From: an uncultured Chloroflexia bacterium
GTDB lineage: Bacteria; Chloroflexota; Limnocylindria; Limnocylindrales; CSP1-4
Reading direction: 5' to 3'
NCBI GenBank assembly: GCA_963812745.1
Contig: CAWEWE010000002.1
Coordinates: 180,178-244,177 of the forward strand
DNA: 64,000 bases
In this document: positions 1 to 64,000 of the stretch, one piece after another
Layout: each line of letters begins with the position of its first letter
Position numbering within the stretch: position 1 is the stretch's first letter
The notes under the pieces: model-generated
Seen by the model: the letters and a program-made list of their open reading frames with translations, nothing else
The model's database searches: none
Told to the model about the DNA's origin: nothing
Made by a program: the position numbers and the translations under genes

Positions 1-1
1 C

Positions 2-1042
2 GCATCGACCACGCTCGGTGCCAGGTCGCCCGACTGGGATCCGCCAGCCTGCGAACATCCGGTCGGCCCGGCCGCAGCGCCGATCGGGGCGTGGTACCGG
101 ATCGACCCGGTGCTCGTCGACGGCGTCTGGAGCGGCCAGCGGCTGACGCTCGGTCGGGCGGGCGGCGGACGGCCGTGGCGAGTGGACCTCGACGCGGAGT
201 CGTTCGCGAGCGGGCCGCTCGGCGGGACCGTCCTCGTCGGCACGGACGATGGCGAAGCGTCGTCCCTCGCGCTGTTGGACATCGGCGCGGGGTGTCGATG
301 GGACCTGGCCACGGAACGGGACGTGATCCGTCACGCGACGCTCAGCCCGGACGGGCGCTCCATCTACGAGCATCGCGTCGACCGGCGCAGCCGGGCGGAC
401 GTCGGCGTGTGGCGGCGGCCGCTGGACGGCGGCGCGCCGGCACGCGTGGTCGGCGCGATCGTGGCGGACCCGCACTTCGGCCCGACCTGGCGGACCGAGC
501 TGTCATGGAGCACCGACGGTCGGACGCTGATCGTCGAGTCCTGCGGTGAGATCGCCTGTCGATTCCGCCTGGTGGGCGAGGACGGGCGGCTTCGGCACAT
601 CGAGCCGGATCCATCGGTCGGCGACGCGGTCGGGCTCACGGACGATCGATTGGTGGCGCACGGGGCGTGCCGCGGTCTGCCGTGTCCGCTGCTCTCGATC
701 GACCTCGGCACTGGCCAGACATCGGTGCTCGAGCGAGCAGCAGGTCGCGCCGTGATCGGACGTGATGCGCAGGGTCGTCCCGCAGTGATCCACGAGGTCG
801 GTGCCGACGGTCACGCCATCAGGGTGGTCGGCACGGACGGCCGCGAGCGCGCGGTCTTCGACGTCGAACCTGGGCTGGGCCTGGTCGCGAACCCGGGCTG
901 GTCCGGTGGCGCAGTGGAGCACGCACCCGACTGGATCGTGCTCGGCCCGGACGGCCGGTTGCCGATCGACGGCAGCGCGCCCGCCATCCTCCGCCATGTC
1001 GGGGACGGACGCACCGTCTCGCTCGAGGAGACGGTCCGATGA
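2..1042 (+). CDS. TolB-like/beta-propeller repeat protein, 5' end outside window
   Basis: Frame of ORF 110..1042 is open back to position 2. Has ATLSPDGR and LSWSTDGR blade motifs plus Cys pairs. Stop overlaps next ATG (ATGA). Confidence 0.55.
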   Translation, partial: ASTTLGARSPDWDPPACEHPVGPAAAPIGAWYRIDPVLVDGVWSGQRLTLGRAGGGRPWRVDLDAESFASGPLGGTVLVGTDDGEASSLALLDIGAGCRWDLATERDVIRHATLSPDGRSIYEHRVDRRSRADVGVWRRPLDGGAPARVVGAIVADPHFGPTWRTELSWSTDGRTLIVESCGEIACRFRLVGEDGRLRHIEPDPSVGDAVGLTDDRLVAHGACRGLPCPLLSIDLGTGQTSVLERAAGRAVIGRDAQGRPAVIHEVGADGHAIRVVGTDGRERAVFDVEPGLGLVANPGWSGGAVEHAPDWIVLGPDGRLPIDGSAPAILRHVGDGRTVSLEETVR

Positions 1043-2082
1043 TCACCACGGAACGACGCCGGTACAGCCGGCTCGCGCTGTTGATCGGCGTCGTGGTCAG
1101 CGCCGCGATCGCCGGGCCGGCAGCGGCCCACGCCCCGGATCCGACGCTGAGCGGCTCGTTGTTCAACCAGGACCAGGCGCTGCGCTTCCGCTGGCGTTCC
1201 GGCTCCGAGCCACCGGCGGCGATGCGGACGGCGATCCGGGCGGCGGCCGACGACAGCAACGCCACGCGAGCATCCCGGGCCGCGACCTTCGTCTACGACT
1301 CGGCGGGCGCCAACCTGATCGGCTACGGCGCCGGGACCTGCGGCGTGAACGGCATCGGCTGCTTCTCGCGCACCGCTCCCACGAGCTTCACGATGTGGCT
1401 GCGCGAACACGGCCGCTCGTTCGACTGGGGTGTCCTGCGCTGGTGCCAGATGCAGACCGAGCCGACGAACGGTTGCTATGACGCCGAGACGATCGCCCTC
1501 GACGAGTTCGGGCACGTCGAGATCCTGAACCACCACGTGAACTTCGCCGACGAGAGCGACTACACCGACGCCGTCGTGCAGACGTTCTCGCGGACGCGGC
1601 CCAAGGCGGGCTGGAACATGCACAGCTACGGCGTCTGCGATACCGCGACGCTCCAGATCAAGTACGACGTGCCGACCTTGTCGTCGCCCTACTCACCGTG
1701 TCTGGACCTCCTGACCATCGTGACGCTGGGCGTCAACGACAGCTCCATCGCGTTCGGTGCCGCGGTCGACTTCGGGTCGCTGCTCAGGGTCGCCACCAAC
1801 ACCGACTACGGCCGCTTGAGCGCAAACCCGATCGGCAAGCGGACGGTCCGGCTCCAGCGTCGAGCCGTCGGCTCGACCACCTGGACGACCTTCTACACGC
1901 TTCCGCCGTCGACGCCCACCGGCACGTATCGGGCGACGCTGCGGCTGTTCGAGACCGCCGACTTCAGGACCGTCTTCTCGGCGCCGACGACCGAGGGCCT
2001 GCGCGGGGACACGAGCGCCACGCTGCGGGTGACCGTGGCGCCGTGCACGGCGAACTGTCCCGATCCACTCACCACGCAGTGA
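1039..2082 (+). CDS. Secreted matrixin/metzincin-like protein with variant metal motif (DEFGH) and C-terminal beta-rich domain
   Basis: Signal peptide (AAIAGPAAA/H). ETIALDEFGHVEILNHH aligns by eye with matrixin HEFGHxLGLxH. Confidence 0.6.
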   Translation: MITTERRRYSRLALLIGVVVSAAIAGPAAAHAPDPTLSGSLFNQDQALRFRWRSGSEPPAAMRTAIRAAADDSNATRASRAATFVYDSAGANLIGYGAGTCGVNGIGCFSRTAPTSFTMWLREHGRSFDWGVLRWCQMQTEPTNGCYDAETIALDEFGHVEILNHHVNFADESDYTDAVVQTFSRTRPKAGWNMHSYGVCDTATLQIKYDVPTLSSPYSPCLDLLTIVTLGVNDSSIAFGAAVDFGSLLRVATNTDYGRLSANPIGKRTVRLQRRAVGSTTWTTFYTLPPSTPTGTYRATLRLFETADFRTVFSAPTTEGLRGDTSATLRVTVAPCTANCPDPLTTQ

Positions 2083-2093
2083 CGGAGGACCCG

Positions 2094-2618
2094 ATGCCAG
2101 CACGTGCCATCGCGATCGTGGTGATGCTCGTCGCGGCGCTCGCCGCCTGCAACGGATCGACCGCGCCGCCGACACCGGCGAACTCGATCACGCCTCCGTC
2201 GCCGTCACCCTCGCCCGTGATCGCGACGGATGCGCCGAGCAATGAACCGTCGGCCGACGGCCCACCGGCGGCTCGGATGGCGGCCGAGGGCGGGGATCCC
2301 GTCACGGGCCAGCTCGGGACATACGTCTGGGGCGACGCCGGGTCGGACAGCCCGTGGTTGCCGGGGGCGCCGATCTCGGTCGGGGCCGGCGAACCCCTCG
2401 CGGTGACCTTCGACCCGGCGATCCCGGTCAACACGTGGCGGGCACGGATAGTGCCGGCCGCGGCTGCCGGCCCGGCCGGCGCGACCTCGCTCGGCCAGGG
2501 CGCGGGCGACCCACAATTCGGGGCGCCGTCGCCCGGCTCATGGACCGTCGAGGTCCACGTGGCGTTCGTCGCAGGGCGTGGCGACGCCAGTTACTTCTGG
2601 CGTCTGGATGTCACCTGA
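2094..2618 (+). CDS. Lipoprotein with Pro/Ser linker
   Basis: SD GGAGG about 6 nt before ATG 2094; hydrophobic stretch and lipobox LAAC. Confidence 0.75.
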   Translation: MPARAIAIVVMLVAALAACNGSTAPPTPANSITPPSPSPSPVIATDAPSNEPSADGPPAARMAAEGGDPVTGQLGTYVWGDAGSDSPWLPGAPISVGAGEPLAVTFDPAIPVNTWRARIVPAAAAGPAGATSLGQGAGDPQFGAPSPGSWTVEVHVAFVAGRGDASYFWRLDVT

Positions 2619-2645
2619 GCGAGCGCCGGCCTTCCGGCGCCATGC

Positions 2646-2924
2646 CTACGTGGAGGCGACCGGCTGGCCCGCCGAGAAGATCGACACCTGCGCGTCTTCG
2701 GGCAGCATCACGCCGAAGACCTTCTGCAGGGTCAGGAGGTGGACGCAGGAACCCCAACTCTCGAAGTAGTGGCAGGTGCAGCGCCACTGACCGGAATCGA
2801 GGGCGACGCGGTGCGTGTCGTTGTCGCCGCGAAACGTGAGCGAGAGGCGATCGATGGTCATTCGATCGAGCTCTCGCGCATAGCGGTTCGCCTTCTCGAC
2901 CTTGCCGATCAGGGAGCTGTGCAT
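2646..2924 (-). CDS. Small stand-alone SWIM zinc-finger-like protein
   Basis: MHSSLIGKVEKANRYA...CTCHYFESWGSCVH (CxC..CxH). SD GGAGG at 2938-2934. Confidence 0.75.
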   Translation of the reverse strand: MHSSLIGKVEKANRYARELDRMTIDRLSLTFRGDNDTHRVALDSGQWRCTCHYFESWGSCVHLLTLQKVFGVMLPEDAQVSIFSAGQPVAST

Positions 2925-3058
2925 CTCGTGCATCCTCCGTCGCCACAAGGGCGCTCTCGAGGCCGCCGTCCGGTCTGCACCTTCGACCGGTGATGGCGGT
3001 CGCGTCCCTGAAGCGTACACCGGGTGGCCCATCCGGTCACCCCCGAATCGTCCCAGGC

Positions 3059-3421
3059 TCAGGGTGCGTTGGTCCCCTCCCGCCCGAAGTCGTCCTCGAG
3101 CCGGATGACGTCGTCGAGCTCGGGCGTCGAGACCTCGATGAGCTCACATCGTTCGACGGCCTCGAACCGATGGATCCGACCGGTCGGGACCCGCATCGCG
3201 TCGCCGGCTGCCAGATCGTGCGCCTGGACGACGCCGTCGTCGTCCTCCAGGTACAGGCGCAACACGCCCGACCGCACGAGGATCGACTCGTCCTTGATCT
3301 CGTGGCGTTGCAGGGACAACCGTTTGCCGGTCTCGATGACCAGCACCTTCCCGACGTAGCGGTCGGTGTGCGCCCAGATGATCTCGTAGCCCCACGGCTT
3401 CTCGACCCGCTGACCAGTCAT
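3059..3421 (-). CDS. Cupin, mannose-6-phosphate isomerase C-terminal-like
   Basis: VEKPWGYE..LSLQRH..KDE..HRF..EVST..DDVIRLEDDFGR; coupled to the PMM stop. Confidence 0.85.
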   Translation of the reverse strand: MTGQRVEKPWGYEIIWAHTDRYVGKVLVIETGKRLSLQRHEIKDESILVRSGVLRLYLEDDDGVVQAHDLAAGDAMRVPTGRIHRFEAVERCELIEVSTPELDDVIRLEDDFGREGTNAP

Positions 3422-4899
3422 GTGCCGCGTACCAGCCGTTCGCCAGCCGCGAGCATCGCCTCGCGGCCATCCGCCGAGGTGGCCTCGGTATAGACGCGGA
3501 CGAGCGGCTCGGTCCCGGATGCGCGGATGAGCAGCCACGAGCCATCGTCGAGGAAGAACTTGAAGCCGTCGCCGGTGTCGAGGGCCACGATCCGCGCGAC
3601 CGGCTCGCCGGCGAGCTCGGCCGGACGCTCGGCCGCCAGGTCGACGAGCAGGTGACGCTTCACGTCGGCGTATTCCGATCGGTCGAAATGGACGTCGATG
3701 CGGCGATAGAACGACGGGCCGGCGAGTTCGTGGAAATGGGCGATCGCCCTCGAGACCGGCCAGCGGCCGGCTGCCTTCTCGCGCAGGAAGAGGTCGAGGA
3801 GCAGGAGATCCGCGTAGATCCCGTCCCGCTCGGGCAGGTGCATCCCGAACCCGAAGCCGCCCAATTCCTCGGCGCCCATCATCGCCCCGGTCTCGATCAT
3901 CTTGGGCCCGATGAACTTGAACCCGACCGGCGTCTCATAGGTAGCGATGCCGTAGCGCTCACCGAGCCGGACGGCCATCGAGGTGTTGTTGACGCTGACC
4001 ACGACCGGGTCGCGCCAGCCCCGATGCTCGGCGAGGTAGTACATCAGCAGGCCGGTCACCTGCAGCTGGTGGATGAACGTCCCTTGCTCGTCCGCGGCCC
4101 CCGCCCGATCCGCATCGCCGTCGAGCAGCAGGGCGAGGTCGTACCCGCCCGCGGCCACTCGCTCGAGCGCCTCGTCCACATTGGGCCGGATCGGCTCGGG
4201 GTTGATCCCGCCGAAGTACGGGTTCCGCTCCTGGTGGATCTCGTCGACCCGGATCCGGCCGCCCTCGAGCAATCGGCTCATCCAGCCGGCGCCCGCTCCA
4301 TAGAGCGGATCGACCAGGACCGTCATGTCGGCCGACCGCAATGCATCGAGATCGACGGTCCGGCGGACGAACTGCTCGTAGCCCTGGTACGGATCGAATC
4401 GCTCGACCAGACCGGCAGCCTCGGCGTCCGCCAGCGGTCGGCGATCGACGGCCTCGCTGCCGTTGACCGCGAGTCGTGCCTCGATGACGCCGAGGATCTC
4501 CGCCCCGGCCGCGGCGCCGGTAGGCGCCTTGACCTTGAACCCGTTGTCGACCCACGGGTTGTGGCTCGCGGTGATCACGATGCCTGCCGCGGCGCCCCGC
4601 TCGACGACCTCATACGAGCTCATCTGGGTCGGGACGGCGTGGGCCGCGAGGGCCACGGGGATATCGTGGGCGAGCAGGACCTCGGCAGCCGCTGCCGCGA
4701 AGTGCTCCGACGCGAAGCGGCGGTCGAACGCGACGACCACGCCCTTCGAGGTCGCTCCCTGTTCGGCGACGTAGTGGGCGACACCGTCGGCACAGCGCCG
4801 GACGTTGTCGAAGGTGAACTCGTCGGCGATCCGTGCTCGCCAGCCGTCAGTCCCGAAGACGATCGAGGTGGGCGCCGACACACCGGCGGTCGTGGACAC
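3418..4899 (-). CDS. Phosphoglucomutase/phosphomannomutase family
   Basis: FGTDGWR, TASHNP, DGDADR and RASGTEP motifs. Confidence 0.93.
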   Translation of the reverse strand: MSTTAGVSAPTSIVFGTDGWRARIADEFTFDNVRRCADGVAHYVAEQGATSKGVVVAFDRRFASEHFAAAAAEVLLAHDIPVALAAHAVPTQMSSYEVVERGAAAGIVITASHNPWVDNGFKVKAPTGAAAGAEILGVIEARLAVNGSEAVDRRPLADAEAAGLVERFDPYQGYEQFVRRTVDLDALRSADMTVLVDPLYGAGAGWMSRLLEGGRIRVDEIHQERNPYFGGINPEPIRPNVDEALERVAAGGYDLALLLDGDADRAGAADEQGTFIHQLQVTGLLMYYLAEHRGWRDPVVVSVNNTSMAVRLGERYGIATYETPVGFKFIGPKMIETGAMMGAEELGGFGFGMHLPERDGIYADLLLLDLFLREKAAGRWPVSRAIAHFHELAGPSFYRRIDVHFDRSEYADVKRHLLVDLAAERPAELAGEPVARIVALDTGDGFKFFLDDGSWLLIRASGTEPLVRVYTEATSADGREAMLAAGERLVRGT

Positions 4900-5967
4900 T
4901 CAGCCTCCAGCCTGCGCGCACCGCTCGATGAGCGCGTTGACGGTGTCGATGTCGGCTGCCGAACCGCGAAGGACGGCGATCGGCTGCGCCGCCGTCATGC
5001 TACCGCGCTCCGGTGGCGCGATGACGCCAAGCCGCCCGTTGACCCGGCGCACGACGAGGTCGTCGCCGTCGACCTGGACGGTCTCGCCGGGCTGGACGAC
5101 GGCTCCCTCGCCGCGGGCACCGATGGCGGCCAGCAAGGCGGTCCACGAGCCGAGGTCCGACCAGCCGACGTCCATGCTCGCCATGACCACCTGCCCGTTG
5201 CGGGCAGCGCCCTCCATGACCGCGTGGTCGATCGAGAGCGCCTGTTGGATCGCCTCGTACGCGCGTTCGAGCAGCTGCGGGGCCGAGGCCATGGGTTCGA
5301 GTGACTGCACGAGTCCGGTGTAGCGCAGGAGCGCGGCGCGGATCGCTCGCCGCCGCCACAGGAACATGCCGGCGTTCCATGCCGCACCGGGCACCCGCTC
5401 GAACAGGTCCTCGGCCCGCGCGGGCTTGGGCTTCTCCTCGAAGGCGCTCAGTGGGAACGCGTCGAGGCCGTCGATCTCCGCCCGATCCGCGAGCCTCGGG
5501 AGCAGGTAGCCGAATTCGGTGGCGGCGCGGGTGACCTGGGTGCCGAGGGTGACCAGCGGATCGTCGATCCCGAACGCACCGGTCGCCAGGTGGTCCGCGG
5601 CCGAGCGCAGGACGTCCTGGTACACGTCCTCGCGTCCCGGGTCGATGTAGGCGTCGGCCGGGATCACGAGCATGACGTCCGCGGCGGGACGATCGATCGC
5701 GGTGGTGGCGAGGGCGATCGCGGCGGCCGTGTTGCGGCCCATCGGTTCGAGCAGCAGCGCCGCGGCGGGCACCTGGTCGCGGACGAGCCGCTCGTAGCGG
5801 CGGTCGGTGACGACCGTGATGTCGTCGGTCAGGGCGCGGAGCCGTCGGTCGGTCGCCTGGATGAGGGTCTCATCGCCGACGAGCGGCAGGAACGGCTTGG
5901 GGCGTTCCGGGCGGCTCAGCGGGTGGAGTCGCGTCCCGCCACCGCCGGCCATGATGACCGCATACAT
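4900..5967 (-). CDS. manC: Mannose-1-phosphate guanylyltransferase
   Basis: VIMAGGGGTRL.PLSR..PK, EPMGRNTAAAI, FEEKP, WNAGMF, GWSDLGSW. Confidence 0.88.
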   Translation of the reverse strand: MYAVIMAGGGGTRLHPLSRPERPKPFLPLVGDETLIQATDRRLRALTDDITVVTDRRYERLVRDQVPAAALLLEPMGRNTAAAIALATTAIDRPAADVMLVIPADAYIDPGREDVYQDVLRSAADHLATGAFGIDDPLVTLGTQVTRAATEFGYLLPRLADRAEIDGLDAFPLSAFEEKPKPARAEDLFERVPGAAWNAGMFLWRRRAIRAALLRYTGLVQSLEPMASAPQLLERAYEAIQQALSIDHAVMEGAARNGQVVMASMDVGWSDLGSWTALLAAIGARGEGAVVQPGETVQVDGDDLVVRRVNGRLGVIAPPERGSMTAAQPIAVLRGSAADIDTVNALIERCAQAGG

Positions 5968-6038
5968 GCCGGGAATCGTAGCGCCGCCCGGTCGGTCCGT
6001 TAGGAGCGACGCGTCGGGTCCGTCGGGGACCTAGACGG

Positions 6039-6941
6039 TCACTGGGCGATGACCACCCATTTGCCCTCCCAGGGCACGCTCCGCTGCCACTCGTGGTAGC
6101 GCGTGAAGTACTCGCGGAACTGGGCGACGGTGAGGTACTTGTAGGGCCATTTATCGGCGGTCGTGCCGAGCGGGCCACTGACATACAGGCCCAGCAAGGT
6201 CTTCTTGCTCGGCTCATCCTCATCGAACGTCTGCTTGTAGCCGAGCACGACCCAGGCGTGGGTCCCCGCCCGCACGGTCACGCCAACCGGATGCTTCGTC
6301 CGTCCGATCGAGTAGGCGATGTAGTTGATCGCCGCGCTCTTGTTCGTATAAGCGCGCGCCTGATAGTTCCGACCGCTGAAGTAGCGCATCGACCAGGCCC
6401 AGCCCTGCGGGTCGTTGCCCTTGGTCGCGTAGCGGTAGCGGTTGTGCGCGCGGGTGAGGCGATAGATGTAGGCCTGGCGCGAATAGGTGCGGTTGCTGGT
6501 GCGCAGGATCAGGTTGGCCATCGACTGGACGGTCGCCGGCACACACCAGTAGCTCGTGAACTGGCGGACCATCGCGGTCGACCGGTACAGGTTGATGCTG
6601 GCCAGCGCGTAGTTCGGGGACGATGGCGTCGCGGTCGGGGCCGGCGTCGACGTCGGCGATGGCGTCTCGGTGGGGTCGGGCTCGTCGCCCTGGGGCTGGT
6701 CGGGCGCGGCCGCCGGCGCGGGCATCGGGGCCGGGGTGGGCTCTGGGGTCGGCGCAGGCGTCGGCTCGGGGGTGGGCTCCGGCGTTGGTTCGGGGGTCGG
6801 CTCCACGGTCGCCTCGGGCGCCGGTGACGGCGTCTCGTCGGCGGCGACCGACCAGGGCATCGCGCCGAGGGCCGCGAGGCCGATGATGCCGGCGAGGATC
6901 ACGCGGGGCAGGCGGCCACTCGATGCCGGTCGTCGCTCCAT
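6039..6941 (-). CDS. Secreted C39/papain-like cysteine peptidase domain protein with EPTP linker
   Basis: Signal peptide, (EPTP)n linker, Q..WCVPA (Cys) and HAWVVLGY (His). Confidence 0.6.
   Translation of the reverse strand: MERRPASSGRLPRVILAGIIGLAALGAMPWSVAADETPSPAPEATVEPTPEPTPEPTPEPTPAPTPEPTPAPMPAPAAAPDQPQGDEPDPTETPSPTSTPAPTATPSSPNYALASINLYRSTAMVRQFTSYWCVPATVQSMANLILRTSNRTYSRQAYIYRLTRAHNRYRYATKGNDPQGWAWSMRYFSGRNYQARAYTNKSAAINYIAYSIGRTKHPVGVTVRAGTHAWVVLGYKQTFDEDEPSKKTLLGLYVSGPLGTTADKWPYKYLTVAQFREYFTRYHEWQRSVPWEGKWVVIAQ
6720..6810 (-). repeat. Degenerate 12-bp coding tandem repeat (EPTP)n
   Basis: Translation EPTPEPTPEPTPEPTPAPTPEPTP; boundaries approximate. Confidence 0.7.
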
Positions 6942-7032
6942 GGGGACAGCCTACCCCCGCGAGACCAGCCCCTGCTCCCTCCCCGATGGTCCCAGCCGTT
7001 GCCTACGAACACCGGACCGTTACAGGGGCGTC

Positions 7033-7587
7033 TCAGAAGCTCGGCGGGGTCATGCAGAAGAGCACGGTCGCCGGCGTGGCGCCGTGGTTGACGTTCCAAT
7101 GCGGGATGCGCGACGGGAACGTGATCGCGTCGCCCTCGCGCAGGACGTAGTGCTCGTCGCCGACCCACAGGTCGAGGATGCCGGCCAGCACGACGACGGT
7201 CTCCTCGTCGGACTCGTGCGTGTACGGCTCGGCACCGGTGCCGCCGCCCGCTTCGATCGTGGACATGATCACCTGGAGCCGGCCGGCGACGTTCGAGGTC
7301 AGGAATTCGTCGACCGCCTTCAGCCCCGGATATTCGACCCGCCGCCGCGCTTCCCGACGGACGACGCGCCCGGTGTCGGCGTCCTGCGCGAAGAGCTGGG
7401 CGATCGACAGGTCGAGTGCCCGGGCGATCCGATGGACCGTCGCGATCGATGGGCTGGTCACGTCCCGCTCGACCTGGGAGAGGAAGCTCTCGGTGACGCC
7501 GGCGCGCTCCGCGACGTCCCGCAGGGTCAACCGGCGAGCCTGTCGCAGCGACCGGATTCGCGCTCCGAGTCCCAGCTCCGTGACCAA
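7033..7587 (-). CDS. XRE-family HTH plus cupin transcriptional regulator (PuuR-like)
   Basis: LGARIRSLR..LTLRDVA..SFLSQVER..PS HTH followed by cupin (H..EE..EGDAITF..PH). Probable TTG start after GGAGGG. Confidence 0.88.
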   Translation of the reverse strand: MVTELGLGARIRSLRQARRLTLRDVAERAGVTESFLSQVERDVTSPSIATVHRIARALDLSIAQLFAQDADTGRVVRREARRRVEYPGLKAVDEFLTSNVAGRLQVIMSTIEAGGGTGAEPYTHESDEETVVVLAGILDLWVGDEHYVLREGDAITFPSRIPHWNVNHGATPATVLFCMTPPSF

Positions 7588-7625
7588 CGCCTGGCACCCT
7601 CCGCTGCACGCGCGCGCCTTCGGGT

Positions 7626-7646
7626 TCCTGAAGTATAGGTTCAGGA
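7626..7646. promoter_or_regulatory. Inverted-repeat operator 1 (TCCTGAA-N7-TTCAGGA)
   Basis: Perfect 7-bp arms upstream of the XRE-cupin gene. Confidence 0.65.
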
Positions 7647-7705
7647 TGCTACGACGAGCGCGTAACGCAAGCGTCGTTCCGTGCGAGATTCGCAGGTTCT
7701 GTGCG

Positions 7706-7734
7706 TTGACGAGCAGGGGCTTCGCCCCTAGGAT
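7706..7734 (+). promoter_or_regulatory. Sigma70-type promoter of the polyamine ABC operon
   Basis: TTGACG-N17-TAGGAT. Confidence 0.65.
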
Positions 7735-7742
7735 GCGAAGTC

Positions 7743-7759
7743 CTGTAGCACCGCTACAG
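7743..7759. promoter_or_regulatory. Inverted-repeat operator 2 (CTGTAGC-ACC-GCTACAG)
   Basis: Perfect 7-bp arms just downstream of the -10 box; resembles operator 1. Confidence 0.6.
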
Positions 7760-7772
7760 CGACCCATGCTCG

Positions 7773-8987
7773 ATGCCCGGCACCATCGCGCGAGGACCGC
7801 CGTTGACCGCTTCCCCGACGATCGACGCCCGGCCTGACGGTTCCACCGTACAGCCGCCTGCGCCGCGCGGGGCGGACGCCCCGGACGTGCTGATCCAGCG
7901 TGTCACCAAGCGCTTCGACACAGTGACGGCCGTCGACCACATGGACCTGTCGATCGAACGCGGCGAGTTCTACTCGCTGCTCGGGCCATCCGGCTGCGGC
8001 AAGACGACGACGCTGCGCATGATCGCCGGCTTCGAGCAGCCGACCGAAGGCGAGATCTTCCTGGCCGGTCAGCCGATCGCCGGCGTGCCGCCGTACCAGC
8101 GCAACGTCAACACGGTCTTCCAGCACTACGCGCTCTTCCCGCACATGGACGTGAGCCAGAACGTCGGCTATGGCCTGCGCCAGCGCAAGGTCGACAAGAA
8201 GGAGGAGGAGCGTCGCGTCACGGAGGCCCTCCGTCTCGTGCGCCTGAGCGGGTATGGCAAGCGCCGGACCTGGGAGATGTCGGGAGGCCAGCAGCAGCGA
8301 GTCGCGCTCGCCCGAGCGCTGGTCAACCGACCGACCGTGCTGCTGCTCGACGAGCCGCTCGGCGCCCTCGACCTGAAGCTACGCAAGGAGATGCAGCTCG
8401 AGCTCAAGGCGCTCCAGCGCGAGGTCGGCATCACGTTCGTGTACGTCACCCATGATCAGGAAGAGGCGCTCACGATGAGCGACGTGATCGTGGTGATGCG
8501 CGACGGCGTGGTGCAGCAGAAGGGCGACCCCACGTTGCTCTACGAGCGGCCGGTCAACCGCTTCGTCGCCGATTTCATCGGGACGTCGAACTTCATGGAT
8601 GCGACGGTCGTCGACGGGGATGGCGACGGGCTGGTGAGCGTACGGACGAGCCGCGGCATGACGATGCGTGGCGCGGTCACGGACCCGCTCGTGCGACCGG
8701 CGGCCGGCGACGACGTCGTCGTCGCGACGCGGCCCGAGCGCCTGGAGGTGATCCCTGCGGACGCCGCGGTCGCCGCTGGTCCCGGCATGACCCAGATCAG
8801 CGGCCGCGTCCAGCAGGGGACGTACCTCGGGGACCAGACCGAGTATCGGATCGCGACCGATGAGGCCGGCGAGATCATCGTCCGGCACCAGAATGCTGCG
8901 GGCGCCGGGGGCGCCCCGGGGGTCGGTCCGGGTGACCCCGTGGTCGTCCGGTGGCAGGAGGAGGCGAACCTCATCCTTGCCGGGTGA
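7773..8987 (+). CDS. potA: Spermidine/putrescine ABC transporter ATP-binding subunit
   Basis: GPSGCGKTT, VNTVFQHYALFPHM, MSGGQQQRVA, LLLDEP, C-terminal TOBE-like domain. Start could be TTG 7803. Confidence 0.9.
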   Translation: MPGTIARGPPLTASPTIDARPDGSTVQPPAPRGADAPDVLIQRVTKRFDTVTAVDHMDLSIERGEFYSLLGPSGCGKTTTLRMIAGFEQPTEGEIFLAGQPIAGVPPYQRNVNTVFQHYALFPHMDVSQNVGYGLRQRKVDKKEEERRVTEALRLVRLSGYGKRRTWEMSGGQQQRVALARALVNRPTVLLLDEPLGALDLKLRKEMQLELKALQREVGITFVYVTHDQEEALTMSDVIVVMRDGVVQQKGDPTLLYERPVNRFVADFIGTSNFMDATVVDGDGDGLVSVRTSRGMTMRGAVTDPLVRPAAGDDVVVATRPERLEVIPADAAVAAGPGMTQISGRVQQGTYLGDQTEYRIATDEAGEIIVRHQNAAGAGGAPGVGPGDPVVVRWQEEANLILAG

Positions 8988-9028
8988 GGTCGACAGGTCC
9001 CGGGTCGACCGGGAGGAGGAGATCGAAC

Positions 9029-10258
9029 GTGGGTGATCAGGACATCGAGCGGATCATGCAGCAGATGGCCCGGAGGCCCCTCAACCGACGTGGCTTCCTG
9101 AAGGCTGGCTCGCTCTCGGCGAGCGCCGCCTTCCTGGCGGCGTGCAGTGCCGGCGGTGGGCCGTCGGCTGCGCCGTCGGCCGCCCCGAGCGCCGCGCCAT
9201 CGGTTCCGGCAGGCAGTGGCGAGCCGTCGGCGGCTCCGGCGCCGTCGTACGCGACCGAGGGCGCGCTGTTCATGTACAACTGGGCCGAGTACATCGACCT
9301 GCAGAACATCGAAGAGTTCAAGGCGCGCTACAACATCGCCGACTTCACGTACGACATCTACGACTCGAACGAGTCGATGCTGACGAAGCTCCAGGGCGGC
9401 GCGACCGGGCTCTATGACATCGCGTCCCCCACGGCGGAGTTCGTCAAGGTGATGGCCGATGAGGGCTTCATCGTCGAGCTCGACTTCTCGCGCATCCCGA
9501 ACGCGGCGTTGATCAATCCGACGTTCCAGAACTTCTACGATCCCGCCGGCGCCGACGCCAAGTACAACAAGTACCACGTCCCCAAGGACTGGGGGACGAC
9601 CGGCATCGCTGTCCGCAAGAAGGTCGTGACCGAGGAGGTCAAGACCTGGAAGCAGTTCTTCGAGGTGGCCCCCAAGTACTCCGGCCGGATCGTGCTGGTC
9701 GAGTCCGCGGGTGACGTCATGACGGCACCGCTCAAGGCCCTCGGCTTCTCGCTCAACTCGACGGACCCGACCGAGCTCGGTGAGGCGCGCAAGCTCCTGC
9801 AGGGCCTCGCCCCGCACGTCCTGGCGCTCGATTCCAACGACTATGCCGACAAGCTGGCCACCGAGGAAGCCGTCATGGGCCTCGTGTGGACCGGTGGCGT
9901 CGTCGATCTGCGCGATGAGCCCGAGACCGCCGACACGGAGTACATCGTCCCTGAGGACGGCACGCTGTACTGGCTGGACACGTGGACGATGCTGGCAGAC
10001 GCCCCGCACCCCGAGGCTGCCTACGCGTGGCTCAATTTCATCCAGGAGCCGGCCATCCAGGCCAAGGAAACCGAGACCAACCGCTACGCGACGCCCAATG
10101 ACGAGGCCAAGAAGCTCGTCGCGCCGGAGATCCTCAACGACCCGACCGTGTTCGTGCCGGATGAGGCATTCGGCCGCCTCGAGGGTGCACGGGACGTGTC
10201 GACCGACCCGCTGCGCGTCGAGATCTGGGAGGAGTTCAGCGCAAGCGTCGGCGGCTGA
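9029..10258 (+). CDS. potD: Polyamine ABC substrate-binding lipoprotein, Tat-exported
   Basis: [10 protein letters not shown] then GTG. NRRGFLK twin-Arg motif and LAAC lipobox; YNWAEYID, WGTTGI, PEDG..W.D motifs. Confidence 0.85.
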   Translation: MGDQDIERIMQQMARRPLNRRGFLKAGSLSASAAFLAACSAGGGPSAAPSAAPSAAPSVPAGSGEPSAAPAPSYATEGALFMYNWAEYIDLQNIEEFKARYNIADFTYDIYDSNESMLTKLQGGATGLYDIASPTAEFVKVMADEGFIVELDFSRIPNAALINPTFQNFYDPAGADAKYNKYHVPKDWGTTGIAVRKKVVTEEVKTWKQFFEVAPKYSGRIVLVESAGDVMTAPLKALGFSLNSTDPTELGEARKLLQGLAPHVLALDSNDYADKLATEEAVMGLVWTGGVVDLRDEPETADTEYIVPEDGTLYWLDTWTMLADAPHPEAAYAWLNFIQEPAIQAKETETNRYATPNDEAKKLVAPEILNDPTVFVPDEAFGRLEGARDVSTDPLRVEIWEEFSASVGG

Positions 10259-10279
10259 TCGTCGGGAGGTCGCGACGTC

Positions 10280-11176
10280 ATGACAAGCGCAGCGCCGGCC
10301 GCCTCCGCGCGGCCGGCGCCCGAACGGGGGCGCGGTCGATTCCTGACGGCCGCCCTCCTGCTGCCGGCGTCGGCCTGGTACCTCATCCTGCTCGTCCTCC
10401 CGATCGCGATCGTCATCCTGTTCAGCTTCGGCGAGCGCAGCCCGACCGGCGGCTACGCGGGCGGGTTCACGCTCCAGAACTACACGAGCATCATCAGGAG
10501 CCCTGACCCGTTCATCACCAGCCTCATGCTGGCGGTCCTGGGCACGCTCTCGTGCCTCCTCGTCGGGCTGCCGCTCGCGTACTTCATCGCGACACGGGGC
10601 GGCAACCGGAAAGCCCTGTTCATCATCCTGCTCGTCATCCCGTTCTGGACGAGCTTCCTGATCCGCACCTACGCCTGGATCCTGATCCTCGGGCCGGACG
10701 GGATCGCCGGGTTCATCGCCGACACCACCGGCAACGCGCGGTTCCGGATCCTCGGGACCGAAGCGGCAGTCCTCATCGGGCTCGTCTACGGCTACTTGCC
10801 GCTCATGGTGTTCCCGCTGTACGTCACGCTCGAGCGGATCGACCGGACGCTGGTCGAGGCCTCCAAGGACCTCGGGGCGGGACGCCTCGCAACCTTCCGG
10901 CAGATCACCCTGCCGATCGCCCTGCCGGGCCTCATCACCGGCAGCATCCTCGTGTTCATCCCGATGATGGGCGAGTACGTCATCCCGGAGATCCTCGGCT
11001 ACGGCCGGGTGTTCACGGTCGGCAACTCGCTCGTGCTCCGGTTCTTCGACGCTCGGAACTGGCCGGCTGGCTCGGCCCAGGCGGTGGGGCTGATCTTCGT
11101 CATGATGATCAGCGTCACCTTCTACGTGTGGTTCACGAACCGCGGCCGCCAGGTCCGTGACGTGAGCGTCCTGTGA
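10280..11176 (+). CDS. potB: Polyamine ABC permease
   Basis: PFWTSFLIRTYAW, EAA loop EASKDLGA, RNWPAGSA. Confidence 0.88.
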   Translation: MTSAAPAASARPAPERGRGRFLTAALLLPASAWYLILLVLPIAIVILFSFGERSPTGGYAGGFTLQNYTSIIRSPDPFITSLMLAVLGTLSCLLVGLPLAYFIATRGGNRKALFIILLVIPFWTSFLIRTYAWILILGPDGIAGFIADTTGNARFRILGTEAAVLIGLVYGYLPLMVFPLYVTLERIDRTLVEASKDLGAGRLATFRQITLPIALPGLITGSILVFIPMMGEYVIPEILGYGRVFTVGNSLVLRFFDARNWPAGSAQAVGLIFVMMISVTFYVWFTNRGRQVRDVSVL

Positions 11177-12134
11177 CGGCCCCGTCGGTCCCGATCCCCG
11201 TCGCCCGCACGCCTCGGTGGTCGCGCGAAGGCCGGCACGGACCGCTTCGGCGGCCTGATCGAGGCGTGGCTCCGCGGCCACACGGCGCTGGTCTACGTGT
11301 TCCTGTACGTGCCGATCGTCATCGTGGTCGTGTTCAGCTTCAACGCCACGGAGCGGCGCGTCACCGACTGGGACGGCTTCAGCCTCCGCTGGTACGAGTA
11401 CGTCTTCACCAACCGCGAGGTCCAGCGCTACCTGGGCAACAGCCTGATCGTCGGCTTCTTCACCGCGGTCATCTCCACCGTGGTCGGGACGATGGCGGCG
11501 CTCGGCCTGCAGCGCGCCCCGAAGTGGTTCCGCCTCCCGTTCGACGGCCTCACGTACATCAGCGTCATCGTGCCCGAGCTCGTGATCGCGCTCGCAACGC
11601 TCGTGTTCTTCGCGAGCACGATCGGCCGGGACGGGATCCTGACCAACGCCACGGGTATCGAGCTCGGCTTCGGGTTCCACACGATGGTCGGCGCGCTGTC
11701 GCTGTTCAACATCAGCCTCGTGCTGTTGCTCGTGCGGGCGCGGCTGTCAGGCATGGACCGCACCCACGTCGAGGCGAGCTATGACCTGTACGCCACCCCG
11801 TGGCGGACGTTCTGGCAGGTCACCTTCCCGCAGCTGCTGCCGGCGATCGTCGCCGGCTTCCTGCTGGCGTTCACGTTCGCGTTCGACGACTACCTGATCT
11901 CGACCTTCGTGAACGGCCGCGGGACGTCGACCTTGCCGCTCTACGTGTTCGGCCAGATCCGGGTCGGCGTCACGCCCTCGACCAACGCCATCGCCGCGGT
12001 GATGCTGCTGATCACGCTGTCGATCCTGCTGGTCGGCCAATGGGCGCTGTCTCGCGGCGCGCGCCGATCGGGCGGTCGCGGGTCAGGTCGGTGGCGTGGC
12101 AGGGATCGTCGCGGAGAACGCCGGCGGCAACTAG
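11173..12134 (+). CDS. potC: Polyamine ABC permease with apparent frameshifts near both ends
   Basis: Core [25 protein letters not shown] is in the frame of ORF 11297. The coupled GTG at 11173 and the plausible end [17 protein letters not shown] (12132-12134) are in other frames. Confidence 0.75.
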
Positions 12135-13357
12135 GCCGTGACGGAGATCGGCTCCGGTTCCGGGAGACCGGCTTCGGACGCGAGCAATGCGGCCTTGTCG
12201 GTGCGCTCCCACGGAAGGTCCAGATCGGGGCGGCCGAAATGGCCGTACGCCGCCGTCTGCCGGTAGATCGGCCGGCGCAGGTCCAGGGCCGAGATGATCG
12301 ACGCGGGCCGCAAGTCGAAGTGGCGCTCGATCAGCGTCTGGATCTCGGCGTCGTCGATCGTGCCGGTGCCGAACGAGTCGACGCTGAAGCTGATCGGGCG
12401 GGCGATGCCGATCCCGTAGGCGACCTCGACCTCGAACCGGTCGGCGAGGCCCGCCGCGACGACGTTCTTGGCCACCCAGCGCGCCGCATACGCGGCGGAG
12501 CGGTCGACCTTGGTCGGGTCCTTGCCCGAGAACGCGCCGCCGCCGTGACGGGCCATGCCGCCATAGGTGTCGACGATGATCTTGCGACCGGTGAGGCCGG
12601 CGTCGCCCATCGGGCCGCCGGTCACGAACCGGCCGGTCGGGTTCACGTGCATGACCGGGTCCGTGTCGCGAAGGTCGGTCGGGATGCTCGGCAGGATGAC
12701 GGCCTCGACGATGTCCGAGCGCAGTCGCTCGGGGCGAGCGTCGGGATCGTGCTGGGCCGAGACGACGACCGTCCGTACGCGCACCGGCACGCCGCGCTCG
12801 TATTCGACCGTCACCTGGGTCTTGCCGTCGGGGCGCAGGTAGGGCAGCTGACCGGAGCGTCGGACCTCCGATAGCCGGCGGGCCATGCGGTGGGCCAGGG
12901 CGATCGGCAGCGGCATCAGCTCGGGCGTCTCGCGACAGGCGAAGCCGAACATCATGCCCTGGTCGCCGGCTCCGAGCTCGAAGGCCGAGGCGGCATCATC
13001 GCGCACCTCGAGTGCCGCATCGACGCCCTGGGCGATGTCCGGCGACTGGCCCTTGACCGACACCAGCGTGCCGCAGGTCTGGTAGTCGAAGCCGTAGTCG
13101 GCGCGGGTGTAGCCGATCTCGCGGACCGTGTCACGGACGATGGCCTGGAAGTCGATGTACGTGTGCGTCGTGATCTCGCCAAGGACGAGCACGAGGCCCG
13201 TCGTCGTGGCCGTCTCGCACGCCACGCGGGCGTCCGGGTCGTCGCGGATGATGGCGTCCAGGATCGCGTCCGAGACCTGGTCGCACATCTTGTCCGGGTG
13301 GCCCTCCGTCACGGATTCGGAGGTGAACAGGTACTGCTGGGCGTCGACGATGCTCAT
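12131..13357 (-). CDS. metK: S-adenosylmethionine synthetase
   Basis: [35 protein letters not shown]. Confidence 0.97.
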
Positions 13358-13392
13358 CGCGGCGAAGGGTAGCACCTCATCCCGGGGTGACC

Positions 13393-15414
13393 TCAGCCGA
13401 CGGCGACGCGGCGCCGTTCGGACCACGCGTCGATGCCCGGCAACGGCAGCGGCTCGACCGCGTCGGCGGGCGCGAACCCGAACACCGCGCCGAGGAACGC
13501 CAGCCGCGCCTCGATCGTGCGCCGTTGGGCGGCCTCGCCGCGGAACCCGTGCCCCTCGCCTTCGAATGCGATGTAGGCGTGCGGGATGCCCCGTGCGGCC
13601 AGCGCCTCGGCCAGCGCCTCCGCCTGTTCCGGCGGGACGACCTTGTCGTCGAGCCCCTGCAGGATCAGCACCGGGCATGAGATCGCATCGAGGTAATGGA
13701 TGGGCGAGCGTTCGCGATAGCGGTCCGCCATCGCCGGATACGGTCCGACCAACCGATCCATGTAGCGCGACTCGAACTTGTGGGTATGGCGCGCGAGCAG
13801 CTCGAGATCGCCGATACCGAACAGGCTGATGCCGGCCGCGAACACGTCGCGGAACGCCAACGCGGCGAGGGTCGTGTAGCCACCGGCGCTGCCGCCCTCG
13901 ATCGCCAGCCGGTCGCCGTCGACGTCGCCGCGGTCGACGAGGTAGCGCGCCGCCCCGATACAGTCGTCCACGTCGACGACACCCCACTCCCCCTCGAGGG
14001 ACTGGCGGTACTCGCGTCCGTAGCCGGCGCTGCCGCCGTAGTCGACGTCGACGACCGCGATCCCGCGCGACGTCAGGAACTGGAAGCCCAGGTCGAGCGC
14101 GTTCACCGCGCTCGAGGTCGGGCCGCCATGCGAGCGCACGACGAGCGGTGGCAGCTCCCCGTCGGGTGCCACGGCAGCGGGGTTGACCGGTCGGTAGAAC
14201 AGCGCGTGCGCCATCCGCCCGCCGGCCGTCGGGAACGTGATCGGCTCGGGTGTCGAGATGTACGCGGGGTCGACGACGGTCGATGTCGAGTGGCGGAGGA
14301 CGCCCGACGTCGCGAGCGTCGACGGGTCGAGCAGCACGATCGTCGGCGGCTCGGTCGGCGTCCCGACGTTGGCCACGACCCCCGCCGCGCCGACCCGGAT
14401 CGTGCCGACATCGGTGTACGGCGAGTCGACCTCACCGATGAGGTTGCCCGGGGCGATGTGGAACAGCCGGTCGCGACCGCGGGACCTGCCCACGGCGACG
14501 ATCGAGCCGCCCGGCAGGAAGGCATACGACGACCGATCGAAGATCCAGGCCGGATCGGCGAACTCGGCCTCGAGCGGGGCGAGCGGCTCGAGCCTCGGTC
14601 CCTCGGCGAGCCGGTAGAGGTTCCACCAGCCCGTCCGGTCGCTGACGAAATGGAGGACGCCGTCGGGCGACCACTCCGGCTGGGCGATGGACTCGTCCAT
14701 CCCGCCGGCGGCCAGATCGCTCGTGCCCAGCGAGCCGTCATCGCCGACCGGCGCCACCCGCAGCCGAGTGACGTCCCACGGCATGTCGGGATGGTCCCAT
14801 TCGAGCCAGGCCAGCCGCCCGCCGTCTGGCGACAGCCGGGGCGCGGCCAGGAAGTCCGGGCCGGCATACAGGACGCCCGGCGGCCTTTCCCCGTCGAGCG
14901 GCACGTCGACGATCGCCGCCGTCGGCTCACCCTCGCCCGAGTGATCCTCGCGGATGGCCAGGAACCGCCGGCGACGCCCGTCGAAGCGCAGGTCGGCGTA
15001 GCGGAACGGCCCCTCGGGTGTGATCGGCTGCGGCGTGTCGTCGCCGGGATCGAGCCGGTACAGCCGGCCGTCCGTGACGTTCGAGAACACGATCGTGCCG
15101 CCCGCAACGGTGTACGCGCCGCCGCCGTACTGGTGGACCCGCGAGCGGGCGTCGAAGGGCGCCGGCGTCCGGTCGGCCGTCGTCCCATCCGATGCGCGGT
15201 GGACGATGACGCTTCGACCACGCTCGGCCGGCCGCCCCTCGATCCAGTAGACGTCGTCGCCGTCGACCCACGGGTCGCTCAGCCGGACGGCATCGGCCAC
15301 GATGTCATCGACCCGGATCGGCGAGGGCCAGCTGCCGTAGGGCAGCGTGACCGGCCCGATCTGGGCCGGTCCGACGGGCTCAGCGGCGGGCTCGACGGCG
15401 GGCTCGGCGTCCAT
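13393..15414 (-). CDS. S9 family peptidase (dipeptidyl/acylaminoacyl peptidase)
   Basis: [20 protein letters not shown] nucleophile, [13 protein letters not shown]. Confidence 0.92.
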
Positions 15415-15456
15415 CGCTCGAACCCTACCGCGTCCCGCCGCCGTGCGCGGCGGTCG

Positions 15457-16734
15457 TCAGGTGCCGTGCTGCCAGGAGGCGACGTACTCGGCCTGCTCGG
15501 GTGTCATCGGCTCGAGCTCGATGCCCAGCGCTGCGAGCTTGAGGCGCGCGACCTCGGCATCGATCGCCTCCGGGACGACGTACACCATCGGCTCCAGCTC
15601 GGCGTGGTGCTTGGCGACGTACTCCGCGCACAGCGCCTGGTTGGCGAAGCTCATGTCCATGACGGCGGCGGGGTGGCCCTCGGCCGCACCCAGGTTGACC
15701 AGGCGGCCCTCCGCGATCAGGTGCAGCTTCTTGCCGCCCAGGTCGAACTCCTCGACGTTCTCGCGCACCTCCCGGACGTGCCCTTCGGCGAGGGCACGCA
15801 AGGCCGAGAGGTCGAGCTCCGCGTCGAAGTGGCCCGAGTTGGCCATCACGGCACCGTCGCGCATCGCCTCGAAGTGCTCGCGGCGGAACACGTTGAGATT
15901 GCCGGTCGCCGTCACGAACAGCTCACCCCAGCGGGCGGCGTCGGTGTGGGTCATCACCGCGAACCCGTCCATCAGCGCCTCGAGCGCGCGGACCGGATCG
16001 ACCTCGACGATGGCCACGTGGGCGCCGTGGCCCGACATCCGGGCGGCGATGCCCTTGCCGACCCAGCCGTAGCCGGCGATGACGACCTTGCGCCCGGCGA
16101 TGAGCATGTTCGTCGCGCGCAGGATGCCATCGACCGTCGACTGGCCCGTGCCGTAGCGGTTGTCGAAGAGGTGCTTGGTCTGCGCTTCGTTCACCGCGAC
16201 CACGGGAAAGCCGAGCGCGCCGTCGGCGGCCATGGCCTTGAGCCGGATGACCCCCGTCGTGGTCTCCTCGGTCCCGGCGAGGACCTCCTTGATCTGTTCG
16301 GGCCGCTCGCTGTGGAGGAGCGAGACGAGGTCACAGCCGTCGTCCATCGTGATCTGCGGATGCGTGTCGGCGACGGCCTTGAGATGGTCGTAGTAGGTGT
16401 CGCGGTCCTCGCCGCGTCGGGCGAACGTGGCGATGCCGTACTCGGCGACCAGCGCGGCCGCGACATCGTCCTTGGTCGACAGCGGGTTCGAGGCCGCCAG
16501 GACGACGTCGGCGCCGGCCGCCTTGAGGGTCCGCATGAGGTTGGCGGTCTCGGTCGTGACGTGGAGGCAGGCACCGACGCGGATGCCGTCGAGCGGCCGA
16601 TCGCGCTCGAATCGCTCGCGGATCAGGCGCAGGACGGGCATCTCCCGCTCGGCCCACTCGATGCGGCGCACACCCTCGGACGCCAGTCCGAGGTCGGTCA
16701 CGTCATGGGCGGGCAGCATGGTGTGGGCGGTCAT
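15457..16734 (-). CDS. ahcY: Adenosylhomocysteinase
   Basis: CLHVTTETA, EETTTG, KHLFDNRYGTGQS, EGRLVNLGAAEGHP. Confidence 0.96.
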   Translation of the reverse strand: MTAHTMLPAHDVTDLGLASEGVRRIEWAEREMPVLRLIRERFERDRPLDGIRVGACLHVTTETANLMRTLKAAGADVVLAASNPLSTKDDVAAALVAEYGIATFARRGEDRDTYYDHLKAVADTHPQITMDDGCDLVSLLHSERPEQIKEVLAGTEETTTGVIRLKAMAADGALGFPVVAVNEAQTKHLFDNRYGTGQSTVDGILRATNMLIAGRKVVIAGYGWVGKGIAARMSGHGAHVAIVEVDPVRALEALMDGFAVMTHTDAARWGELFVTATGNLNVFRREHFEAMRDGAVMANSGHFDAELDLSALRALAEGHVREVRENVEEFDLGGKKLHLIAEGRLVNLGAAEGHPAAVMDMSFANQALCAEYVAKHHAELEPMVYVVPEAIDAEVARLKLAALGIELEPMTPEQAEYVASWQHGT

Positions 16735-17597
16735 CGGCGGTCGGTCTCCTTGCGCACGAACAGGCGGCGCAGCGGCGCCGTGATCTCGGCCCATGGCGGA
16801 CCGAGTCGATGGATGAGGCGTTCCTCGAAGCGAGCGTGCTCGGCGTAGCCGAGGTGGCGGTAGGCGTTGATCGCGGGCGGGTTGTCGGCACGGACGTTGA
16901 GCACGACCTGGTCGCAGGTCCGGAGGAGCTCCGCCGTGACCGCGCCGGTGACGGCGGTGGCGAACCCGCGACCGCGGAAGTCGGTGTGGGTCAGGACGTT
17001 GCCGACGACGGCGAGCCGCGCGGTGGGGCTGACGACGTGGGTGCCGGCCGCGGCGATGAGCCGGCCGTTGACCCGCATGCCGTAGTACACGCCGTCGGCG
17101 ATGGCCGTCGAGGGGAGCCACGAGGCGAACCCCAGCTGGTAGAGCCGGTTCAGCTCCCCGATCTCCACCGGGAGCAGCCGCTGGACGGTCGCCGGGTACG
17201 GCCGGAAGTGCGCCCGATCGACCCACATCCGGACCATCTCGGGCCCGGGATCGACGCGGTATTGGGTCTCGATCGCCGGGAGCATCCCGGACCGCGCGGC
17301 GATGTACGCGGCGCGCGGCTTGATCACGTCGCGCAGGACCGCGGCGATCCCGTCGGTCGAGCCCATGACGAACAGCGGCTGCGGCGTCGGCCCGGTGTAC
17401 TCGAGGCCGACCGCCACGAGCTCGTCGCCTTCGTATGCCGCGCCCCAGCGCGTCCGGCCGAACTCGCGCTCCTCGAGGTCGCAGATCGCGTAGGCCGAGT
17501 ACAGCCGATCCTGGGTCAGGAACGACCGCAACACCGCGCGATCGGTGGTTTGGCGGGCGACCGTCGCGGAGCGCCGGCCGATGACCACGCTCGCCAT
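16731..17597 (-). CDS. GNAT family acetyltransferase
   Basis: GNVLTH..FRGRGFA, LNV..N..A..Y..LG. Confidence 0.85.
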   Translation of the reverse strand: MASVVIGRRSATVARQTTDRAVLRSFLTQDRLYSAYAICDLEEREFGRTRWGAAYEGDELVAVGLEYTGPTPQPLFVMGSTDGIAAVLRDVIKPRAAYIAARSGMLPAIETQYRVDPGPEMVRMWVDRAHFRPYPATVQRLLPVEIGELNRLYQLGFASWLPSTAIADGVYYGMRVNGRLIAAAGTHVVSPTARLAVVGNVLTHTDFRGRGFATAVTGAVTAELLRTCDQVVLNVRADNPPAINAYRHLGYAEHARFEERLIHRLGPPWAEITAPLRRLFVRKETDRR

Positions 17598-18967
17598 CAG
17601 GCGGTCGGCGCGGCCAGGGCCGCGAAGCCGGGCGTCGTGGCGCGCCGCTCGTCGCGCCTCGCGACGGCGTCGGCCAGGGACGCGTCGAACGGTGGCTGCG
17701 CCACGCCTTCCTCGGTGATGATGCCGGTGATCAGCTCGGCGGGCGTGACGTCGAACGCCGGATTGCGAACGGTCGTGTCCGGCGGCGCCAGGCGCACGCC
17801 GCGGACCAGCAGCACCTCGGCCGCCGCGCGTTCCTCGATCGGGATGTCGGCGCCGGTCGGCGTACCGAGATCGATCGAGCTGGTCGGGGCCGCGACGTAG
17901 AACGGGATCGCATGGCGCGCTGCCAGGACCGCCAGCGGATACGTCCCGACCTTGTTGGCGGTATCGCCGTTCGCGGCGATGCGGTCCGCCCCGACGATGA
18001 CCACGTCGACCTCGCCCTGCGCCATCAGGTGCCCGGCCGCCACATCAGGGATCAGGGTGTGGGGCACACCGGCCTGCGCCAGCTCCCACGCCGTGAGCCG
18101 CGCGCCCTGGAGATACGGCCTGGTCTCGTCGACCCAGACCTGGATGTCCCGACCGTCGTGGTGCGCGACCTGGACCACGCCGAGCGCCGTGCCGAACTGC
18201 CCGCACGCGAGCGGCCCGGTGTTGCAATGGGTCAGGATCCGGAGTGGCCCGTCGGCCGGGAAGACGAGCTCGTCGACCCCGAAGCGGGCCAGTCGGCCAT
18301 GGTCCTCGGTCGCCTCGAAGACGATCGCGTCCGCCTCGGCGCGGATCGCGGCGGCGATGGCATCGCCGTCCTCCGACAGGTCGCCGACCGCGTCGTAGGC
18401 GGCCATCACCCGGTCGACCGCATAGCCCAGGTTGACCGCGGTTGGTCGCGAGTTGCGCAGGACGTTCGCCGCGCCGCGCAGCGTGGCGCGGCGGGCGTAC
18501 GGCCTCGTCGCGCGGTTCTGGTGTGCCGTCAGTGCCAATCCGAGCGCGGCGACCTGGCCGATGGCGGGTGCGCCGCGGACGATCATCTCGCGGATGGCAT
18601 ACGCGACCTGGGCCGCGTTCCTCGCATCGAATTCCTCGAGCACGTCGGGCAGCTTGCGCTGGTCGACGATGTGGATCGTGCCCGGGCTCTCGCGGAACGA
18701 GGCACGAAAGCCGGTCGGTGGTCCTGCCGGCACGTCCGCCGGCGCATACGAGGACGGGTCCAGGATCGCATTGGCCGCCTCGGCCGAGGCGCGTTGGAGT
18801 GCCTGCGCGGCACCGACCACGGTCGCGGCACCCTGGAACATGTCACCGGCGAACTGGCGGAAGAAGCGTCGCCGCGCGAGGTGCGCGCCCTCGTCGGGCG
18901 CCGTAGCGCCGGGCACCCCCTCTGGGGGCACCTGGGCGGGAGCGTCGGGTCCGGACGGCTCGGTCAA
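17597..18967 (-). CDS. mtnA: Methylthioribose-1-phosphate isomerase with N-terminal extension
   Basis: DQRKLP, MIVRGAPAIG, RPTAVNL, THCNTG, ETRPYLQGARLTAWEL, NKVGTY. Start uncertain; TTG 18967 used. Confidence 0.9.
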   Translation of the reverse strand: MTEPSGPDAPAQVPPEGVPGATAPDEGAHLARRRFFRQFAGDMFQGAATVVGAAQALQRASAEAANAILDPSSYAPADVPAGPPTGFRASFRESPGTIHIVDQRKLPDVLEEFDARNAAQVAYAIREMIVRGAPAIGQVAALGLALTAHQNRATRPYARRATLRGAANVLRNSRPTAVNLGYAVDRVMAAYDAVGDLSEDGDAIAAAIRAEADAIVFEATEDHGRLARFGVDELVFPADGPLRILTHCNTGPLACGQFGTALGVVQVAHHDGRDIQVWVDETRPYLQGARLTAWELAQAGVPHTLIPDVAAGHLMAQGEVDVVIVGADRIAANGDTANKVGTYPLAVLAARHAIPFYVAAPTSSIDLGTPTGADIPIEERAAAEVLLVRGVRLAPPDTTVRNPAFDVTPAELITGIITEEGVAQPPFDASLADAVARRDERRATTPGFAALAAPTA

Positions 18968-18995
18968 TGCCGCGATACGGGCTGATCCAGCCCGC

Positions 18996-19517
18996 TCAGT
19001 ACTGGATGACGCTGGTGACCCGGCGTCCATCGAGGCGTTCCCGGCCCTTGAGGAATTCGAGCTCGACCAGGAACGCCAGGCCGATGACCTCGCCCTTGAG
19101 CCGCTCGATGAGCTCGATCGTGCCCTTGACCGTGCCGCCCGTCGCGAGCAGGTCGTCCACGATCAGCACCTTCTGGCCGGGCTGGATCGCGTCGCGATGG
19201 ATCTCGAGCGTGTTCGAGCCGTACTCGAGCGCATATTCGACGGTGATCGTCTCGGCCGGCAGCTTGCCGAGCTTGCGGACGGGCACGAGCCCGGCGTCGA
19301 GCAGGTAGGCCAGGGGGGCACTGAAGATGAACCCGCGCGACTCCATGCCGACCACGATGTCGACCTGCTCGTCCTTGTACGGCTCGAGCATGAGGTCGAT
19401 GGATTCCTTGTAGGCGACCGGGTCCTTGAGCAGCGTCGTGATGTCGTAGAAGAGGATCCCTGGCTTCGGGAAGTCGGGGATCTCGCGGATCCGCTCGCGA
19501 AGCGCCTCGGCGGACAT
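18996..19517 (-). CDS. apt: Adenine phosphoribosyltransferase
   Basis: IPDFPKPGILFYDIT, ESRGF, YALEYG, VDDLLATGGT. Confidence 0.97.
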   Translation of the reverse strand: MSAEALRERIREIPDFPKPGILFYDITTLLKDPVAYKESIDLMLEPYKDEQVDIVVGMESRGFIFSAPLAYLLDAGLVPVRKLGKLPAETITVEYALEYGSNTLEIHRDAIQPGQKVLIVDDLLATGGTVKGTIELIERLKGEVIGLAFLVELEFLKGRERLDGRRVTSVIQY

Positions 19518-19621
19518 CGGGATCGGGTCCTCCCTGGATGGGTCACGCAGGATGCGGCCGGACGGCTGGGCGTCGCTGGGCCGGCGGAAAGTCTACCGCA
19601 GGCGTGCCCGCGTCCCGCGCA

Positions 19622-21058
19622 TCAGGAGCCCGGCGCGACCAGCACGCCGCTGACCGGCTCCGTGGCGGTTCGCTCGTGCAGCCGACTGCCGATCGCGACA
19701 CCGAGCAGCGCGACCGCCACGGCGACCGCGAACCCGAGGGCGAGCCCGATGGCTGGGTCGCCGGCGCCACGCACCGATGCCGCCACCAGCGCCCCGGTGA
19801 CGCCGGTGCCGAGCGCCGTCCCGAGCGAATCGGTGAGGGAGATGGCGGCCGACGCGCGACCCTGTTCGGCGGTCGGCGCCTCGCGCAGGACGATCAGCGC
19901 GAGCGGCGAATAGGCGAGACCCATCGCGTAGCCGGCCAGGGCGAGGGTCGGGATGGCGACCAGCGGCGAGACTTCCGGCAACAGGACGACCGCGAACGTC
20001 GCGAGACCGGCGACGAGCACCACCAACCCGACCCGGACGAAGCGCTCCGGCTTGAAGCGCGACGAATAGCGGGCCTGCGTCCACGACCCGGCGGTCCAGC
20101 TGATCGTGGCGGCGGTGAGGGCGATCCCGGCTTCGATGGGGCGCAGGCCGCGCCACTCGACCAGCGCCAGCGCCACGTAGGCATCGACCGCGAAGAACGC
20201 GAACGTGATGATCCCGCGCATGAGCACCGCGGTCGGTAGGCCCCGTGCCGCTCGGAGCGTGCCCACCGGCGTCAGGCGACGCAGGGCGAAGATGGCCAGG
20301 GCGCTGCCGAGCACGCCGAGCACCACCAGCAGGACGGGCTCGCCGCTCGTCAGACCGGCGAGCAGCAGACCGGTACCCGCGGCGACGACGACGGCCAGCG
20401 GCCCGCGTTCACGCAGGGTGGCGGCATTCGCCGCATCGGACGGGTCGGGTCCGATGCGGCGCACCGCCGGGAAGGCGATGGCCGACGAGAAGACGATCAG
20501 CGGCAGCAGGCCGAGGAACACCCAGCGCCAGCCGACCGCCTCGCCGACGATGCCGGCCAGCGCCGGTCCGAGGACGCCCGGCAGGACCCACGCCGTCGAC
20601 AGCGTCGCGAACATCTGGGGGCGCAGGTGCTCCGGCAGGCTGCGGCCGATGGCGACATACGCGATCGGCGGCACCGTGCCGGCACCGAGACCCTGGACGA
20701 ACCTGGCAGCGACGAGGATCTCCATCGACGGGGCGAGGCCACCGACGATCAGGCCGATGGCGAACAACCCGATGCCTGCCGCGAACGGCCCACCGAGTCC
20801 GCGCCGGTCGATCAGCCCGCCGACGAGCACGATGCCGATCAGCGAGCCGAGCATGAACGCGGTGAATACCCAGCCGTAGAGCTGGATGCCGTGGAGCTCG
20901 TCGGCGACGATCGGCATGATCGTGGACACCGCGAGCGCCTCGAACGCGACCAAGGTGATCGTCAGGACCAGCCCGATGGTCAGGCTGCGCCGGCCGGGCG
21001 ACCACAGGCCGCCGCTCCGGCGGTGTGCCGCGGTCCGTGCGTCTTGGCTCACTGTCAT
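19622..21058 (-). CDS. MFS transporter (drug:H+ antiporter-like)
   Basis: Many TM helices; G.LIDRRG motif A and ARFVQGLGAG. Confidence 0.88.
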   Translation of the reverse strand: MTVSQDARTAAHRRSGGLWSPGRRSLTIGLVLTITLVAFEALAVSTIMPIVADELHGIQLYGWVFTAFMLGSLIGIVLVGGLIDRRGLGGPFAAGIGLFAIGLIVGGLAPSMEILVAARFVQGLGAGTVPPIAYVAIGRSLPEHLRPQMFATLSTAWVLPGVLGPALAGIVGEAVGWRWVFLGLLPLIVFSSAIAFPAVRRIGPDPSDAANAATLRERGPLAVVVAAGTGLLLAGLTSGEPVLLVVLGVLGSALAIFALRRLTPVGTLRAARGLPTAVLMRGIITFAFFAVDAYVALALVEWRGLRPIEAGIALTAATISWTAGSWTQARYSSRFKPERFVRVGLVVLVAGLATFAVVLLPEVSPLVAIPTLALAGYAMGLAYSPLALIVLREAPTAEQGRASAAISLTDSLGTALGTGVTGALVAASVRGAGDPAIGLALGFAVAVAVALLGVAIGSRLHERTATEPVSGVLVAPGS

Positions 21059-21138
21059 GGTCCAAGTGTGCCGGGGTTCGCCACGGCGCGCCTCGGCGGT
21101 CCGTCCGACGGATCTACGTCAAGTGTCGCGGGACGCGA

Positions 21139-24100
21139 TCACGCCACGGACGCCTTCGCACCGAGTCGCGCCACCACGGCCTGCGTGAGCTGCCACGCTC
21201 GGCCCGGGCCCGCCGGGACCCGGATCCGGACCTGGTTCGAGGCGAATGTCACGTCGGTGGGACGGACGCCCGGCAATCCCCCATCGCCGAGCAGCCGCAT
21301 CGCCGCGTCGCGGGTCAGCCCCGCCCCGAAGCGCACGACCAGCCGACCCTCTTCGCGCGAGATCGACGAGATGCCGGCTGCCTCGGCCGCTAGACGCAGC
21401 TCGGCGACCTCGACCAGCCGGGTCACCGACGCCGGCAGCGGCCCGAAGCGATCGGTGACCTCCTGCCGGAACGCCGCGAGGTCGCCGGCCGATCGGGCCC
21501 GCGCCAGTCGCCGGTACAGCTCCAGCTTCTGTGCCACGTCCGGCACGTAGTCGTCGGGCAGGTGCGCATCGACCGGCAGGTCGACCACCGCCTGCGGCGC
21601 CTCGACGATCGGCGCGCGCCCTTCGCGCGACGCCTTCTGCGCTTCGACCGCCTCGGCCAGCATCCGCGAGTACAGGTCGAACCCAACCGCCGCCATGTGC
21701 CCCGACTGCTCCCCGCCGAGGATGTTGCCGGCACCGCGGATCTCGAGGTCCGAGAGCGCGATCTGGAAGCCAGCTCCGAGCTCCGAGGCGTTGAAGATCG
21801 CCTGGAGGCGCTTGCGCGCCTCGTCCGAGAGCCGCTCGCGCCGTCGATACAACAAGTACGCGTACGCCCTGCGCGACGATCGACCGACCCGTCCGCGAAG
21901 CTGGTAGAGCTGCGCCAGCCCGAGCGTGTCCGCGCGATCGATGATGATCGTGTTGGCATTCGGGATGTCGAGCCCGGATTCGATGATCGTGGTCGACACG
22001 AGGACGTCGGCCTCGCCGGCGGCGAACGCGATCATGACCTTCTCGAGGGCACCCTCCGGCATCTGGCCGTGCCCGACGACGAACCGCGCGTCGGGCAGCA
22101 ACCGCCGGAGCTGCTCGGCCTGCGCCTCGATCGTCTCGACCCGGTTGTGGACGTAGAACACCTGCCCGCCGCGGTCGAGCTCGCGCAGGATCGCGTCGCG
22201 AACGAGCCCCGCCGACGCCTCGGCGACGCGCGTCTGGATCGGCAATCGGTCTTCGGGCGGCGTCTCGATCACCGACAGGTCGCGGATGCCGGCCATCGCC
22301 AGGTTCAACGTCCGCGGGATCGGCGTCGCCGACAGCGTCAGCACGTCGACTTCGCGGCGCAGCTGCTTCAACTTCTCCTTGGCGGCGACCCCGAACCGTT
22401 GCTCCTCGTCGACCACGACGAGGCCGAGGTCCTTGAACCGGACGTCCTTCGACAGCAGTCGATGGGTGCCGATCACGATATCGACCGACCCGTCGGCCAG
22501 CCCTTCGATCGTCGCCGCCTGTTCCTTCGCCGAGACGAACCGCGACAGGATGCGGACCTCGATCGGGAATGCGGCGAAGCGCTGGCCGAACGTCGCGAAG
22601 TGCTGCGCGGCGAGCACCGTCGTCGGCACGAGCACCGCGACCTGCTTGCCGTCCTGGGTGGCCTTGAACGCCGCACGCAGCGCGACCTCGGTCTTGCCGT
22701 ACCCGACGTCCCCGACCACCAACCGGTCCATCGGCACGGGACGCTCCATGTCGGCCTTGGCCTCGGCCGTGGCACGCAGCTGGTCGATGGTCTCCTCGTA
22801 CGGGAACGACGCCTCCATCTCGGACTGCCATGGGGTGTCGGGTGCGAAGCCGTGCCCGTCCGCGTTGGAACGAGCGGCGTACAGCGCGAGCAGCTCGTCG
22901 GCGAGCTCCGCGACCGCCTTGCGGACGCGCTGCTTGGCGCGCAGCCACTCGGTGCCGCCGAGCTTGCTGAGCGCCGGTCGCTCGCCACCGGCGTAGCGCG
23001 TGACGCGCCCGATCTGTTCGACCGGTACGAAGATCCGGTCGCCACCCGCGAACGACAGCTCGAGATAGTCGCGTTCCTCACCGGAGCCGCCGCGCCGCAG
23101 CATCTGCTCATAGCGGGCGACGCCATGGTCGATGTGGACGACCAGGTCGCCCGGTGTGAGGCGCTCGAGGATGTCGCGCGGGACGACGCGCCGCAGCGCC
23201 TTCGGCCGGCGGACGCGGACCGTCCCGAAGAGCTCGCGGTCGGTGACGAAGGTCACGCCATCGGGGCCGCCGCTGAACCCGCCGTTCAGGCTTCGACCCA
23301 CGAGCACGATCGCGCCGGGCGGCGGCGCCGCCTCCAGCCGATCGACGACGGCGACGCTGTGGCCCGCCTCATCGAGCACCTCGGCCAGCCGTGGCGCCTG
23401 ATCCGACGCGAGCACGATCCGGGCGCCATCCTCGCGCCAGGCCTCGACGGCATCGGCCAGGCGACCAGCACGACCGAACGGCAGCGTGGGCTCGCGCCAG
23501 CCGAACAGGTCGCCGGAGCTGCGGGCGCGCGACGCCATCGCGACGTCCGGGGCTGGCTCGGACTCCCACGTCAGCTCGAGCGTCCGCGCGGCGGCCAGCC
23601 GGCCCTTCCAGTCGCGCGGCGGCAGGTAGGTCGACGGCCAGTCCTTGGGCAGTTCGCCGGCATCGACGAGCTCGGCCCGCCGTTCGTCGGCTTGCCGCCA
23701 CAGGAAGGCCGCCGCTTCGGCGATGTCGCCGGGCTCATCGAGCATCAGCACCGTGCCCGGATCGATGTGGTCGAGGCCGGTCGCCGGGGCGAGCTGGGCG
23801 GCCCAGACCTCGGCCGCATCGCCGACGTGGAGCGCCCGGGACGCCTCGGGGGCACGAGCGTCGGCCCGCAGCGGGTCGCCGGTCGTGCCTTCGAACCGGG
23901 CAAGGTCGCCGGCGAGGCGCTCCGGCAGACGGGACGCGGCGCGTCCGAGGCGCTCGCGGATCGCGGCCACGCCCGTGGTCGGGAGCAGGAATTCCGACGC
24001 GGGCAGGAGGACGGCCCGATCGACCTTGCCGGTCGTCCGCTGGTCAGTCGGATCGAACGCCCGCAGCGAGTCGATCTCATCACCGAAGAACTCGATCCGG

Positions 24101-24933
24101 ATCGGCAGCTCCATCGACGGCGGGAACACGTCGACGATGCCGCCGCGACGGGCGAACTCGCCACGACCGGCGACCTCGGTGACCGGGCTATACCCGAGAT
24201 CGAGCAACTCGCGCAGCAGCGTGTCCTGGTGCAACCGCGCCCCGACCGCCAGCTCGCGCGCCTTGTCCGGCAGGTCCTCGGGGGCGATCGTGTGCTGGAG
24301 GAGCGCCTGGACGCTCGCGACCAGGACCCGCACCCGGCCGTGCCGCCACGCCGCCAACGCCGCGACGCGCGCGGCGGTCTCGTCGGCCACGAGCTCGCTG
24401 CGTTCGTAAGCGAGCGCAGTCCGCGGCTCCAGGATCGCGACGGCCGACGGCTCGCCAAGCCACGCCTGTAGCTCCTCCGCGACCCGGTCGCCGATCTCAG
24501 CGTCGCGGGCGATCCAGACGATCCGCTCCTCGAGCGCGAGTGCCGCTGCGAGGTACGACTTCGCGCCGTGCGGGACGGCGACGACACCGGCGTGCCGTCC
24601 GACCCGACCGATATCGGCCGGCGATCCCAGCCGCTCCCGGAGCGTGCCGAACGAGCCGGTGGCTGCCAGCAACGGCGGCAGCGCGGACAGGTCCGGCAGT
24701 CGATGCCCCGATCGCGGGCGGTCGTCCCGGGGCCGGGCTGGACGCGGCTGGGGGCGGGCCTCCGCCCGTCGTGCGTCCTCGACCTCGGCGTCGACCGCGG
24801 CGACATCGAAATCGACCGACTCGTCGTCGCGCGAGGGCGCGTGGCGCGTCGCGAATTCGGCCGCCACACGCTCGGCGATCCGCCGGTCGCGGCCGCGCCT
24901 GCCCCGGAGCGGGGGCCGAGTCGATTCAGGCAT
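21139..24933 (-). CDS. mfd: Transcription-repair coupling factor
   Basis: UvrB-like region, CarD/RID (GDLVVHIDHGV), GDVGYGKTE, DEEQRFG, QLRGRVGR, TRCF C-terminus. Confidence 0.97.
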   Translation of the reverse strand: MPESTRPPLRGRRGRDRRIAERVAAEFATRHAPSRDDESVDFDVAAVDAEVEDARRAEARPQPRPARPRDDRPRSGHRLPDLSALPPLLAATGSFGTLRERLGSPADIGRVGRHAGVVAVPHGAKSYLAAALALEERIVWIARDAEIGDRVAEELQAWLGEPSAVAILEPRTALAYERSELVADETAARVAALAAWRHGRVRVLVASVQALLQHTIAPEDLPDKARELAVGARLHQDTLLRELLDLGYSPVTEVAGRGEFARRGGIVDVFPPSMELPIRIEFFGDEIDSLRAFDPTDQRTTGKVDRAVLLPASEFLLPTTGVAAIRERLGRAASRLPERLAGDLARFEGTTGDPLRADARAPEASRALHVGDAAEVWAAQLAPATGLDHIDPGTVLMLDEPGDIAEAAAFLWRQADERRAELVDAGELPKDWPSTYLPPRDWKGRLAAARTLELTWESEPAPDVAMASRARSSGDLFGWREPTLPFGRAGRLADAVEAWREDGARIVLASDQAPRLAEVLDEAGHSVAVVDRLEAAPPPGAIVLVGRSLNGGFSGGPDGVTFVTDRELFGTVRVRRPKALRRVVPRDILERLTPGDLVVHIDHGVARYEQMLRRGGSGEERDYLELSFAGGDRIFVPVEQIGRVTRYAGGERPALSKLGGTEWLRAKQRVRKAVAELADELLALYAARSNADGHGFAPDTPWQSEMEASFPYEETIDQLRATAEAKADMERPVPMDRLVVGDVGYGKTEVALRAAFKATQDGKQVAVLVPTTVLAAQHFATFGQRFAAFPIEVRILSRFVSAKEQAATIEGLADGSVDIVIGTHRLLSKDVRFKDLGLVVVDEEQRFGVAAKEKLKQLRREVDVLTLSATPIPRTLNLAMAGIRDLSVIETPPEDRLPIQTRVAEASAGLVRDAILRELDRGGQVFYVHNRVETIEAQAEQLRRLLPDARFVVGHGQMPEGALEKVMIAFAAGEADVLVSTTIIESGLDIPNANTIIIDRADTLGLAQLYQLRGRVGRSSRRAYAYLLYRRRERLSDEARKRLQAIFNASELGAGFQIALSDLEIRGAGNILGGEQSGHMAAVGFDLYSRMLAEAVEAQKASREGRAPIVEAPQAVVDLPVDAHLPDDYVPDVAQKLELYRRLARARSAGDLAAFRQEVTDRFGPLPASVTRLVEVAELRLAAEAAGISSISREEGRLVVRFGAGLTRDAAMRLLGDGGLPGVRPTDVTFASNQVRIRVPAGPGRAWQLTQAVVARLGAKASVA

Positions 24934-25633
24934 CCGACTTCCGATCGAGGCGCGGCAGCACGCGGCGCCAACCCGTCTTGGTCCGCCGGATGCCCGCTTC
25001 GTCGGGCGGGCCGTCGACCTCGCCGGGTGGCGCGAGACGGGTCACGTCGGCCTCGCGGAGCTGGAACGTGTTGAACCGGTTGGCTGCCTTGCTGGTGCCG
25101 TCGCGGGCCCATGCCTCGACTGCGTCCGCCGCCGCGTCGAGCAGCTCGTCGAGCCGCTGCGTCTCATCGGGCTCGAACCGGGACAGGACGTGATCGCGCG
25201 CATTCCGCACCGGGTCGCCGATGCCCACCCGGAGCCGGCTGAACTTCTCGGTCCCGAGCTCGTCGACGATCGACCGGAGCCCGTTGTGACCGCCGTGGCT
25301 GCCCGACTCGCGGAACCGCAGCTTGCCGAAGGGCAGCGCGAAATCGTCGGCCACGATCAGGACGTCTGCCAGCGGCGCGTGCTCCCGGGCGAGCACCTTG
25401 CGGACCGCCAGCCCGGAGTCGTTCATCCAGGTGAGCGGCTTGACGAGGGTCAGGTCGAGGCCGTTGTAACGCCCCATCGCCACGTTCGAGGCATCGCGTT
25501 GCCGGCCACGCCCCGACCAGCCGGCGCGCTCCGCGATGCGGTCGAGTACCAGCCAGCCGACGTTGTGCCTCGTGCCGGCGTACTGCCCACCCGGATTGCC
25601 GAGACCGACGACGACCTTCAATGACTCCTCCAT
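24926..25633 (-). CDS. pth: Peptidyl-tRNA hydrolase
   Basis: VGLGNPG..Y..TRHNVG, KP.T.MN.SG, GGHNGL, RLRVGIG. Confidence 0.95.
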   Translation of the reverse strand: MEESLKVVVGLGNPGGQYAGTRHNVGWLVLDRIAERAGWSGRGRQRDASNVAMGRYNGLDLTLVKPLTWMNDSGLAVRKVLAREHAPLADVLIVADDFALPFGKLRFRESGSHGGHNGLRSIVDELGTEKFSRLRVGIGDPVRNARDHVLSRFEPDETQRLDELLDAAADAVEAWARDGTSKAANRFNTFQLREADVTRLAPPGEVDGPPDEAGIRRTKTGWRRVLPRLDRKSDA

Positions 25634-25793
25634 GAGACGACGGACAGCACGAGGCGGCCCGAATCCCGGTCCGAGGGTGGCAGGCTGCAATGGCTGCCCG
25701 GTCTCGGCGGGAGGGCCGAGTGCCGATGGTACCCGGCTGGCTGGACCTCCGCCGGGACTGCGCGGCGAACGGCCCGCGGCGCGACCACCCAGG

Positions 25794-25881
25794 TCGATCC
25801 TTCGAAATCGAAGGATCGAGACGAGGGTGTCCGAGCGCGGGTCCGCGTGTCATCGCCCCTGGCGACCTTCGAAATCGAAGG
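25794..25881. repeat. Two copies of palindrome CCTTCGA-AA-TCGAAGG
   Basis: Copy 1 (25794-25819) has 12-bp perfect arms; copy 2 (25866-25881) has 7-bp arms. Confidence 0.85.
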
Positions 25882-25912
25882 AACCGTTCGGCCATGAGCC
25901 GGCAAGCCGTGG

Positions 25913-26419
25913 TTGAGCGTGACCTCGTACCGTGGGTTGCACCGCCGCGTAGCGCGAGGCCACGTCATGCTCACCTTCCTTGCCAGACTTGTGCGAGCCA
26001 GCAACCTCCTCAGCCATCATCTCGACGATCGGACCACGGAGCTCGGGATCGGCACCCAGGAATACCTGGTGCTTCGATCCGCCATCCTCAACCCTGACGC
26101 GTCGACCGCGATGATCAGACGGTCCCTGGGACTACGCGACGCCGCGTTCTCCGACGTCGTTCGGCGTTCCGTGCATCGCGGTTACGCGCGGGAGGTGTCG
26201 TTTCCGCACGACCGGAGAACCCGGCGCATCGAGCTCACCCTTCCTGGCGGGCTGGCTGTGCGGATCGCCGGATCGATCCACCTCGACCTCGAGGCGGTCG
26301 TGGGAACCGGACCGTGGCGCGCCGATGCGCTTGATCGCCTGGAGCTGATCGGCCGGCGGCTAGCGACGATCCCGGTGGCCGAGCGATACAGAGATGGCCT
26401 ACCTGTCGACACCGCCTGA
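25913..26419 (+). CDS. MarR-like winged-helix protein
   Basis: LGIGTQEYLVL..RGYA....PHDRRTRRIELT..G wing motif; start uncertain. Confidence 0.65.
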   Translation: MSVTSYRGLHRRVARGHVMLTFLARLVRASNLLSHHLDDRTTELGIGTQEYLVLRSAILNPDASTAMIRRSLGLRDAAFSDVVRRSVHRGYAREVSFPHDRRTRRIELTLPGGLAVRIAGSIHLDLEAVVGTGPWRADALDRLELIGRRLATIPVAERYRDGLPVDTA

Positions 26420-26938
26420 TGGGTGCCCGAGCAACCGCCGCTCCATGGCTCGCATGGCGGTCTCCTCGGCGGGGGTGGCATGGTCCCAGCCGCAGATGTG
26501 CAGCACGCCGTGTGTGACGAGCAAGCGGAGCTCGTCGGCGGGGCTCCAGCGGACGTCGCCGGTCTGGCCGCCGCGGCCGCTCGCCGCTTGCTCGGTCGCC
26601 CGCTCGACCGACACCACGATGTCGCCAAGATGGATCCGGGTGCCGGGCGGGCGCGGGACGGCCGGATCCGGAGCACCGCGCCGGAACGCCGAGGGTGGCA
26701 GCAGTGGGAAGGACAGGACGTCGGTCGGGCCGGTGACGCCCATGTGCGTCAGGTTCAGCTGCGCCAGCTCGACATCGTCGGACAGGATCAGCCCGATCGA
26801 CGCCGGCGCGGGAGCGCCGACCGCGTCGAGCGCGGCGGCGGTCGTTCGAGCGAGCGCCGTGCCGGCCACTGGCGGCCGTACGCCGTCGCGGACATCGAGG
26901 TCGATCCGCCACGGCGGGCGGTAGATCGACCGGGTCAT
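26399..26938 (-). CDS. ybeY: rRNA maturation endoribonuclease YbeY
   Basis: PTDVLSFP, LGDIVVS, HGVLHICGWDH. Confidence 0.93.
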   Translation of the reverse strand: MTRSIYRPPWRIDLDVRDGVRPPVAGTALARTTAAALDAVGAPAPASIGLILSDDVELAQLNLTHMGVTGPTDVLSFPLLPPSAFRRGAPDPAVPRPPGTRIHLGDIVVSVERATEQAASGRGGQTGDVRWSPADELRLLVTHGVLHICGWDHATPAEETAMRAMERRLLGHPSGGVDR

Positions 26939-29103
26939 GAGGCGGGTCGGTCGCCTCCACCGCCGGCCGCCGCGCGGCGCGACTCCAACTCGACCACGGT
27001 GTTCTGCGGGTAGGCGATCCGCGTGTGGTACATCCCGAGCAGCTGCTCGACGAATGCCCCCTTGATCTTCTCGAGGTCGCGCAGCGTGATCTCGCACTCG
27101 TCGAACTGGCCGTCGGCGATGCGCTCGTCGATGATGCGGCCGACCATCGCCCTGATCGCCGGCTCCTCGCGCGAGGCGAGCGAGCGGACCGACGCCTCCA
27201 CGCTGTCGGCCAGCATGATCAGGGCCGCCTCGCGGCTCTGCGGCTTCGGGCCGGCGTGCCGGAACTTCCGCTCATCGACCGCCGCCGCCGCCGCGGCGCC
27301 GTCGGCCGTGGCGAGGCCGCCATACGGTTCAGCCGCTCGCTCCCTGGCGCGCGCAAGGAAGTAGCTCATGACCGCCGTACCGTGATGCTGCGGGATGTAC
27401 GCGATGAGGGCCTTCGGCAACCGCGCCCCGTAGGCGGCGTCGATGCCATCGGCGACATGCTGCTTGAGGATCTGGGCGCTGACCTCGGGCTCGAGCTGGT
27501 CGTGGATGTTCTCCGCGCCGGCCTGGTTCTCGATGAACCCGAGTGGGTTGGCGAGCTTGCCGACGTCGTGGTAGTAGGCCGCGACACGCGTGACGAGCGG
27601 GTCGGCACCGATCGCTTCGGCCGCCCGTTCCGCGAGGTTGCCGACCATCAGCGAGTGGTGATACGTCCCGGGGGTCTCGACGAGGAGCCGACGTAGCAGC
27701 GGTTGGGACGGGTTCGCCAGCTCCAGGAGCTGGAACACGGTCAGGATCCCGAACGCCGAGCCCAGGACCGCGAACGTGCCGACCGCCGCGACCGAGGAGC
27801 CGGCCGCGGACACGAACGATGCGAACCACAGCTCGAGGACGCCGCGGATGTCCGTCGTGCCGAGCAACGAGAAGACCGACACGACCAGGGCATTGACGAT
27901 GAACACCGCGATCGCGGCCTGGACGAACACCTGCAGCCGATCGCCTTTGCGGACCGCGACGACACCCGCCAGCCCGCCCAGGAAGATGTAGCTCGCGAAC
28001 TCGAGCGACGTGCCCGCCAGTGCCCCGCCCATGATCGCGACGATGGCCATCACGATGGTGGCGATCGAAGCGTCGAGCAGGATCGCGAGCAGCATGCCGA
28101 TCGCGGCGGTCGGCAGGAAGTAGCCGAGCAGCTCCCGACCTGCCGTCACCTTCAGGGCCAACGCCGTGCCGACGAGCAGCAGGCCGACCAGCAACAGGAC
28201 GTTGTCGCGGTGCCAGAGGGCGGGCCGGAACCGCCAGATCCAGGCCAGCAGCATCGCCACCGTCAGGACCGCCAGGAGGAACCAGCCGGCGAACGTGGCG
28301 AGGTCGAGCGGCGCGTCCTCGCCGAGGCCGAGCTCCTCGATGACCTCGAGGTCGGCGGCCGTGAGCGGCTCCCCGTTCCGTACGACGATCTGTCCCTGCG
28401 CGATCTCGACGCGGACGGGTGCCACGTCCTCGGCGGCGCGGTCGCGCTCCTGGTCCCAGAGGGTCTGCGAGAACGACGAGTTCGGGACGATGAGCGGCCG
28501 GATGATCTCGGCAGCCAGCATCCGCTCCGCCTCGTCGAGGTCGCCGCCCATGCGCCCCGCGATGGTCGCCCGGGTGTCGGCCACCCCGGTATCGCGCAGC
28601 TCGGTCCGGAGGGTGGCATCGAGGACCCGGGCGGCCTCAGTCCGGACGGCGGCCCAACGTGGGGTATCGATGGCGACAAGCGCGGCCTGCGCCGTGTCGC
28701 TCAGGCTAGGGATCGCCGTCTCGAGCAGCGCCGTCCGCTCCTCCGGCGTCAGATCGGTGGCGAAGGCGGTATCGACCCGGCCGACCCGCTGCTGGAACGC
28801 GGCGGCCTGCTCGTTGGCGATCGCGATGGCGCTGTCGGCCGTGTAGTCGAACTGGGGCGGCACCGCGGCGCGGGCGGCGCTACGGGCCTCGTCCGTCAGC
28901 GTCGTGCTGTCGAACGAGACGGCCCGAGGCGCGGTGATGTCCTCGCGGATGACCTCGCCGATCTCGTACCGGACCGGGTCGACCGGGAGATCGAATGCGA
29001 GGATGGCCGTCAGCGCCACGACCAGGCTCGTCGCGGCGACCGCCAGACGCATGGCGTCGCTGCGGGTGAAGCGGGCCAGGACCGGCGCGCGCTGGGTCAG
29101 CAT
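26935..29103 (-). CDS. 7TM-HD phosphodiesterase (PgpH-like, probable c-di-AMP PDE)
   Basis: Extracellular domain, 7 TM, PGTYHHS, YYHDVGK, QHHGT, LADSVEA; adjacent to ybeY. Confidence 0.85.
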   Translation of the reverse strand: MLTQRAPVLARFTRSDAMRLAVAATSLVVALTAILAFDLPVDPVRYEIGEVIREDITAPRAVSFDSTTLTDEARSAARAAVPPQFDYTADSAIAIANEQAAAFQQRVGRVDTAFATDLTPEERTALLETAIPSLSDTAQAALVAIDTPRWAAVRTEAARVLDATLRTELRDTGVADTRATIAGRMGGDLDEAERMLAAEIIRPLIVPNSSFSQTLWDQERDRAAEDVAPVRVEIAQGQIVVRNGEPLTAADLEVIEELGLGEDAPLDLATFAGWFLLAVLTVAMLLAWIWRFRPALWHRDNVLLLVGLLLVGTALALKVTAGRELLGYFLPTAAIGMLLAILLDASIATIVMAIVAIMGGALAGTSLEFASYIFLGGLAGVVAVRKGDRLQVFVQAAIAVFIVNALVVSVFSLLGTTDIRGVLELWFASFVSAAGSSVAAVGTFAVLGSAFGILTVFQLLELANPSQPLLRRLLVETPGTYHHSLMVGNLAERAAEAIGADPLVTRVAAYYHDVGKLANPLGFIENQAGAENIHDQLEPEVSAQILKQHVADGIDAAYGARLPKALIAYIPQHHGTAVMSYFLARARERAAEPYGGLATADGAAAAAAVDERKFRHAGPKPQSREAALIMLADSVEASVRSLASREEPAIRAMVGRIIDERIADGQFDECEITLRDLEKIKGAFVEQLLGMYHTRIAYPQNTVVELESRRAAAGGGGDRPAS

Positions 29104-29582
29104 CAGTGCGTGCCACCGTCATGGGTGGCGAGGTCGGCGCGCGCGAGGGCGCTCGCGACGAGCCCGCTGACGACCTTCCCGTCGGCCCGGCCTCGCGTCC
29201 GTGGCGCGAGCCAGCCCATCACCTTGCCCAGGTCACGGGCGTTGGAGGCACCGGTCGCGGTGATGGCCTCGTCGACCAGCGCGCCGATCTCCGCTTCGGT
29301 GAGCGCCTGCGGCAGGTACTCGCTGAGGATGGCGATCTCCGCCTGCTCCTTGGCCGCGAGGTCGTCCCGGCCGCCCTTCTCGTACGCCTCGACCGATTCG
29401 CGGCGCGTCTTGACCTCCCTGGTCAGGACCGCCAGGAACTCGTCCTCGGTGAGGGGCTTCTGGTTGCGCTTCTCGACGTTGTACGCGGCGTTGGCGGCCA
29501 TGCGCAGGACGTCGCGTCGCAGCGCGTCACCGCCGCGCATCGCGGTGGTGATGTCAGATTGGACTCGATCTCGAAGGGACAC
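29103..29582 (-). CDS. yqeY: GatB/YqeY domain protein
   Basis: K.R.ES...Y..GGRDDLA.KE..E..IL..YLP, GKVMG, GRADG. Confidence 0.92.
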   Translation of the reverse strand: MSLRDRVQSDITTAMRGGDALRRDVLRMAANAAYNVEKRNQKPLTEDEFLAVLTREVKTRRESVEAYEKGGRDDLAAKEQAEIAILSEYLPQALTEAEIGALVDEAITATGASNARDLGKVMGWLAPRTRGRADGKVVSGLVASALARADLATHDGGTH

Positions 29583-29656
29583 CGATCTTGGCTACCTCGG
29601 GCGGTCGTCGCACTCGCCCGTGGGGCCGCAGGGTCGCGGCGGCGGGTCGATCCCGC

Positions 29657-29842
29657 TCAGCCGGCCTGCGTTCGGGCGTTCTTCTTGCGCTTTGCTTCCT
29701 TGCGCTTGCGCTTCACGGAGGGCTTCTCGTAGTGCTCGCGACGGCGAGCCTCGGCGAGGATGCCGCTCTGCTGGATCTTCTTGTTGAAGCGGCGCAGGGC
29801 GCTCTCGAACGTCTCGTTCTCCCCCACTCGGACTTCAGCCAA
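29657..29842 (-). CDS. rpsU: 30S ribosomal protein S21
   Basis: TTG start after [12 protein letters not shown]; [23 protein letters not shown]. Confidence 0.95.
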
Positions 29843-29945
29843 TCGGTGTTCACCTCCTCCGACCTGGGTCTCGTGTTCTGCATCCGGTGCGCGGCCGACC
29901 GACCGGGATGCCCGCTCGACGGCCACGGGCGGCCAAAGCCGCCGG

Positions 29946-29974
29946 AGTCTACCCGAGGGCCCAAAGGCGGTCAA
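29946..29974 (-). promoter_or_regulatory. Sigma70-type promoter for rpsU
   Basis: TTGACC-N17-TAGACT on the minus strand. Confidence 0.6.
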
Positions 29975-30297
29975 ACGGCCGGAAGGCGCCCGCCGAGCAC
30001 CACCAGCCAGTACAGATCGAGCACCGCGACGACCGCCCAGAACCCGATGATCAGGGTCGGTCGGCGCAGGAAGCACTTGCTCCACGACACGCCGAGCGTG
30101 ATCGACTTGGCATACAGCACGATCGCGACGACGGCCACGACCAGTACGAACACCGCCGGCGAGACGAGCCAGGCGATCAGCCCGACCGTCCCCATCCGGC
30201 AGAACGTGAAGGCCAGTCGCTCGTACTTCTCGGGCGGGCTCAGGGGCGGCCGGACGTACGTGGCGGGCCCGACGGCCCCGGCGGGCGCGGCGCTCAC
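29971..30297 (-). CDS. Small membrane protein with two Cys
   Basis: 2-3 hydrophobic segments; GTGA overlap with the radical SAM stop. Confidence 0.7.
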
Positions 30298-31862
30298 GAC
30301 CGCACCGCCAACGGCCGCCGCGAGCGCACGTCATCGAGCGACACCAGCTCCCGCGCCGGCACCATGCCGGCTGACGTCGTCCGCCGCAGCCCGCCGAACA
30401 GCTGCCGCGCGCAGAACGGCACGCGGACCGGGTTCGCCTCGCCGTCGGTCGAGCCGACGTGGACGCAACACTGCTGGAGCCGCTCGATGTTGAGCGTCCA
30501 GGCGTCCATGAACGATTTGACCGAGAAGCGCTTGACCCGGAGCGCGATCTCCTCCACGGCGGCCTCGCGGTCGAACAACCACCGCCCGAGTGACTTCACG
30601 AAGCCCGTGACGCCGAGGTCGCACGCCTCGCACACCCGGAGGAGGTGGTCGACCAGCTCCGGGCGTGACACGAGCGTGGTCTCGGACATCATCCCGACGA
30701 GCGCCGTCCACATCGCGTCGTCGGGCGCGATCCGGTTCGAGACGAGCCCGAGGTACTCCTTCAGGCGGTCCTCGCCGAGCATCCGCGGGACCGACCGCCA
30801 CTCACCGCTGTCGCCCCTGATGAAGTAGGTGATCGACGAGCAGTCCGGGTGTGAGCACGGCAGCGCGATGAAGTCGTCCGGGCCGACCCGATCGGCCGTC
30901 TGCTTGCCCAGCCGGTCGAGCGTGCCGGTCGTCGTGACCCGGCGCATCGGGTCGATGGGGCTCATCCGACCCGAGCCGAAGACCGGCTGGTAGGCGACAC
31001 CCGCGATGTAGTCGGTCGCGAGGGCGTACTCGGCGATCGCGCCGACCTCGCGGTCGTTGACGCCCTCCGCCACGGCCACCGCGAGCGTGGTGAAGACCCG
31101 TTCCGCGGCCAGCCGGCGGAGCGCCTCGGCTTTGACGTCGCGCAGGTCCTCGCCGCGGTGGTAGAGGTGCGAATCGAGCTCGAATCCGTCGAACTGCAGA
31201 TAGACCTCGACGCGTCCGCGGAGCCGGCCGAGCGCGCTGACGAACCGGTCGTCCTTGGCGATCCGGATCCCGTTGGTGTTGAGGACCACGCGCGTCACGG
31301 CCCGCTCAGTGGCGGCCTCGATGATCTCGAGGACCTCCGGGTGGACGGTCGGCTCGCCGCCCGACAGCATCAGGACATCGATCCGGCCACCCTCGCGCTC
31401 GATCGCCGCGTCGAGCGAGCGCACGATGTGGGGCAGTCGCGCGAACCGGCCGATCCCTGGCGCGGCAGCAGCGAAGCAGGTCGGGCACTCGAGGTTGCAG
31501 TTCTCGGTGATGTCGAGCAGCAGCACGCACGAGTGCTGGGTCTGCAGGTCGCCCAGGCCGTCGGCGTAGCCCATCGGGATGGGCGCGGTGTTGCCGGTCG
31601 TATCGGGGATGATCTCGCGCGTCGGGGTCCGCCACTGCTGGAGATACTCCCAGCGGGCGTGGTCCTCCTCGTACAGGCTCGTCACCACGCCGTGCCCGCG
31701 ACGACAGGTACGGCGCAGGTACACGGCGCCGTCCATCGCCACCAGGTTGCCCTGCAGGATGTCGGTCTCGTAGTCGATGTCGCGGTCAGGATCCTCGCTG
31801 AAACAGCGGCCGCAGACCGTCAACACCATGCGGAGCGGCAGATACGGGCGCAGCGCGAGCAT
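30294..31862 (-). CDS. Radical SAM enzyme of the tetraether lipid synthase (Tes/MJ0619)-like family
   Basis: N-terminal Cxx[50 protein letters not shown]. Confidence 0.8.
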
Positions 31863-31874
31863 CGCGACCTCCGT

Positions 31875-32369
31875 TCATTGCGGGACGATGGGGACGCTGC
31901 TCGCGACGAGGCAGATCCCCAAGAGACCGAGGACGATGACGATCGGGAGACCGACGGCGATCAACACGCCCCAGCCCAGCCCGGCTGCGAGCGACGGCTT
32001 CGAATCGCGCAGGACGACCCAGCCGACGATGCCGGCCACGACGAGACCGAGCCCGATGACCGCGGCGATGTCGCCGACACCCATCGAACCGACCAGGGCG
32101 CCGACACCGTAGATCGCGGCGGTATAGCCGACGGCGACTGCGAGCACGACGCCGACGTTGGTCCGCCGCTCGGTCGGGATCGACTTCGCTGGGTTCCCCG
32201 CCGCTGACCACGCCGCGGTGATCTCGGCGTCGGTGTAGCCGGCTGCACGGGCAGCATCCCGGAGCGCCTCGTCCGTGAACCGGTCGCGATTGGTGCCGAC
32301 GTACGCCGCGAGCACCCCGATCCTGTCCTCCTCGACCGCGGGAACGGTCGGACCTCGTTCGTCGACCAT
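31875..32369 (-). CDS. Small 3-TM membrane protein with C-terminal GIC
   Basis: Short helical N-domain (AGYTDAEITAAW), 3 TM, LGLLGIC near the C-terminus. Confidence 0.7.
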   Translation of the reverse strand: MVDERGPTVPAVEEDRIGVLAAYVGTNRDRFTDEALRDAARAAGYTDAEITAAWSAAGNPAKSIPTERRTNVGVVLAVAVGYTAAIYGVGALVGSMGVGDIAAVIGLGLVVAGIVGWVVLRDSKPSLAAGLGWGVLIAVGLPIVIVLGLLGICLVASSVPIVPQ

Positions 32370-32373
32370 CGTG

Positions 32374-33189
32374 CTACGTCCCTCCGAGTGGGAGTGGGAT
32401 CGGCGCCGCCGGGACGCGATGCGCCCCGCGTCGCCATTGGCGGACGAAGTGCACGATCAGGAGCCCGACGAGCGGGATCAGCACCCATTGCGGGCCGGTC
32501 AGCCCGAGGGCCTGGGGCTCGTTGGCGCGCACGAACTCGACCAGGAACCGGAAGATGCCGGCGGCCAGGAGATACAAGCGCAGCCCGTCACCCGGCACCG
32601 GGACCCGGTCGCGGTAGCGGATGATCACCATCGCGGCGATCACGTTGAACCCGATCTCGTACAGCATCGAGGGGTGCATCGGCCCGCCACAGCCGGGGCA
32701 GCGCGCGAACGCCGCCGCGGCCTCGGGAGAGACGGCGATCCCCCAGGGCAGGTCGGTCGAGGTGCCGAGCGGCAGCTCGGACAGGAAGCAGCCGACGCGC
32801 CCGATCGCGGTGGCCACCGGGATGGCGAGCAGGTAAGCGTCGCCCGTGGAGTGCGGGTAGCCCGTCGCTCGTTTGGCGAGCACGATCCCGAGGTAGCCAC
32901 CAGCCAACGCCCCGATCAGGCTCTTGCCGCTCTGTTCGATGGCGACGGTCAGTGGCACACCGTCAAGCGCGCGGTAGTACTCGACGTGCTCCCAGGCGGT
33001 GATGACCCGGGCGCCGATGAGGGCGCCGACCACGGCCGCGATGGAGACCCCGACGATCCGGCCATCGAGCCAGCCCCGGCGACGGAGCTCGCGGTAGTAG
33101 ATCGCGAACCCGACGACCACGGCCAGGACCGAGAACGCGTCGTGGGTGAGGATGCGCCATGGACCGAGTTCCACCAGGATCGGGTGCAT
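32374..33189 (-). CDS. Prolipoprotein diacylglyceryl transferase (Lgt)-like protein, divergent
   Basis: MHP start, GRVGCFL, T.LPWGI, HPSMLYE, RFLVEFVR, Q. Confidence 0.85.
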   Translation of the reverse strand: MHPILVELGPWRILTHDAFSVLAVVVGFAIYYRELRRRGWLDGRIVGVSIAAVVGALIGARVITAWEHVEYYRALDGVPLTVAIEQSGKSLIGALAGGYLGIVLAKRATGYPHSTGDAYLLAIPVATAIGRVGCFLSELPLGTSTDLPWGIAVSPEAAAAFARCPGCGGPMHPSMLYEIGFNVIAAMVIIRYRDRVPVPGDGLRLYLLAAGIFRFLVEFVRANEPQALGLTGPQWVLIPLVGLLIVHFVRQWRRGAHRVPAAPIPLPLGGT

Positions 33190-33316
33190 CGAACCGATCG
33201 TAGTCCTTCGCCGTCCGGCGGTTGCGGCCCGGCGGCACGACGCCGGACTGCTACGAATGGGCGATCTGCGCGTCGTAGGATGCGACGACCCGCCACGCTG
33301 TCCGAGGCCCACGCCC

Positions 33317-34948
33317 TTGTCCCGAACCCTCCTCGATGTGCTCGACGCCGCCGTCACACGCTACGGCGAGCGACCCGCGCTCGGCGTGCGTCACGACGAT
33401 GGCTCGACGACCACCTGGTCGTATCGCGAGCTCGACTGGCGAGCGCGGATCGCGGCGTGGCGCCTACGCGCGCTCGACCTGGAGCCGGGCGACCGGATCC
33501 TGACCTGGAGCCCCTCGACGCCGGAGCTACCGGCCGCCTATTTCGGCGCGATGCACGCGCGACTGGTGCTGGTGCCGCTCGACCTGCGGATGTCCGCAGA
33601 CGCGATCGACACGATCGTCCGCGCGTCGGGCGCGCGCCACCTGATCCTCGGGACCGGGCGCGACGCACCCGATCCTGCCGAAGCCGGTCTTGCCGACTTC
33701 CCGACCACGACGGTCGACGCCCTGACGGCGCCGCCGACCGACGATGACGAGGCGTTCCCGCCCGACTGGGAGGCACGCCAGGCGGCCTGGAAGCGGCCCG
33801 AGGCCGAGGAGCTCTTCGAGCTCGTGTTCACGAGCGGGACGACCGGCACGCCCAAGGGCGTGATGCTGGCGCACGACAACGTCGTGGCATCCATCGAGTC
33901 GTTCCACCGGATCGTGCCGGCGATGGACCACCGGATCGTGTCGCTGCTTCCCCTGTCGCATCTGCTCGAACAGGCCGTCACGCTGTATTACGCCCTCGAT
34001 GTCGGCGCGGACGTGCTCTACGTCCGCAGCCGCAACCCGCGGGTGATCTTCGATGCGCTCCGGGACCACCGCGTCACGAGCATGGTCGTGGTGCCGCAGG
34101 TGCTCGACCTGTTCTGGAGCGCCATCGAGCGTGAGATCGCGAAGCGGGGGCGGACGGCGACGGTCGACCGACTTCGACGGATCGCGCGCCGGCTGCCGTT
34201 CGCGGTCCGGCGGATCATGTTCCGGAGCATTCATCAACAGCTCGGCGGCCACTTCCGGCTGTTCCTCTCGTCCGGCGCATTCCTGCCGCCCGCGCTGCAG
34301 CAGGCCTGGGAGGACATCGGCGTCACCGTCCTGCAGGGGTACGGCACGACCGAGACCGGCACCGGCGCGTGCGGCACGCTCGACGACCACGAGCCCGGCA
34401 CCGTCGGACGGGTGCCGGAAGGGATCCAGATGCGGATCGCGCCAGACGGCGAGATCCAGTTCCGCGGCCGATCGGTCTTCAAGGGCTACTGGCACGCCCC
34501 CGAGCTCACCGCCCAGGCGTTCACCGACGACGGCTGGTATCGGACAGGCGACCTCGGCCGCTACGACGACGCCGGCCGGCTGATCCTGAGTGGCCGGATC
34601 AAGGACATGATCGTCCTGCCGAACGGCTTCAACGTGTATCCGGAAGACATCGAGAACGCGCTGCGGATCGCCGAGCTTCGCGACCCCGTAGTGATCGAGA
34701 CCGCTCCCGGCCGCATCGAGGCGGTCGTGCTCGCGCTCGACGGCGAGGACGCGGCCGCGACGAAGGTCCGTGTCGACGCGGCGGTCAAGGCCGCGAACGC
34801 GACGCTCGGCCCGAACCAGCGGATCGCCGGCTGGCGGCGCTGGCCGGACGAGGACTTCCCCAGGACCCACACGCTCAAGATCAAGCGCGATCCCATCCGC
34901 CGCTGGGCCGCGACGAATGCGCCGGTGTCGGTCAGCGACGGGGCCTGA
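33317..34948 (+). CDS. Long-chain fatty acyl-CoA/AMP ligase
   Basis: FTSGTTGTPKG, LPLSH, QGYGTTE, YRTGDLG, GRIKD, VYPEDIE, PRTHTLK. TTG start after GAGG. Confidence 0.9.
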   Translation: MSRTLLDVLDAAVTRYGERPALGVRHDDGSTTTWSYRELDWRARIAAWRLRALDLEPGDRILTWSPSTPELPAAYFGAMHARLVLVPLDLRMSADAIDTIVRASGARHLILGTGRDAPDPAEAGLADFPTTTVDALTAPPTDDDEAFPPDWEARQAAWKRPEAEELFELVFTSGTTGTPKGVMLAHDNVVASIESFHRIVPAMDHRIVSLLPLSHLLEQAVTLYYALDVGADVLYVRSRNPRVIFDALRDHRVTSMVVVPQVLDLFWSAIEREIAKRGRTATVDRLRRIARRLPFAVRRIMFRSIHQQLGGHFRLFLSSGAFLPPALQQAWEDIGVTVLQGYGTTETGTGACGTLDDHEPGTVGRVPEGIQMRIAPDGEIQFRGRSVFKGYWHAPELTAQAFTDDGWYRTGDLGRYDDAGRLILSGRIKDMIVLPNGFNVYPEDIENALRIAELRDPVVIETAPGRIEAVVLALDGEDAAATKVRVDAAVKAANATLGPNQRIAGWRRWPDEDFPRTHTLKIKRDPIRRWAATNAPVSVSDGA

Positions 34949-34951
34949 GCC

Positions 34952-35488
34952 TCAGGACGGCACCGGCACGCCGGTCCCGAGCATCTCGAGCGCCGTCTGG
35001 ATGTCCGGCTGCAACGGGTCCTCGACGGCGTTCGGTACCCACGAATACATGACCACGGTCTGCCCGACCAGTCGGATGATGTGCCGCGCCCCGAACGCCG
35101 ACTGGACCTTGGCCGGACCGGTCGCCAGGTAGGCCGCCTGGGCGGTGGCCGCCTCGGCCGCGGCCGTCGGGTCGGGGAACTCGTAGACGACGATGAATCC
35201 CTCCTGCGGCGCCTGCGGCAGGATCACCTGATAGAGAGCGCGCGGCGTGACCGTGAAGCGAGCGTCCTCGGGGGGCCGGAAGGGCGCGGCCGAGTCCTGC
35301 AGGATGAGGTTGCGGCCACCGAGGACCCGGACCAGCTCGGCGCGGGTCTGGGCGACGACCGGACCGGCGGTCCTCGTCGGTCCCGCGGTCGCGGCAGGCG
35401 GCCCGGGCGTGATCACCGCGGTGCCGCTCGGGGCACAGCCGGCCAGCGCAAGCACGATCGGGGCGACGAGGGTCAGCCGGGCGGCCAT
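34952..35488 (-). CDS. Lipoprotein of unknown function
   Basis: Lipobox LAGC after a hydrophobic stretch. Confidence 0.7.
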   Translation of the reverse strand: MAARLTLVAPIVLALAGCAPSGTAVITPGPPAATAGPTRTAGPVVAQTRAELVRVLGGRNLILQDSAAPFRPPEDARFTVTPRALYQVILPQAPQEGFIVVYEFPDPTAAAEAATAQAAYLATGPAKVQSAFGARHIIRLVGQTVVMYSWVPNAVEDPLQPDIQTALEMLGTGVPVPS

Positions 35489-35841
35489 TCGAACGCTCGG
35501 CCGCCCATCAGGTGGACGTGGAGATGGTCGACCGATTGCCCGCCCCAGCGCCCGACGTTCGACACGAGCCGGTAGCCGCCGTCGGCGATCCCCTCCGAGC
35601 GCGCCAGATCGGCGGCGACGGCGAAGATCCGCCCGACCAGCTCGCTGTCGGCGTCGGTCAGGTCGAGCGCCGACGCGATGTGGGCGTTCGGCATGAGCAG
35701 GATGTGGGTCGGAGCACGCGGGGCGATGTCACGGATCGCCAGCACGAGATCGTCCTCGTGCACCTTGGTCGACTGGATCTCACCGGCGACGATGCGGCAG
35801 AACAGGCAGTCGGTGGCCGTCAGACGCTCGGCTTCGGCCAT
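35473..35841 (-). CDS. HIT family nucleotide hydrolase
   Basis: DCLFCRI, GGQSVDHLHVHLMGG. Confidence 0.93.
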   Translation of the reverse strand: MAEAERLTATDCLFCRIVAGEIQSTKVHEDDLVLAIRDIAPRAPTHILLMPNAHIASALDLTDADSELVGRIFAVAADLARSEGIADGGYRLVSNVGRWGGQSVDHLHVHLMGGRAFEWPPG

Positions 35842-36299
35842 CAGAAGCTCGGCTTCGTGCTCATCAGGAACCCGATGACGCCAACGAGGCCCGCCATCAG
35901 GTACGACACGTAGCGCTGCCGTCGGGCGCGATCGAGCCAGATGCGGTCATCGGCGGCAGCTTTGATGCCGATCAGCCGCCGCAGGTTCGGGCGCTGGATG
36001 AAGAACGCGAGCCCCAAGTTCAGGGCGTAGACGATCAGCGCCACCAGCAGCCACGGCTGCGCGAGCAGCTGGGGCCCCAGGATCGAGATGAGCGCGAGGC
36101 CCGACAGTGCGAGGCCCGCGCCGAAGACCATCGTCCCGTGCGTCTGCACCCATAGGAGCAACCGGACGACGCCGCTCTCGGACTCGACCGTGGCGCGCCG
36201 GGTCCGCAGCGTGAACGGCAGCAGGATCGAAGGCAGGAACAGGCTCACGGCCAGGCCGATATGGATGGCGAGCACGATCGTGAAGAGGGACGCGGGCAT
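35841..36299 (-). CDS. 4-TM membrane protein (DUF2269-like)
   Basis: N-terminal His in TM1, QPWL, C-terminal LM.TKP. Confidence 0.65.
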   Translation of the reverse strand: MPASLFTIVLAIHIGLAVSLFLPSILLPFTLRTRRATVESESGVVRLLLWVQTHGTMVFGAGLALSGLALISILGPQLLAQPWLLVALIVYALNLGLAFFIQRPNLRRLIGIKAAADDRIWLDRARRQRYVSYLMAGLVGVIGFLMSTKPSF

Positions 36300-36469
36300 C
36301 GAGCGCCGATTGTAGGGTGGGGGACTGAGGCCGGCGTTGGGGGATGGCGACGGTCGACCGAGCAACGGCGGCAGCCGCCCCGACGCTTCCAGATCGAACT
36401 CACCTGGCTCGGAACGAGTCGTAGGTAATGAAGGCGGTCACTCGACCGACCAGGAACACGAGGCGGTCG

Positions 36470-37024
36470 GTGCAACGAGAGCTCGTTGAGGCGGCGCGCG
36501 ACGGGGACCACGAAGCATTCGAGGTCCTGGCGGCCGCTGCCGTGGATCGGCTCTATGCCATCGCTCGACTCATCCTGCGCGATACCCACGATGCCGAGGA
36601 CGCGGTCCAGTCCGCCCTGACGGACGCATGGCGAAACCTGCACAGGATCCGGGACCCGGACCGCTTCGACGCGTGGCTCCATCGTCTGCTCATCAACGCG
36701 TGCGCCGATGAGCGACGCCATCGCCGGCGCTTCGAGGCCCACATCCGTGTTGTCCATGCCGAACCGGCAGAGGCCGACGGCAGTTCCACCCTCGCCGACC
36801 GCGAACAGCTCGAGCGCGGCTTCCGTCGACTGAAGCCGGAGCACCGAGTCGTCGTGGTCCTTCACTACTACCTGGGGCTCCCCTTCCATGAGATCGCTGA
36901 GCTTGTTGGCATCCCGGAAGGAACAGCGAAGTCCCGGGTCTACTACGCGACGGGGATCCTGCGCGCCGCGCTCGAGGCGGACGCTCGATCGACCGTTGCC
37001 GTCACCGATGGACGGATCGCATGA
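36470..37024 (+). CDS. ECF sigma factor
   Basis: LVEAARDGD.EAF, DAEDAVQ, FDAWL, EIAELVGIPEGTAKSR. Confidence 0.92.
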   Translation: MQRELVEAARDGDHEAFEVLAAAAVDRLYAIARLILRDTHDAEDAVQSALTDAWRNLHRIRDPDRFDAWLHRLLINACADERRHRRRFEAHIRVVHAEPAEADGSSTLADREQLERGFRRLKPEHRVVVVLHYYLGLPFHEIAELVGIPEGTAKSRVYYATGILRAALEADARSTVAVTDGRIA

Positions 37025-38136
37025 ATACGAACGCGACTCCCGAGGACCGGATTACGGCGTGGCTCGTCTCGGACGCGCCGCCGCAGGCTCCCGATCGGCT
37101 GCTCGAGGACACCTTCGAGCAGACACGTCGGATCCGACGCCGGAGGTCGCCTCTCGACTGGAGGATCTTCTCGATGATGCGCAGCACCGCGGTACTCACC
37201 ACCGCGACTGTCGTTGTGGTGGCTCTCGTCTTGATCGGCGTCGGCATGCTCGATCGATCACCGGGCGTGGGAGGACCACCGGCCTCGACGGCACAGTCGT
37301 CGATGCCCAGCGGACCAGCTCCGTCGGCAAGCGCGGCGTCCGCGAGTCCGGACGCCGCGACGGCGACCGGTCAGGTCGCCTATCACGCGTCGGTCGACAG
37401 CAACCGGGACATCTACCTTGCCAACGGCGACGGGACTGGCGTGATCCGCTTGACGACCGATCCAGGTGCGGACATGTATCCATCGTGGTCACCCGACGGC
37501 CGATCGATCGCGTTCGTCCGCGACGGTGATGTCTACGTGATGGGCGCGGACGGCTCAGGCGCTACGCGCGTCATGTCGAGCCCCGAGTCCGAGATCGCCC
37601 CGTCGTTCTCGCCGGACGGCACCAAGCTCGTGTTTGGTCGACCATCGGGCGTTGACAATGCAACGATCCATCAGGTCGACCTCGACGGTTCGAACGAACA
37701 GCTGTTGTACGAGGAGCCGGAGACCCACATCGAAGGTGTGGCGCGGCTGATCGCCGACAATTCGTTGCTGGCCGTGCGCGACGAGCAGGGTGGTGGCGGC
37801 CTCGAGATCGTTCGCGTCGACCTGACAACGGGTGTCGCAACCCCGCTCACGGACTATCGAGACGGCGAGGAGGTCTTCTTCGCCCTGTCACCCGACGGCG
37901 CACGCTTGGCGTACCAGAGCGAGGGCCCGGAGCCTGGGCTGCTCGTCATGGAGGCCGACGGGACGAACAGCCGGCACGTCACCGGCGAGTACACCGGTGG
38001 TCTGATCGCGTGGACAGCCGACGGCTCGACGCTGAGCTTCGTGAGCGGCGGCTGGATCAACCTGATCCGGCCGGACGGCACCGGCTTGACGCGACTCCTG
38101 CAGGGCGACTCGCCGAGCTGGCGCCCCGCAACGTAG
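37021..38136 (+). CDS. Putative anti-sigma factor: short cytoplasmic domain, TM, TolB/PD40 beta-propeller
   Basis: ATGA overlap with the ECF gene; single TM; repeated PSWSPDG motifs. Confidence 0.75.
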   Translation: MNTNATPEDRITAWLVSDAPPQAPDRLLEDTFEQTRRIRRRRSPLDWRIFSMMRSTAVLTTATVVVVALVLIGVGMLDRSPGVGGPPASTAQSSMPSGPAPSASAASASPDAATATGQVAYHASVDSNRDIYLANGDGTGVIRLTTDPGADMYPSWSPDGRSIAFVRDGDVYVMGADGSGATRVMSSPESEIAPSFSPDGTKLVFGRPSGVDNATIHQVDLDGSNEQLLYEEPETHIEGVARLIADNSLLAVRDEQGGGGLEIVRVDLTTGVATPLTDYRDGEEVFFALSPDGARLAYQSEGPEPGLLVMEADGTNSRHVTGEYTGGLIAWTADGSTLSFVSGGWINLIRPDGTGLTRLLQGDSPSWRPAT

Positions 38137-38146
38137 GAAGCCCTAG

Positions 38147-39088
38147 TCAACGAGGGCGGCTGGCCACCAGCGCCACCCAGTCGCCGTCAGCCGACCGACC
38201 ACCAATTCGGAGCCCGGTCGTTTCGAACGCGCCGCGGACCTCGGCTTCGCGATCGATGAAGATGCCCGACGCGACGAGGGTCCCGCCCGGCCGCAGCTCG
38301 TCCCGCAGGGCGCCAGCCAGCGGCACAAGAACGCCTGCGATCAAGTTGGCGACGACGACGTCGAAAGGCCGCTCACCGCTCGGGAGGCTGCCCACCCGTG
38401 CGCGCAACCGCCGGCTGAGTCGGTTCCGGCGGGCGTTCGCCACGGTCGACTCGATGGCGATCGGGTCGGTATCGACGCCGAGCGAATCGGCTGCCCCGAG
38501 CTTGATGGCCGCGATCGCGAGGATGCCCGACCCACAGCCGACATCGAGCACCCGACCGCCATCGATCCGGCCGTCGCTCGCAATCGATTCGAGGGCCGCC
38601 AGGCACAGGCGCGTCGTCGGGTGCAGGCCGGTCCCGAACGCCATCCCCGGATCGAGGGCGATCACAACGTCATCGCGCCGGGCGCGGTGGCGGCGCCACG
38701 TCGGCCGGATCACGAGCCGACGGCCCACGCGCAGGACCGGGAAGAACGCCTTCCACGCCTCGGCCCAATCGGCCTCGTGGACGATCCTGGTCTGCAGGTC
38801 GCCGATGCCGCGCAGGTCGAATGCCTGGAGGTGGCCCAGCGCCTCAGCGACCTGCGCCGCGGCGGCCTCGGCCGCGCCAGGATCGGCCGCAGGCACGTAG
38901 CCGCGGACCACGGCAGGGCGCGTCGGATCCACGCGTGCACCCAGACCCTCGTCGACCAGGTCGAACGCCGGCTCCACGGATGTCCCACCGCTCGCCACGC
39001 GGCCGAGGATCTCGCTGACTGCCTCGACGGCTTCGAGATCCGCCTCGACCGCGAGCTCCAGCCAGGCCGCAGGTTGGTCCGGCGTCAC
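38147..39088 (-). CDS. prmA: Ribosomal protein L11 methyltransferase
   Basis: [39 protein letters not shown] overlaps the dnaJ stop. Confidence 0.93.
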
Positions 39089-40197
39089 CCCAGACCGAGC
39101 TTGTCGAGGATGCCGCCCGGGCCGCCAACGGTCTCGCCGGACTCGCTCGCGTACGCCTCGAGCAGCTCGCGCTGTTTCTTGGAGAGCTTGCGCGGCACCT
39201 CGACGTCGACCAGCACGTGCAGGTCGCCGCGCGATCCGGATCGGCGCAGGTGGGGCACGCCCTTGCCGCGTAGGCGGATCTCCGTGTCGGGCTGCGTGCC
39301 GGGCTTGATCTCGACCTCCTCGGAGCCGTCGACGGTCGGCACCTCGATGGTCGTGCCGAGTGCGGCCTGGGCGATCGACACACGAGCCTCGTAGTAGAGC
39401 TCGGTGCCGTCCCGTTTGAGGGTCGGATGGGGCGCGACATGGACGGCGACATACAGCGAGCCGGACGCTCCGCCACGCGGACCGACCTCGCCCTCGTTGG
39501 TCAACCGGATCTGATGGCCCTCGTCGATGCCGGCGGGGATCGTCACCCGCAGGGTCCGCTTGTGCTCCGTGCGCCCGTCGCCCTTGCACGTCTCGCAGGG
39601 TGTCTCGACGATCTTGCCCTCGCCTCGACAGCGCGGGCACGCACTGACGTTGACCATCTGGCCGAGCATCGTCTGGCGGACGCTGCGGACCTCGCCGCGC
39701 CCCTCGCACTGCGGGCAGGTGGTTGGCTCGGTCCCGGGCGCGGCGCCGCTGCCGCTGCACGTCTCGCATCGGTCGAGGGAGCGGAACTCGATCTCCTTCT
39801 CGGTGCCCTTGACCGCCTCCTCGAAGGTGATCCGCAGGTCGTAGCGCAGGTCCGACCCGGGCTGCGGTCGGCCACGTCTGGCGGACCCGGCCGCGGCGCC
39901 CCCGAAGAACGCATCGAAGATGTCGCTGAACCCGCCGAACCCCTCGAAACCGGCGCCCCCCGCGCCGCCGTCGACGCCGGCCCGCCCGAACGTGTCGTAG
40001 CGCTGGCGGCGGTCCGGGTCGGACAGGATCTGGTACGCCTCGCTCGCCTCCTTGAACCGCGCCTCGGCCTCCGGATCGGCGTTGACGTCGGGATGCCATT
40101 GCTGCGCCAGCTTGCGGAAGGCGCGCTTGATCTCGGCGTCGCTTGCCGTGCGCCCGACGCCGAGCACCTCGTACAGATCCCGCTCCGTGGTGGCCAT
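39085..40197 (-). CDS. dnaJ: Chaperone DnaJ
   Basis: HPD J-domain, G/F region, four CxxCxGxG repeats. Confidence 0.97.
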
Positions 40198-40209
40198 CGA
40201 CGCAGAAGT

Positions 40210-40903
40210 CTACGAGAGGGCGAGTTCCTTGGCCGTCGCGATCACCGCGTCGAACATCGCGGGGCGTCAGCTTGCCGGTGAACGTGTTCTGCTGGCTCGG
40301 GTGGTACGACCCGACGAGCCGGTACGGCCCGACCTCGACGACGGCGCCATGTCCGAACCGCGGCTTCGTCGGTGTCGCGGGGTAGGCGCCGTTCGCCGCC
40401 ATCGCCCGGAGGGCCGCATCCCAGCCGTACGCGCCCAGCGCCAGCAAGACCTGCACGCCGTCCAGCAGGCCGAGCTCACGCGCCAGGTACGGCGCGCAGC
40501 GGTCGCGTTCCTGCGGTGTCGGCTTGTTGGCAGGTGGGGCGCACCGGACCGCTGCCGCGATGTAGACGTCGGTCAGCGTCAAGCCGTCGTCCGCCCGTCG
40601 TGACGACGATCGATCCGCGAGCCCGGCGCGATGAAGCGCTGCCCACAGGAAGTCGCCCGACGCGTCGCCGGTGAAGACCCGGCCGGTCCGGTTCCCGCCG
40701 TGCGCCGCCGGCGCGAGGCCGACGATCAGGATCCGCGCATCGGGGTCGCCAAAGCCGGGCACCGGCCGGCCCCAGTACGTCTCGTCGCGGAACCGGGCAA
40801 CCTTCTCGCGCGCTACCTGTTCGCGCCAGGCGACGAGCCGCGGACACCGGCGGCACACGACGATCTCCGCGGTGAGGGCCGCGAGCGCGGCCCGGTCGGT
40901 CAC
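40210..40903 (-). CDS. Uracil-DNA glycosylase family 5 (UdgB-like), with one extra base near the 3' end
   Basis: [39 protein letters not shown]. Removing one base from the G4 run at 40261-40264 restores [16 protein letters not shown]. Confidence 0.85.
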
Positions 40904-41700
40904 TGGAGCAGGAGCTTGTCGAGGCGACGGGACACCACGAACAGGCCGACGAACCCCACGACCAGCAGGTACGCGACGTGGACCAGCAGGACCGGCGAGA
41001 TCGCCCCGACCGCCAGCGAGCGGATCAGGTCGACGCCCTGGTACAGCGGCGTCAGCTGCACGATGGAGCGGATCGGCTCGGGGTAGGTCTCGATCGGGTA
41101 GAAGGTCGCCGAGAACAGGAACAGCGGCAGGACGACGAGCTGGATCAGGTCGAAGTCCTGCCACGTCTTCATGAACGACGTTGCTGCCATCCCGGCGGCC
41201 CCGAACGCGAAGCCCACCAGCAGCGCGGCCGGCAGCGCCAGCACGATCCATGGGGACACGGCCAGGCCGAGCACGATCATCACGATCAGGAACCCGACCG
41301 CGTAGAGGCCGCCCCGGATGAGGGCCCAGATCAGTTCGCCGACCGCGATGTCACCCGACGACAGCGGGGTGGCGAGGATCGACACGAACGTCTTGTCGTA
41401 GTTGAGCTTGAAGAAGAAGTTGAACGTACTCTCGTTGATCGCGCCATTCATCGACGCACTGGCGAGCAGCGCCGGCGCGACGAACTGCTGGTACGTGATC
41501 TCCTGGCCGCCCGGCCCGACGACGGTCCCCACCAGGGTCCCGATCCCGAACCCGATGCCGAGCAGGTAGAAGAGCGGCTCGAAGAAGCCGGACAGGATGA
41601 CGAGCCAGCCGTGCCGGTACACGTACAGGTTGCGCTCGACGAGCCGGAGCGATCGCCGGCTCCCGATCAGGAACGTGGAGCTCAGCGGGAGCGCCGTCAT
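40900..41700 (-). CDS. ABC-2 exporter permease (NodJ/DrrB-like)
   Basis: [27 protein letters not shown]. Confidence 0.85.
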
Positions 41701-42503
41701 CCGCGCACCAGCTTCGCGCGGACCGTGTGCACGGTGAGCACTGTCCCGACCACGATGAAGCCCAGCAGGACGGCCATGTGGACGAGCGCCAGCTCGACGG
41801 TCGGGTCGGTCCCGAACGTGCCGAGCGAGAGGCCGCGCGCCAATACGCCGCCGTGATAGAGGGGCGTGAGCCATGCCAGCGGCTGGACGACGGCCGGCAA
41901 CGCCTCGACCGGGAAGAACGTCCCCGAGAAGATGAACAGCGGCATCACGATGAACCGGAACAGGGCCGCGAACCGATCAGGTGTGCGCTGGGTCGCCGAG
42001 AACGCAGCGATCGGTGCGGCGAACGCGAGGCCGGTGAGGACCGCGACCGGGATGGCCAGCACGATCGTCGGCGACGTGGCGGCCCCGAACACGACGATGA
42101 CCGCGGTGAAGACGCTCGAGATCAGCACGAGCCGGGCACCGATCCAGACGAGGTTTCCCAGGGCGACGTCCCTGCTCGTGATCGGCGTCGCGTACATGGC
42201 GTGGAAGACACGGCTCCACACCAGCCCGGCCATGATCGGGAAGGTCGCCTCGAAGGAGGCTGCCTGCATGGCGGTCGCAACGAGCAGGCCCGGGGCGAGG
42301 AATGCGATGTACGGCACGCCGCCCAACGCAGCGTTGTTCGACGAGTCGACGTAGCCGCCGAGCCCGAGACCCATCGCGGTCAGGAACAGCACCGGCGTCA
42401 GGAACGAGCTGAAGATGCTCGCCCGGAACGTCCGCTTATAGGTGACGAACCGATGCTCGAAGACCCGTCCGATGCCCGACGTTGCCTGGGCGAGCGCCGT
42501 CAT
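41697..42503 (-). CDS. ABC-2 exporter permease (NodJ/DrrB-like)
   Basis: FLAPGLL, MPLFIFSGTFFP, WLTPLYHG. Confidence 0.85.
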   Translation of the reverse strand: MTALAQATSGIGRVFEHRFVTYKRTFRASIFSSFLTPVLFLTAMGLGLGGYVDSSNNAALGGVPYIAFLAPGLLVATAMQAASFEATFPIMAGLVWSRVFHAMYATPITSRDVALGNLVWIGARLVLISSVFTAVIVVFGAATSPTIVLAIPVAVLTGLAFAAPIAAFSATQRTPDRFAALFRFIVMPLFIFSGTFFPVEALPAVVQPLAWLTPLYHGGVLARGLSLGTFGTDPTVELALVHMAVLLGFIVVGTVLTVHTVRAKLVRG

Positions 42504-43486
42504 CAGTCGACGAGCGACCGGCCGGTCAGGCGCAGGAAGACATCCTCCAATGTCGATCGCCGGACCAGCACGGTCTCGGGCTCCAGGCCGCGGGCGTGGG
42601 CGGCCGCGACGGCGGCCTCTCCGTCATCGGCGTAGAGGAGCACGCGATCGGGCAGGCGCTCGATCCGCTCAGCCAACCCGTCGAGCTGACCGTCGAGTGT
42701 CTCCTGGACGCCCGCCGCGAACCGAAGCTCGGTGACCTCGCGGGTCGAGTACTGCTCGATCAGGGCGCGGGGCGAGCCCTCGGCCACGATCTTTGCCTTG
42801 TCCATGACGACGAGCCGGTCGCAGAGCTGCTCGGCCTCGTCCATGTAGTGGGTCGTCAGAACGAGCGTGACGCCGCGCTGCTTGAGGCGGTACAGGCGGT
42901 CCCACAGGAGATGGCGAGCCTGCGGGTCCAGTCCCGTCGTGGGCTCGTCGAGGAGCATCAGGTCGGGCTCGTTGATCAGGCTGCGGCCGATCGTCAGGCG
43001 CCGCTTGAGCCCGCCCGACAGGTGCTCGACCTGGTCGTTGGCTCGCTCGGTCAGCTGGGCGAAGTCGAGCAGGTCGTCCGCCCGTCGCGAGCATTCCGCG
43101 CGGCTCAGCCCGAAGTAGCGGCCGTAGAGCACGAGGTTCTCGCGCACCGTGAGCTCGTTGTCGAGGGTGTCCTGCTGGGGCACGACGCCGAGCCGGGCGC
43201 GGATCTTCGGGCCGTCCCGCTCCGGGTCCTGACCGAGGACCCGCAGCGTGCCGCCCGACACCGGCGAGACGCAGCCGATCATCCGCATGGTCGAGGTCTT
43301 GCCGGCGCCGTTGGGTCCGAGGAAGCCGAACAATTCGCCGGGCGCGACGTCGAAGTCGATCGCGTCGACGGCCGTGAACTCGCCGAAGCGCTTCGTCAGC
43401 CCGCGGGCGTGGATGAGCGAGGTGGCTGGGTCGGTGGACGCGGCCCGGGGGCTGGGCGACGCCGCCGCCACGGGCGTGTCGGACAT
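42503..43486 (-). CDS. ABC exporter ATP-binding subunit (NodI/DrrA-like)
   Basis: GPNGAGKT, LSGG, LDEPTTGLDP, TTHYMDEAE, LEDVFL.LTG. Confidence 0.9.
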   Translation of the reverse strand: MSDTPVAAASPSPRAASTDPATSLIHARGLTKRFGEFTAVDAIDFDVAPGELFGFLGPNGAGKTSTMRMIGCVSPVSGGTLRVLGQDPERDGPKIRARLGVVPQQDTLDNELTVRENLVLYGRYFGLSRAECSRRADDLLDFAQLTERANDQVEHLSGGLKRRLTIGRSLINEPDLMLLDEPTTGLDPQARHLLWDRLYRLKQRGVTLVLTTHYMDEAEQLCDRLVVMDKAKIVAEGSPRALIEQYSTREVTELRFAAGVQETLDGQLDGLAERIERLPDRVLLYADDGEAAVAAAHARGLEPETVLVRRSTLEDVFLRLTGRSLVD

Positions 43487-43615
43487 GGACGCGCATGGTA
43501 CTCCGAGTCGGGACGGCCTCGCGCCCGCCGAATCCGAACGATTGCCCGGCGTCCGCTCGCCAGTATCGGTATCGGCGGCTGTGCTGGCCGCTGCCCGTAG
43601 CTGGAGGGGACCACC

Positions 43616-44242
43616 ATGTCCCAGCACCTGCACCGGATCGCACGGGCGATCGCCATCGGGTCGATCGCGTTGCTCGCGCTGACGACGAGCGTCACCGCCG
43701 GGGAGCCGGTGGACCCCGCCACGCTCAACCCGGCGCCGCCGGCGGCGTTCAACTCGACGTGCGAGCGACTGGGCGACCAGATCCGATGCGATCTCGCGTT
43801 CTCGGATCCGCCGTTCTTCGACGAGCCGAGTGGGATCATCTGCGACGGGGTCGAGCTGCTCGTCTCGCAGACCCGCATCGTCGTCGGGAAGCGCTTCTAC
43901 GACGCCGCCGGCGACCTGCTGCGGCGCCACTTCCGCGAGCGGTTCACCGGGGAGATCAGCAACCCCATCACCGGTGTAACGGTCGACTGGGTCGCGCACA
44001 ACACGATCATCCACGACCTGGGGGTGCCGGGTGACGTCGCGTCGGGGACGACGCAGGTCACAGGGCAGCAGATCCGCATCTTCGCGGCGAACGGCGGGAG
44101 CGTCCTCATCGACGCGGGGCGGGTCCTGGTCGACGAGGCCTCTGGCGAGATCCTCAGCTCCTCTGGCCCGAAGCACTTCGACGACTACTTCGTGTTCGGT
44201 GATGAGCACGCGCTTGACGCGTTGTGTGCCTCCGTGAGCTGA
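43616..44242 (+). CDS. Secreted hypothetical protein with four Cys
   Basis: SD GGAGG, signal peptide, beta-rich mature part. Confidence 0.7.
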   Translation: MSQHLHRIARAIAIGSIALLALTTSVTAGEPVDPATLNPAPPAAFNSTCERLGDQIRCDLAFSDPPFFDEPSGIICDGVELLVSQTRIVVGKRFYDAAGDLLRRHFRERFTGEISNPITGVTVDWVAHNTIIHDLGVPGDVASGTTQVTGQQIRIFAANGGSVLIDAGRVLVDEASGEILSSSGPKHFDDYFVFGDEHALDALCASVS

Positions 44243-44265
44243 CGGTCCTGGTCGTCGGTCTGGTT

Positions 44266-44319
44266 CTTGAAACTGGCTACACGCAGGTAGCAAATGGGTG
44301 TATCCTGTGGCCAGTCAAG
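44266..44319. promoter_or_regulatory. Imperfect inverted repeat flanking a -10-like TATCCT upstream of the PPOX operon
   Basis: ACTGGCTACA (44272-44281) and TGTGGCCAGT (44306-44315), with outer CTTG/CAAG. Confidence 0.4.
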
Positions 44320-44340
44320 CCTTCGCCAGGAGCCAGACCG

Positions 44341-44823
44341 ATGGCCACCATCCCCGCCCCCGCTGCCGAGCTCATCGAGCGGGCGCTCGTCGCGGAGCTC
44401 ACGGTCGTCGATGCTACCGGTCGCCCGGTCACGTATCCCCTGATCCCGCTGTGGGACGGCGAGCGCGTCTACATGACGTCGTCGACGTTGTTCAGCCGGA
44501 AGCTCGAGCACATCGGCGCGAACCCACGCGTGTCGGTCTCCGTGACCGACCCCGTGAGCGTGGGGGGCCGCGTCGATCGCGTGACGATCCAGGGCGACGC
44601 TCGGGTCATCGCCGACGACCCCCACGGGGGCTGGGAGCGGTTGCTCCCGATCTGGTCGGCGAAGGAGCCGGCCATCGTGGCCTTCCTCAAGTCCCGTGTG
44701 GCGTTGCCGCTGTTCTTCGAGCGAGCGCTGATCGAGATCACGCCACGCCGCGTGCTCTACTGGCCGACCGGTGACGCGTCGGTCCCGCCGGTCGTCACGG
44801 TCGTAGAGCGGGAGGCGGCGTGA
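44341..44823 (+). CDS. Pyridoxamine 5'-phosphate oxidase-like split-barrel protein (FMN/F420/heme-binding family)
   Basis: ELTVVDATGRP..P, SRKLEHI..NPRVSV, V.IQG.A, R..IEITP; SD AGGAG. Confidence 0.82.
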   Translation: MATIPAPAAELIERALVAELTVVDATGRPVTYPLIPLWDGERVYMTSSTLFSRKLEHIGANPRVSVSVTDPVSVGGRVDRVTIQGDARVIADDPHGGWERLLPIWSAKEPAIVAFLKSRVALPLFFERALIEITPRRVLYWPTGDASVPPVVTVVEREAA

Positions 44824-46226
44824 TGCGTGCGACCCCGGAGATCGACGCCCGGCAGGGCCTCGAGAAGCTCGCCACCTATCCGTACCAGATCGCGTCGTGG
44901 GTCGATGACGCCGGCTATCCGCTGTCGGTCGCGGTCAGCGCCTCGGTCGATCCGCGCAGCCAGGTCGCGACGTTCACCGCGCCGGCCGGTCTGTCAGTGC
45001 CTACCAACCGGGCGGTGTCGTTGACCGGCTCGCACATCCGGCCCCAGCCGGGGTACGGCTACGACGAGCGCCGCCATGTCACGGTCTGGGGCCGTGTCGC
45101 GCCGGGTATCCGACCCGACACGATGACGCGGGTGTTGACGCTCACCGGGCGATCGGCATGGGGCTGGGACGAGTCGGAAGTCCCGTTCTTCGAGTACTCG
45201 GAGCGATCCGTGCCACGGTCGCGGCGCTATTTCGACGCCCTGTCGGCCGAGCGCGGCACGCCCGTCAAGCCGCGGCTGTCGTTCGGGTCGTTGGTGCTGC
45301 GGACGACGCGCCTGCCGTTCCTCACCGCGACGATCGTGCCGGTGCTGCTCGGCATCCTGATCGCTGCGAGCCACGGGGCGTTCGACCTGGTTTCGGCGGC
45401 GCTCACCGTGATCGGCGCCTCGTTCGTCCAGCTCGGACTGAACGTCGCGAACGACGTGTTCGATACAGTGCAGGGCGCTGACGACGCCAACGTGACGCCG
45501 ACGAAGTTCAGCGGCGGGTCGCGCGTGATCCAGTACGGGCTCGTGACGCTGCGCCAGATGGCGACGCTCGCGACGGCGTGCTACGTGTCCGCCGGCGCGA
45601 TCGGTCTGGTGCTGCTGGCGACGCGCGGTTCCACGGCGCTGCTGGTGATCGGCGTGGTCGGCTTCATCGTGTCGCTCGGCTATACGGCGCCGCCGTTGAA
45701 GTTCGTCTACCGCGGGCTCGGCGAAGTCGCCGTTGCGGTGGGCTTCGGACCGCTCATGCTCCTTGGGGCGTATGTCGTGCAGACACGCGGCGCCCTGGCC
45801 TGGGAGCCGTTCGTCGCGTCGATCCCGATCGCGCTGCTCGTGGCGCTGATCCTGTACGTCAACGAGATCCCCGACCGCCGCGGCGACGCGCATGCCGGCA
45901 AGCGGACGCTCCCGGTGCGGTTCTCGCGGTCGGCCGTCATCGGCGGGTACAACGTCGCGGTCGTCGCGGCGTATGTGGCGGTGGTGGCGGGTGTCGTGCT
46001 CGGGCTGCTGCCGATCCCGGCGCTGCTGATGCTGCTGACCATCCCGCTGGCACGCCGGGTCTCGTCCGGGCTGGCGCCGAACTACGACAACCCGTACGGC
46101 CTGATGGCCTTCATGGGCGTGAACGTGCAGCTGCATCTGCTGGCCGGCGTGCTGCTGCTGGCGGCGTACGCGATCGTGATCGCCACGATGGCGGTCGCAC
46201 CGGGCGTGGATCTCTTCCTGCGGTGA
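44823..46226 (+). CDS. Fusion of an N-terminal split-barrel-like domain and a MenA-type UbiA prenyltransferase
   Basis: About 160 aa N-domain (SWVDDAGYP) followed by RLPFLTAT..NVANDVFD..GAD..GGSRVI..YTAPP.K..YRGLGE..NEIPD...D..GKRTLPVR. Confidence 0.82.
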   Translation: MRATPEIDARQGLEKLATYPYQIASWVDDAGYPLSVAVSASVDPRSQVATFTAPAGLSVPTNRAVSLTGSHIRPQPGYGYDERRHVTVWGRVAPGIRPDTMTRVLTLTGRSAWGWDESEVPFFEYSERSVPRSRRYFDALSAERGTPVKPRLSFGSLVLRTTRLPFLTATIVPVLLGILIAASHGAFDLVSAALTVIGASFVQLGLNVANDVFDTVQGADDANVTPTKFSGGSRVIQYGLVTLRQMATLATACYVSAGAIGLVLLATRGSTALLVIGVVGFIVSLGYTAPPLKFVYRGLGEVAVAVGFGPLMLLGAYVVQTRGALAWEPFVASIPIALLVALILYVNEIPDRRGDAHAGKRTLPVRFSRSAVIGGYNVAVVAAYVAVVAGVVLGLLPIPALLMLLTIPLARRVSSGLAPNYDNPYGLMAFMGVNVQLHLLAGVLLLAAYAIVIATMAVAPGVDLFLR

Positions 46227-46273
46227 TCGGCGGCTACGGCCGCGCTACGTCGCCGGACGAGCTGGATATCTGC

Positions 46274-46777
46274 TCATCGGTTCAGAGACCACTCGCTGCT
46301 CGCCAAGGTATCGATGCGGTCCTGGCATGAATTGGCGATGGCCTCGAACGCGAGTGAGGTGCCCTCCACGCTCCAGTGATATCGGCCACTGGTCGGCGTA
46401 CCTTCCTGCACGGGACATCCCGGATCTGGCGCGAAGACGACCTCGGTCGCGGAGACGTCCTCGACCGATCCGGGGCTGAAGCTGTGTCCATCCGGATGGG
46501 TGAACATCATCCCCGTGGCGGTGACCGAGAGCTTCCACTCCCCGGGCGCTGCGTTCAGCCCCGACGGGATCGTCGCCGTGTAGGTACCGAACGGAAACAC
46601 CCCCGAATCGATCCCTGACGGGGCCGACGCGGTCGACGCGGTCGACGCCGACGCTTCAGGAACCGACGGCACGACACCGGCTGTCGGCCGGGCGCTCGAC
46701 GGCGCCGAACTCGAACAGGCAGCGGCGACGACGATGACGGATGCCAAGACCGCACGGGTAAGGACTCGTCCAGACAC
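46274..46777 (-). CDS. Lipoprotein of unknown function
   Basis: SD GGAGG, GTG start, AAAC lipobox, Ser/Ala linker, Cys pair. Confidence 0.7.
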   Translation of the reverse strand: MSGRVLTRAVLASVIVVAAACSSSAPSSARPTAGVVPSVPEASASTASTASAPSGIDSGVFPFGTYTATIPSGLNAAPGEWKLSVTATGMMFTHPDGHSFSPGSVEDVSATEVVFAPDPGCPVQEGTPTSGRYHWSVEGTSLAFEAIANSCQDRIDTLASSEWSLNR

Positions 46778-46873
46778 GTCGTTCCTCCAAGTCTCGCGAT
46801 CGCGCGCGGTGGACGCAGCAGCGGGCGCCAGATCCGCCAGGAGGTCCGGCGGCTCCGGTCGGTCGAACGACCC

Positions 46874-47131
46874 CTAATCAGGGATGCAGGCCTCGATGCC
46901 GCCGTTGTGCGCTTGGGCGTTGGCCCTCGTCACGCCACCGACGGTCGTGCCGAGGTCATCGGCGGTGGGCATCACGATGTTGTGGATGATGAACGCGTTA
47001 TTCGGGTTCGCGTAGGAAGCGAGGTAGCCGGCGCAGCTCGCAGGCTCGGTGATCGGCTGGGCCGCCGCAGCGCCGGCGATCACAAGGGTTGCCACCGCGG
47101 CAAAGGCCATGGCGGTGATGGATCGACGCAT
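46874..47131 (-). CDS. Small secreted protein with two Cys
   Basis: SD AAGGAGG, signal peptide ending AAAA/Q, ASC..C near the ends of the mature part. Confidence 0.7.
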   Translation of the reverse strand: MRRSITAMAFAAVATLVIAGAAAAQPITEPASCAGYLASYANPNNAFIIHNIVMPTADDLGTTVGGVTRANAQAHNGGIEACIPD

Positions 47132-47238
47132 TTCCTGGGACCTCCTTCAACGGCGCTCGCGCGACGTGCGCGACCGCGTCGGGAGTATCCGGATGACCTC
47201 GCAGGCGCGCTGCATCAGATGGGGCAATAGCGCGAGGA

Positions 47239-47940
47239 TCAGTCTTCGGCTTGCTCCGCGCGATGCTCCTCGGCATAGCCGCGGAGGCCGGCTTCGTCGA
47301 CGATCGTGATCGTCCGCCCCTCGGTCGCGATGAGGGCGCGCGATCGAAGCAGGGCGAGCGCTCGCACGAGCGAGTTGCGCGAGACGCCGATGAGGCTCGC
47401 GAGGTCATGCTGTGCGAGCGGAACGGTGAACTGCGCATGATCCAAACCGTTCTGACGCATCGAATCGGCGAGCTCGACGAGGTAGTGGGCAAGTGCGTCT
47501 GTGGCCGCCGCGGCAGTCGCGGCGATCCGTCGGCGGTCCGCGGCGCCCAGCCGTTGGATCAAGATCCGCAAGAGCGCGAGCGAGGCCGCCGGATGACCCA
47601 GGAGGTAGTCGAGGTACAGGTCCCGGCTGATGACCCGCGACGTCACGTCGCCGACTGCCACGACGTTGGCGGCTCGCGTTGTGTAGTCGCCGATCGCCTC
47701 GAACTCCCCCACGATGTCTGCCGGCCCATACACGGCGTGAACGATCGACCGCCCGTCCGGCGTGTCGGCGCTGATCTTCACCTGCCCCTCGAGCACGACG
47801 ACGACCGAGTCAGTCGCGTCGCCCTGCCGCATCAACGTGTCGCCGCGCCGGTATCGGCGAAATCGCCCGAGGGCGACCAGGTCTGCACGATCGCCCGGCT
47901 CGAGGAGCTCCAGGAAACCGATGCGCGAACTGGGCTTCAG
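47239..47940 (-). CDS. Crp/Fnr family regulator, probable CTG start
   Basis: GFLELL..RRYRRGDTLMRQGD..V.EG.VKI..GE..RAANV, HTH LAQHDLASLIGVSR. Confidence 0.82.
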   Translation of the reverse strand: MKPSSRIGFLELLEPGDRADLVALGRFRRYRRGDTLMRQGDATDSVVVVLEGQVKISADTPDGRSIVHAVYGPADIVGEFEAIGDYTTRAANVVAVGDVTSRVISRDLYLDYLLGHPAASLALLRILIQRLGAADRRRIAATAAAATDALAHYLVELADSMRQNGLDHAQFTVPLAQHDLASLIGVSRNSLVRALALLRSRALIATEGRTITIVDEAGLRGYAEEHRAEQAED

Positions 47941-47943
47941 GGA

Positions 47944-49899
<1,956 letters not shown>

Positions 49900-49931
49900 G
49901 GTCGGTATGTGCTCCTCGCTCGGAATGGGTG

Positions 49932-50513
49932 TCAGTTAGGTCGGTCGTTGGTGGTTGCCGGCTCCGGTGCGGCGGCGACGGCCACGAGCGCCGGTCGCAG
50001 GACCCGATCGCGCAGTCGATAGCCGCGACGGATCTGCTCGACGATCTCGCCCTCGGCGCGGCCGGAGCTGGGCACGGTGGCGATGGCCTCGTGCTCACGC
50101 GGGTCGAAAGGGATGCCCGGACCGGCGTCGATCGGGCTGACGCCCTCGCTCTCGAGCAGTTGCCGGAGCTTGCGGTCGATGGCGGCGAGGCCCTCGAACC
50201 AGGGGTCGCTCGCGACCGAGTCCGGTCGCGCCTCGATCGCCCGGTCGAAGTCGTCGGCCAGTGTCAACACCTTGCGGATCAGGTCCTCGCCCGCCAGCCC
50301 GAGATCGCGTTCGCGTTCCTCGGCGGTCCGGCGCTTGAAGTTGAGGAACTCGGCGCGCTCGCGTTGCAGCGCGGTCAGGTACTCGTCCGCCTGGGTCGTC
50401 GCTTCCGCGAGGTCGCCACGAAGCACCTCGATCTCCTCGAGGAGCTTGGTCGGGCGGATGTCGATGTTCTCGGCGCGCTCCTGGGCGCGGGTCCGATGTC
50501 GCGGGTCAGGCAT
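49932..50513 (-). CDS. grpE: Nucleotide exchange factor GrpE
   Basis: [31 protein letters not shown]. Confidence 0.95.
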
Positions 50514-51576
50514 ACAGGTGGTCCACCAATTCGTTCATGAGACCGGACACGAACCGGACCGTGCCGATCGCCTGGGGATAGCTCATGCGCGTCGGGCCGA
50601 GCACGCCGACCACGCCGAGCGCACTGCCCGGTCGGCCGTACGGGGCGAGCACGAGCGAGACGTCGTGCATCTCCTCGCGCGGGTTCTCGGCGCCGATGAC
50701 CACGCGGATGCGGCCCGAGCCCGCCACGCTCCCGACGAGCTCGCCGAGGAACGTCCGGTTCTCGAGCGCGGTGAACACCTGGCGCAGCTTGTCGCTCTGG
50801 GCGAACTCCGGGGCCTCCATCACGTTGAGCAAGCCATCCGAGAAGAGTTCTTCGACCGAGGCGGCGTCGTACTCGCGCAGGATGTGCACGATCCGCTCAC
50901 CGACCCGCCGCGCGACGCGCTGCATCGGCTCGTCGGCGTCGAGCTTGGCCAGCGTCCGCTCGGCGTCGACCGCGGTCAGGTCGACGAGATGCTCGTTGAG
51001 CAGGCCGGCCACGCGGTTGAGCGTCGTCTGGTCGATGGCATCGGCCTCGTCGAGGGTGATGGCGGCTTGCTTGATCGCGCCCTCGCGCAGCACCAGGATC
51101 AGGCTCGCCATCCGCTCATTGACAGCCACCAGGTCGACGCGGCGGATATGTGCGGCACTGGGCTTGGCCGGGGTCGCGAGGCCGGCCGAGCGGGTCAGCC
51201 CGGCGAGGGTCGTCGCAGCCAGCCGGAACCAGTGCTCGCTGGCGAACTCGACCTGGCCGAACTGGTGCCGGATCATCAGCTGCTCGACCGCCGACAGGGG
51301 GGCCGCGTCGACGATCGACTCGACATAGAAGCGGTAGCCGGCATCGGTCGGCATGCGCCCGGCACTCGTGTGCGGGTGGGTCAGCAGACCGGCCATCTCG
51401 AGCTCGGCCAGCACGTTGCGGACGGTCGCGCTCGACACGCCGAGGCCGTACCGTTCGACCAGCGCGAGACTGCCGACGGGCTGCGCCGACGTGATGTATT
51501 CCTCGATGACGGCCCGAAGGATCGCCTGGGAGCGGAGGTCCAACGGGCCGAGTGGGTGGCGTGCTCTACGCGCCAA
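50506..51576 (-). CDS. hrcA: Heat-inducible repressor HrcA
   Basis: YI..AQPVGS, SSATVRN, PHTSAGR.PT..GYR.YV, GPTRM.Y. Confidence 0.96.
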   Translation of the reverse strand: MARRARHPLGPLDLRSQAILRAVIEEYITSAQPVGSLALVERYGLGVSSATVRNVLAELEMAGLLTHPHTSAGRMPTDAGYRFYVESIVDAAPLSAVEQLMIRHQFGQVEFASEHWFRLAATTLAGLTRSAGLATPAKPSAAHIRRVDLVAVNERMASLILVLREGAIKQAAITLDEADAIDQTTLNRVAGLLNEHLVDLTAVDAERTLAKLDADEPMQRVARRVGERIVHILREYDAASVEELFSDGLLNVMEAPEFAQSDKLRQVFTALENRTFLGELVGSVAGSGRIRVVIGAENPREEMHDVSLVLAPYGRPGSALGVVGVLGPTRMSYPQAIGTVRFVSGLMNELVDHLYA

Positions 51577-51594
51577 CTCGTTCTCCCGTGGTAG

Positions 51595-51621
51595 TTAGCA
51601 CTCGATGGGTGAGAGTGCTAA
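51595..51621. promoter_or_regulatory. CIRCE element (HrcA operator)
   Basis: Exact TTAGCACTC-N9-GAGTGCTAA. Confidence 0.97.
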
Positions 51622-51634
51622 CGGTCGTGCTGGC

Positions 51635-51664
51635 ATCGTAGCAGCGGCCAGTGACGAGTGTCAA
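51635..51664 (-). promoter_or_regulatory. hrcA promoter overlapping a degenerate second CIRCE
   Basis: TTGACA-N18-TACGAT with extended TG; GTAGCAGCG-N9-GAGTGTCAA at 51638-51664. Confidence 0.75.
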
Positions 51665-51694
51665 CGCGGCGAGCGCCGCTCGATGACGGCGCCC

Positions 51695-52933
51695 TCAGAC
51701 GAGCCGGGAGAACAGCTCGTTCGAGAGGAGGCGCCCACGCGTCGTCAGGACGACCCGGTCCTTCGGCGTGACTGTCAGCAGCCCTGCCGCCAACGCCCAC
51801 CCGAAGACGTCGGCCAGGGGCGGCGCGTGGGCCGCGGTCAGCGGCACGCCGGTGTCCAGGCGCAGGCCGAGGATCAGCGACTCGACCGCCGCCGTCACCG
51901 CGTCGAGCACCTCGACACCGCCCGGGGGCAGCTGCGGCGGCGTAGTGCCCAACGCCGCCACGTACAGGTCGAGCCGGGCCGCGGTCCAGCGCCGCGCCAC
52001 GCCGTCAAAGGCGTGCGCGCCCGGACCCGCCGCCTCGTTCGGCCGACGCTGCCAGTACGCCAGGTTGTGCCGGCTCTCGTGGCCGGGCCTCGCCCAGTTC
52101 GAGATCTCGTACCCGCGGTACCCGGCATCTGCGAGGGCGAGCGCGGCGTGGTGGTACTGCCCGGCTGCCCGGTCCTCGTCCTGGCCCGGCGCCACGGCAT
52201 CGCGCCAGCGTCGCGCGCCCCTGGTGGTCGGCAAGTGGTCGCCAGTGGGGCCTGCGAGACCCTCGGCGACCGGGTCGTCGAGGGACAGCGCGTACAGCGA
52301 CAGGTGGTCGGGCTCGAGTGCGAGCGCGGTGTCGAGCGTCGCCATCCAGGTCGACAGGTCCGTGTCCGGGATGTCGTACAGCAGGTCGACGTTGACGGAG
52401 CCGACGCCCGCGTCCCGGGCCCCCGCCACCGCGTCCGCGACGTGGCGCGCCCGATGCCGCCGACCCAGCTTGCGCAGCTCGGTGTCGTCGAACGATTGCG
52501 CCCCGAACGAGATCCGAGTGATCCCTGCGCGGCGGAGCGCCGCAGGGTCGCCGCGCTCGTCGGGCCCGGGGTTCGACTCGATCGTGATCTCGGCGCCGTC
52601 GGCGACCCCGAACCGATCGCGCACGCGCGCGAGGATCCGCTCGACCTCGCCGGCCGGCAGCAGCGACGGCGTCCCGCCGCCGAGGTAGACCGACTCGAGG
52701 GCCGGGCGTCGCCGCGTTCCCGGCTGCCCGAACTTCGCCTCCAACGCGTCGGCCCGAAGGTCGAGCTCCACCAGCAGCGCATCGAGGAACTGCCCGATCC
52801 GGTTGCGCGGCCCGCGCGCCGCCGAGCCGGCGATGACCACGAAATCGCAGTACGGACAGAGCGACACGCAGAACGGGACATGGATGTAGAGCGCGATCGG
52901 TGGACGCGCGGCCGGCGTCCGTTCCACGGTCAC
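51695..52933 (-). CDS. hemW: Radical SAM heme chaperone HemW
   Basis: YIHVPFC...CPYCDF, GGGTPS, YEISNW, HNLAYW. Confidence 0.9.
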   Translation of the reverse strand: MTVERTPAARPPIALYIHVPFCVSLCPYCDFVVIAGSAARGPRNRIGQFLDALLVELDLRADALEAKFGQPGTRRRPALESVYLGGGTPSLLPAGEVERILARVRDRFGVADGAEITIESNPGPDERGDPAALRRAGITRISFGAQSFDDTELRKLGRRHRARHVADAVAGARDAGVGSVNVDLLYDIPDTDLSTWMATLDTALALEPDHLSLYALSLDDPVAEGLAGPTGDHLPTTRGARRWRDAVAPGQDEDRAAGQYHHAALALADAGYRGYEISNWARPGHESRHNLAYWQRRPNEAAGPGAHAFDGVARRWTAARLDLYVAALGTTPPQLPPGGVEVLDAVTAAVESLILGLRLDTGVPLTAAHAPPLADVFGWALAAGLLTVTPKDRVVLTTRGRLLSNELFSRLV

Positions 52934-53700
52934 CGATCCCGCTGCGGGGACTCCCGACTGCCGATGACGCGCCAGCCCTCTGGGGGTCTCCGGCGCCGGT
53001 CGATCTCCTCGACCTCGCGTCCCTTGGGCAGCGTCTGGCCCGTGTGGCCCGTGGCCAGGAACACCGCGAACCTGGTCGCGGCGTGCCCCAGGAACGCGGC
53101 GGCGATGCCGCCCGTGACCGCGGTCAGCCAGCCACCGATGAGGCCGATCCCGAGGGTCAGGACCAGCAGGTAGCGGTCACGACCCGGCGCCCCGAGCCTG
53201 GTCGTCAGCGCGTACAGCAGGGTCTGCATGACGTTGGCGAGGTTCGCCTCGACGCCGAGCGTCACCATGGTCCCGAAGACCGCGCCCCGGAACGTCGCTT
53301 CGTCGATGAACGCGGTGGCGGTCGAGTTGAGCAGGGCACCCGGATATGACCTGGCATCCGGGAAACGGATGCGCTGGTAGCGCAGCGTCGCAAAGGCGAG
53401 CGCCTGGGCCACCCCCAGTCCGGCGAAGATCAAGCCGCCCATCACGGCGCCGAGCCGATCCCCGGTGCCGAGGTACAAGTCCGTCTGTGGCGATGGCGAG
53501 ATGTAGGCCATCGCGACCACCAGCGCGGCACCGAATCCGTACCAGGCGAGGCGCCGCCGGACCCGCGGCCGCTCGCCGTCGCGCGTCGATTCGTAGTACT
53601 CCGCGGTCCCGAACCGCTCGGCGTCTAGACGCAGCAGGACGAGGAGCAGCGCGAGCCCGACGACGATCAGGCCGCGGGAGATGTCGAACAGCCCCTCCAC
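52930..53700 (-). CDS. CPBP/Abi (CAAX protease-like) membrane protein with degenerate motifs
   Basis: IDEATFRG and TGG..A..GH. Confidence 0.6.
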   Translation of the reverse strand: MEGLFDISRGLIVVGLALLLVLLRLDAERFGTAEYYESTRDGERPRVRRRLAWYGFGAALVVAMAYISPSPQTDLYLGTGDRLGAVMGGLIFAGLGVAQALAFATLRYQRIRFPDARSYPGALLNSTATAFIDEATFRGAVFGTMVTLGVEANLANVMQTLLYALTTRLGAPGRDRYLLVLTLGIGLIGGWLTAVTGGIAAAFLGHAATRFAVFLATGHTGQTLPKGREVEEIDRRRRPPEGWRVIGSRESPQRDR

Positions 53701-53707
53701 CCGGGGA

Positions 53708-55519
53708 TCAGCCCTCGTCCATGCGGAGCATCGCCAGGAACGCCTCCTGCGGGATCTCGACCGACCCCACGCGCTTCATCCGCTGCTTCCCCTCTTTCTG
53801 CTTCTCGAGCAGCTTCCGCTTGCGCGTGATGTCGCCACCGTAACACTTGGCCAACACGTTCTTGCGCATGGCCCGGACGCTTTCTCTCGCGATGACGTTG
53901 CTCCCGATAGCCGCCTGGATCGGGATCTCGAACATCTGGCGAGGGATCAGCTCCTTGAGCCGCTCGGCCAGGGCGCGGCCCGTCGACTGGGCACGATCGC
54001 GGTGGACGATGAGGCTCAGCGCGTCGACCGGCTCGCCGTTAACGAGGATGTCGACCTTGGCGAGGTTGGCGGGTCGATAGCCGAGCTCCTCGTAATCCAT
54101 CGAGGCGTAGCCCTGCGTCCGGCTCTTGAGCTGGTCGAAGTAGTCGACGATCAGCTCGGCGAGCGGCATCTCGAAATGGAGCACGACCCGTATCGGGTCG
54201 AGGTACTCCATGTTCACGAACGTCCCGCGCCGGTTCGTCGAGAGCTCCATGATCGAGCCGATGTACTGGCTCGGCGAGACGACGCTGAGGTTGACCCACG
54301 GCTCCTCGATCGTCTCGATGTCGGACGGGTTCGGCAGCAGCGACGGATTGTCGACCACGACCGTGCCGCGGTCGTGCTGGAGCTGGACGTGGTACTCGAC
54401 CGATGGCGCCGAGGCGATGAGGTCGAGGTCGAACTCGCGCTCGAGCCGTTCCTGGACGATCTCCATGTGGAGCAGCCCGAGGAAGCCGCAGCGGAACCCG
54501 AAGCCGAGCGCGACCGAGCTCTCCGGCTCGAACGTGAAGCTCGCGTCGTTGAGGTGGAGCTTGTCGAGTGCCTCGCGGAGCAACGGATAGTCCTCGCCGC
54601 TGACCGGGTAGATGCCGGCGAACACGAGGCTCTTGGCGGCCTGGTAGCCGGGCAGCGGCTCCTTCGCCGGCCGCGCCTGGGTCGTGACGGTGTCACCGAC
54701 CTGCGCCTCGCGGACGTTCTTGAGACCGGTCGCCACGTAGCCGACCTCGCCGGCGCTCAGCTGCTTGACCGGGACGAGCTGCGGGCGGAACACGCCGAGC
54801 TCCAACGGCTCGGCGGTCGCGCCGCTGGCCATCAGGCGGATCGGATCGCTGGCCTTCAGCGTGCCCTGCTCCAGCCGGACGTAGACGATCACGCCCTTGT
54901 AGGCGTCGTAATGGCTGTCGAAGATCAGGCCCTGGACGGGCGCGGCCGGGTCGCCCGTCGGCGCGGGGATGCGGGCGACGATCGCCTCCAGGATGTCGCT
55001 GACGCCCGTGCCTTCCTTGGCACTCGCGAGGATCACCTCCTCGCGCGGGATGGCCAGCACGTTCTCGAGCTCGTCGATGATCGTGTCGGGGTCGGCCGAG
55101 GGCAGGTCGATCTTGTTGAGGACCGGGATGAGCGTGAGGTTCTCGCGCAGGGCGAGGTGGACGTTGGCGAGCGTCTGCGCCTCGATGCCCTGGGTGGCGT
55201 CGACCACGAGGATCGCGCCCTCGCAGGCCTGCAGGCTGTGGCTGACCTCGTAGGCGAAGTCGACGTGACCGGGGGTGTCGATGAGGTTGAGCCCGTACGT
55301 CTGGCCGTCCTTCGCCGTGTACTCGAGCCGGACGGCGCGGGCCTTGATCGTGATCCCCTTCTCGCGCTCGAGGTCCATCGAATCGAGGACCTGGCTCGTC
55401 ATCTGCCGAGCGTCGATCGTGTGGGTGAGCTCGAGCAGCCGATCCGCCAGCGTCGACTTGCCGTGATCGATATGGGCGATGATCGAGAAGTTGCGCAGCC
55501 GTTCCTGGGGGATGGTCAC
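53708..55519 (-). CDS. lepA: Elongation factor 4
   Basis: [50 protein letters not shown]. Confidence 0.98.
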
Positions 55520-55630
55520 GAGGGCGGAGTGTAGCGGCTCCTGTGGTAGCATCCGCCTCCGCGTATGGCGCTCATCCCGCGCTCGCGCGTGCCATCCAAC
55601 CCATCACGTCGACGATCCGAGAGGTTTCCC

Positions 55631-56263
55631 TTGGCCAAGACGCCCCGCACCTGGTCGGGTGCACGAACGCCGTCGGGCCTCAAGCGCGTCCGGCAGGCTG
55701 CACGCCGCCACGAGGTGCTTGGCCCGCGCCGCGCCGCGGCGAAGACCTACGTCGCGAAGGCACTGAGCACGGTCGCCGCGTCGACCGACGTTGCGGCCGC
55801 GACCGTTGCGCTCACCGAGGCGCTGTCCGCCCTCGACCGAGCCGCCAAGGCCGGCGCCATCCACCCGAACGCCGCCGCGCGTCGAAAGTCGCGGCTGACG
55901 ATCAAGATCAACGCCGCCCTAGGCGGGGCGACCACCGGTTCGTCCGGGCGAGTCGCCAAGCAGACCGGCAAGGCCGCCGCGGCCAAGGCCGCGAAGGCGC
56001 GCATCGCCGCCGGCAAGTCGACCAAGGCCAAGGGCGCGCAGACCGCCGCCGGCAAGGCCCGCGCCGCGCTGAGCAAGACGGCGCGTGCCGAGGCCGCTGC
56101 CGCGAAGGCCGCCGAATCCGGCGCCGCCGAGACGGCGACCGCGAAGCCGGCTCGCCCGGCAACCAAGGCCGCGGCCGCGAAGAAGCCTGCCGCCAAGTCA
56201 TCCGCCAAGACGGCGACTGCGAAGACAACAGCGAAGAGCACCAGCAAGAAGGCTTCTTCCTAG
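55631..56263 (+). CDS. rpsT: 30S ribosomal protein S20 with long Ala/Lys-rich C-terminal tail
   Basis: S.LKRVRQ..R..LDRAAKAGAIHPNAAARRKSRL; divergent from lepA; TTG start after GAGAGG. Confidence 0.88.
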   Translation: MAKTPRTWSGARTPSGLKRVRQAARRHEVLGPRRAAAKTYVAKALSTVAASTDVAAATVALTEALSALDRAAKAGAIHPNAAARRKSRLTIKINAALGGATTGSSGRVAKQTGKAAAAKAAKARIAAGKSTKAKGAQTAAGKARAALSKTARAEAAAAKAAESGAAETATAKPARPATKAAAAKKPAAKSSAKTATAKTTAKSTSKKASS

Positions 56264-56282
56264 CGCCCCGTCCCCGCGCCCC

Positions 56283-56324
56283 GCGGCGTCCCGGGCTTCG
56301 GCCCGGGGCGCCGCTTGCGTTTCT
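56283..56324 (+). terminator. Intrinsic terminator hairpin after rpsT
   Basis: 14-bp stem (one G-U) with C(UUCG)G loop, followed by TTGCGTTTCT. Confidence 0.8.
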
Positions 56325-56334
56325 GCGGTCGCGG

Positions 56335-60591
<4,257 letters not shown>

Positions 60592-60713
60592 CGTGGGACC
60601 TCCTGGCGGTCGATGCCGGACCGCCGGTGAAGCGCGCGGCGCGCGCGAGATGTCGTTCGGGGGAACGCGGCCATTCTAGCAAAGGGTCACGCCTCTACAG
60701 AGAGGCGGACATG

Positions 60714-60745
60714 GAACGGCCCCCGCCATCCGGCGGGGGCCGTTC
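60714..60745. terminator. GC-rich hairpin, probable terminator of the small zinc-ribbon gene
   Basis: Perfect 14-bp stem GAACGGCCCCCGCC / GGCGGGGGCCGTTC with a 4-nt loop. Confidence 0.7.
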
Positions 60746-60768
60746 GCTTGGGCTATGGGCTTGGGCGG

Positions 60769-60909
60769 TCAGCCGCCGATCTTGAAGACCTTGTTTCCGC
60801 AGATCGGGCACGTGCCCTGAAGGGCCGGCTTCCCGTTCTTCATCGTGATCCGCTGCGGATTCTGGACTTCGACCTTGCGCTTGTCCTTGACGCAGTAGGC
60901 CTCAGCCAT
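60769..60909 (-). CDS. 46-aa basic zinc-ribbon protein (DUF5679-like), absent from the ORF track
   Basis: MAEAYCVKDKRKVEVQNPQRITMKNGKPALQGTCPICGNKVFKIGG*; SD GAGGAGG. Confidence 0.85.
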   Translation of the reverse strand: MAEAYCVKDKRKVEVQNPQRITMKNGKPALQGTCPICGNKVFKIGG

Positions 60910-60975
60910 GTGGGCTTCCTCCTCGTTGGTGGAGCGTCACGAGAACCTTCGTCCCGCATCCGCTCATGGGTAGCG

Positions 60976-61842
60976 CTATGTCGACCACAACGACGGGCGC
61001 CAGCGGTCCGTCGACGCGGTTCGTTTCTGGGCATCCATCTCTGCCAGCACCAGCAGGCTTTCGAGGCCCGTCTCGATGCAGGCCGCCTCAGCGGCGTCCT
61101 TCATCGATCCACTGATGAACTCGCCTCTCGTCCGGTCGGCGAAGACCGCACAGACGACGCCGGCACGACAGCCGGCAAGCGACGCGAACACCAGCAGCGC
61201 CGATGCCTCCATCTCGAAGTTCATGACACGCTGGCGCGCCATGTCCTCCGCCAGGTCAGGGTAGCGGATGGGCAACTGCGGGATGGGTCGCCCTTGTGAC
61301 CCGTAGAACCCCGGTGCCGTTGCCGTCACTCCGACGTGGTAGCGGTGACCGAGCCGTTCCGCTGCCTCGATGAGTGCCACGACCGCCTCGTAGTCGGCGA
61401 CCGCGGGATACCCATCGTGCACGTACCAGCTCGTCGTCGTTTCGAGTCGCACCCCTCCTGTCGTGATCGCCAGGTCGCCCAGGCGCATCTCTGGTTGAAG
61501 GGCGCCAGACGAACCGACCCGGATGAAGGTCGGACGTCGCGTGATCGCCAGGATCTCGGCCACGGCGATCTCGACGTTGTCCGTGCCGATGCCGGTCGAA
61601 ACGGCCGACACCCGCTGCCCCCGGTACGTGCCGGTGGCAGAAGCGAACTCCCGGTGTCGGTGCTCGAGCTCGATCGAATCGAAGCGCGAGGCGATCCTGG
61701 TGGTCCGATCCTGGTCCCCGGGGAGGAGGATGTACTCGGCCAAGTCACCCGGTCCGAGTCCGATGTGGTACTGCCGTTCTCCCTCCGGGACCGCGATCCT
61801 GCGATCTCGGGGGCTTTCGACGCGGGTATCCGCGTTCGGCAA
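60976..61842 (-). CDS. udp: Uridine phosphorylase (NP-I family)
   Basis: QYHI, LPGD..R, HREF, STGIG, IRVGSSG, FYGSQGR, NFEME. Confidence 0.88.
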   Translation of the reverse strand: MPNADTRVESPRDRRIAVPEGERQYHIGLGPGDLAEYILLPGDQDRTTRIASRFDSIELEHRHREFASATGTYRGQRVSAVSTGIGTDNVEIAVAEILAITRRPTFIRVGSSGALQPEMRLGDLAITTGGVRLETTTSWYVHDGYPAVADYEAVVALIEAAERLGHRYHVGVTATAPGFYGSQGRPIPQLPIRYPDLAEDMARQRVMNFEMEASALLVFASLAGCRAGVVCAVFADRTRGEFISGSMKDAAEAACIETGLESLLVLAEMDAQKRTASTDRWRPSLWST

Positions 61843-61891
61843 AACCTCTCCTCGCTCACGAAACCTGCTTCGCTGGCGCGAAACTCGGCCG

Positions 61892-61921
61892 AGGATAGTC
61901 CCGCAATTCTGCGAGCGTCAA
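61892..61921 (-). promoter_or_regulatory. Sigma70-type promoter of udp
   Basis: TTGACG-N18-TATCCT on the minus strand. Confidence 0.55.
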
Positions 61922-61987
61922 GCACGGCCACGCACGAATCGCGGCCGCTTGGCGCGCGCATGGGCCCTGCGTGGCCCGTTCTCGACC

Positions 61988-62042
61988 CCACGCACGGCCC
62001 ACGCACGGCTCGTGCACGCCCCCCGCACGGGCCACGCACGAG
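61988..62042. repeat. Five degenerate 11-bp tandem units (CCACGCACGGC)
   Basis: GCACG core at 61992, 62003, 62014, 62025 and 62036. Confidence 0.85.
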
Positions 62043-62047
62043 CCCGC

Positions 62048-64000
62048 TCAGGCGGGATCGCGGGCGGTGGCCGGGTCGGGATCGACCGGGCGCTGGCCGC
62101 CGACGGCGGCCAACCGGGCTGCGACCCGGACGGCCAGGAGCCGCCGCGCGTGGCGTCGACGGTGGACGGTCAGCCCGGCCGACAGCAGCCCGACGGTCAG
62201 CATCCCGGCAAGGCCTGCGCCGGCGCCCGGGATGCCTGATGGCGCATCGCTGAAGCCGGCGGTCCGCAGGTCGGACGCGTCGGCCGGCTCCGGCGCCAGC
62301 CGGGTCGTCTGGCGTGGGACTCGACTCGACATCGCCCAGGGTGCTGCCGAGGACGATGGCGGCCGGATCGTCGACGATGACCGCGGCGAGGCCGTCAGGC
62401 TGGATCGCCACGACACCGGTCACGTTGATCGCGTCGTCCGGCTCGATCAGGGCCGCCGACTCCGCGGCACTGCCCGCGAGCACGACGCGCCCGATGGCCG
62501 TGCCATCGTCGAGCATGAAGCCATCCGGACGCAGCTCGACGACGAGCCCGCCGACCCGCACGTCGATCCCGACCAATCCGTCCAGGTCGACGAGGTCGGC
62601 CGGCATCGCCGACGGACCCGCTGACGCGCGCGCGCCGGCATCTGCCGCCCCGGTAGCGGATCCGTTCCCGCCCGGCGCGCCCGCCGCAGGCGTCGACGCC
62701 GGGGCCGGAGCCTGTCGGACGTCGGCCCTCGAGCGCGGCAGGATCGATGGCCGCCGATCAGTCGCGCTCGGATACGGCGGTCGCACGACACCGACGACCT
62801 CGGCCGCCCGGCCCTCGGTCAGGGCCGTGTTCGCGATCCGCGCGCCTGGCTGGACCAACACGACGAACCGCTGCGCGCCGAGCACGATCTCGGCCCGCCA
62901 GCGATCACCGAGCTTGCGGACATCGTCGACACGGCCGGCGACCGCCACGAGGCGCCAGGCATGGGCGGTCGTCAGCCGGCCGGCCACCCGCAGTGGAGCC
63001 GGGACCGCCGCGGATCCGCGCCGGTCTACCGATGTCGCACGGAGGCGCGGCGCCCCGTACGCCGTTCCCACGCGACCCACCGCACGGATGCGCGCCCCCA
63101 CGCCGGGTGCGGACGCGTCCTTGGGCAACAGGATCTCGATGGCGCCGGTCGCATCCTGGACGACGATCCGCCTCCCGGACCCGTCGAGCAGGCTAGCCGG
63201 CGCGGTCACGACGGCCTCGACGGCGACGTCGCGGTCGGTGGTCCGGAGTGCGGTCGCGATCGAGACGACGGCCGGCGTGCCGCCAGGCGGTCGGGGCGAG
63301 CCGGTCGCGCCAGGGGTGGGGGTCGGTGCCGCTGCCAGCAGCGTGAGGTCGTGCCGATCGCGCGCCCACACGCGATACCCGTCAGGCGCGCCCTTCTTGG
63401 ACGCGCGTTGCCCGGCGATGCCGACGATCCGGTAGCGCGCTCCTGCCGCGAACGACGCCTGCGTCAAGCCGCTCGAGGCATCGGCCATGACCTTGATCCG
63501 GGTGCCGTTCGTGGTCTCGACCGTCACGGCGATGTCACCGCTCGTCGACTTGGTCGGTCGGGCGACCGCGACGCCGGACAGCCGGACGAGGCGCCCTTCC
63601 GTCGAATTGTTCGGACCGCTCGACGCCAGATCCAACGCCGCGGGCAGGGCGCCGGTGTCGTCGCCGAGGATCCCGCCGGTCGATGGTCGGATCTCCAGTT
63701 GTCCGTATGGATCGGCGAGGGGTCCGGTCACGATGAGGGCCTGGCCCCGTGACGGCGCCGAGAAGCCATCCGGCAGTTTCACGACGATGCCGCCGGTGGC
63801 GTCGCCGATGGCGATGAGGGGCGGCGTGCCGAGCCGGCCCGCCTCGGCCGTGACGATGCCGCGCACGGTGACCGTCGACCCGACGGGCTTGGTGCGGGCT
63901 GCGGCGATCGTGAGCCCGACTGGGGAGGGGCTCGGGGATGGCTCGGCCGTGGGCGTCGGCGTCGGCGTCGGGCTGACGGTCGCGGTCGGGGTGGGTTCCG
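62048..64000 (-). CDS. Large surface protein with tandem OB-fold-like modules and C-terminal TM anchor; 5' end outside window; apparent frameshift near 62300
   Basis: Repeated I..A..V.G.VT..D.TG.I modules and PT linkers. The TM plus HRRRHARR tail lies in the frame of ORF 62048..62416. Confidence 0.7.

Follow-up and report, generated by a model that had tools for sequence, protein, structure and literature searches.

The locus analysed here raises the question of what a soil Chloroflexota bacterium makes with a compact minus-strand operon that encodes an Lgt paralog, a radical SAM enzyme (rSAM) and two small Cys-containing membrane proteins. The window, which is the whole stretch of DNA that was analysed (64,000 nucleotides), contains these four genes separated by 4 nt (32370-32373) and 12 nt (31863-31874) and overlapping by 4 nt (30294-30297) in the reading of open reading frames (Table 1). 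This is the operon, including both small Cys proteins, that the original prediction had described from the letters of the sequence.

Table 1. Positions of the operon genes and of the adjoining spacer and ligase gene in the window.
Feature	Positions	Strand	Basis or remark
Lgt-family paralog, 271 aa	32374..33189	(-)	Pfam LGT; stop codon 32374-32376
One-Cys membrane protein, 164 aa, candidate acceptor	31875..32369	(-)	Family alignment A4 and AF2
Radical SAM (rSAM) enzyme, 522 aa, Tes/TrsS superfamily	30294..31862	(-)	Pfam/NCBIfam, alignment A1, tree
Two-Cys small membrane protein, 108 aa	29971..30297	(-)	Family alignment A2 and AF2
Divergent intergenic spacer, Lgt-like/ligase	33190..33316	(.)	Sequence reading
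AMP-binding acyl-CoA-ligase-like gene	33317..34948	(+)	AMP-binding 232.7 bits; neighbour of module

Pfam and NCBIfam searches bore out the proposed families (Lgt, radical SAM and acyl-CoA ligase), with 109.1 bits for LGT and 59.4 bits for Radical_SAM, and matched no family to the 164-aa and 108-aa proteins. The Lgt-like gene most likely starts at ATG 33189, giving the 271-aa length found in orthologues, rather than at GTG 33357. For the ligase gene the likeliest start is TTG 33317, which comes after a GAGG and is where homology with relatives begins; this makes the divergent spacer about 127 bp long. This spacer contains a -10-like TACGAT hexamer ending 7 nt ahead of ATG 33189; a consensus promoter scan called no sigma-70-type site there, and a predicted leaderless-type promoter upstream of the Lgt-like gene is plausible.

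An Lgt paralog linked to a Tes/TrsS-type radical SAM enzyme

The operon Lgt retains the full-length Pfam domain of Lgt (PF01790; E. coli 5azb, 5azc) and its GR..., HPxxxYE and FRxxxEFxR motifs, but it scores 58.1 bits against TIGR00544, under the equivalog cut-off of 118.9. The separate canonical lgt that was to be looked for is present elsewhere in the same genome, scoring 214.8 bits against 109.9 for the operon gene, which is thus a second copy beside the housekeeping gene. In a motif alignment with E. coli Lgt (5azb) as reference, the equivalents of R143, R239, E243 and R246 are invariant in the Lgt-like proteins, as are columns G130, R131, C134, H172, P173, Y177, R214, E218 and R221 among 23 sequences. 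Unlike the host's own canonical Lgt, which has Asn at the N146 position, the operon copy has Cys there (in GRVGCF), as do 34 of the 39 rSAM-linked Lgt-like proteins that are in the correct frame; Asn146 of E. coli Lgt is reportedly essential. The NQE segment is also shorter than in Lgt, and many Lgt-like proteins contain a three-Cys motif, GCxxxGCC, the window protein having a single extra Cys only.

The nearest solved relative of rSAM is GDGT-MAS/Tes (MJ0619 family; 7tol, 7tom), matched by phmmer to 7tol with an E value of 1.8e-33 over residues 39-339 and with a second stretch at 336-485. The best-scoring curated family is the radical SAM (seleno)protein TrsS (NF045646; 220.5 bits, alignment 38-488, cut-off 490), ahead of Tes (NF045702; 178.6 bits, cut-off 450). 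The name TrsS is said to come from Haft & Tolstoy 2025. More distant Lgt-linked relatives scored 325-382 bits against TrsS, the cut-off of which was reached in none of 201 Bacteroidota genomes and at none of the loci scanned; rSAM has no in-frame TGA and no selenocysteine codon. SPASM-family models gave only 20-42 bits, over the core.

Tes and rSAM share the N-terminal rubredoxin-type CX2C...C..H site (C17, C20, C53 and H57), the CX3CX2C radical SAM core (C122, C126 and C129) and the Cys of the C-terminal cluster domain, the last two in alignment A1 and in an alignment with three bona fide Tes. The RS cluster and C-terminal cluster Cys are described as carrying a C-S intermediate in Tes (Lloyd et al. 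2022, PMC9433317). All three Cys of the [Fe4S4]N site are gone from rSAM, with PMGYADGLG in their place (alignment A1), the labile-Met position of Tes is Lys in the alignment with the three bona fide Tes, and the insert of about 14 residues that precedes the H..C motif in Tes is absent. In the tree, the Lgt-linked enzymes form one clade of 29 rows (support 100/96) with a stem length of 1.66, and the three Tes form another (100/100), outside which the window enzyme falls. The Lgt-linkage label changes 4 times on this tree, against a mean of 18.0 when shuffled, with 0 of 500 shuffles as low.

By profile and phylogeny, rSAM is assigned to the Tes/TrsS superfamily, as a Tes/TrsS-type enzyme of an Lgt-linked clade. 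The Tes-like character originally proposed thus stood at the level of the superfamily, with GDGT-MAS as the nearest relative, and none of the contrary findings named with it (an unrelated enzyme family, an unconserved linkage, a sole housekeeping Lgt) was made. Orthology with Tes did not stand, being ruled out by the separate clade, the sub-cut-off score and the missing [Fe4S4]N Cys and labile Met. Because these residues are absent and the stem is long, the chemistry of rSAM may differ from that of Tes. Unlike Tes, the window enzyme is bacterial and linked to an Lgt paralog, a linkage for which no report concerning Tes was found in the literature searched. Mss of Thermotoga and Thermoanaerobacter, set beside rSAM by description only, is likewise a radical SAM enzyme and couples ester-bound fatty acid tails; the account of it in PMC13159169 makes its relationship to Tes no more than remote, and no Lgt linkage was seen there.

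An Lgt-like gene adjoins rSAM in the window, at 10 of the first 18 loci and at 28 of the 29 loci of the window's rSAM clade, where the 29th has only 608 bp upstream and one locus (L072) yielded no more than a 54-residue fragment. The clade loci derive from at least five phyla (Chloroflexota, Actinomycetota, Vulcanimicrobiota, Armatimonadota/Abditibacteriota and Rhodothermota), and adjacency is kept although gene order is rearranged across them. The pairing occurs at 10 of 51 more distant loci and 9 of 12 Bacteroidota loci, and remoter relatives show it in Planctomycetota, Bacteroidota and archaeal MAGs. Among 301 Chloroflexota genomes, an rSAM of at least 47% identity is present in 7, and an Lgt-like protein of at least 358 bits in those 7 and no others, and the next 5 Lgt-like proteins (199-212 bits; canonical Lgt, 127 bits) are all in genomes holding an rSAM homologue. 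The spread of the operon is patchy, with 0 of 2 same-genus and 1 of 15 same-family genomes having it. The suggested co-occurrence analysis thus found the linkage conserved across phyla, and sequence comparison identifies the operon as an example of a conserved module that spans several phyla and comprises an Lgt-like protein, a Tes/TrsS-family rSAM and small membrane proteins with an invariant Cys.

The acyl-CoA ligase gene does lie head-to-head with the operon as first described, but it falls outside this module. It is kept in three genomes without the operon (G124, G079 and G285); in the first of these the slot is filled by an ECF sigma pair, and in the second by an MFS transporter. Matches by tblastn were obtained at 6 of the 29 clade loci, all Limnocylindria-type, and at 0 of the 16 outside Limnocylindria (L065-L080). 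This distribution is that of a resident syntenic neighbour of a variable slot. The earlier idea that the ligase supplies acyl groups is without comparative support, since the gene stays when the operon is absent and does not accompany the clade outside Limnocylindria.

Small membrane proteins of the module

The 164-aa protein has a three-helix N-terminal domain, predicted to be cytoplasmic, followed by three membrane helices. The only Cys, C153 in LLGIC, precedes the end of the last helix by 4 residues, has an 11-residue tail after it and is invariant in alignment A4 (13 sequences), in which G151 is present in at least 90%. The AF2 model (pLDDT 74.1; helices 16-27, 33-42, 47-57, 72-93, 98-123 and 125-157) places C153 at the end of the third membrane helix.

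Almost all loci encode small proteins with an invariant G-x-C in the last membrane helix, after which comes either a brief tail or a domain that is secreted. Such proteins, homologous or analogous to the 164-aa one, adjoin the Lgt-like gene at other loci, sometimes in tandem (four copies in L038). They vary greatly in sequence and in N-terminal domain, which is a zinc ribbon or a three-helix bundle, and in long forms the Cys precedes a Pro-rich linker and a two-Cys domain of about 140 aa, as it would in a lipoprotein. Of the loci without Lgt, 5 of 49 have the relaxed motif, compared with 24 of 36 in the clade and 6 of 14 of the distant Lgt-linked ones; the strict motif gave 17 of 39 against 0 of 41. 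For these counts the motifs were defined after the sequences had been seen, and the loci, mutually related, were picked by similarity to the window rSAM.

Whereas Lgt acts on Cys at an N-terminal signal peptide, these presumed acceptors have theirs in a membrane helix near the C-terminus, within the motif V/I/L/F-G-x-C. There the Cys lies 5-8 residues deep in the hydrophobic segment and has G at -2, unlike a canonical lipobox. This placement within a C-terminal helix, the non-canonical lipobox and the missing Asn146 of the Lgt-like protein speak against dedicated lipidation. In its favour, LspA is present in the host genome.

The lipobox-like Cys, invariant and placed where the last helix ends on the outer side, fits a dedicated acceptor, and the 164-aa protein is likely to be that of the Lgt paralog. 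Of the paralog and dedicated acceptor originally proposed, the paralogy held and the acceptor fits, lipidation being what we infer from this Cys. Taken whole, the interpretation is partly supported, standing in paralogy, linkage and acceptor and failing in Tes orthology and the ligase's role.

A gene of the 108-aa type lies downstream of rSAM at 26 of the 29 clade loci, and the family comprises 218 representative clusters among 1.84 billion proteins. C33, G69 and C75 are invariant in alignment A2 (19 sequences), and the AF2 model (pLDDT 80.6) has helices at 21-44, 48-67 and 80-101. The C75 loop is rich in Lys/Arg by charge counts and therefore probably cytoplasmic, and the protein may dock rSAM at the membrane.

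Proposed activity and alternatives

The reading preferred here, to which we give a probability of roughly 0.4, is that the module combines dedicated Cys lipidation with radical modification of lipid tails, probably yielding an undescribed lipid-modified protein or peptide. The small proteins would insert with the N-terminus in the cytoplasm through one or three membrane helices, putting G-x-C in the outer-leaflet end of the last. The Lgt paralog, with its phosphate-binding Arg pair and Glu kept and Cys for Asn146, would move a diacylglyceryl-type lipid from a phosphatidylglycerol-type donor onto that Cys. Lgt binds phosphatidylglycerol, its donor class being phosphoglycerol-type lipids. Head groups of this type are also reported for the lipids that Tes and Mss bind (PMC13274423). 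The cytoplasmic rSAM, docked at the membrane perhaps via the 108-aa protein, would apply Tes-like radical chemistry to terminal acyl-chain carbons, either of the donor lipid before transfer or of the anchor after it, giving an anchor whose tails are linked (macrocyclic, dimeric or membrane-spanning) or that is omega-functionalised in another way. Coupling of tails into a membrane-spanning anchor is pure conjecture.

Against dedicated lipidation, a cytoplasmic rSAM and an outer-leaflet Lgt active site would work on opposite membrane faces. A doubtful alternative is that the products are free lipids, rSAM coupling or modifying membrane phospholipid tails and the Lgt-like protein acting on lipids alone, by passing diacylglyceryl to another lipid or small thiol or by stripping the glycerophosphate head group, with the small Cys proteins as scaffolds or regulators. 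This agrees with the phosphatidylglycerol binding of Lgt, the lipid synthase that is the closest solved relative of rSAM and the variability of the small proteins, and membrane-spanning lipids have been suggested as the products of bacterial Tes homologues (PMC8941075). The sole strictly conserved feature of those proteins, however, is the lipobox-like Cys, their long forms resemble lipoprotein precursors, and known diabolic-acid producers are described as having no Tes homologue found in them (PMC13159169). It is unlikely that the pathway is instead RiPP-like, with the cytoplasmic N-terminal domain serving as leader for an rSAM that forms a thioether or C-C cross-link near the Cys, and with a short lipopeptide released after lipidation by the Lgt-like protein. 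Tandem hypervariable genes with a common C-terminal motif, variable N-domains that could be recognition elements and an LspA cut ahead of the Cys, which would leave a 7-17-residue lipopeptide, would suit this pathway, but the predicted topology puts Cys and tail outside the cell, away from rSAM, which has the architecture of Tes and not of an RRE/SPASM peptide-maturase.

Sister clades pair rSAM with ArsM/DVU_1556-like methyltransferases directly downstream (42 of 80 loci) and, at ktedonobacterial loci, with ArsP-like permeases, and an ICMT/MddA-like methyltransferase lies between rSAM and the Lgt-like gene in Bacteroidota and archaeal loci, a pattern suggestive of heteroatom chemistry in place of C-C coupling. 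The omega-carbon of a tail would then be joined to S, Se or As, the partner being the small-protein Cys sulfur or a bound metalloid handled by the Cys-variant Lgt-like protein. Despite the TrsS match, the GCxxxGCC motif and the C-S bond through which Tes itself proceeds (PMC9433317), this is quite unlikely here, as methyltransferase, permease and arsenic or selenium genes are all missing from the window operon, its Lgt-like protein lacks the full motif and rSAM has no in-frame TGA. That unrelated membrane and rSAM genes merely share a variable genomic slot would explain its other cargo in relatives and the patchy spread, but is highly improbable and close to refuted by conservation, given adjacency over at least five phyla despite rearranged order, exact co-occurrence in 301 genomes and coding ends that overlap or nearly abut.

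Returning to dedicated Cys lipidation, eukaryotic CaaX processing (prenylation, tail cleavage and ICMT methylation) offers an analogy only. The module differs in its hydrophobic tail of 6-16 residues and Lgt-type lipid transferase, with no protease seen in it and no ICMT gene in the window operon; it is alike in using a Cys near the C-terminus as the presumed lipidation site and, in its Bacteroidota and archaeal versions, in including an ICMT-family methyltransferase.

Conservation of an Lgt-like/radical SAM unit

The four minus-strand genes of the operon form part of a conserved unit, which combines a Cys-variant Lgt subfamily, a distinct clade of Tes/TrsS-family radical SAM enzymes (rSAM) and Cys-bearing small membrane proteins. 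The tight arrangement described in the original prediction was recovered, with a 4-nt gap between the Lgt-like and 164-aa genes, a 12-nt gap before the rSAM gene and a 4-nt overlap with the 108-aa gene. The Lgt-like protein is taken as 271 aa because its Pfam match and its orthologues begin at ATG 33189; judging from the sequence, the divergent ligase most likely starts at TTG 33317, behind GAGG, where the homology of its relatives begins. The window has approximately 70% G+C, with no compositional break or island signal at the operon. A sigma-70 consensus scan of the divergent spacer called no promoter; a TACGAT hexamer ends 7 nt before ATG 33189, a position compatible with a putative leaderless transcript of the Lgt-like gene. 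The sole promoter-like site on the minus strand lies directly upstream of rpsU (ribosomal protein S21), at the stop codon of the 108-aa gene, and rpsU itself is found between that gene and yqeY.

Features of the window and of the compared loci (C, contig; L, fetched locus)
Feature	Location	Strand	Remark
rpsU	29657-29974	-	
Promoter-like site	29974-29946	-	TTGACC-17-TAGACT
108-aa two-Cys protein	29971-30297	-	ORF reading
522-aa rSAM	30294-31862	-	ORF reading
164-aa candidate acceptor	31875-32369	-	ORF reading
Lgt-like paralog	32374-33357	-	longest reading; start ATG 33189 preferred
Acyl-CoA-ligase-like gene	33317-34948	+	
178-aa lipoprotein	34952-35488	-	
Third LGT-family gene of the host genome	C4:66924-67652 (L003:1408-2271)	-	
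Lgt-like fragment	L072:6720-6881		
Slot in same-genus genome G124	C17:17800-20800 (L153)		
Slot in genome G079	C25:36400-39200 (L155)		
Long-form acceptor locus	L038:5015-7992		
Long-form acceptor locus	L037:7123-7992		
Long-form acceptor locus	L054:5995-6900		
Methyltransferase-linked locus	L044:7707-10266		
ICMT-linked locus	L116:6995-11168		archaeal MAG
ICMT-linked locus	L085:7001-10570		

A scan of genomes from 185,579 species returned 567 relatives of the rSAM, of which the best 80 were analysed. Among these best 80 of 567, an Lgt-like gene stands beside the rSAM in 28 of the 29 loci at 41% identity or more (the clade loci), the sole exception having just 608 bp of upstream DNA, and in 10 of the other 51. 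The 29 clade loci derive from Chloroflexota, Acidimicrobiia and other Actinomycetota, Vulcanimicrobiota, Fimbriimonas/Abditibacterium and a Rhodothermales MAG; the 10 more distant pairs derive from Ktedonobacteria, Dehalococcoidia, Planctomycetota, Lentimicrobium, an archaeal MAG and three actinomycete loci that also carry a methyltransferase. The two genes adjoined each other in 10/18 of the first loci fetched. A TrsS-like rSAM was also present in 19/201 Bacteroidota genomes, none above the cut-off, and an Lgt-like gene abuts it in 9/12 loci examined with 1.5-kb flanks only. An Oscillochloridaceae MAG (L072) carries a 54-residue Lgt-like fragment beside an intact rSAM and 108-aa gene, which may reflect a frameshift, a pseudogene or an assembly error.

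Within Chloroflexota, rSAM homologues at E <= 1e-20 were found in 37/301 genomes (a count including the unpublished genome G227), and at 47% identity or more in only seven of the 301, including that of the window. The clade rSAM was absent from both same-genus genomes and from 14/15 same-family genomes. The reciprocal search of the same 301 genomes with the Lgt-like profile, whose tally of 234/301 includes G145, G038 and G227, gave at least 358 bits in exactly the seven genomes with the clade rSAM, 199-212 bits in five more Chloroflexota genomes, all with an rSAM homologue, and 127 bits for the housekeeping Lgt of the host genome. The linkage that the original prediction needed is conserved, in adjacency and in co-occurrence across genomes.

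This does not extend to the head-to-head ligase (AMP-binding match of 232.7 bits), which had been proposed to supply acyl groups to the system. The ligase is not co-inherited with the pair, being kept without the operon in three genomes (G124, G079 and G285) and giving no hit in any of the 16 clade loci outside Limnocylindria (L065-L080), and is therefore considered to border a variable slot without belonging to the module. In G124, which is of the same genus, approximately 1.97 kb encoding an ECF sigma factor and a 297-aa ORF takes the place of the operon, and the ligase, the 178-aa lipoprotein, HIT, rpsU and YqeY are retained. The ligase-rpsU slot, which varies within this bacterial family, holds an MFS transporter in G079 and is empty (159 bp) in G261, from which the ligase is also absent.

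The Lgt-like paralog and the radical SAM enzyme

The Lgt-like protein matches Pfam LGT (PF01790) at 109.1 bits (gathering score 24.9) over profile positions 1-238 of 240 and falls below the TIGR00544 lgt equivalog cut-off (58.1 versus 118.9 bits). The host genome, which is 92% complete, encodes one LspA and three LGT-family proteins, scoring 214.8, 109.9 (the operon copy) and 72.5 bits. The first is a separate canonical Lgt, which makes the operon copy a paralog, as had been proposed. The canonical protein has the motifs GRWGNYFNQE, HPLFLYE and TRLVLETLR, and the operon copy GRVGCFLSE, HPSMLYE and FRFLVEFVR. In E. coli Lgt, Arg143, Arg239, Glu243 and Arg246 are presumably catalytic-site residues and Asn146 a residue of the signature motif. 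Alignment to the E. coli structure (5azb) indicates that the four equivalents are kept in the Lgt-like protein and that Asn146 is replaced by Cys; R131, R214, E218 and R221 are invariant across 23 sequences. Cys occupies this position in 34 of the 39 rSAM-linked Lgt-like sequences counted, rows L108, L113 and L127 being left out, and Asn in the canonical Lgt of the host and in five Lgt-like proteins of Ktedonobacteria/Dehalococcoidia type. A GC-C[YF]G segment is a further feature of many rSAM-linked Lgt-like proteins. In the third LGT-family gene of the host, the Arg143, Asn146 and Glu243 positions carry Lys, Met and Ser, respectively, and this gene probably represents a paralog that has degenerated or been repurposed.

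The 522-aa protein scores 59.4 bits on Radical_SAM, and its closest solved structure is that of GDGT-MAS, or Tes, the archaeal enzyme that couples the terminal carbons of two lipid tails (7tol, E 1.8e-33). It reaches 178.6 bits on the Tes model (NF045702, cut-off 450), on which three bona fide Tes from archaeal genomes reach 526-713 bits, and 220.5 bits on the radical SAM (seleno)protein family TrsS (NF045646, cut-off 490). TrsS is often a selenoprotein, and the rSAM ORF is open without any TGA. In PADLOC the rSAM resembled viperins only generically, through its core (40.9 bits), and none of the other proteins matched a defence system. In an IQ-TREE tree of 54 rows, which includes only three Tes, the remaining rows having been picked for likeness to the window's rSAM, the Tes formed one clade (100/100), 22 rows formed a mostly methyltransferase-linked clade (93/84) and 29 rows formed an Lgt-linked clade (100/96); the window's rSAM lies in the last of these, in a 21-row subclade (100/100) whose stem is long (1.66).

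The CX3CX2C cysteines (C122, C126 and C129) are invariant, as are C17, C20, C53 and H57 of the rubredoxin-type site. The Tes counterpart, C9X2C12X20C33X2H36 in the available text of Lloyd 2022 (PMC9433317), differs from it by a 12-residue insert after CX2C in the rSAM and by the C-X3-H spacing of the window's subclade. The same text gives the ligands of the Tes [Fe4S4]N cluster as C73, C77, C80 and a His (PMC9433317). The His is kept in the rSAM (H110) and the Cys are lost, the GCPxDCGLC of relatives being represented by an 11-residue segment without these Cys in the window and all five aligned clade members. The C-terminal cluster of Tes, [Fe4S4]C, has three Cys and a labile Met; candidate equivalents of its Cys were found in PC...HPDC, QQCCVH and PFCA. 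The labile Met439 position, mapped by a 20-residue offset between the chain and the numbering in the available text (PMC9433317), is Met in 3/3 Tes; the window's clade has Lys there, and other bacterial relatives have Thr, Ile or Gln. An insert of approximately 14 residues in Tes is absent from the clade. The original description of the enzyme as Tes-like therefore stands as regards its nearest structure; orthology to Tes does not, given the sub-cut-off score, the position outside the Tes clade and the loss of the [Fe4S4]N Cys.

Cys-bearing small membrane proteins

Neither the 164-aa nor the 108-aa protein had a family match in Pfam or NCBIfam, and both fell only into unnamed 'hypothetical protein' clusters in the ESM Atlas. 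Members of the 164-aa family combine a three-helix N-terminal domain with three membrane helices; C153 is invariant in 13 sequences, and G151 is present in at least 90% of them. An AF2 model (pLDDT 74.1) places C153 four residues short of the end of the last helix, and a Foldseek search of this model against the PDB returned nothing at E <= 0.001. In other Limnocylindria the family occurs in tandem, with up to four copies, as short forms, in which the Cys is followed by 6-13 residues, and as long forms, in which it is followed by a Pro-rich linker and an approximately 140-aa two-Cys domain ending in W-x-C-[DE]. Three long-form loci are listed in the table, among tandem arrays of up to four genes; the two Cys of this domain are conserved, its end reads ISG(T/S)(I/L/V)xWxC(D/E) and it matches no known family. 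In other phyla the N-terminal domain of the small proteins is a zinc ribbon or is absent, and the last helix ends in [VILF]-G-x-C and a short hydrophobic tail.

The strict G-x-C motif occurs in 17/39 Lgt-linked loci and 0/41 loci without Lgt, and a relaxed motif in 24/36 clade loci and 6/14 distant Lgt-linked loci, compared with 5/49 loci without Lgt; both motifs were defined after the sequences had been seen, the loci are mutually related and a few distant relaxed matches fall in the ICMT gene or in the Lgt gene. Of the 27 motif ORFs of the clade loci, 22 have one or three membrane helices, which, with a cytoplasmic N-terminus, predicts that the Cys lies in the outer leaflet. Lgt works at the outer leaflet. 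The substrate of Lgt is an N-terminal signal peptide with the lipobox L-[ASTVI]-[GAS]-C, whereas in the candidate acceptors, with one or three membrane helices, the last helix holds the Cys, within [VILF]-G-x-C. The 178-aa protein beyond the ligase has a classical signal peptide and the lipobox LALAGC, as in a housekeeping-type Lgt substrate of this host, whereas the 164-aa protein has LLGIC. A complex prediction of the Lgt-like protein with residues 66-164 of the 164-aa protein scored 0.00, which gives no answer and speaks neither for nor against binding.

The 108-aa protein is encoded downstream of the rSAM in 26/29 clade loci (24 by tblastn, two by eye), and two of the three loci without it are contigs ending just past the rSAM. 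The family is small, with 218 representative clusters among 1.84 billion proteins. Across 19 sequences C33, G69 and C75 do not vary, and an AF2 model (pLDDT 80.6) consists of a helical hairpin and a third helix. The C75 loop contains 3-7 Lys/Arg in 18/19 sequences, from which both Cys probably face the cytoplasm, on the side of the rSAM. Kinship with DUF4395 (PF14340) was not supported, since the 19 members had no Pfam match and comparison by hhalign with the DUF4395 proteins of L116 and L085 gave a probability of 4.8%, over just a 16-column AFxFC[KR] stretch; the two families are alike only in this short motif and in gene position.

Possible functions and sister-clade neighbourhoods

The main reading, to which a probability of 0.4 is assigned, is that the Lgt-like protein lipidates the small-protein Cys and the rSAM modifies the lipid tails. 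The Lgt-like protein would lipidate the Cys of G-x-C, the rSAM would carry out Tes-type radical chemistry on acyl-chain termini, either of the donor lipid or of the anchor, and the 108-aa protein may tether or assist the rSAM, whose clade has lost the surface electron-transfer cluster. Its further extension to a new type of protein lipidation is doubtful: small proteins or peptides would be anchored through Cys to lipid whose tails a Tes-family enzyme has radically coupled or omega-functionalised, the anchor being macrocyclic, dimeric, membrane-spanning or a tail-end thioether, and the mechanism of the Cys-variant Lgt would be distinct from that of housekeeping Lgt.

It is unlikely that the module instead serves a free-lipid pathway, and less likely still that its chemistry is directed at a peptide. 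Lower again is the probability of chemistry on a heteroatom (S/Se/As), which the methyltransferase, ArsP and ICMT genes of the sister clades suggest. Within the best 80 of 567 relatives, an ArsM/DVU_1556-like methyltransferase directly follows the rSAM, in place of the Lgt-like gene, in 42 loci; by analogy, this rSAM and ArsM pairing recalls ArsS/ArsM, and a methylated heteroatom could be attached at the lipid tail end.

Should lipidation with tail modification be the true function, a large clade of bacterial Tes/TrsS homologues would receive its first assigned role. In the accessible portions of PMC8941075 and PMC13159169, bacterial Tes homologues have been without an agreed role since 2022; they were proposed as brGDGT synthases, but are missing from most of the organisms known to make membrane-spanning lipids. 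Zeng 2022 and Sahonero-Canavesi 2022, as far as their accessible text goes, leave them without an assigned role. The present comparison links a large multi-phylum clade of these homologues with an Lgt subfamily of its own and with small membrane proteins that carry Cys, and the vague annotation 'Tes-like' gives way to a concrete, testable system with a four-gene operon, one candidate acceptor Cys and one putative active-site Cys. A tail-modified lipid anchor as product would be a post-translational modification of a new kind, would extend what Lgt-family enzymes do, and would advise caution against taking every metagenomic bacterial Tes homologue as a marker of tetraether lipids. No description of the Lgt/rSAM pairing was found in a literature search; Haft & Tolstoy 2025 (mSystems), who named TrsS, may cover related neighbourhoods, so priority is not certain.

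The methyltransferase-linked loci represent the other large bacterial clade of Tes/TrsS-like rSAM; they are listed under L082-L131, with L044 as an example, and encode a DVU_1556/ArsM-like class I methyltransferase (128.9 bits, cut-off 155). Their hosts include Streptomyces, Pseudonocardiaceae, Acidobacteriota and Ktedonobacteria, and a pyridine nucleotide-disulfide oxidoreductase is encoded nearby in 13/42. Four other loci (L116, L085, L187 and L188) have the order rSAM, ICMT-family methyltransferase, which also resembles MddA, DUF4395 protein, Lgt-like protein and one or two small proteins ending in G-x-C and 6-7 residues. One Lgt-family gene (138.1 bits) lies on a contig that is archaeal by its label alone, and contamination or gene transfer is possible; according to the available text of a 2025 paper (PMC12462473), no archaeal Lgt homologues are known. 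Four ktedonobacterial loci (L040, L042, L081 and L087) retain Asn at Lgt position 146 and encode an ArsP-family permease (123.5 bits) directly after the rSAM, together with a membrane protein that has a zinc ribbon and ends in (I/V)(S/G)C and 9-12 residues.

Follow-up and report, generated by a model that had tools for sequence, protein, structure and literature searches.

Why should a membrane prenyltransferase carry a split-barrel domain at its N-terminus, and why should its gene overlap that of a second, separate split-barrel protein? The question is raised by a two-gene unit at positions 44341..46226 of a 64,000-nt stretch of DNA (the window) from an uncultured soil Chloroflexota bacterium (assembly GCA_963812745.1, contig CAWEWE010000002.1). 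A preliminary description had proposed that the first gene is PPOX-like, that it overlaps a gene running without a stop from a degenerate second barrel into a full MenA-type prenyltransferase with two Asp-rich motifs, that the two barrels form a heterodimer, and that no other men genes are nearby. It suggested that such a head, tethered to the transferase, might act as a reductase of the quinone or of its side chain, or hand over an atypical aromatic acceptor.

Layout and conservation of the two-gene unit

Gene A (44341..44823, forward strand; ATG at 44341, TGA at 44821-44823) encodes a PNPOx/FDOR-B-like split-barrel protein of 160 amino acids. Gene B (44820..46226, forward strand; stop codon at 46224-46226) encodes 468 amino acids comprising a divergent split barrel, as predicted from its model (see below), fused to a UbiA-family prenyltransferase. 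Its start is a GTG at 44820 (alternative: ATG at 44823), with the sequence GGAGG a few bases upstream. The two genes do overlap as described, sharing the four bases GTGA (44820..44823, forward strand) within the sequence GTGATG (in the context GGAGGCGGCGTGATG), and this overlap couples the translation of A and B.

The product of gene A is a canonical split barrel of the PNPOx/FDOR-B-like type. It scores 41.9 bits against PF01243 (PNPOx_N), over the Pfam gathering score of 28.1, and its AlphaFold2 model (pLDDT 88.7) gives 175 Foldseek matches at E ≤ 1e-3, in agreement with the PPOX-like character first ascribed to it. Profile matches in the PDB include 3f7e (E 1.4e-6, the best solved relative by sequence) and 1rfe. 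The protein falls below every F420-PPOX cut-off of NCBIfam (TIGR03618, 43.4 vs 79.05; TIGR03667, 37.4 vs 125.3; TIGR03666, 25.3 vs 84.9). It retains an S-x-K...N-P-x-V stretch (TSSTLFSRKLEHIGANPRVSVSV, residues 46-68), which we take to be the usual cofactor-phosphate site of the split-barrel fold; this stretch is missing from the N-terminal domain of B.

That domain (residues 1 to about 150; 44820..45269, forward strand) carries the conserved motifs SHIRP-x-PG-x-GYDERR (residues 70-86, with S71-H72-I73 nearly invariant) and WGWDE (residues 114-118). Residues 1-160 of B match no Pfam or NCBIfam model, the best PDB profile match is 2i02 at E 0.075, and the best scores in an atlas search (0.86) are under the usable level. 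When profiles of the N-domain and A families were compared (hhalign), the stretches named in the preliminary description were aligned with each other, at a non-significant probability of 1.2%, and homology of the two barrels at the sequence level was dropped for this reason. The fold, by contrast, is clear from the AlphaFold2 model (pLDDT 91.3, pTM 0.79). Foldseek found 78 PDB matches at E ≤ 1e-3, and every one of the 30 listed is a split-barrel or PNPOx-like protein, several of them carrying bound F420, FMN/FAD or heme. VIA-align placed 136 chains at Z of at least 8, the highest Z being 11.3 (rmsd 2.9, 105 residues aligned). Going by its model, then, the domain is a divergent split barrel, and the "degenerate second barrel" stands as a statement about fold and falls as one about sequence. 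The fold neighbors of both barrels bind F420, FMN, FAD or heme and thus point to no single cofactor.

The stop-free run from the N-domain into the transferase is a real fusion and not an indel artefact. All 120 homologues of B listed (80-94% identity) have the fused length of 434-480 amino acids. In a survey of 401 sampled Chloroflexota genomes the N-domain, counted at E ≤ 5.4e-21, was present in 25, and it shares one frame with a UbiA domain at 24 of these 25 loci. At each of the 25, an ortholog of A sits immediately upstream in a different frame, and stop and start overlap in the same way at 24 of these related loci. Stop-to-stop frames of 587-674 amino acids had suggested a triple fusion of A, N-domain and UbiA, an idea discarded in view of the separate frame of A at every locus. 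The representative proteins P0135, P0223 and P0271, in which A is joined to the N-domain, show obvious out-of-frame segments; they were taken as assembly errors and left out of the counts. Within the class sample, the N-domain occurs in 20 of 61 genomes. Orthologs of A (E ≤ 6.1e-53) are found in 19 of these 20, the N-domain of the twentieth being cut by a contig end, and in none of the other genomes of the sample. The strict co-occurrence of A and B, and the overlap of stop and start, extend to families with N-domains as little as 35% identical.

Comparison of 13 loci, each spanning some 20 kb, showed no conserved neighbors besides the A-B pair itself; an ABC ATPase was considered and dismissed, its matches lying at varying distances. 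Four short representatives resemble a stand-alone N-domain (P0230, P0248, P0249, P0255). One further genome, G129, has a possible unfused barrel pair, recognized in a small search by a weak similarity to N-domain residues 17-72 (38% identity, E about 5e-6).

The prenyltransferase domain and its genomic context

The membrane UbiA/MenA-like domain of B (45312..46223, forward strand) has its first hydrophobic segment from about residue 165, as judged by hydropathy. Residues 172-413 match PF01040 (UbiA) with 98.9 bits (cut-off 34.2), which places the domain in the UbiA superfamily. A further mark of the superfamily is a pair of Asp-rich motifs of the N-D-x-x-D and D-x-x-x-D types. The two such motifs noted at the outset were borne out: the first (45441..45482, forward strand; NVANDVFDTVQGAD, residues 208-221) is conserved in 21 of 21 aligned barrel-fusion orthologs, as is the N-E-[IV]-P-D-R-x-x-D core of the second (45861..45911, forward strand; NEIPDRRGDAHAGKRTL, residues 348-364), whose G-K-R-T-L tail is variable in a few of them.

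The designation "full MenA-type" needs qualification. The best NCBIfam matches of B are indeed MenA models, but it lies under the cut-off of all 10 (NF004751, 142.6 vs 264; TIGR00751, 78.6 vs 102.15), whereas the MenA of a genome of the same genus, G261, passes both NF004751 (318.4) and TIGR00751 (237.9). The nearest solved sequence to the domain is a UBIAD1 chain, 8djk (E 2e-10). In a tree of MenA-like domains four clades were recovered, each with support of 100/at least 99, with long branches and no supported order among the clades; the domain of B falls in a clade of its own, apart from operon-encoded MenA. From its sequence, B thus appears to be a catalytically intact UbiA-family aromatic prenyltransferase, MenA/UBIAD1-like but belonging to a separate clade. 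Source databases name B homologues MenA by automatic annotation. Such a label would wrongly credit the host genomes with menaquinone synthesis.

The absence of other men genes nearby extends to the whole of the genome (91.9% complete), where MenB, MenD and MenG/UbiE all failed to reach their cut-offs and no match to MqnA or MqnC was found at E ≤ 0.001. G261, which is without the A-B pair, has a classical menB-menA-menC operon. Throughout the class sample, MenB is over its cut-off in 10 of 61 genomes and MqnA in none of the 61, and 33 of the 61 have neither the pair nor MenB. In one family (f1), MenB was found in 1 of 7 pair-bearing and 7 of 11 pair-less genomes, a difference that is suggestive only, the genomes being related. 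A simple complementarity of the pair with the Men pathway was nevertheless rejected: the trend is weak across the class (MenB in 2 of 20 pair-bearing vs 8 of 41 pair-less genomes, again related to one another), and two genomes, G169 and G229, have both the pair and MenB, G169 having in addition a menB-adjacent classical MenA.

It is conceivable in this setting that B is an ordinary MenA that prenylates DHNA taken up from neighbors, with the barrels acting as regulator, chaperone or stabilizer and having no redox role. The MenA models among its best matches and the intact Asp-rich motifs would fit, and cross-feeding becomes conceivable because the genome lacks DHNA synthesis. This account nonetheless appears unlikely, given that B is far under cut-offs that MenA of the same genus passes and belongs to a separate clade, that G169 and G229 keep MenB, and G169 its classical MenA, beside the pair, that no MenG over cut-off is available to complete menaquinone, and that A retains its S-x-K...N-P-x-V stretch.

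The genome encodes CofD (294.3 vs a cut-off of 257.45). For the FO synthase CofH there was no match in it and a match in only 2 of the 61 class genomes, so that F420 would need scavenged FO. CofD is present in 257 of the 401 sampled genomes, a tally that includes six genomes flagged as unpublished (G344, G227, G173, G145, G038, G272), none with the pair, and in every checked genome of the pair-bearing families. Being present in all pair-bearing genomes but also in all their relatives, CofD does not discriminate between them, and co-occurrence with F420 genes was set aside as uninformative.

In 26 of the 61 class genomes a luciferase-like (LLM) domain is fused to another MenA-like domain (for example, G178:C5:1019190-1021250). 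The best NCBIfam matches of this luciferase-like domain are F420 families, below cut-off. The LLM-UbiA fusion and the barrel pair occur together in only 2 of 44 sampled genomes carrying either, and the two fusions are independent of each other. That the two UbiA clades with fused redox domains might be sisters was also considered, and found no support in the tree. A literature search for fusions of UbiA to a split-barrel or luciferase-like domain, and for menaquinone in Limnocylindria, turned up no paper on either.

Pairing of the barrels and proposed function

Prediction of a complex between A and the N-domain of B gave a median ipSAE of 0.82 (runs 0.85, 0.82 and 0.81) against 0.12 for the best of three controls, although these were unrelated proteins, not other barrels, and the value of 0.82 may stem from homodimeric split barrels that the model remembers. 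Of 157 solved complexes, 116 reach the ipSAE mark, as against 2 of 215 mismatched pairs. At least 73% of contacts are shared between the runs, the partner pLDDT is at least 80, and the predicted interface with A includes the conserved N-domain positions 32, 34, 71, 73, 80 and 84. By this model, the small redox-type protein A probably pairs with the look-alike N-domain of B, and the heterodimer of the preliminary description gains support from prediction.

Should the score stem from family memory, A might instead be an independent soluble enzyme that merely shares the operon, and the N-domain might pair with itself; split barrels are, after all, normally homodimers. Such an arrangement looks improbable in view of the strict co-occurrence and overlapping stop and start across families (see above), the loss from the N-domain of the stretch that A retains, and the possible unfused barrel pair of G129. 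Equally improbable is a barrel heterodimer that binds heme or another tetrapyrrole, with His72 as a possible ligand, and places a heme-dependent enzyme, sensor or carrier on the transferase. The near invariance of S71-H72-I73 and the many heme-binding structural neighbors (PaiB, NohD, Anf3, MSMEG_4975, HugZ, HutZ, HupZ, At3g03890) would suit such a module, but the transferase is MenA-like, no heme O synthase model is among the NCBIfam matches, the closest sequence relatives of A are F420/FMN proteins, and the luciferase-like domain of the parallel fusion suggests a flavin or deazaflavin chemistry.

The reading that we favor, at somewhat below even odds (about 0.45), is that A and B make up one membrane enzyme whose heterodimeric flavin/deazaflavin head readies a quinone head group for prenylation by reducing it. 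A and the N-domain of B would pair as a pseudo-symmetric heterodimer where split barrels usually form homodimers, holding one competent flavin or deazaflavin site (F420 or FMN); a single site is proposed because the S-x-K...N-P-x-V stretch is kept in A only. Because neither of the soluble parts of A and B has a signal peptide, and the barrel comes before the first membrane helix, the head would lie on the cytoplasmic side, next to the Asp-rich active site. There it may reduce a (naphtho)quinone head group to the quinol, or keep the head group reduced, the quinol being the form that a MenA/UBIAD1-type enzyme would prenylate. The outcome, in organisms that have neither the Men nor the futalosine pathway, would be redox-coupled prenylation of a head group that is probably salvaged or different from DHNA.

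Instead of preparing the acceptor, the same head could act later, on the prenylated product, by saturating an isoprene unit or reducing the quinone. Its tethering beside the transferase and the diverse substrates given for the split-barrel FDOR family (PMC8498797) are compatible with this variant, to which we give a slender chance, as nothing points to it specifically and it leaves unexplained the prevalence of the module in genomes without head-group synthesis. Far-fetched by comparison is the idea that a ligand held by the barrels, such as the phenolic deazaflavin FO or another aromatic, is itself prenylated into a membrane-anchored redox carrier: in this fold the dimer interface does hold flavins and deazaflavins, MenA-like transferases occur fused to F420-type domains of two folds, and a class with CofD but almost no FO synthase implies FO uptake, yet the scheme is purely speculative, the transferase is nearest to naphthoquinone enzymes, and we neither know of nor found a precedent for prenylation of a barrel-bound deazaflavin or aromatic.

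If reductive preparation of the head group proves correct, A-B would be, as far as our knowledge and the literature search extend, the first known aromatic prenyltransferase with a built-in reductase head, and the first heterodimeric split barrel to have turned one of its subunits into a tethered pseudo-subunit. The unit hints at an undescribed lipid-quinone route in genomes without the usual vitamin K2 pathways. It also makes testable the question of which quinone this abundant uncultured class of soil and freshwater Chloroflexota uses, and how it is synthesized. A broader proposition, and a rather doubtful one, concerns the Limnocylindria, most of which lack Men and futalosine pathways as well as FO synthase: they may make their membrane electron carrier by an undescribed route in which a flavin- or deazaflavin-dependent reductase head is physically joined to a MenA-like transferase, an arrangement that would have been invented twice, once with a heterodimeric split barrel and once with a luciferase-like domain. 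The aromatic head group prenylated would be scavenged or unconventional; in the boldest form, a bound deazaflavin would be what is prenylated.

Comparison with known systems

The nearest relatives of A in sequence and structure are the F420H2-dependent split-barrel reductases, comprising FDOR-A (Ddn) and FDOR-B (MSMEG_3380/3f7e, Rv2991/1rfe, Rv1155), from which A differs in lying under all curated F420-PPOX cut-offs. To our knowledge, the known reductases of this type are soluble or membrane-associated homodimers, none of them heterodimeric and tethered to a transferase. MSMEG_3380 is tabulated as an FDOR-B1 F420H2 reductase with strong quinone activity in vitro, and quinones, including menaquinone, are given among the diverse substrates that members of the split-barrel FDOR family reduce (PMC8498797).

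With MenA (NF004751, TIGR00751), which supplies its best family matches, B shares the UbiA fold and both Asp-rich motifs. It differs in its N-terminal barrel, its obligate partner gene and a host genome without DHNA synthesis, and it is only 32-38% identical to classical MenAs such as that of the same genus, encoded in the menB-menA-menC operon, and falls in a separate clade. The LLM-UbiA fusion resembles the A-B unit in placing a redox domain of an F420-associated fold N-terminal to a MenA-like transferase; unlike the unit, it uses a TIM barrel, is a single polypeptide and belongs to a different UbiA clade. The animal menadione prenyltransferase UBIAD1 (8djk) is the closest solved sequence, although the similarity is distant, and it has no built-in reductase domain. 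UBIAD1 was reported to synthesize no MK-4 without DTT, from which its authors conclude that reduction of menadione must precede prenylation (PMC4398444). As presented there, the enzyme prenylates a salvaged naphthoquinone after prior reduction, which is the logic proposed here for the A-B unit.

Conservation of the fusion and its partner gene

Gene A, encoding the small split-barrel protein, runs on the plus strand from the ATG at 44341 to the TGA at 44821-44823 (160 aa), and gene B, on the same strand, starts at the GTG at 44820 (or the ATG at 44823) and ends with the stop codon at 46224-46226 (468 aa). Their overlap reads GTGATG, and a GGAGG precedes it by a few bases. Gene A matches PNPOx_N (PF01243; 41.9 bits, cut-off 28.1); its NCBIfam matches are to F420-dependent PPOX-class models, none of which reaches cut-off (best 43.4 against 79.05). 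Residues 172-413 of gene B match UbiA (PF01040; 98.9 bits against 34.2); the domain search gave no family match for residues 1-160.

The fusion and its pairing with gene A are real and conserved. The preliminary description had allowed for an indel artefact, a concern removed by the 120 gene B homologues listed, all of fused length (434-480 aa; 80-94% identity), and by the gene order at related loci. A phmmer search of 1.84 billion representatives with the N-domain (residues 1 to about 150 of gene B) returned merely 173 matches at E<=1e-3. Among 20 long matches scanned (419-611 aa), UbiA was detected at E<=0.01 in 16 and over cut-off in 13; three of the four lacking it are visibly frame-shifted translations. 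The N-domain is matched in 28 of 401 sampled Chloroflexota genomes, in 25 at E<=5.4e-21 and in three at merely ~7e-4. Each of the 25 strong-match genomes has an A ortholog (54-81% identical) immediately upstream, in another frame, and a start codon overlaps the A stop at 24 of the 25 loci; the remaining locus, L034, in which the reading frame shifts between the barrel and the UbiA domain, was not evaluated. This locus (G040:C1:616894-620334) is the sole one with the two domains in different frames: either the gene is broken or the assembly has an indel there.

Within the class Limnocylindria the N-domain occurs in 20 of 61 sampled genomes. A orthologs (E<=6.1e-53) are found in 19 of these and in none of the other genomes of the sample; in the twentieth the N-domain sits at a contig start. 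Across 185,579 species genomes relatives are encoded at 445 loci, and 77 of the best 80 carry Chloroflexota-type titles, the other three being differently labelled, two of them on contigs shorter than 11 kb. Source names of close gene B homologues point to Chloroflexota and Candidatus Limnocylindrales. Comparison of 13 loci of about 20 kb showed no conservation beyond the pair itself. The small ORFs on either side of it, at 43616-44242 (+), 46274-46777 (-) and 46874-47131 (-), are predicted to encode secreted or lipoprotein-like products; no homolog of these turned up in the 13 related loci, the two closest genomes included.

One gene B subclade (L029-L031 from G151, G205 and G169; representatives P0151, P0166, P0174, P0188 and P0193) is extended ahead of the barrel by some 70-130 residues rich in Ala and Pro. 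Its Asp motifs are degenerate in the metagenome representatives P0166, P0174, P0188 and P0193 and intact in the three genome copies.

The two barrels and their predicted complex

The N-domain had been described as a degenerate second barrel. By sequence the case is weak: hhalign of profiles built from 35 N-domain (A1) and 25 gene A sequences (A2) gave a probability of 1.2%, yet the stretches originally compared do align, and the best PDB match of the N-domain profile is the PNPOx-like 2i02 (E 0.075). The predicted fold makes the assignment clear. AlphaFold2 on A1 (pLDDT 91.3, pTM 0.79) placed a barrel at residues 23-117, followed by two helices. At E<=1e-3 Foldseek matched this model to 78 PDB chains; those listed, 30 entries, are split-barrel proteins, among them NimA, Rv2074 and MSMEG_6526 (both with F420), Rv1155 and 2i02, as well as the heme-binding PaiB, NohD and Anf3. 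The top VIA-align score was Z 11.3 (6eci; rmsd 2.9 over 105 aligned residues), and 136 chains reached Z>=8. Gene A is likewise predicted to be a split barrel (pLDDT 88.7), with 2i02, 2fhq, the F420 reductase MSMEG_3380 (3f7e), Rv2991 and several heme-binding barrels among its fold neighbours. It keeps S-x-K...N-P-x-V (residues 46-68), which we take to be the usual cofactor-phosphate site; this is absent from the N-domain, whose own conserved motifs are SHIRP-x-PG-x-GYDERR and WGWDE.

Prediction of an A/N-domain complex, such as the preliminary description had proposed, gave a median ipSAE of 0.82 (runs 0.85, 0.82 and 0.81), and the best of three unrelated control proteins reached 0.12; of the reference pairs, 116 of 157 solved complexes and 2 of 215 mismatched pairs attain the mark applied. 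Contacts agreed between runs to at least 73%, partner pLDDT was at least 80, and the predicted interface takes in conserved N-domain residues 32, 34, 71, 73, 80 and 84. Because split barrels of solved structure are homodimers, part of the 0.82 score may reflect family memory; the prediction supports binding but does not show it.

In the distant genome G129 (L054:9706-10771, contig C55), a PNPOx-like gene (PF01243, 35.3 bits) precedes a short stand-alone ORF weakly resembling the N-domain, with no UbiA domain after it. The arrangement could represent the barrel pair before or without fusion.

The prenyltransferase domain and a parallel fusion

All 21 orthologs aligned retain both Asp-rich motifs of gene B, the first of which follows the second hydrophobic segment, and the nearest solved sequence to the UbiA domain is UBIAD1 (8djk, E 2e-10). 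All ten NCBIfam MenA models scored below cut-off (best 142.6 against 264; TIGR00751 78.6 against 102.15). Class genomes with MenB have a classical operon; in G261, a genome from the same genus, its order is menB-menA-menC. The MenA of that operon passes NF004751 (318.4 against 264) and TIGR00751 (237.9 against 102.15), whereas gene B fails both, and operon MenA is merely 32-38% identical to the gene B domain. A tree of 34 UbiA domains gave four clades, barrel-fused, luciferase-fused, operon MenA and a third paralog, each with support of 100/>=99; branches are long and the order between clades is not settled. The motifs, the UBIAD1 match, the missed MenA cut-offs, the low identity to operon MenA and the separate clade together argue that gene B is MenA-like in mechanism and not a MenA equivalog. 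The earlier reading of a full MenA-type enzyme has to be qualified accordingly.

The third paralog in the genome that holds the window (L002, G000:C4:77645-81319; ORFs 1270-2274 and 1509-2459) has a frame change near its C-terminus, representing either a frameshift or pseudogene or an assembly error; relatives L044 and L046 have a single frame. Its best NCBIfam match is PRK05951 'prenyltransferase' (123.8 against 239), and in two genomes of family f3 a distance of 2-8 kb separates it from the barrel pair.

While checking paralogs, a 687-aa protein was met (G178:C5:1019190-1021250, equal to L056:301-2361; also L150-L155) that joins an N-terminal luciferase-like domain (PF00296, E 1.1e-39) to a C-terminal MenA-like UbiA domain (PF01040, E 3.3e-29). 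Against NCBIfam the luciferase-like domain gave F420 Mer and LLM-class families as best matches, all below cut-off. Of the 61 class genomes, 26 have this fusion and merely two of those also carry the barrel pair; its UbiA domains form an independent clade. The two fusions differ in redox fold and in MenA-like clade, and each redox fold has F420-using relatives. The joining of two unrelated redox folds to two such clades in one class argues for redox chemistry coupled to prenylation, whatever the cofactor.

Pathway context and a proposed mechanism

The remark that no other men genes lie nearby extends to the genome as a whole (91.9% complete), where MenB, MenD and MenG/UbiE (best 55.1 against 158.35) gave nothing over cut-off, and MqnA and MqnC no match. 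MenB was found in 10 of the 61 class genomes, leaving 51 without it over cut-off, and MqnA reached cut-off in none. The pair and MenB occur together in two of the 61 genomes, and 33 have neither. Complementarity is seen in family f1 alone (MenB in 1 of 7 pair-bearing against 7 of 11 pair-less genomes). CofD is present in this genome and general in the sampled class families, but a search for CofH, the FO synthase, gave nothing here and found it in merely 2 of 61 class genomes, which suggests that the class depends on scavenged FO or another deazaflavin source.

We propose that A would pair with the N-domain as a pseudo-symmetric heterodimer in which one flavin or deazaflavin site is competent, and that this head would lie on the cytoplasmic face beside the first Asp motif. 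It would reduce the head group of a quinone, and the UbiA-family domain would then prenylate the resulting quinol. There are two precedents. Split-barrel F420H2 reductases, among them MSMEG_3380 (3f7e), the closest solved relative of gene A by sequence, are reported to reduce quinones (PMC8498797). A UBIAD1 study describes no MK-4 synthesis without DTT, its authors concluding that menadione reduction must precede prenylation (PMC4398444). We put the whole mechanism at about 0.45, slightly short of even odds; the tethered heterodimer by itself is more probable than the whole, the specific substrate less so.

Of the rivals, a plain MenA with an accessory would fit the MenA-like motifs; the missed MenA cut-offs and separate clade speak for something else. 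A heme module would suit the heme-binding barrels among the fold neighbours of both partners, which stand beside F420-binding ones. The head might instead reduce the side chain, split-barrel reductases acting on diverse substrates, though no specific finding points this way. An unusual acceptor, held by the barrels and itself prenylated, is a speculative reading, and UBIAD1 as nearest solved sequence favours a naphthoquinone. That A and B form no complex at all would fit an interface score owed to family memory; the strict co-occurrence of the genes and their overlapping stop and start speak against it.

The literature search, which covered journals other than subscription ones, returned no paper on either fusion or on quinone biosynthesis in the class, and public annotation calls gene B homologues MenA or 'prenyltransferase'. 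Compared with known systems, the unit combines familiar folds and familiar chemistry in an architecture not described before, and its substrate logic is likely new.
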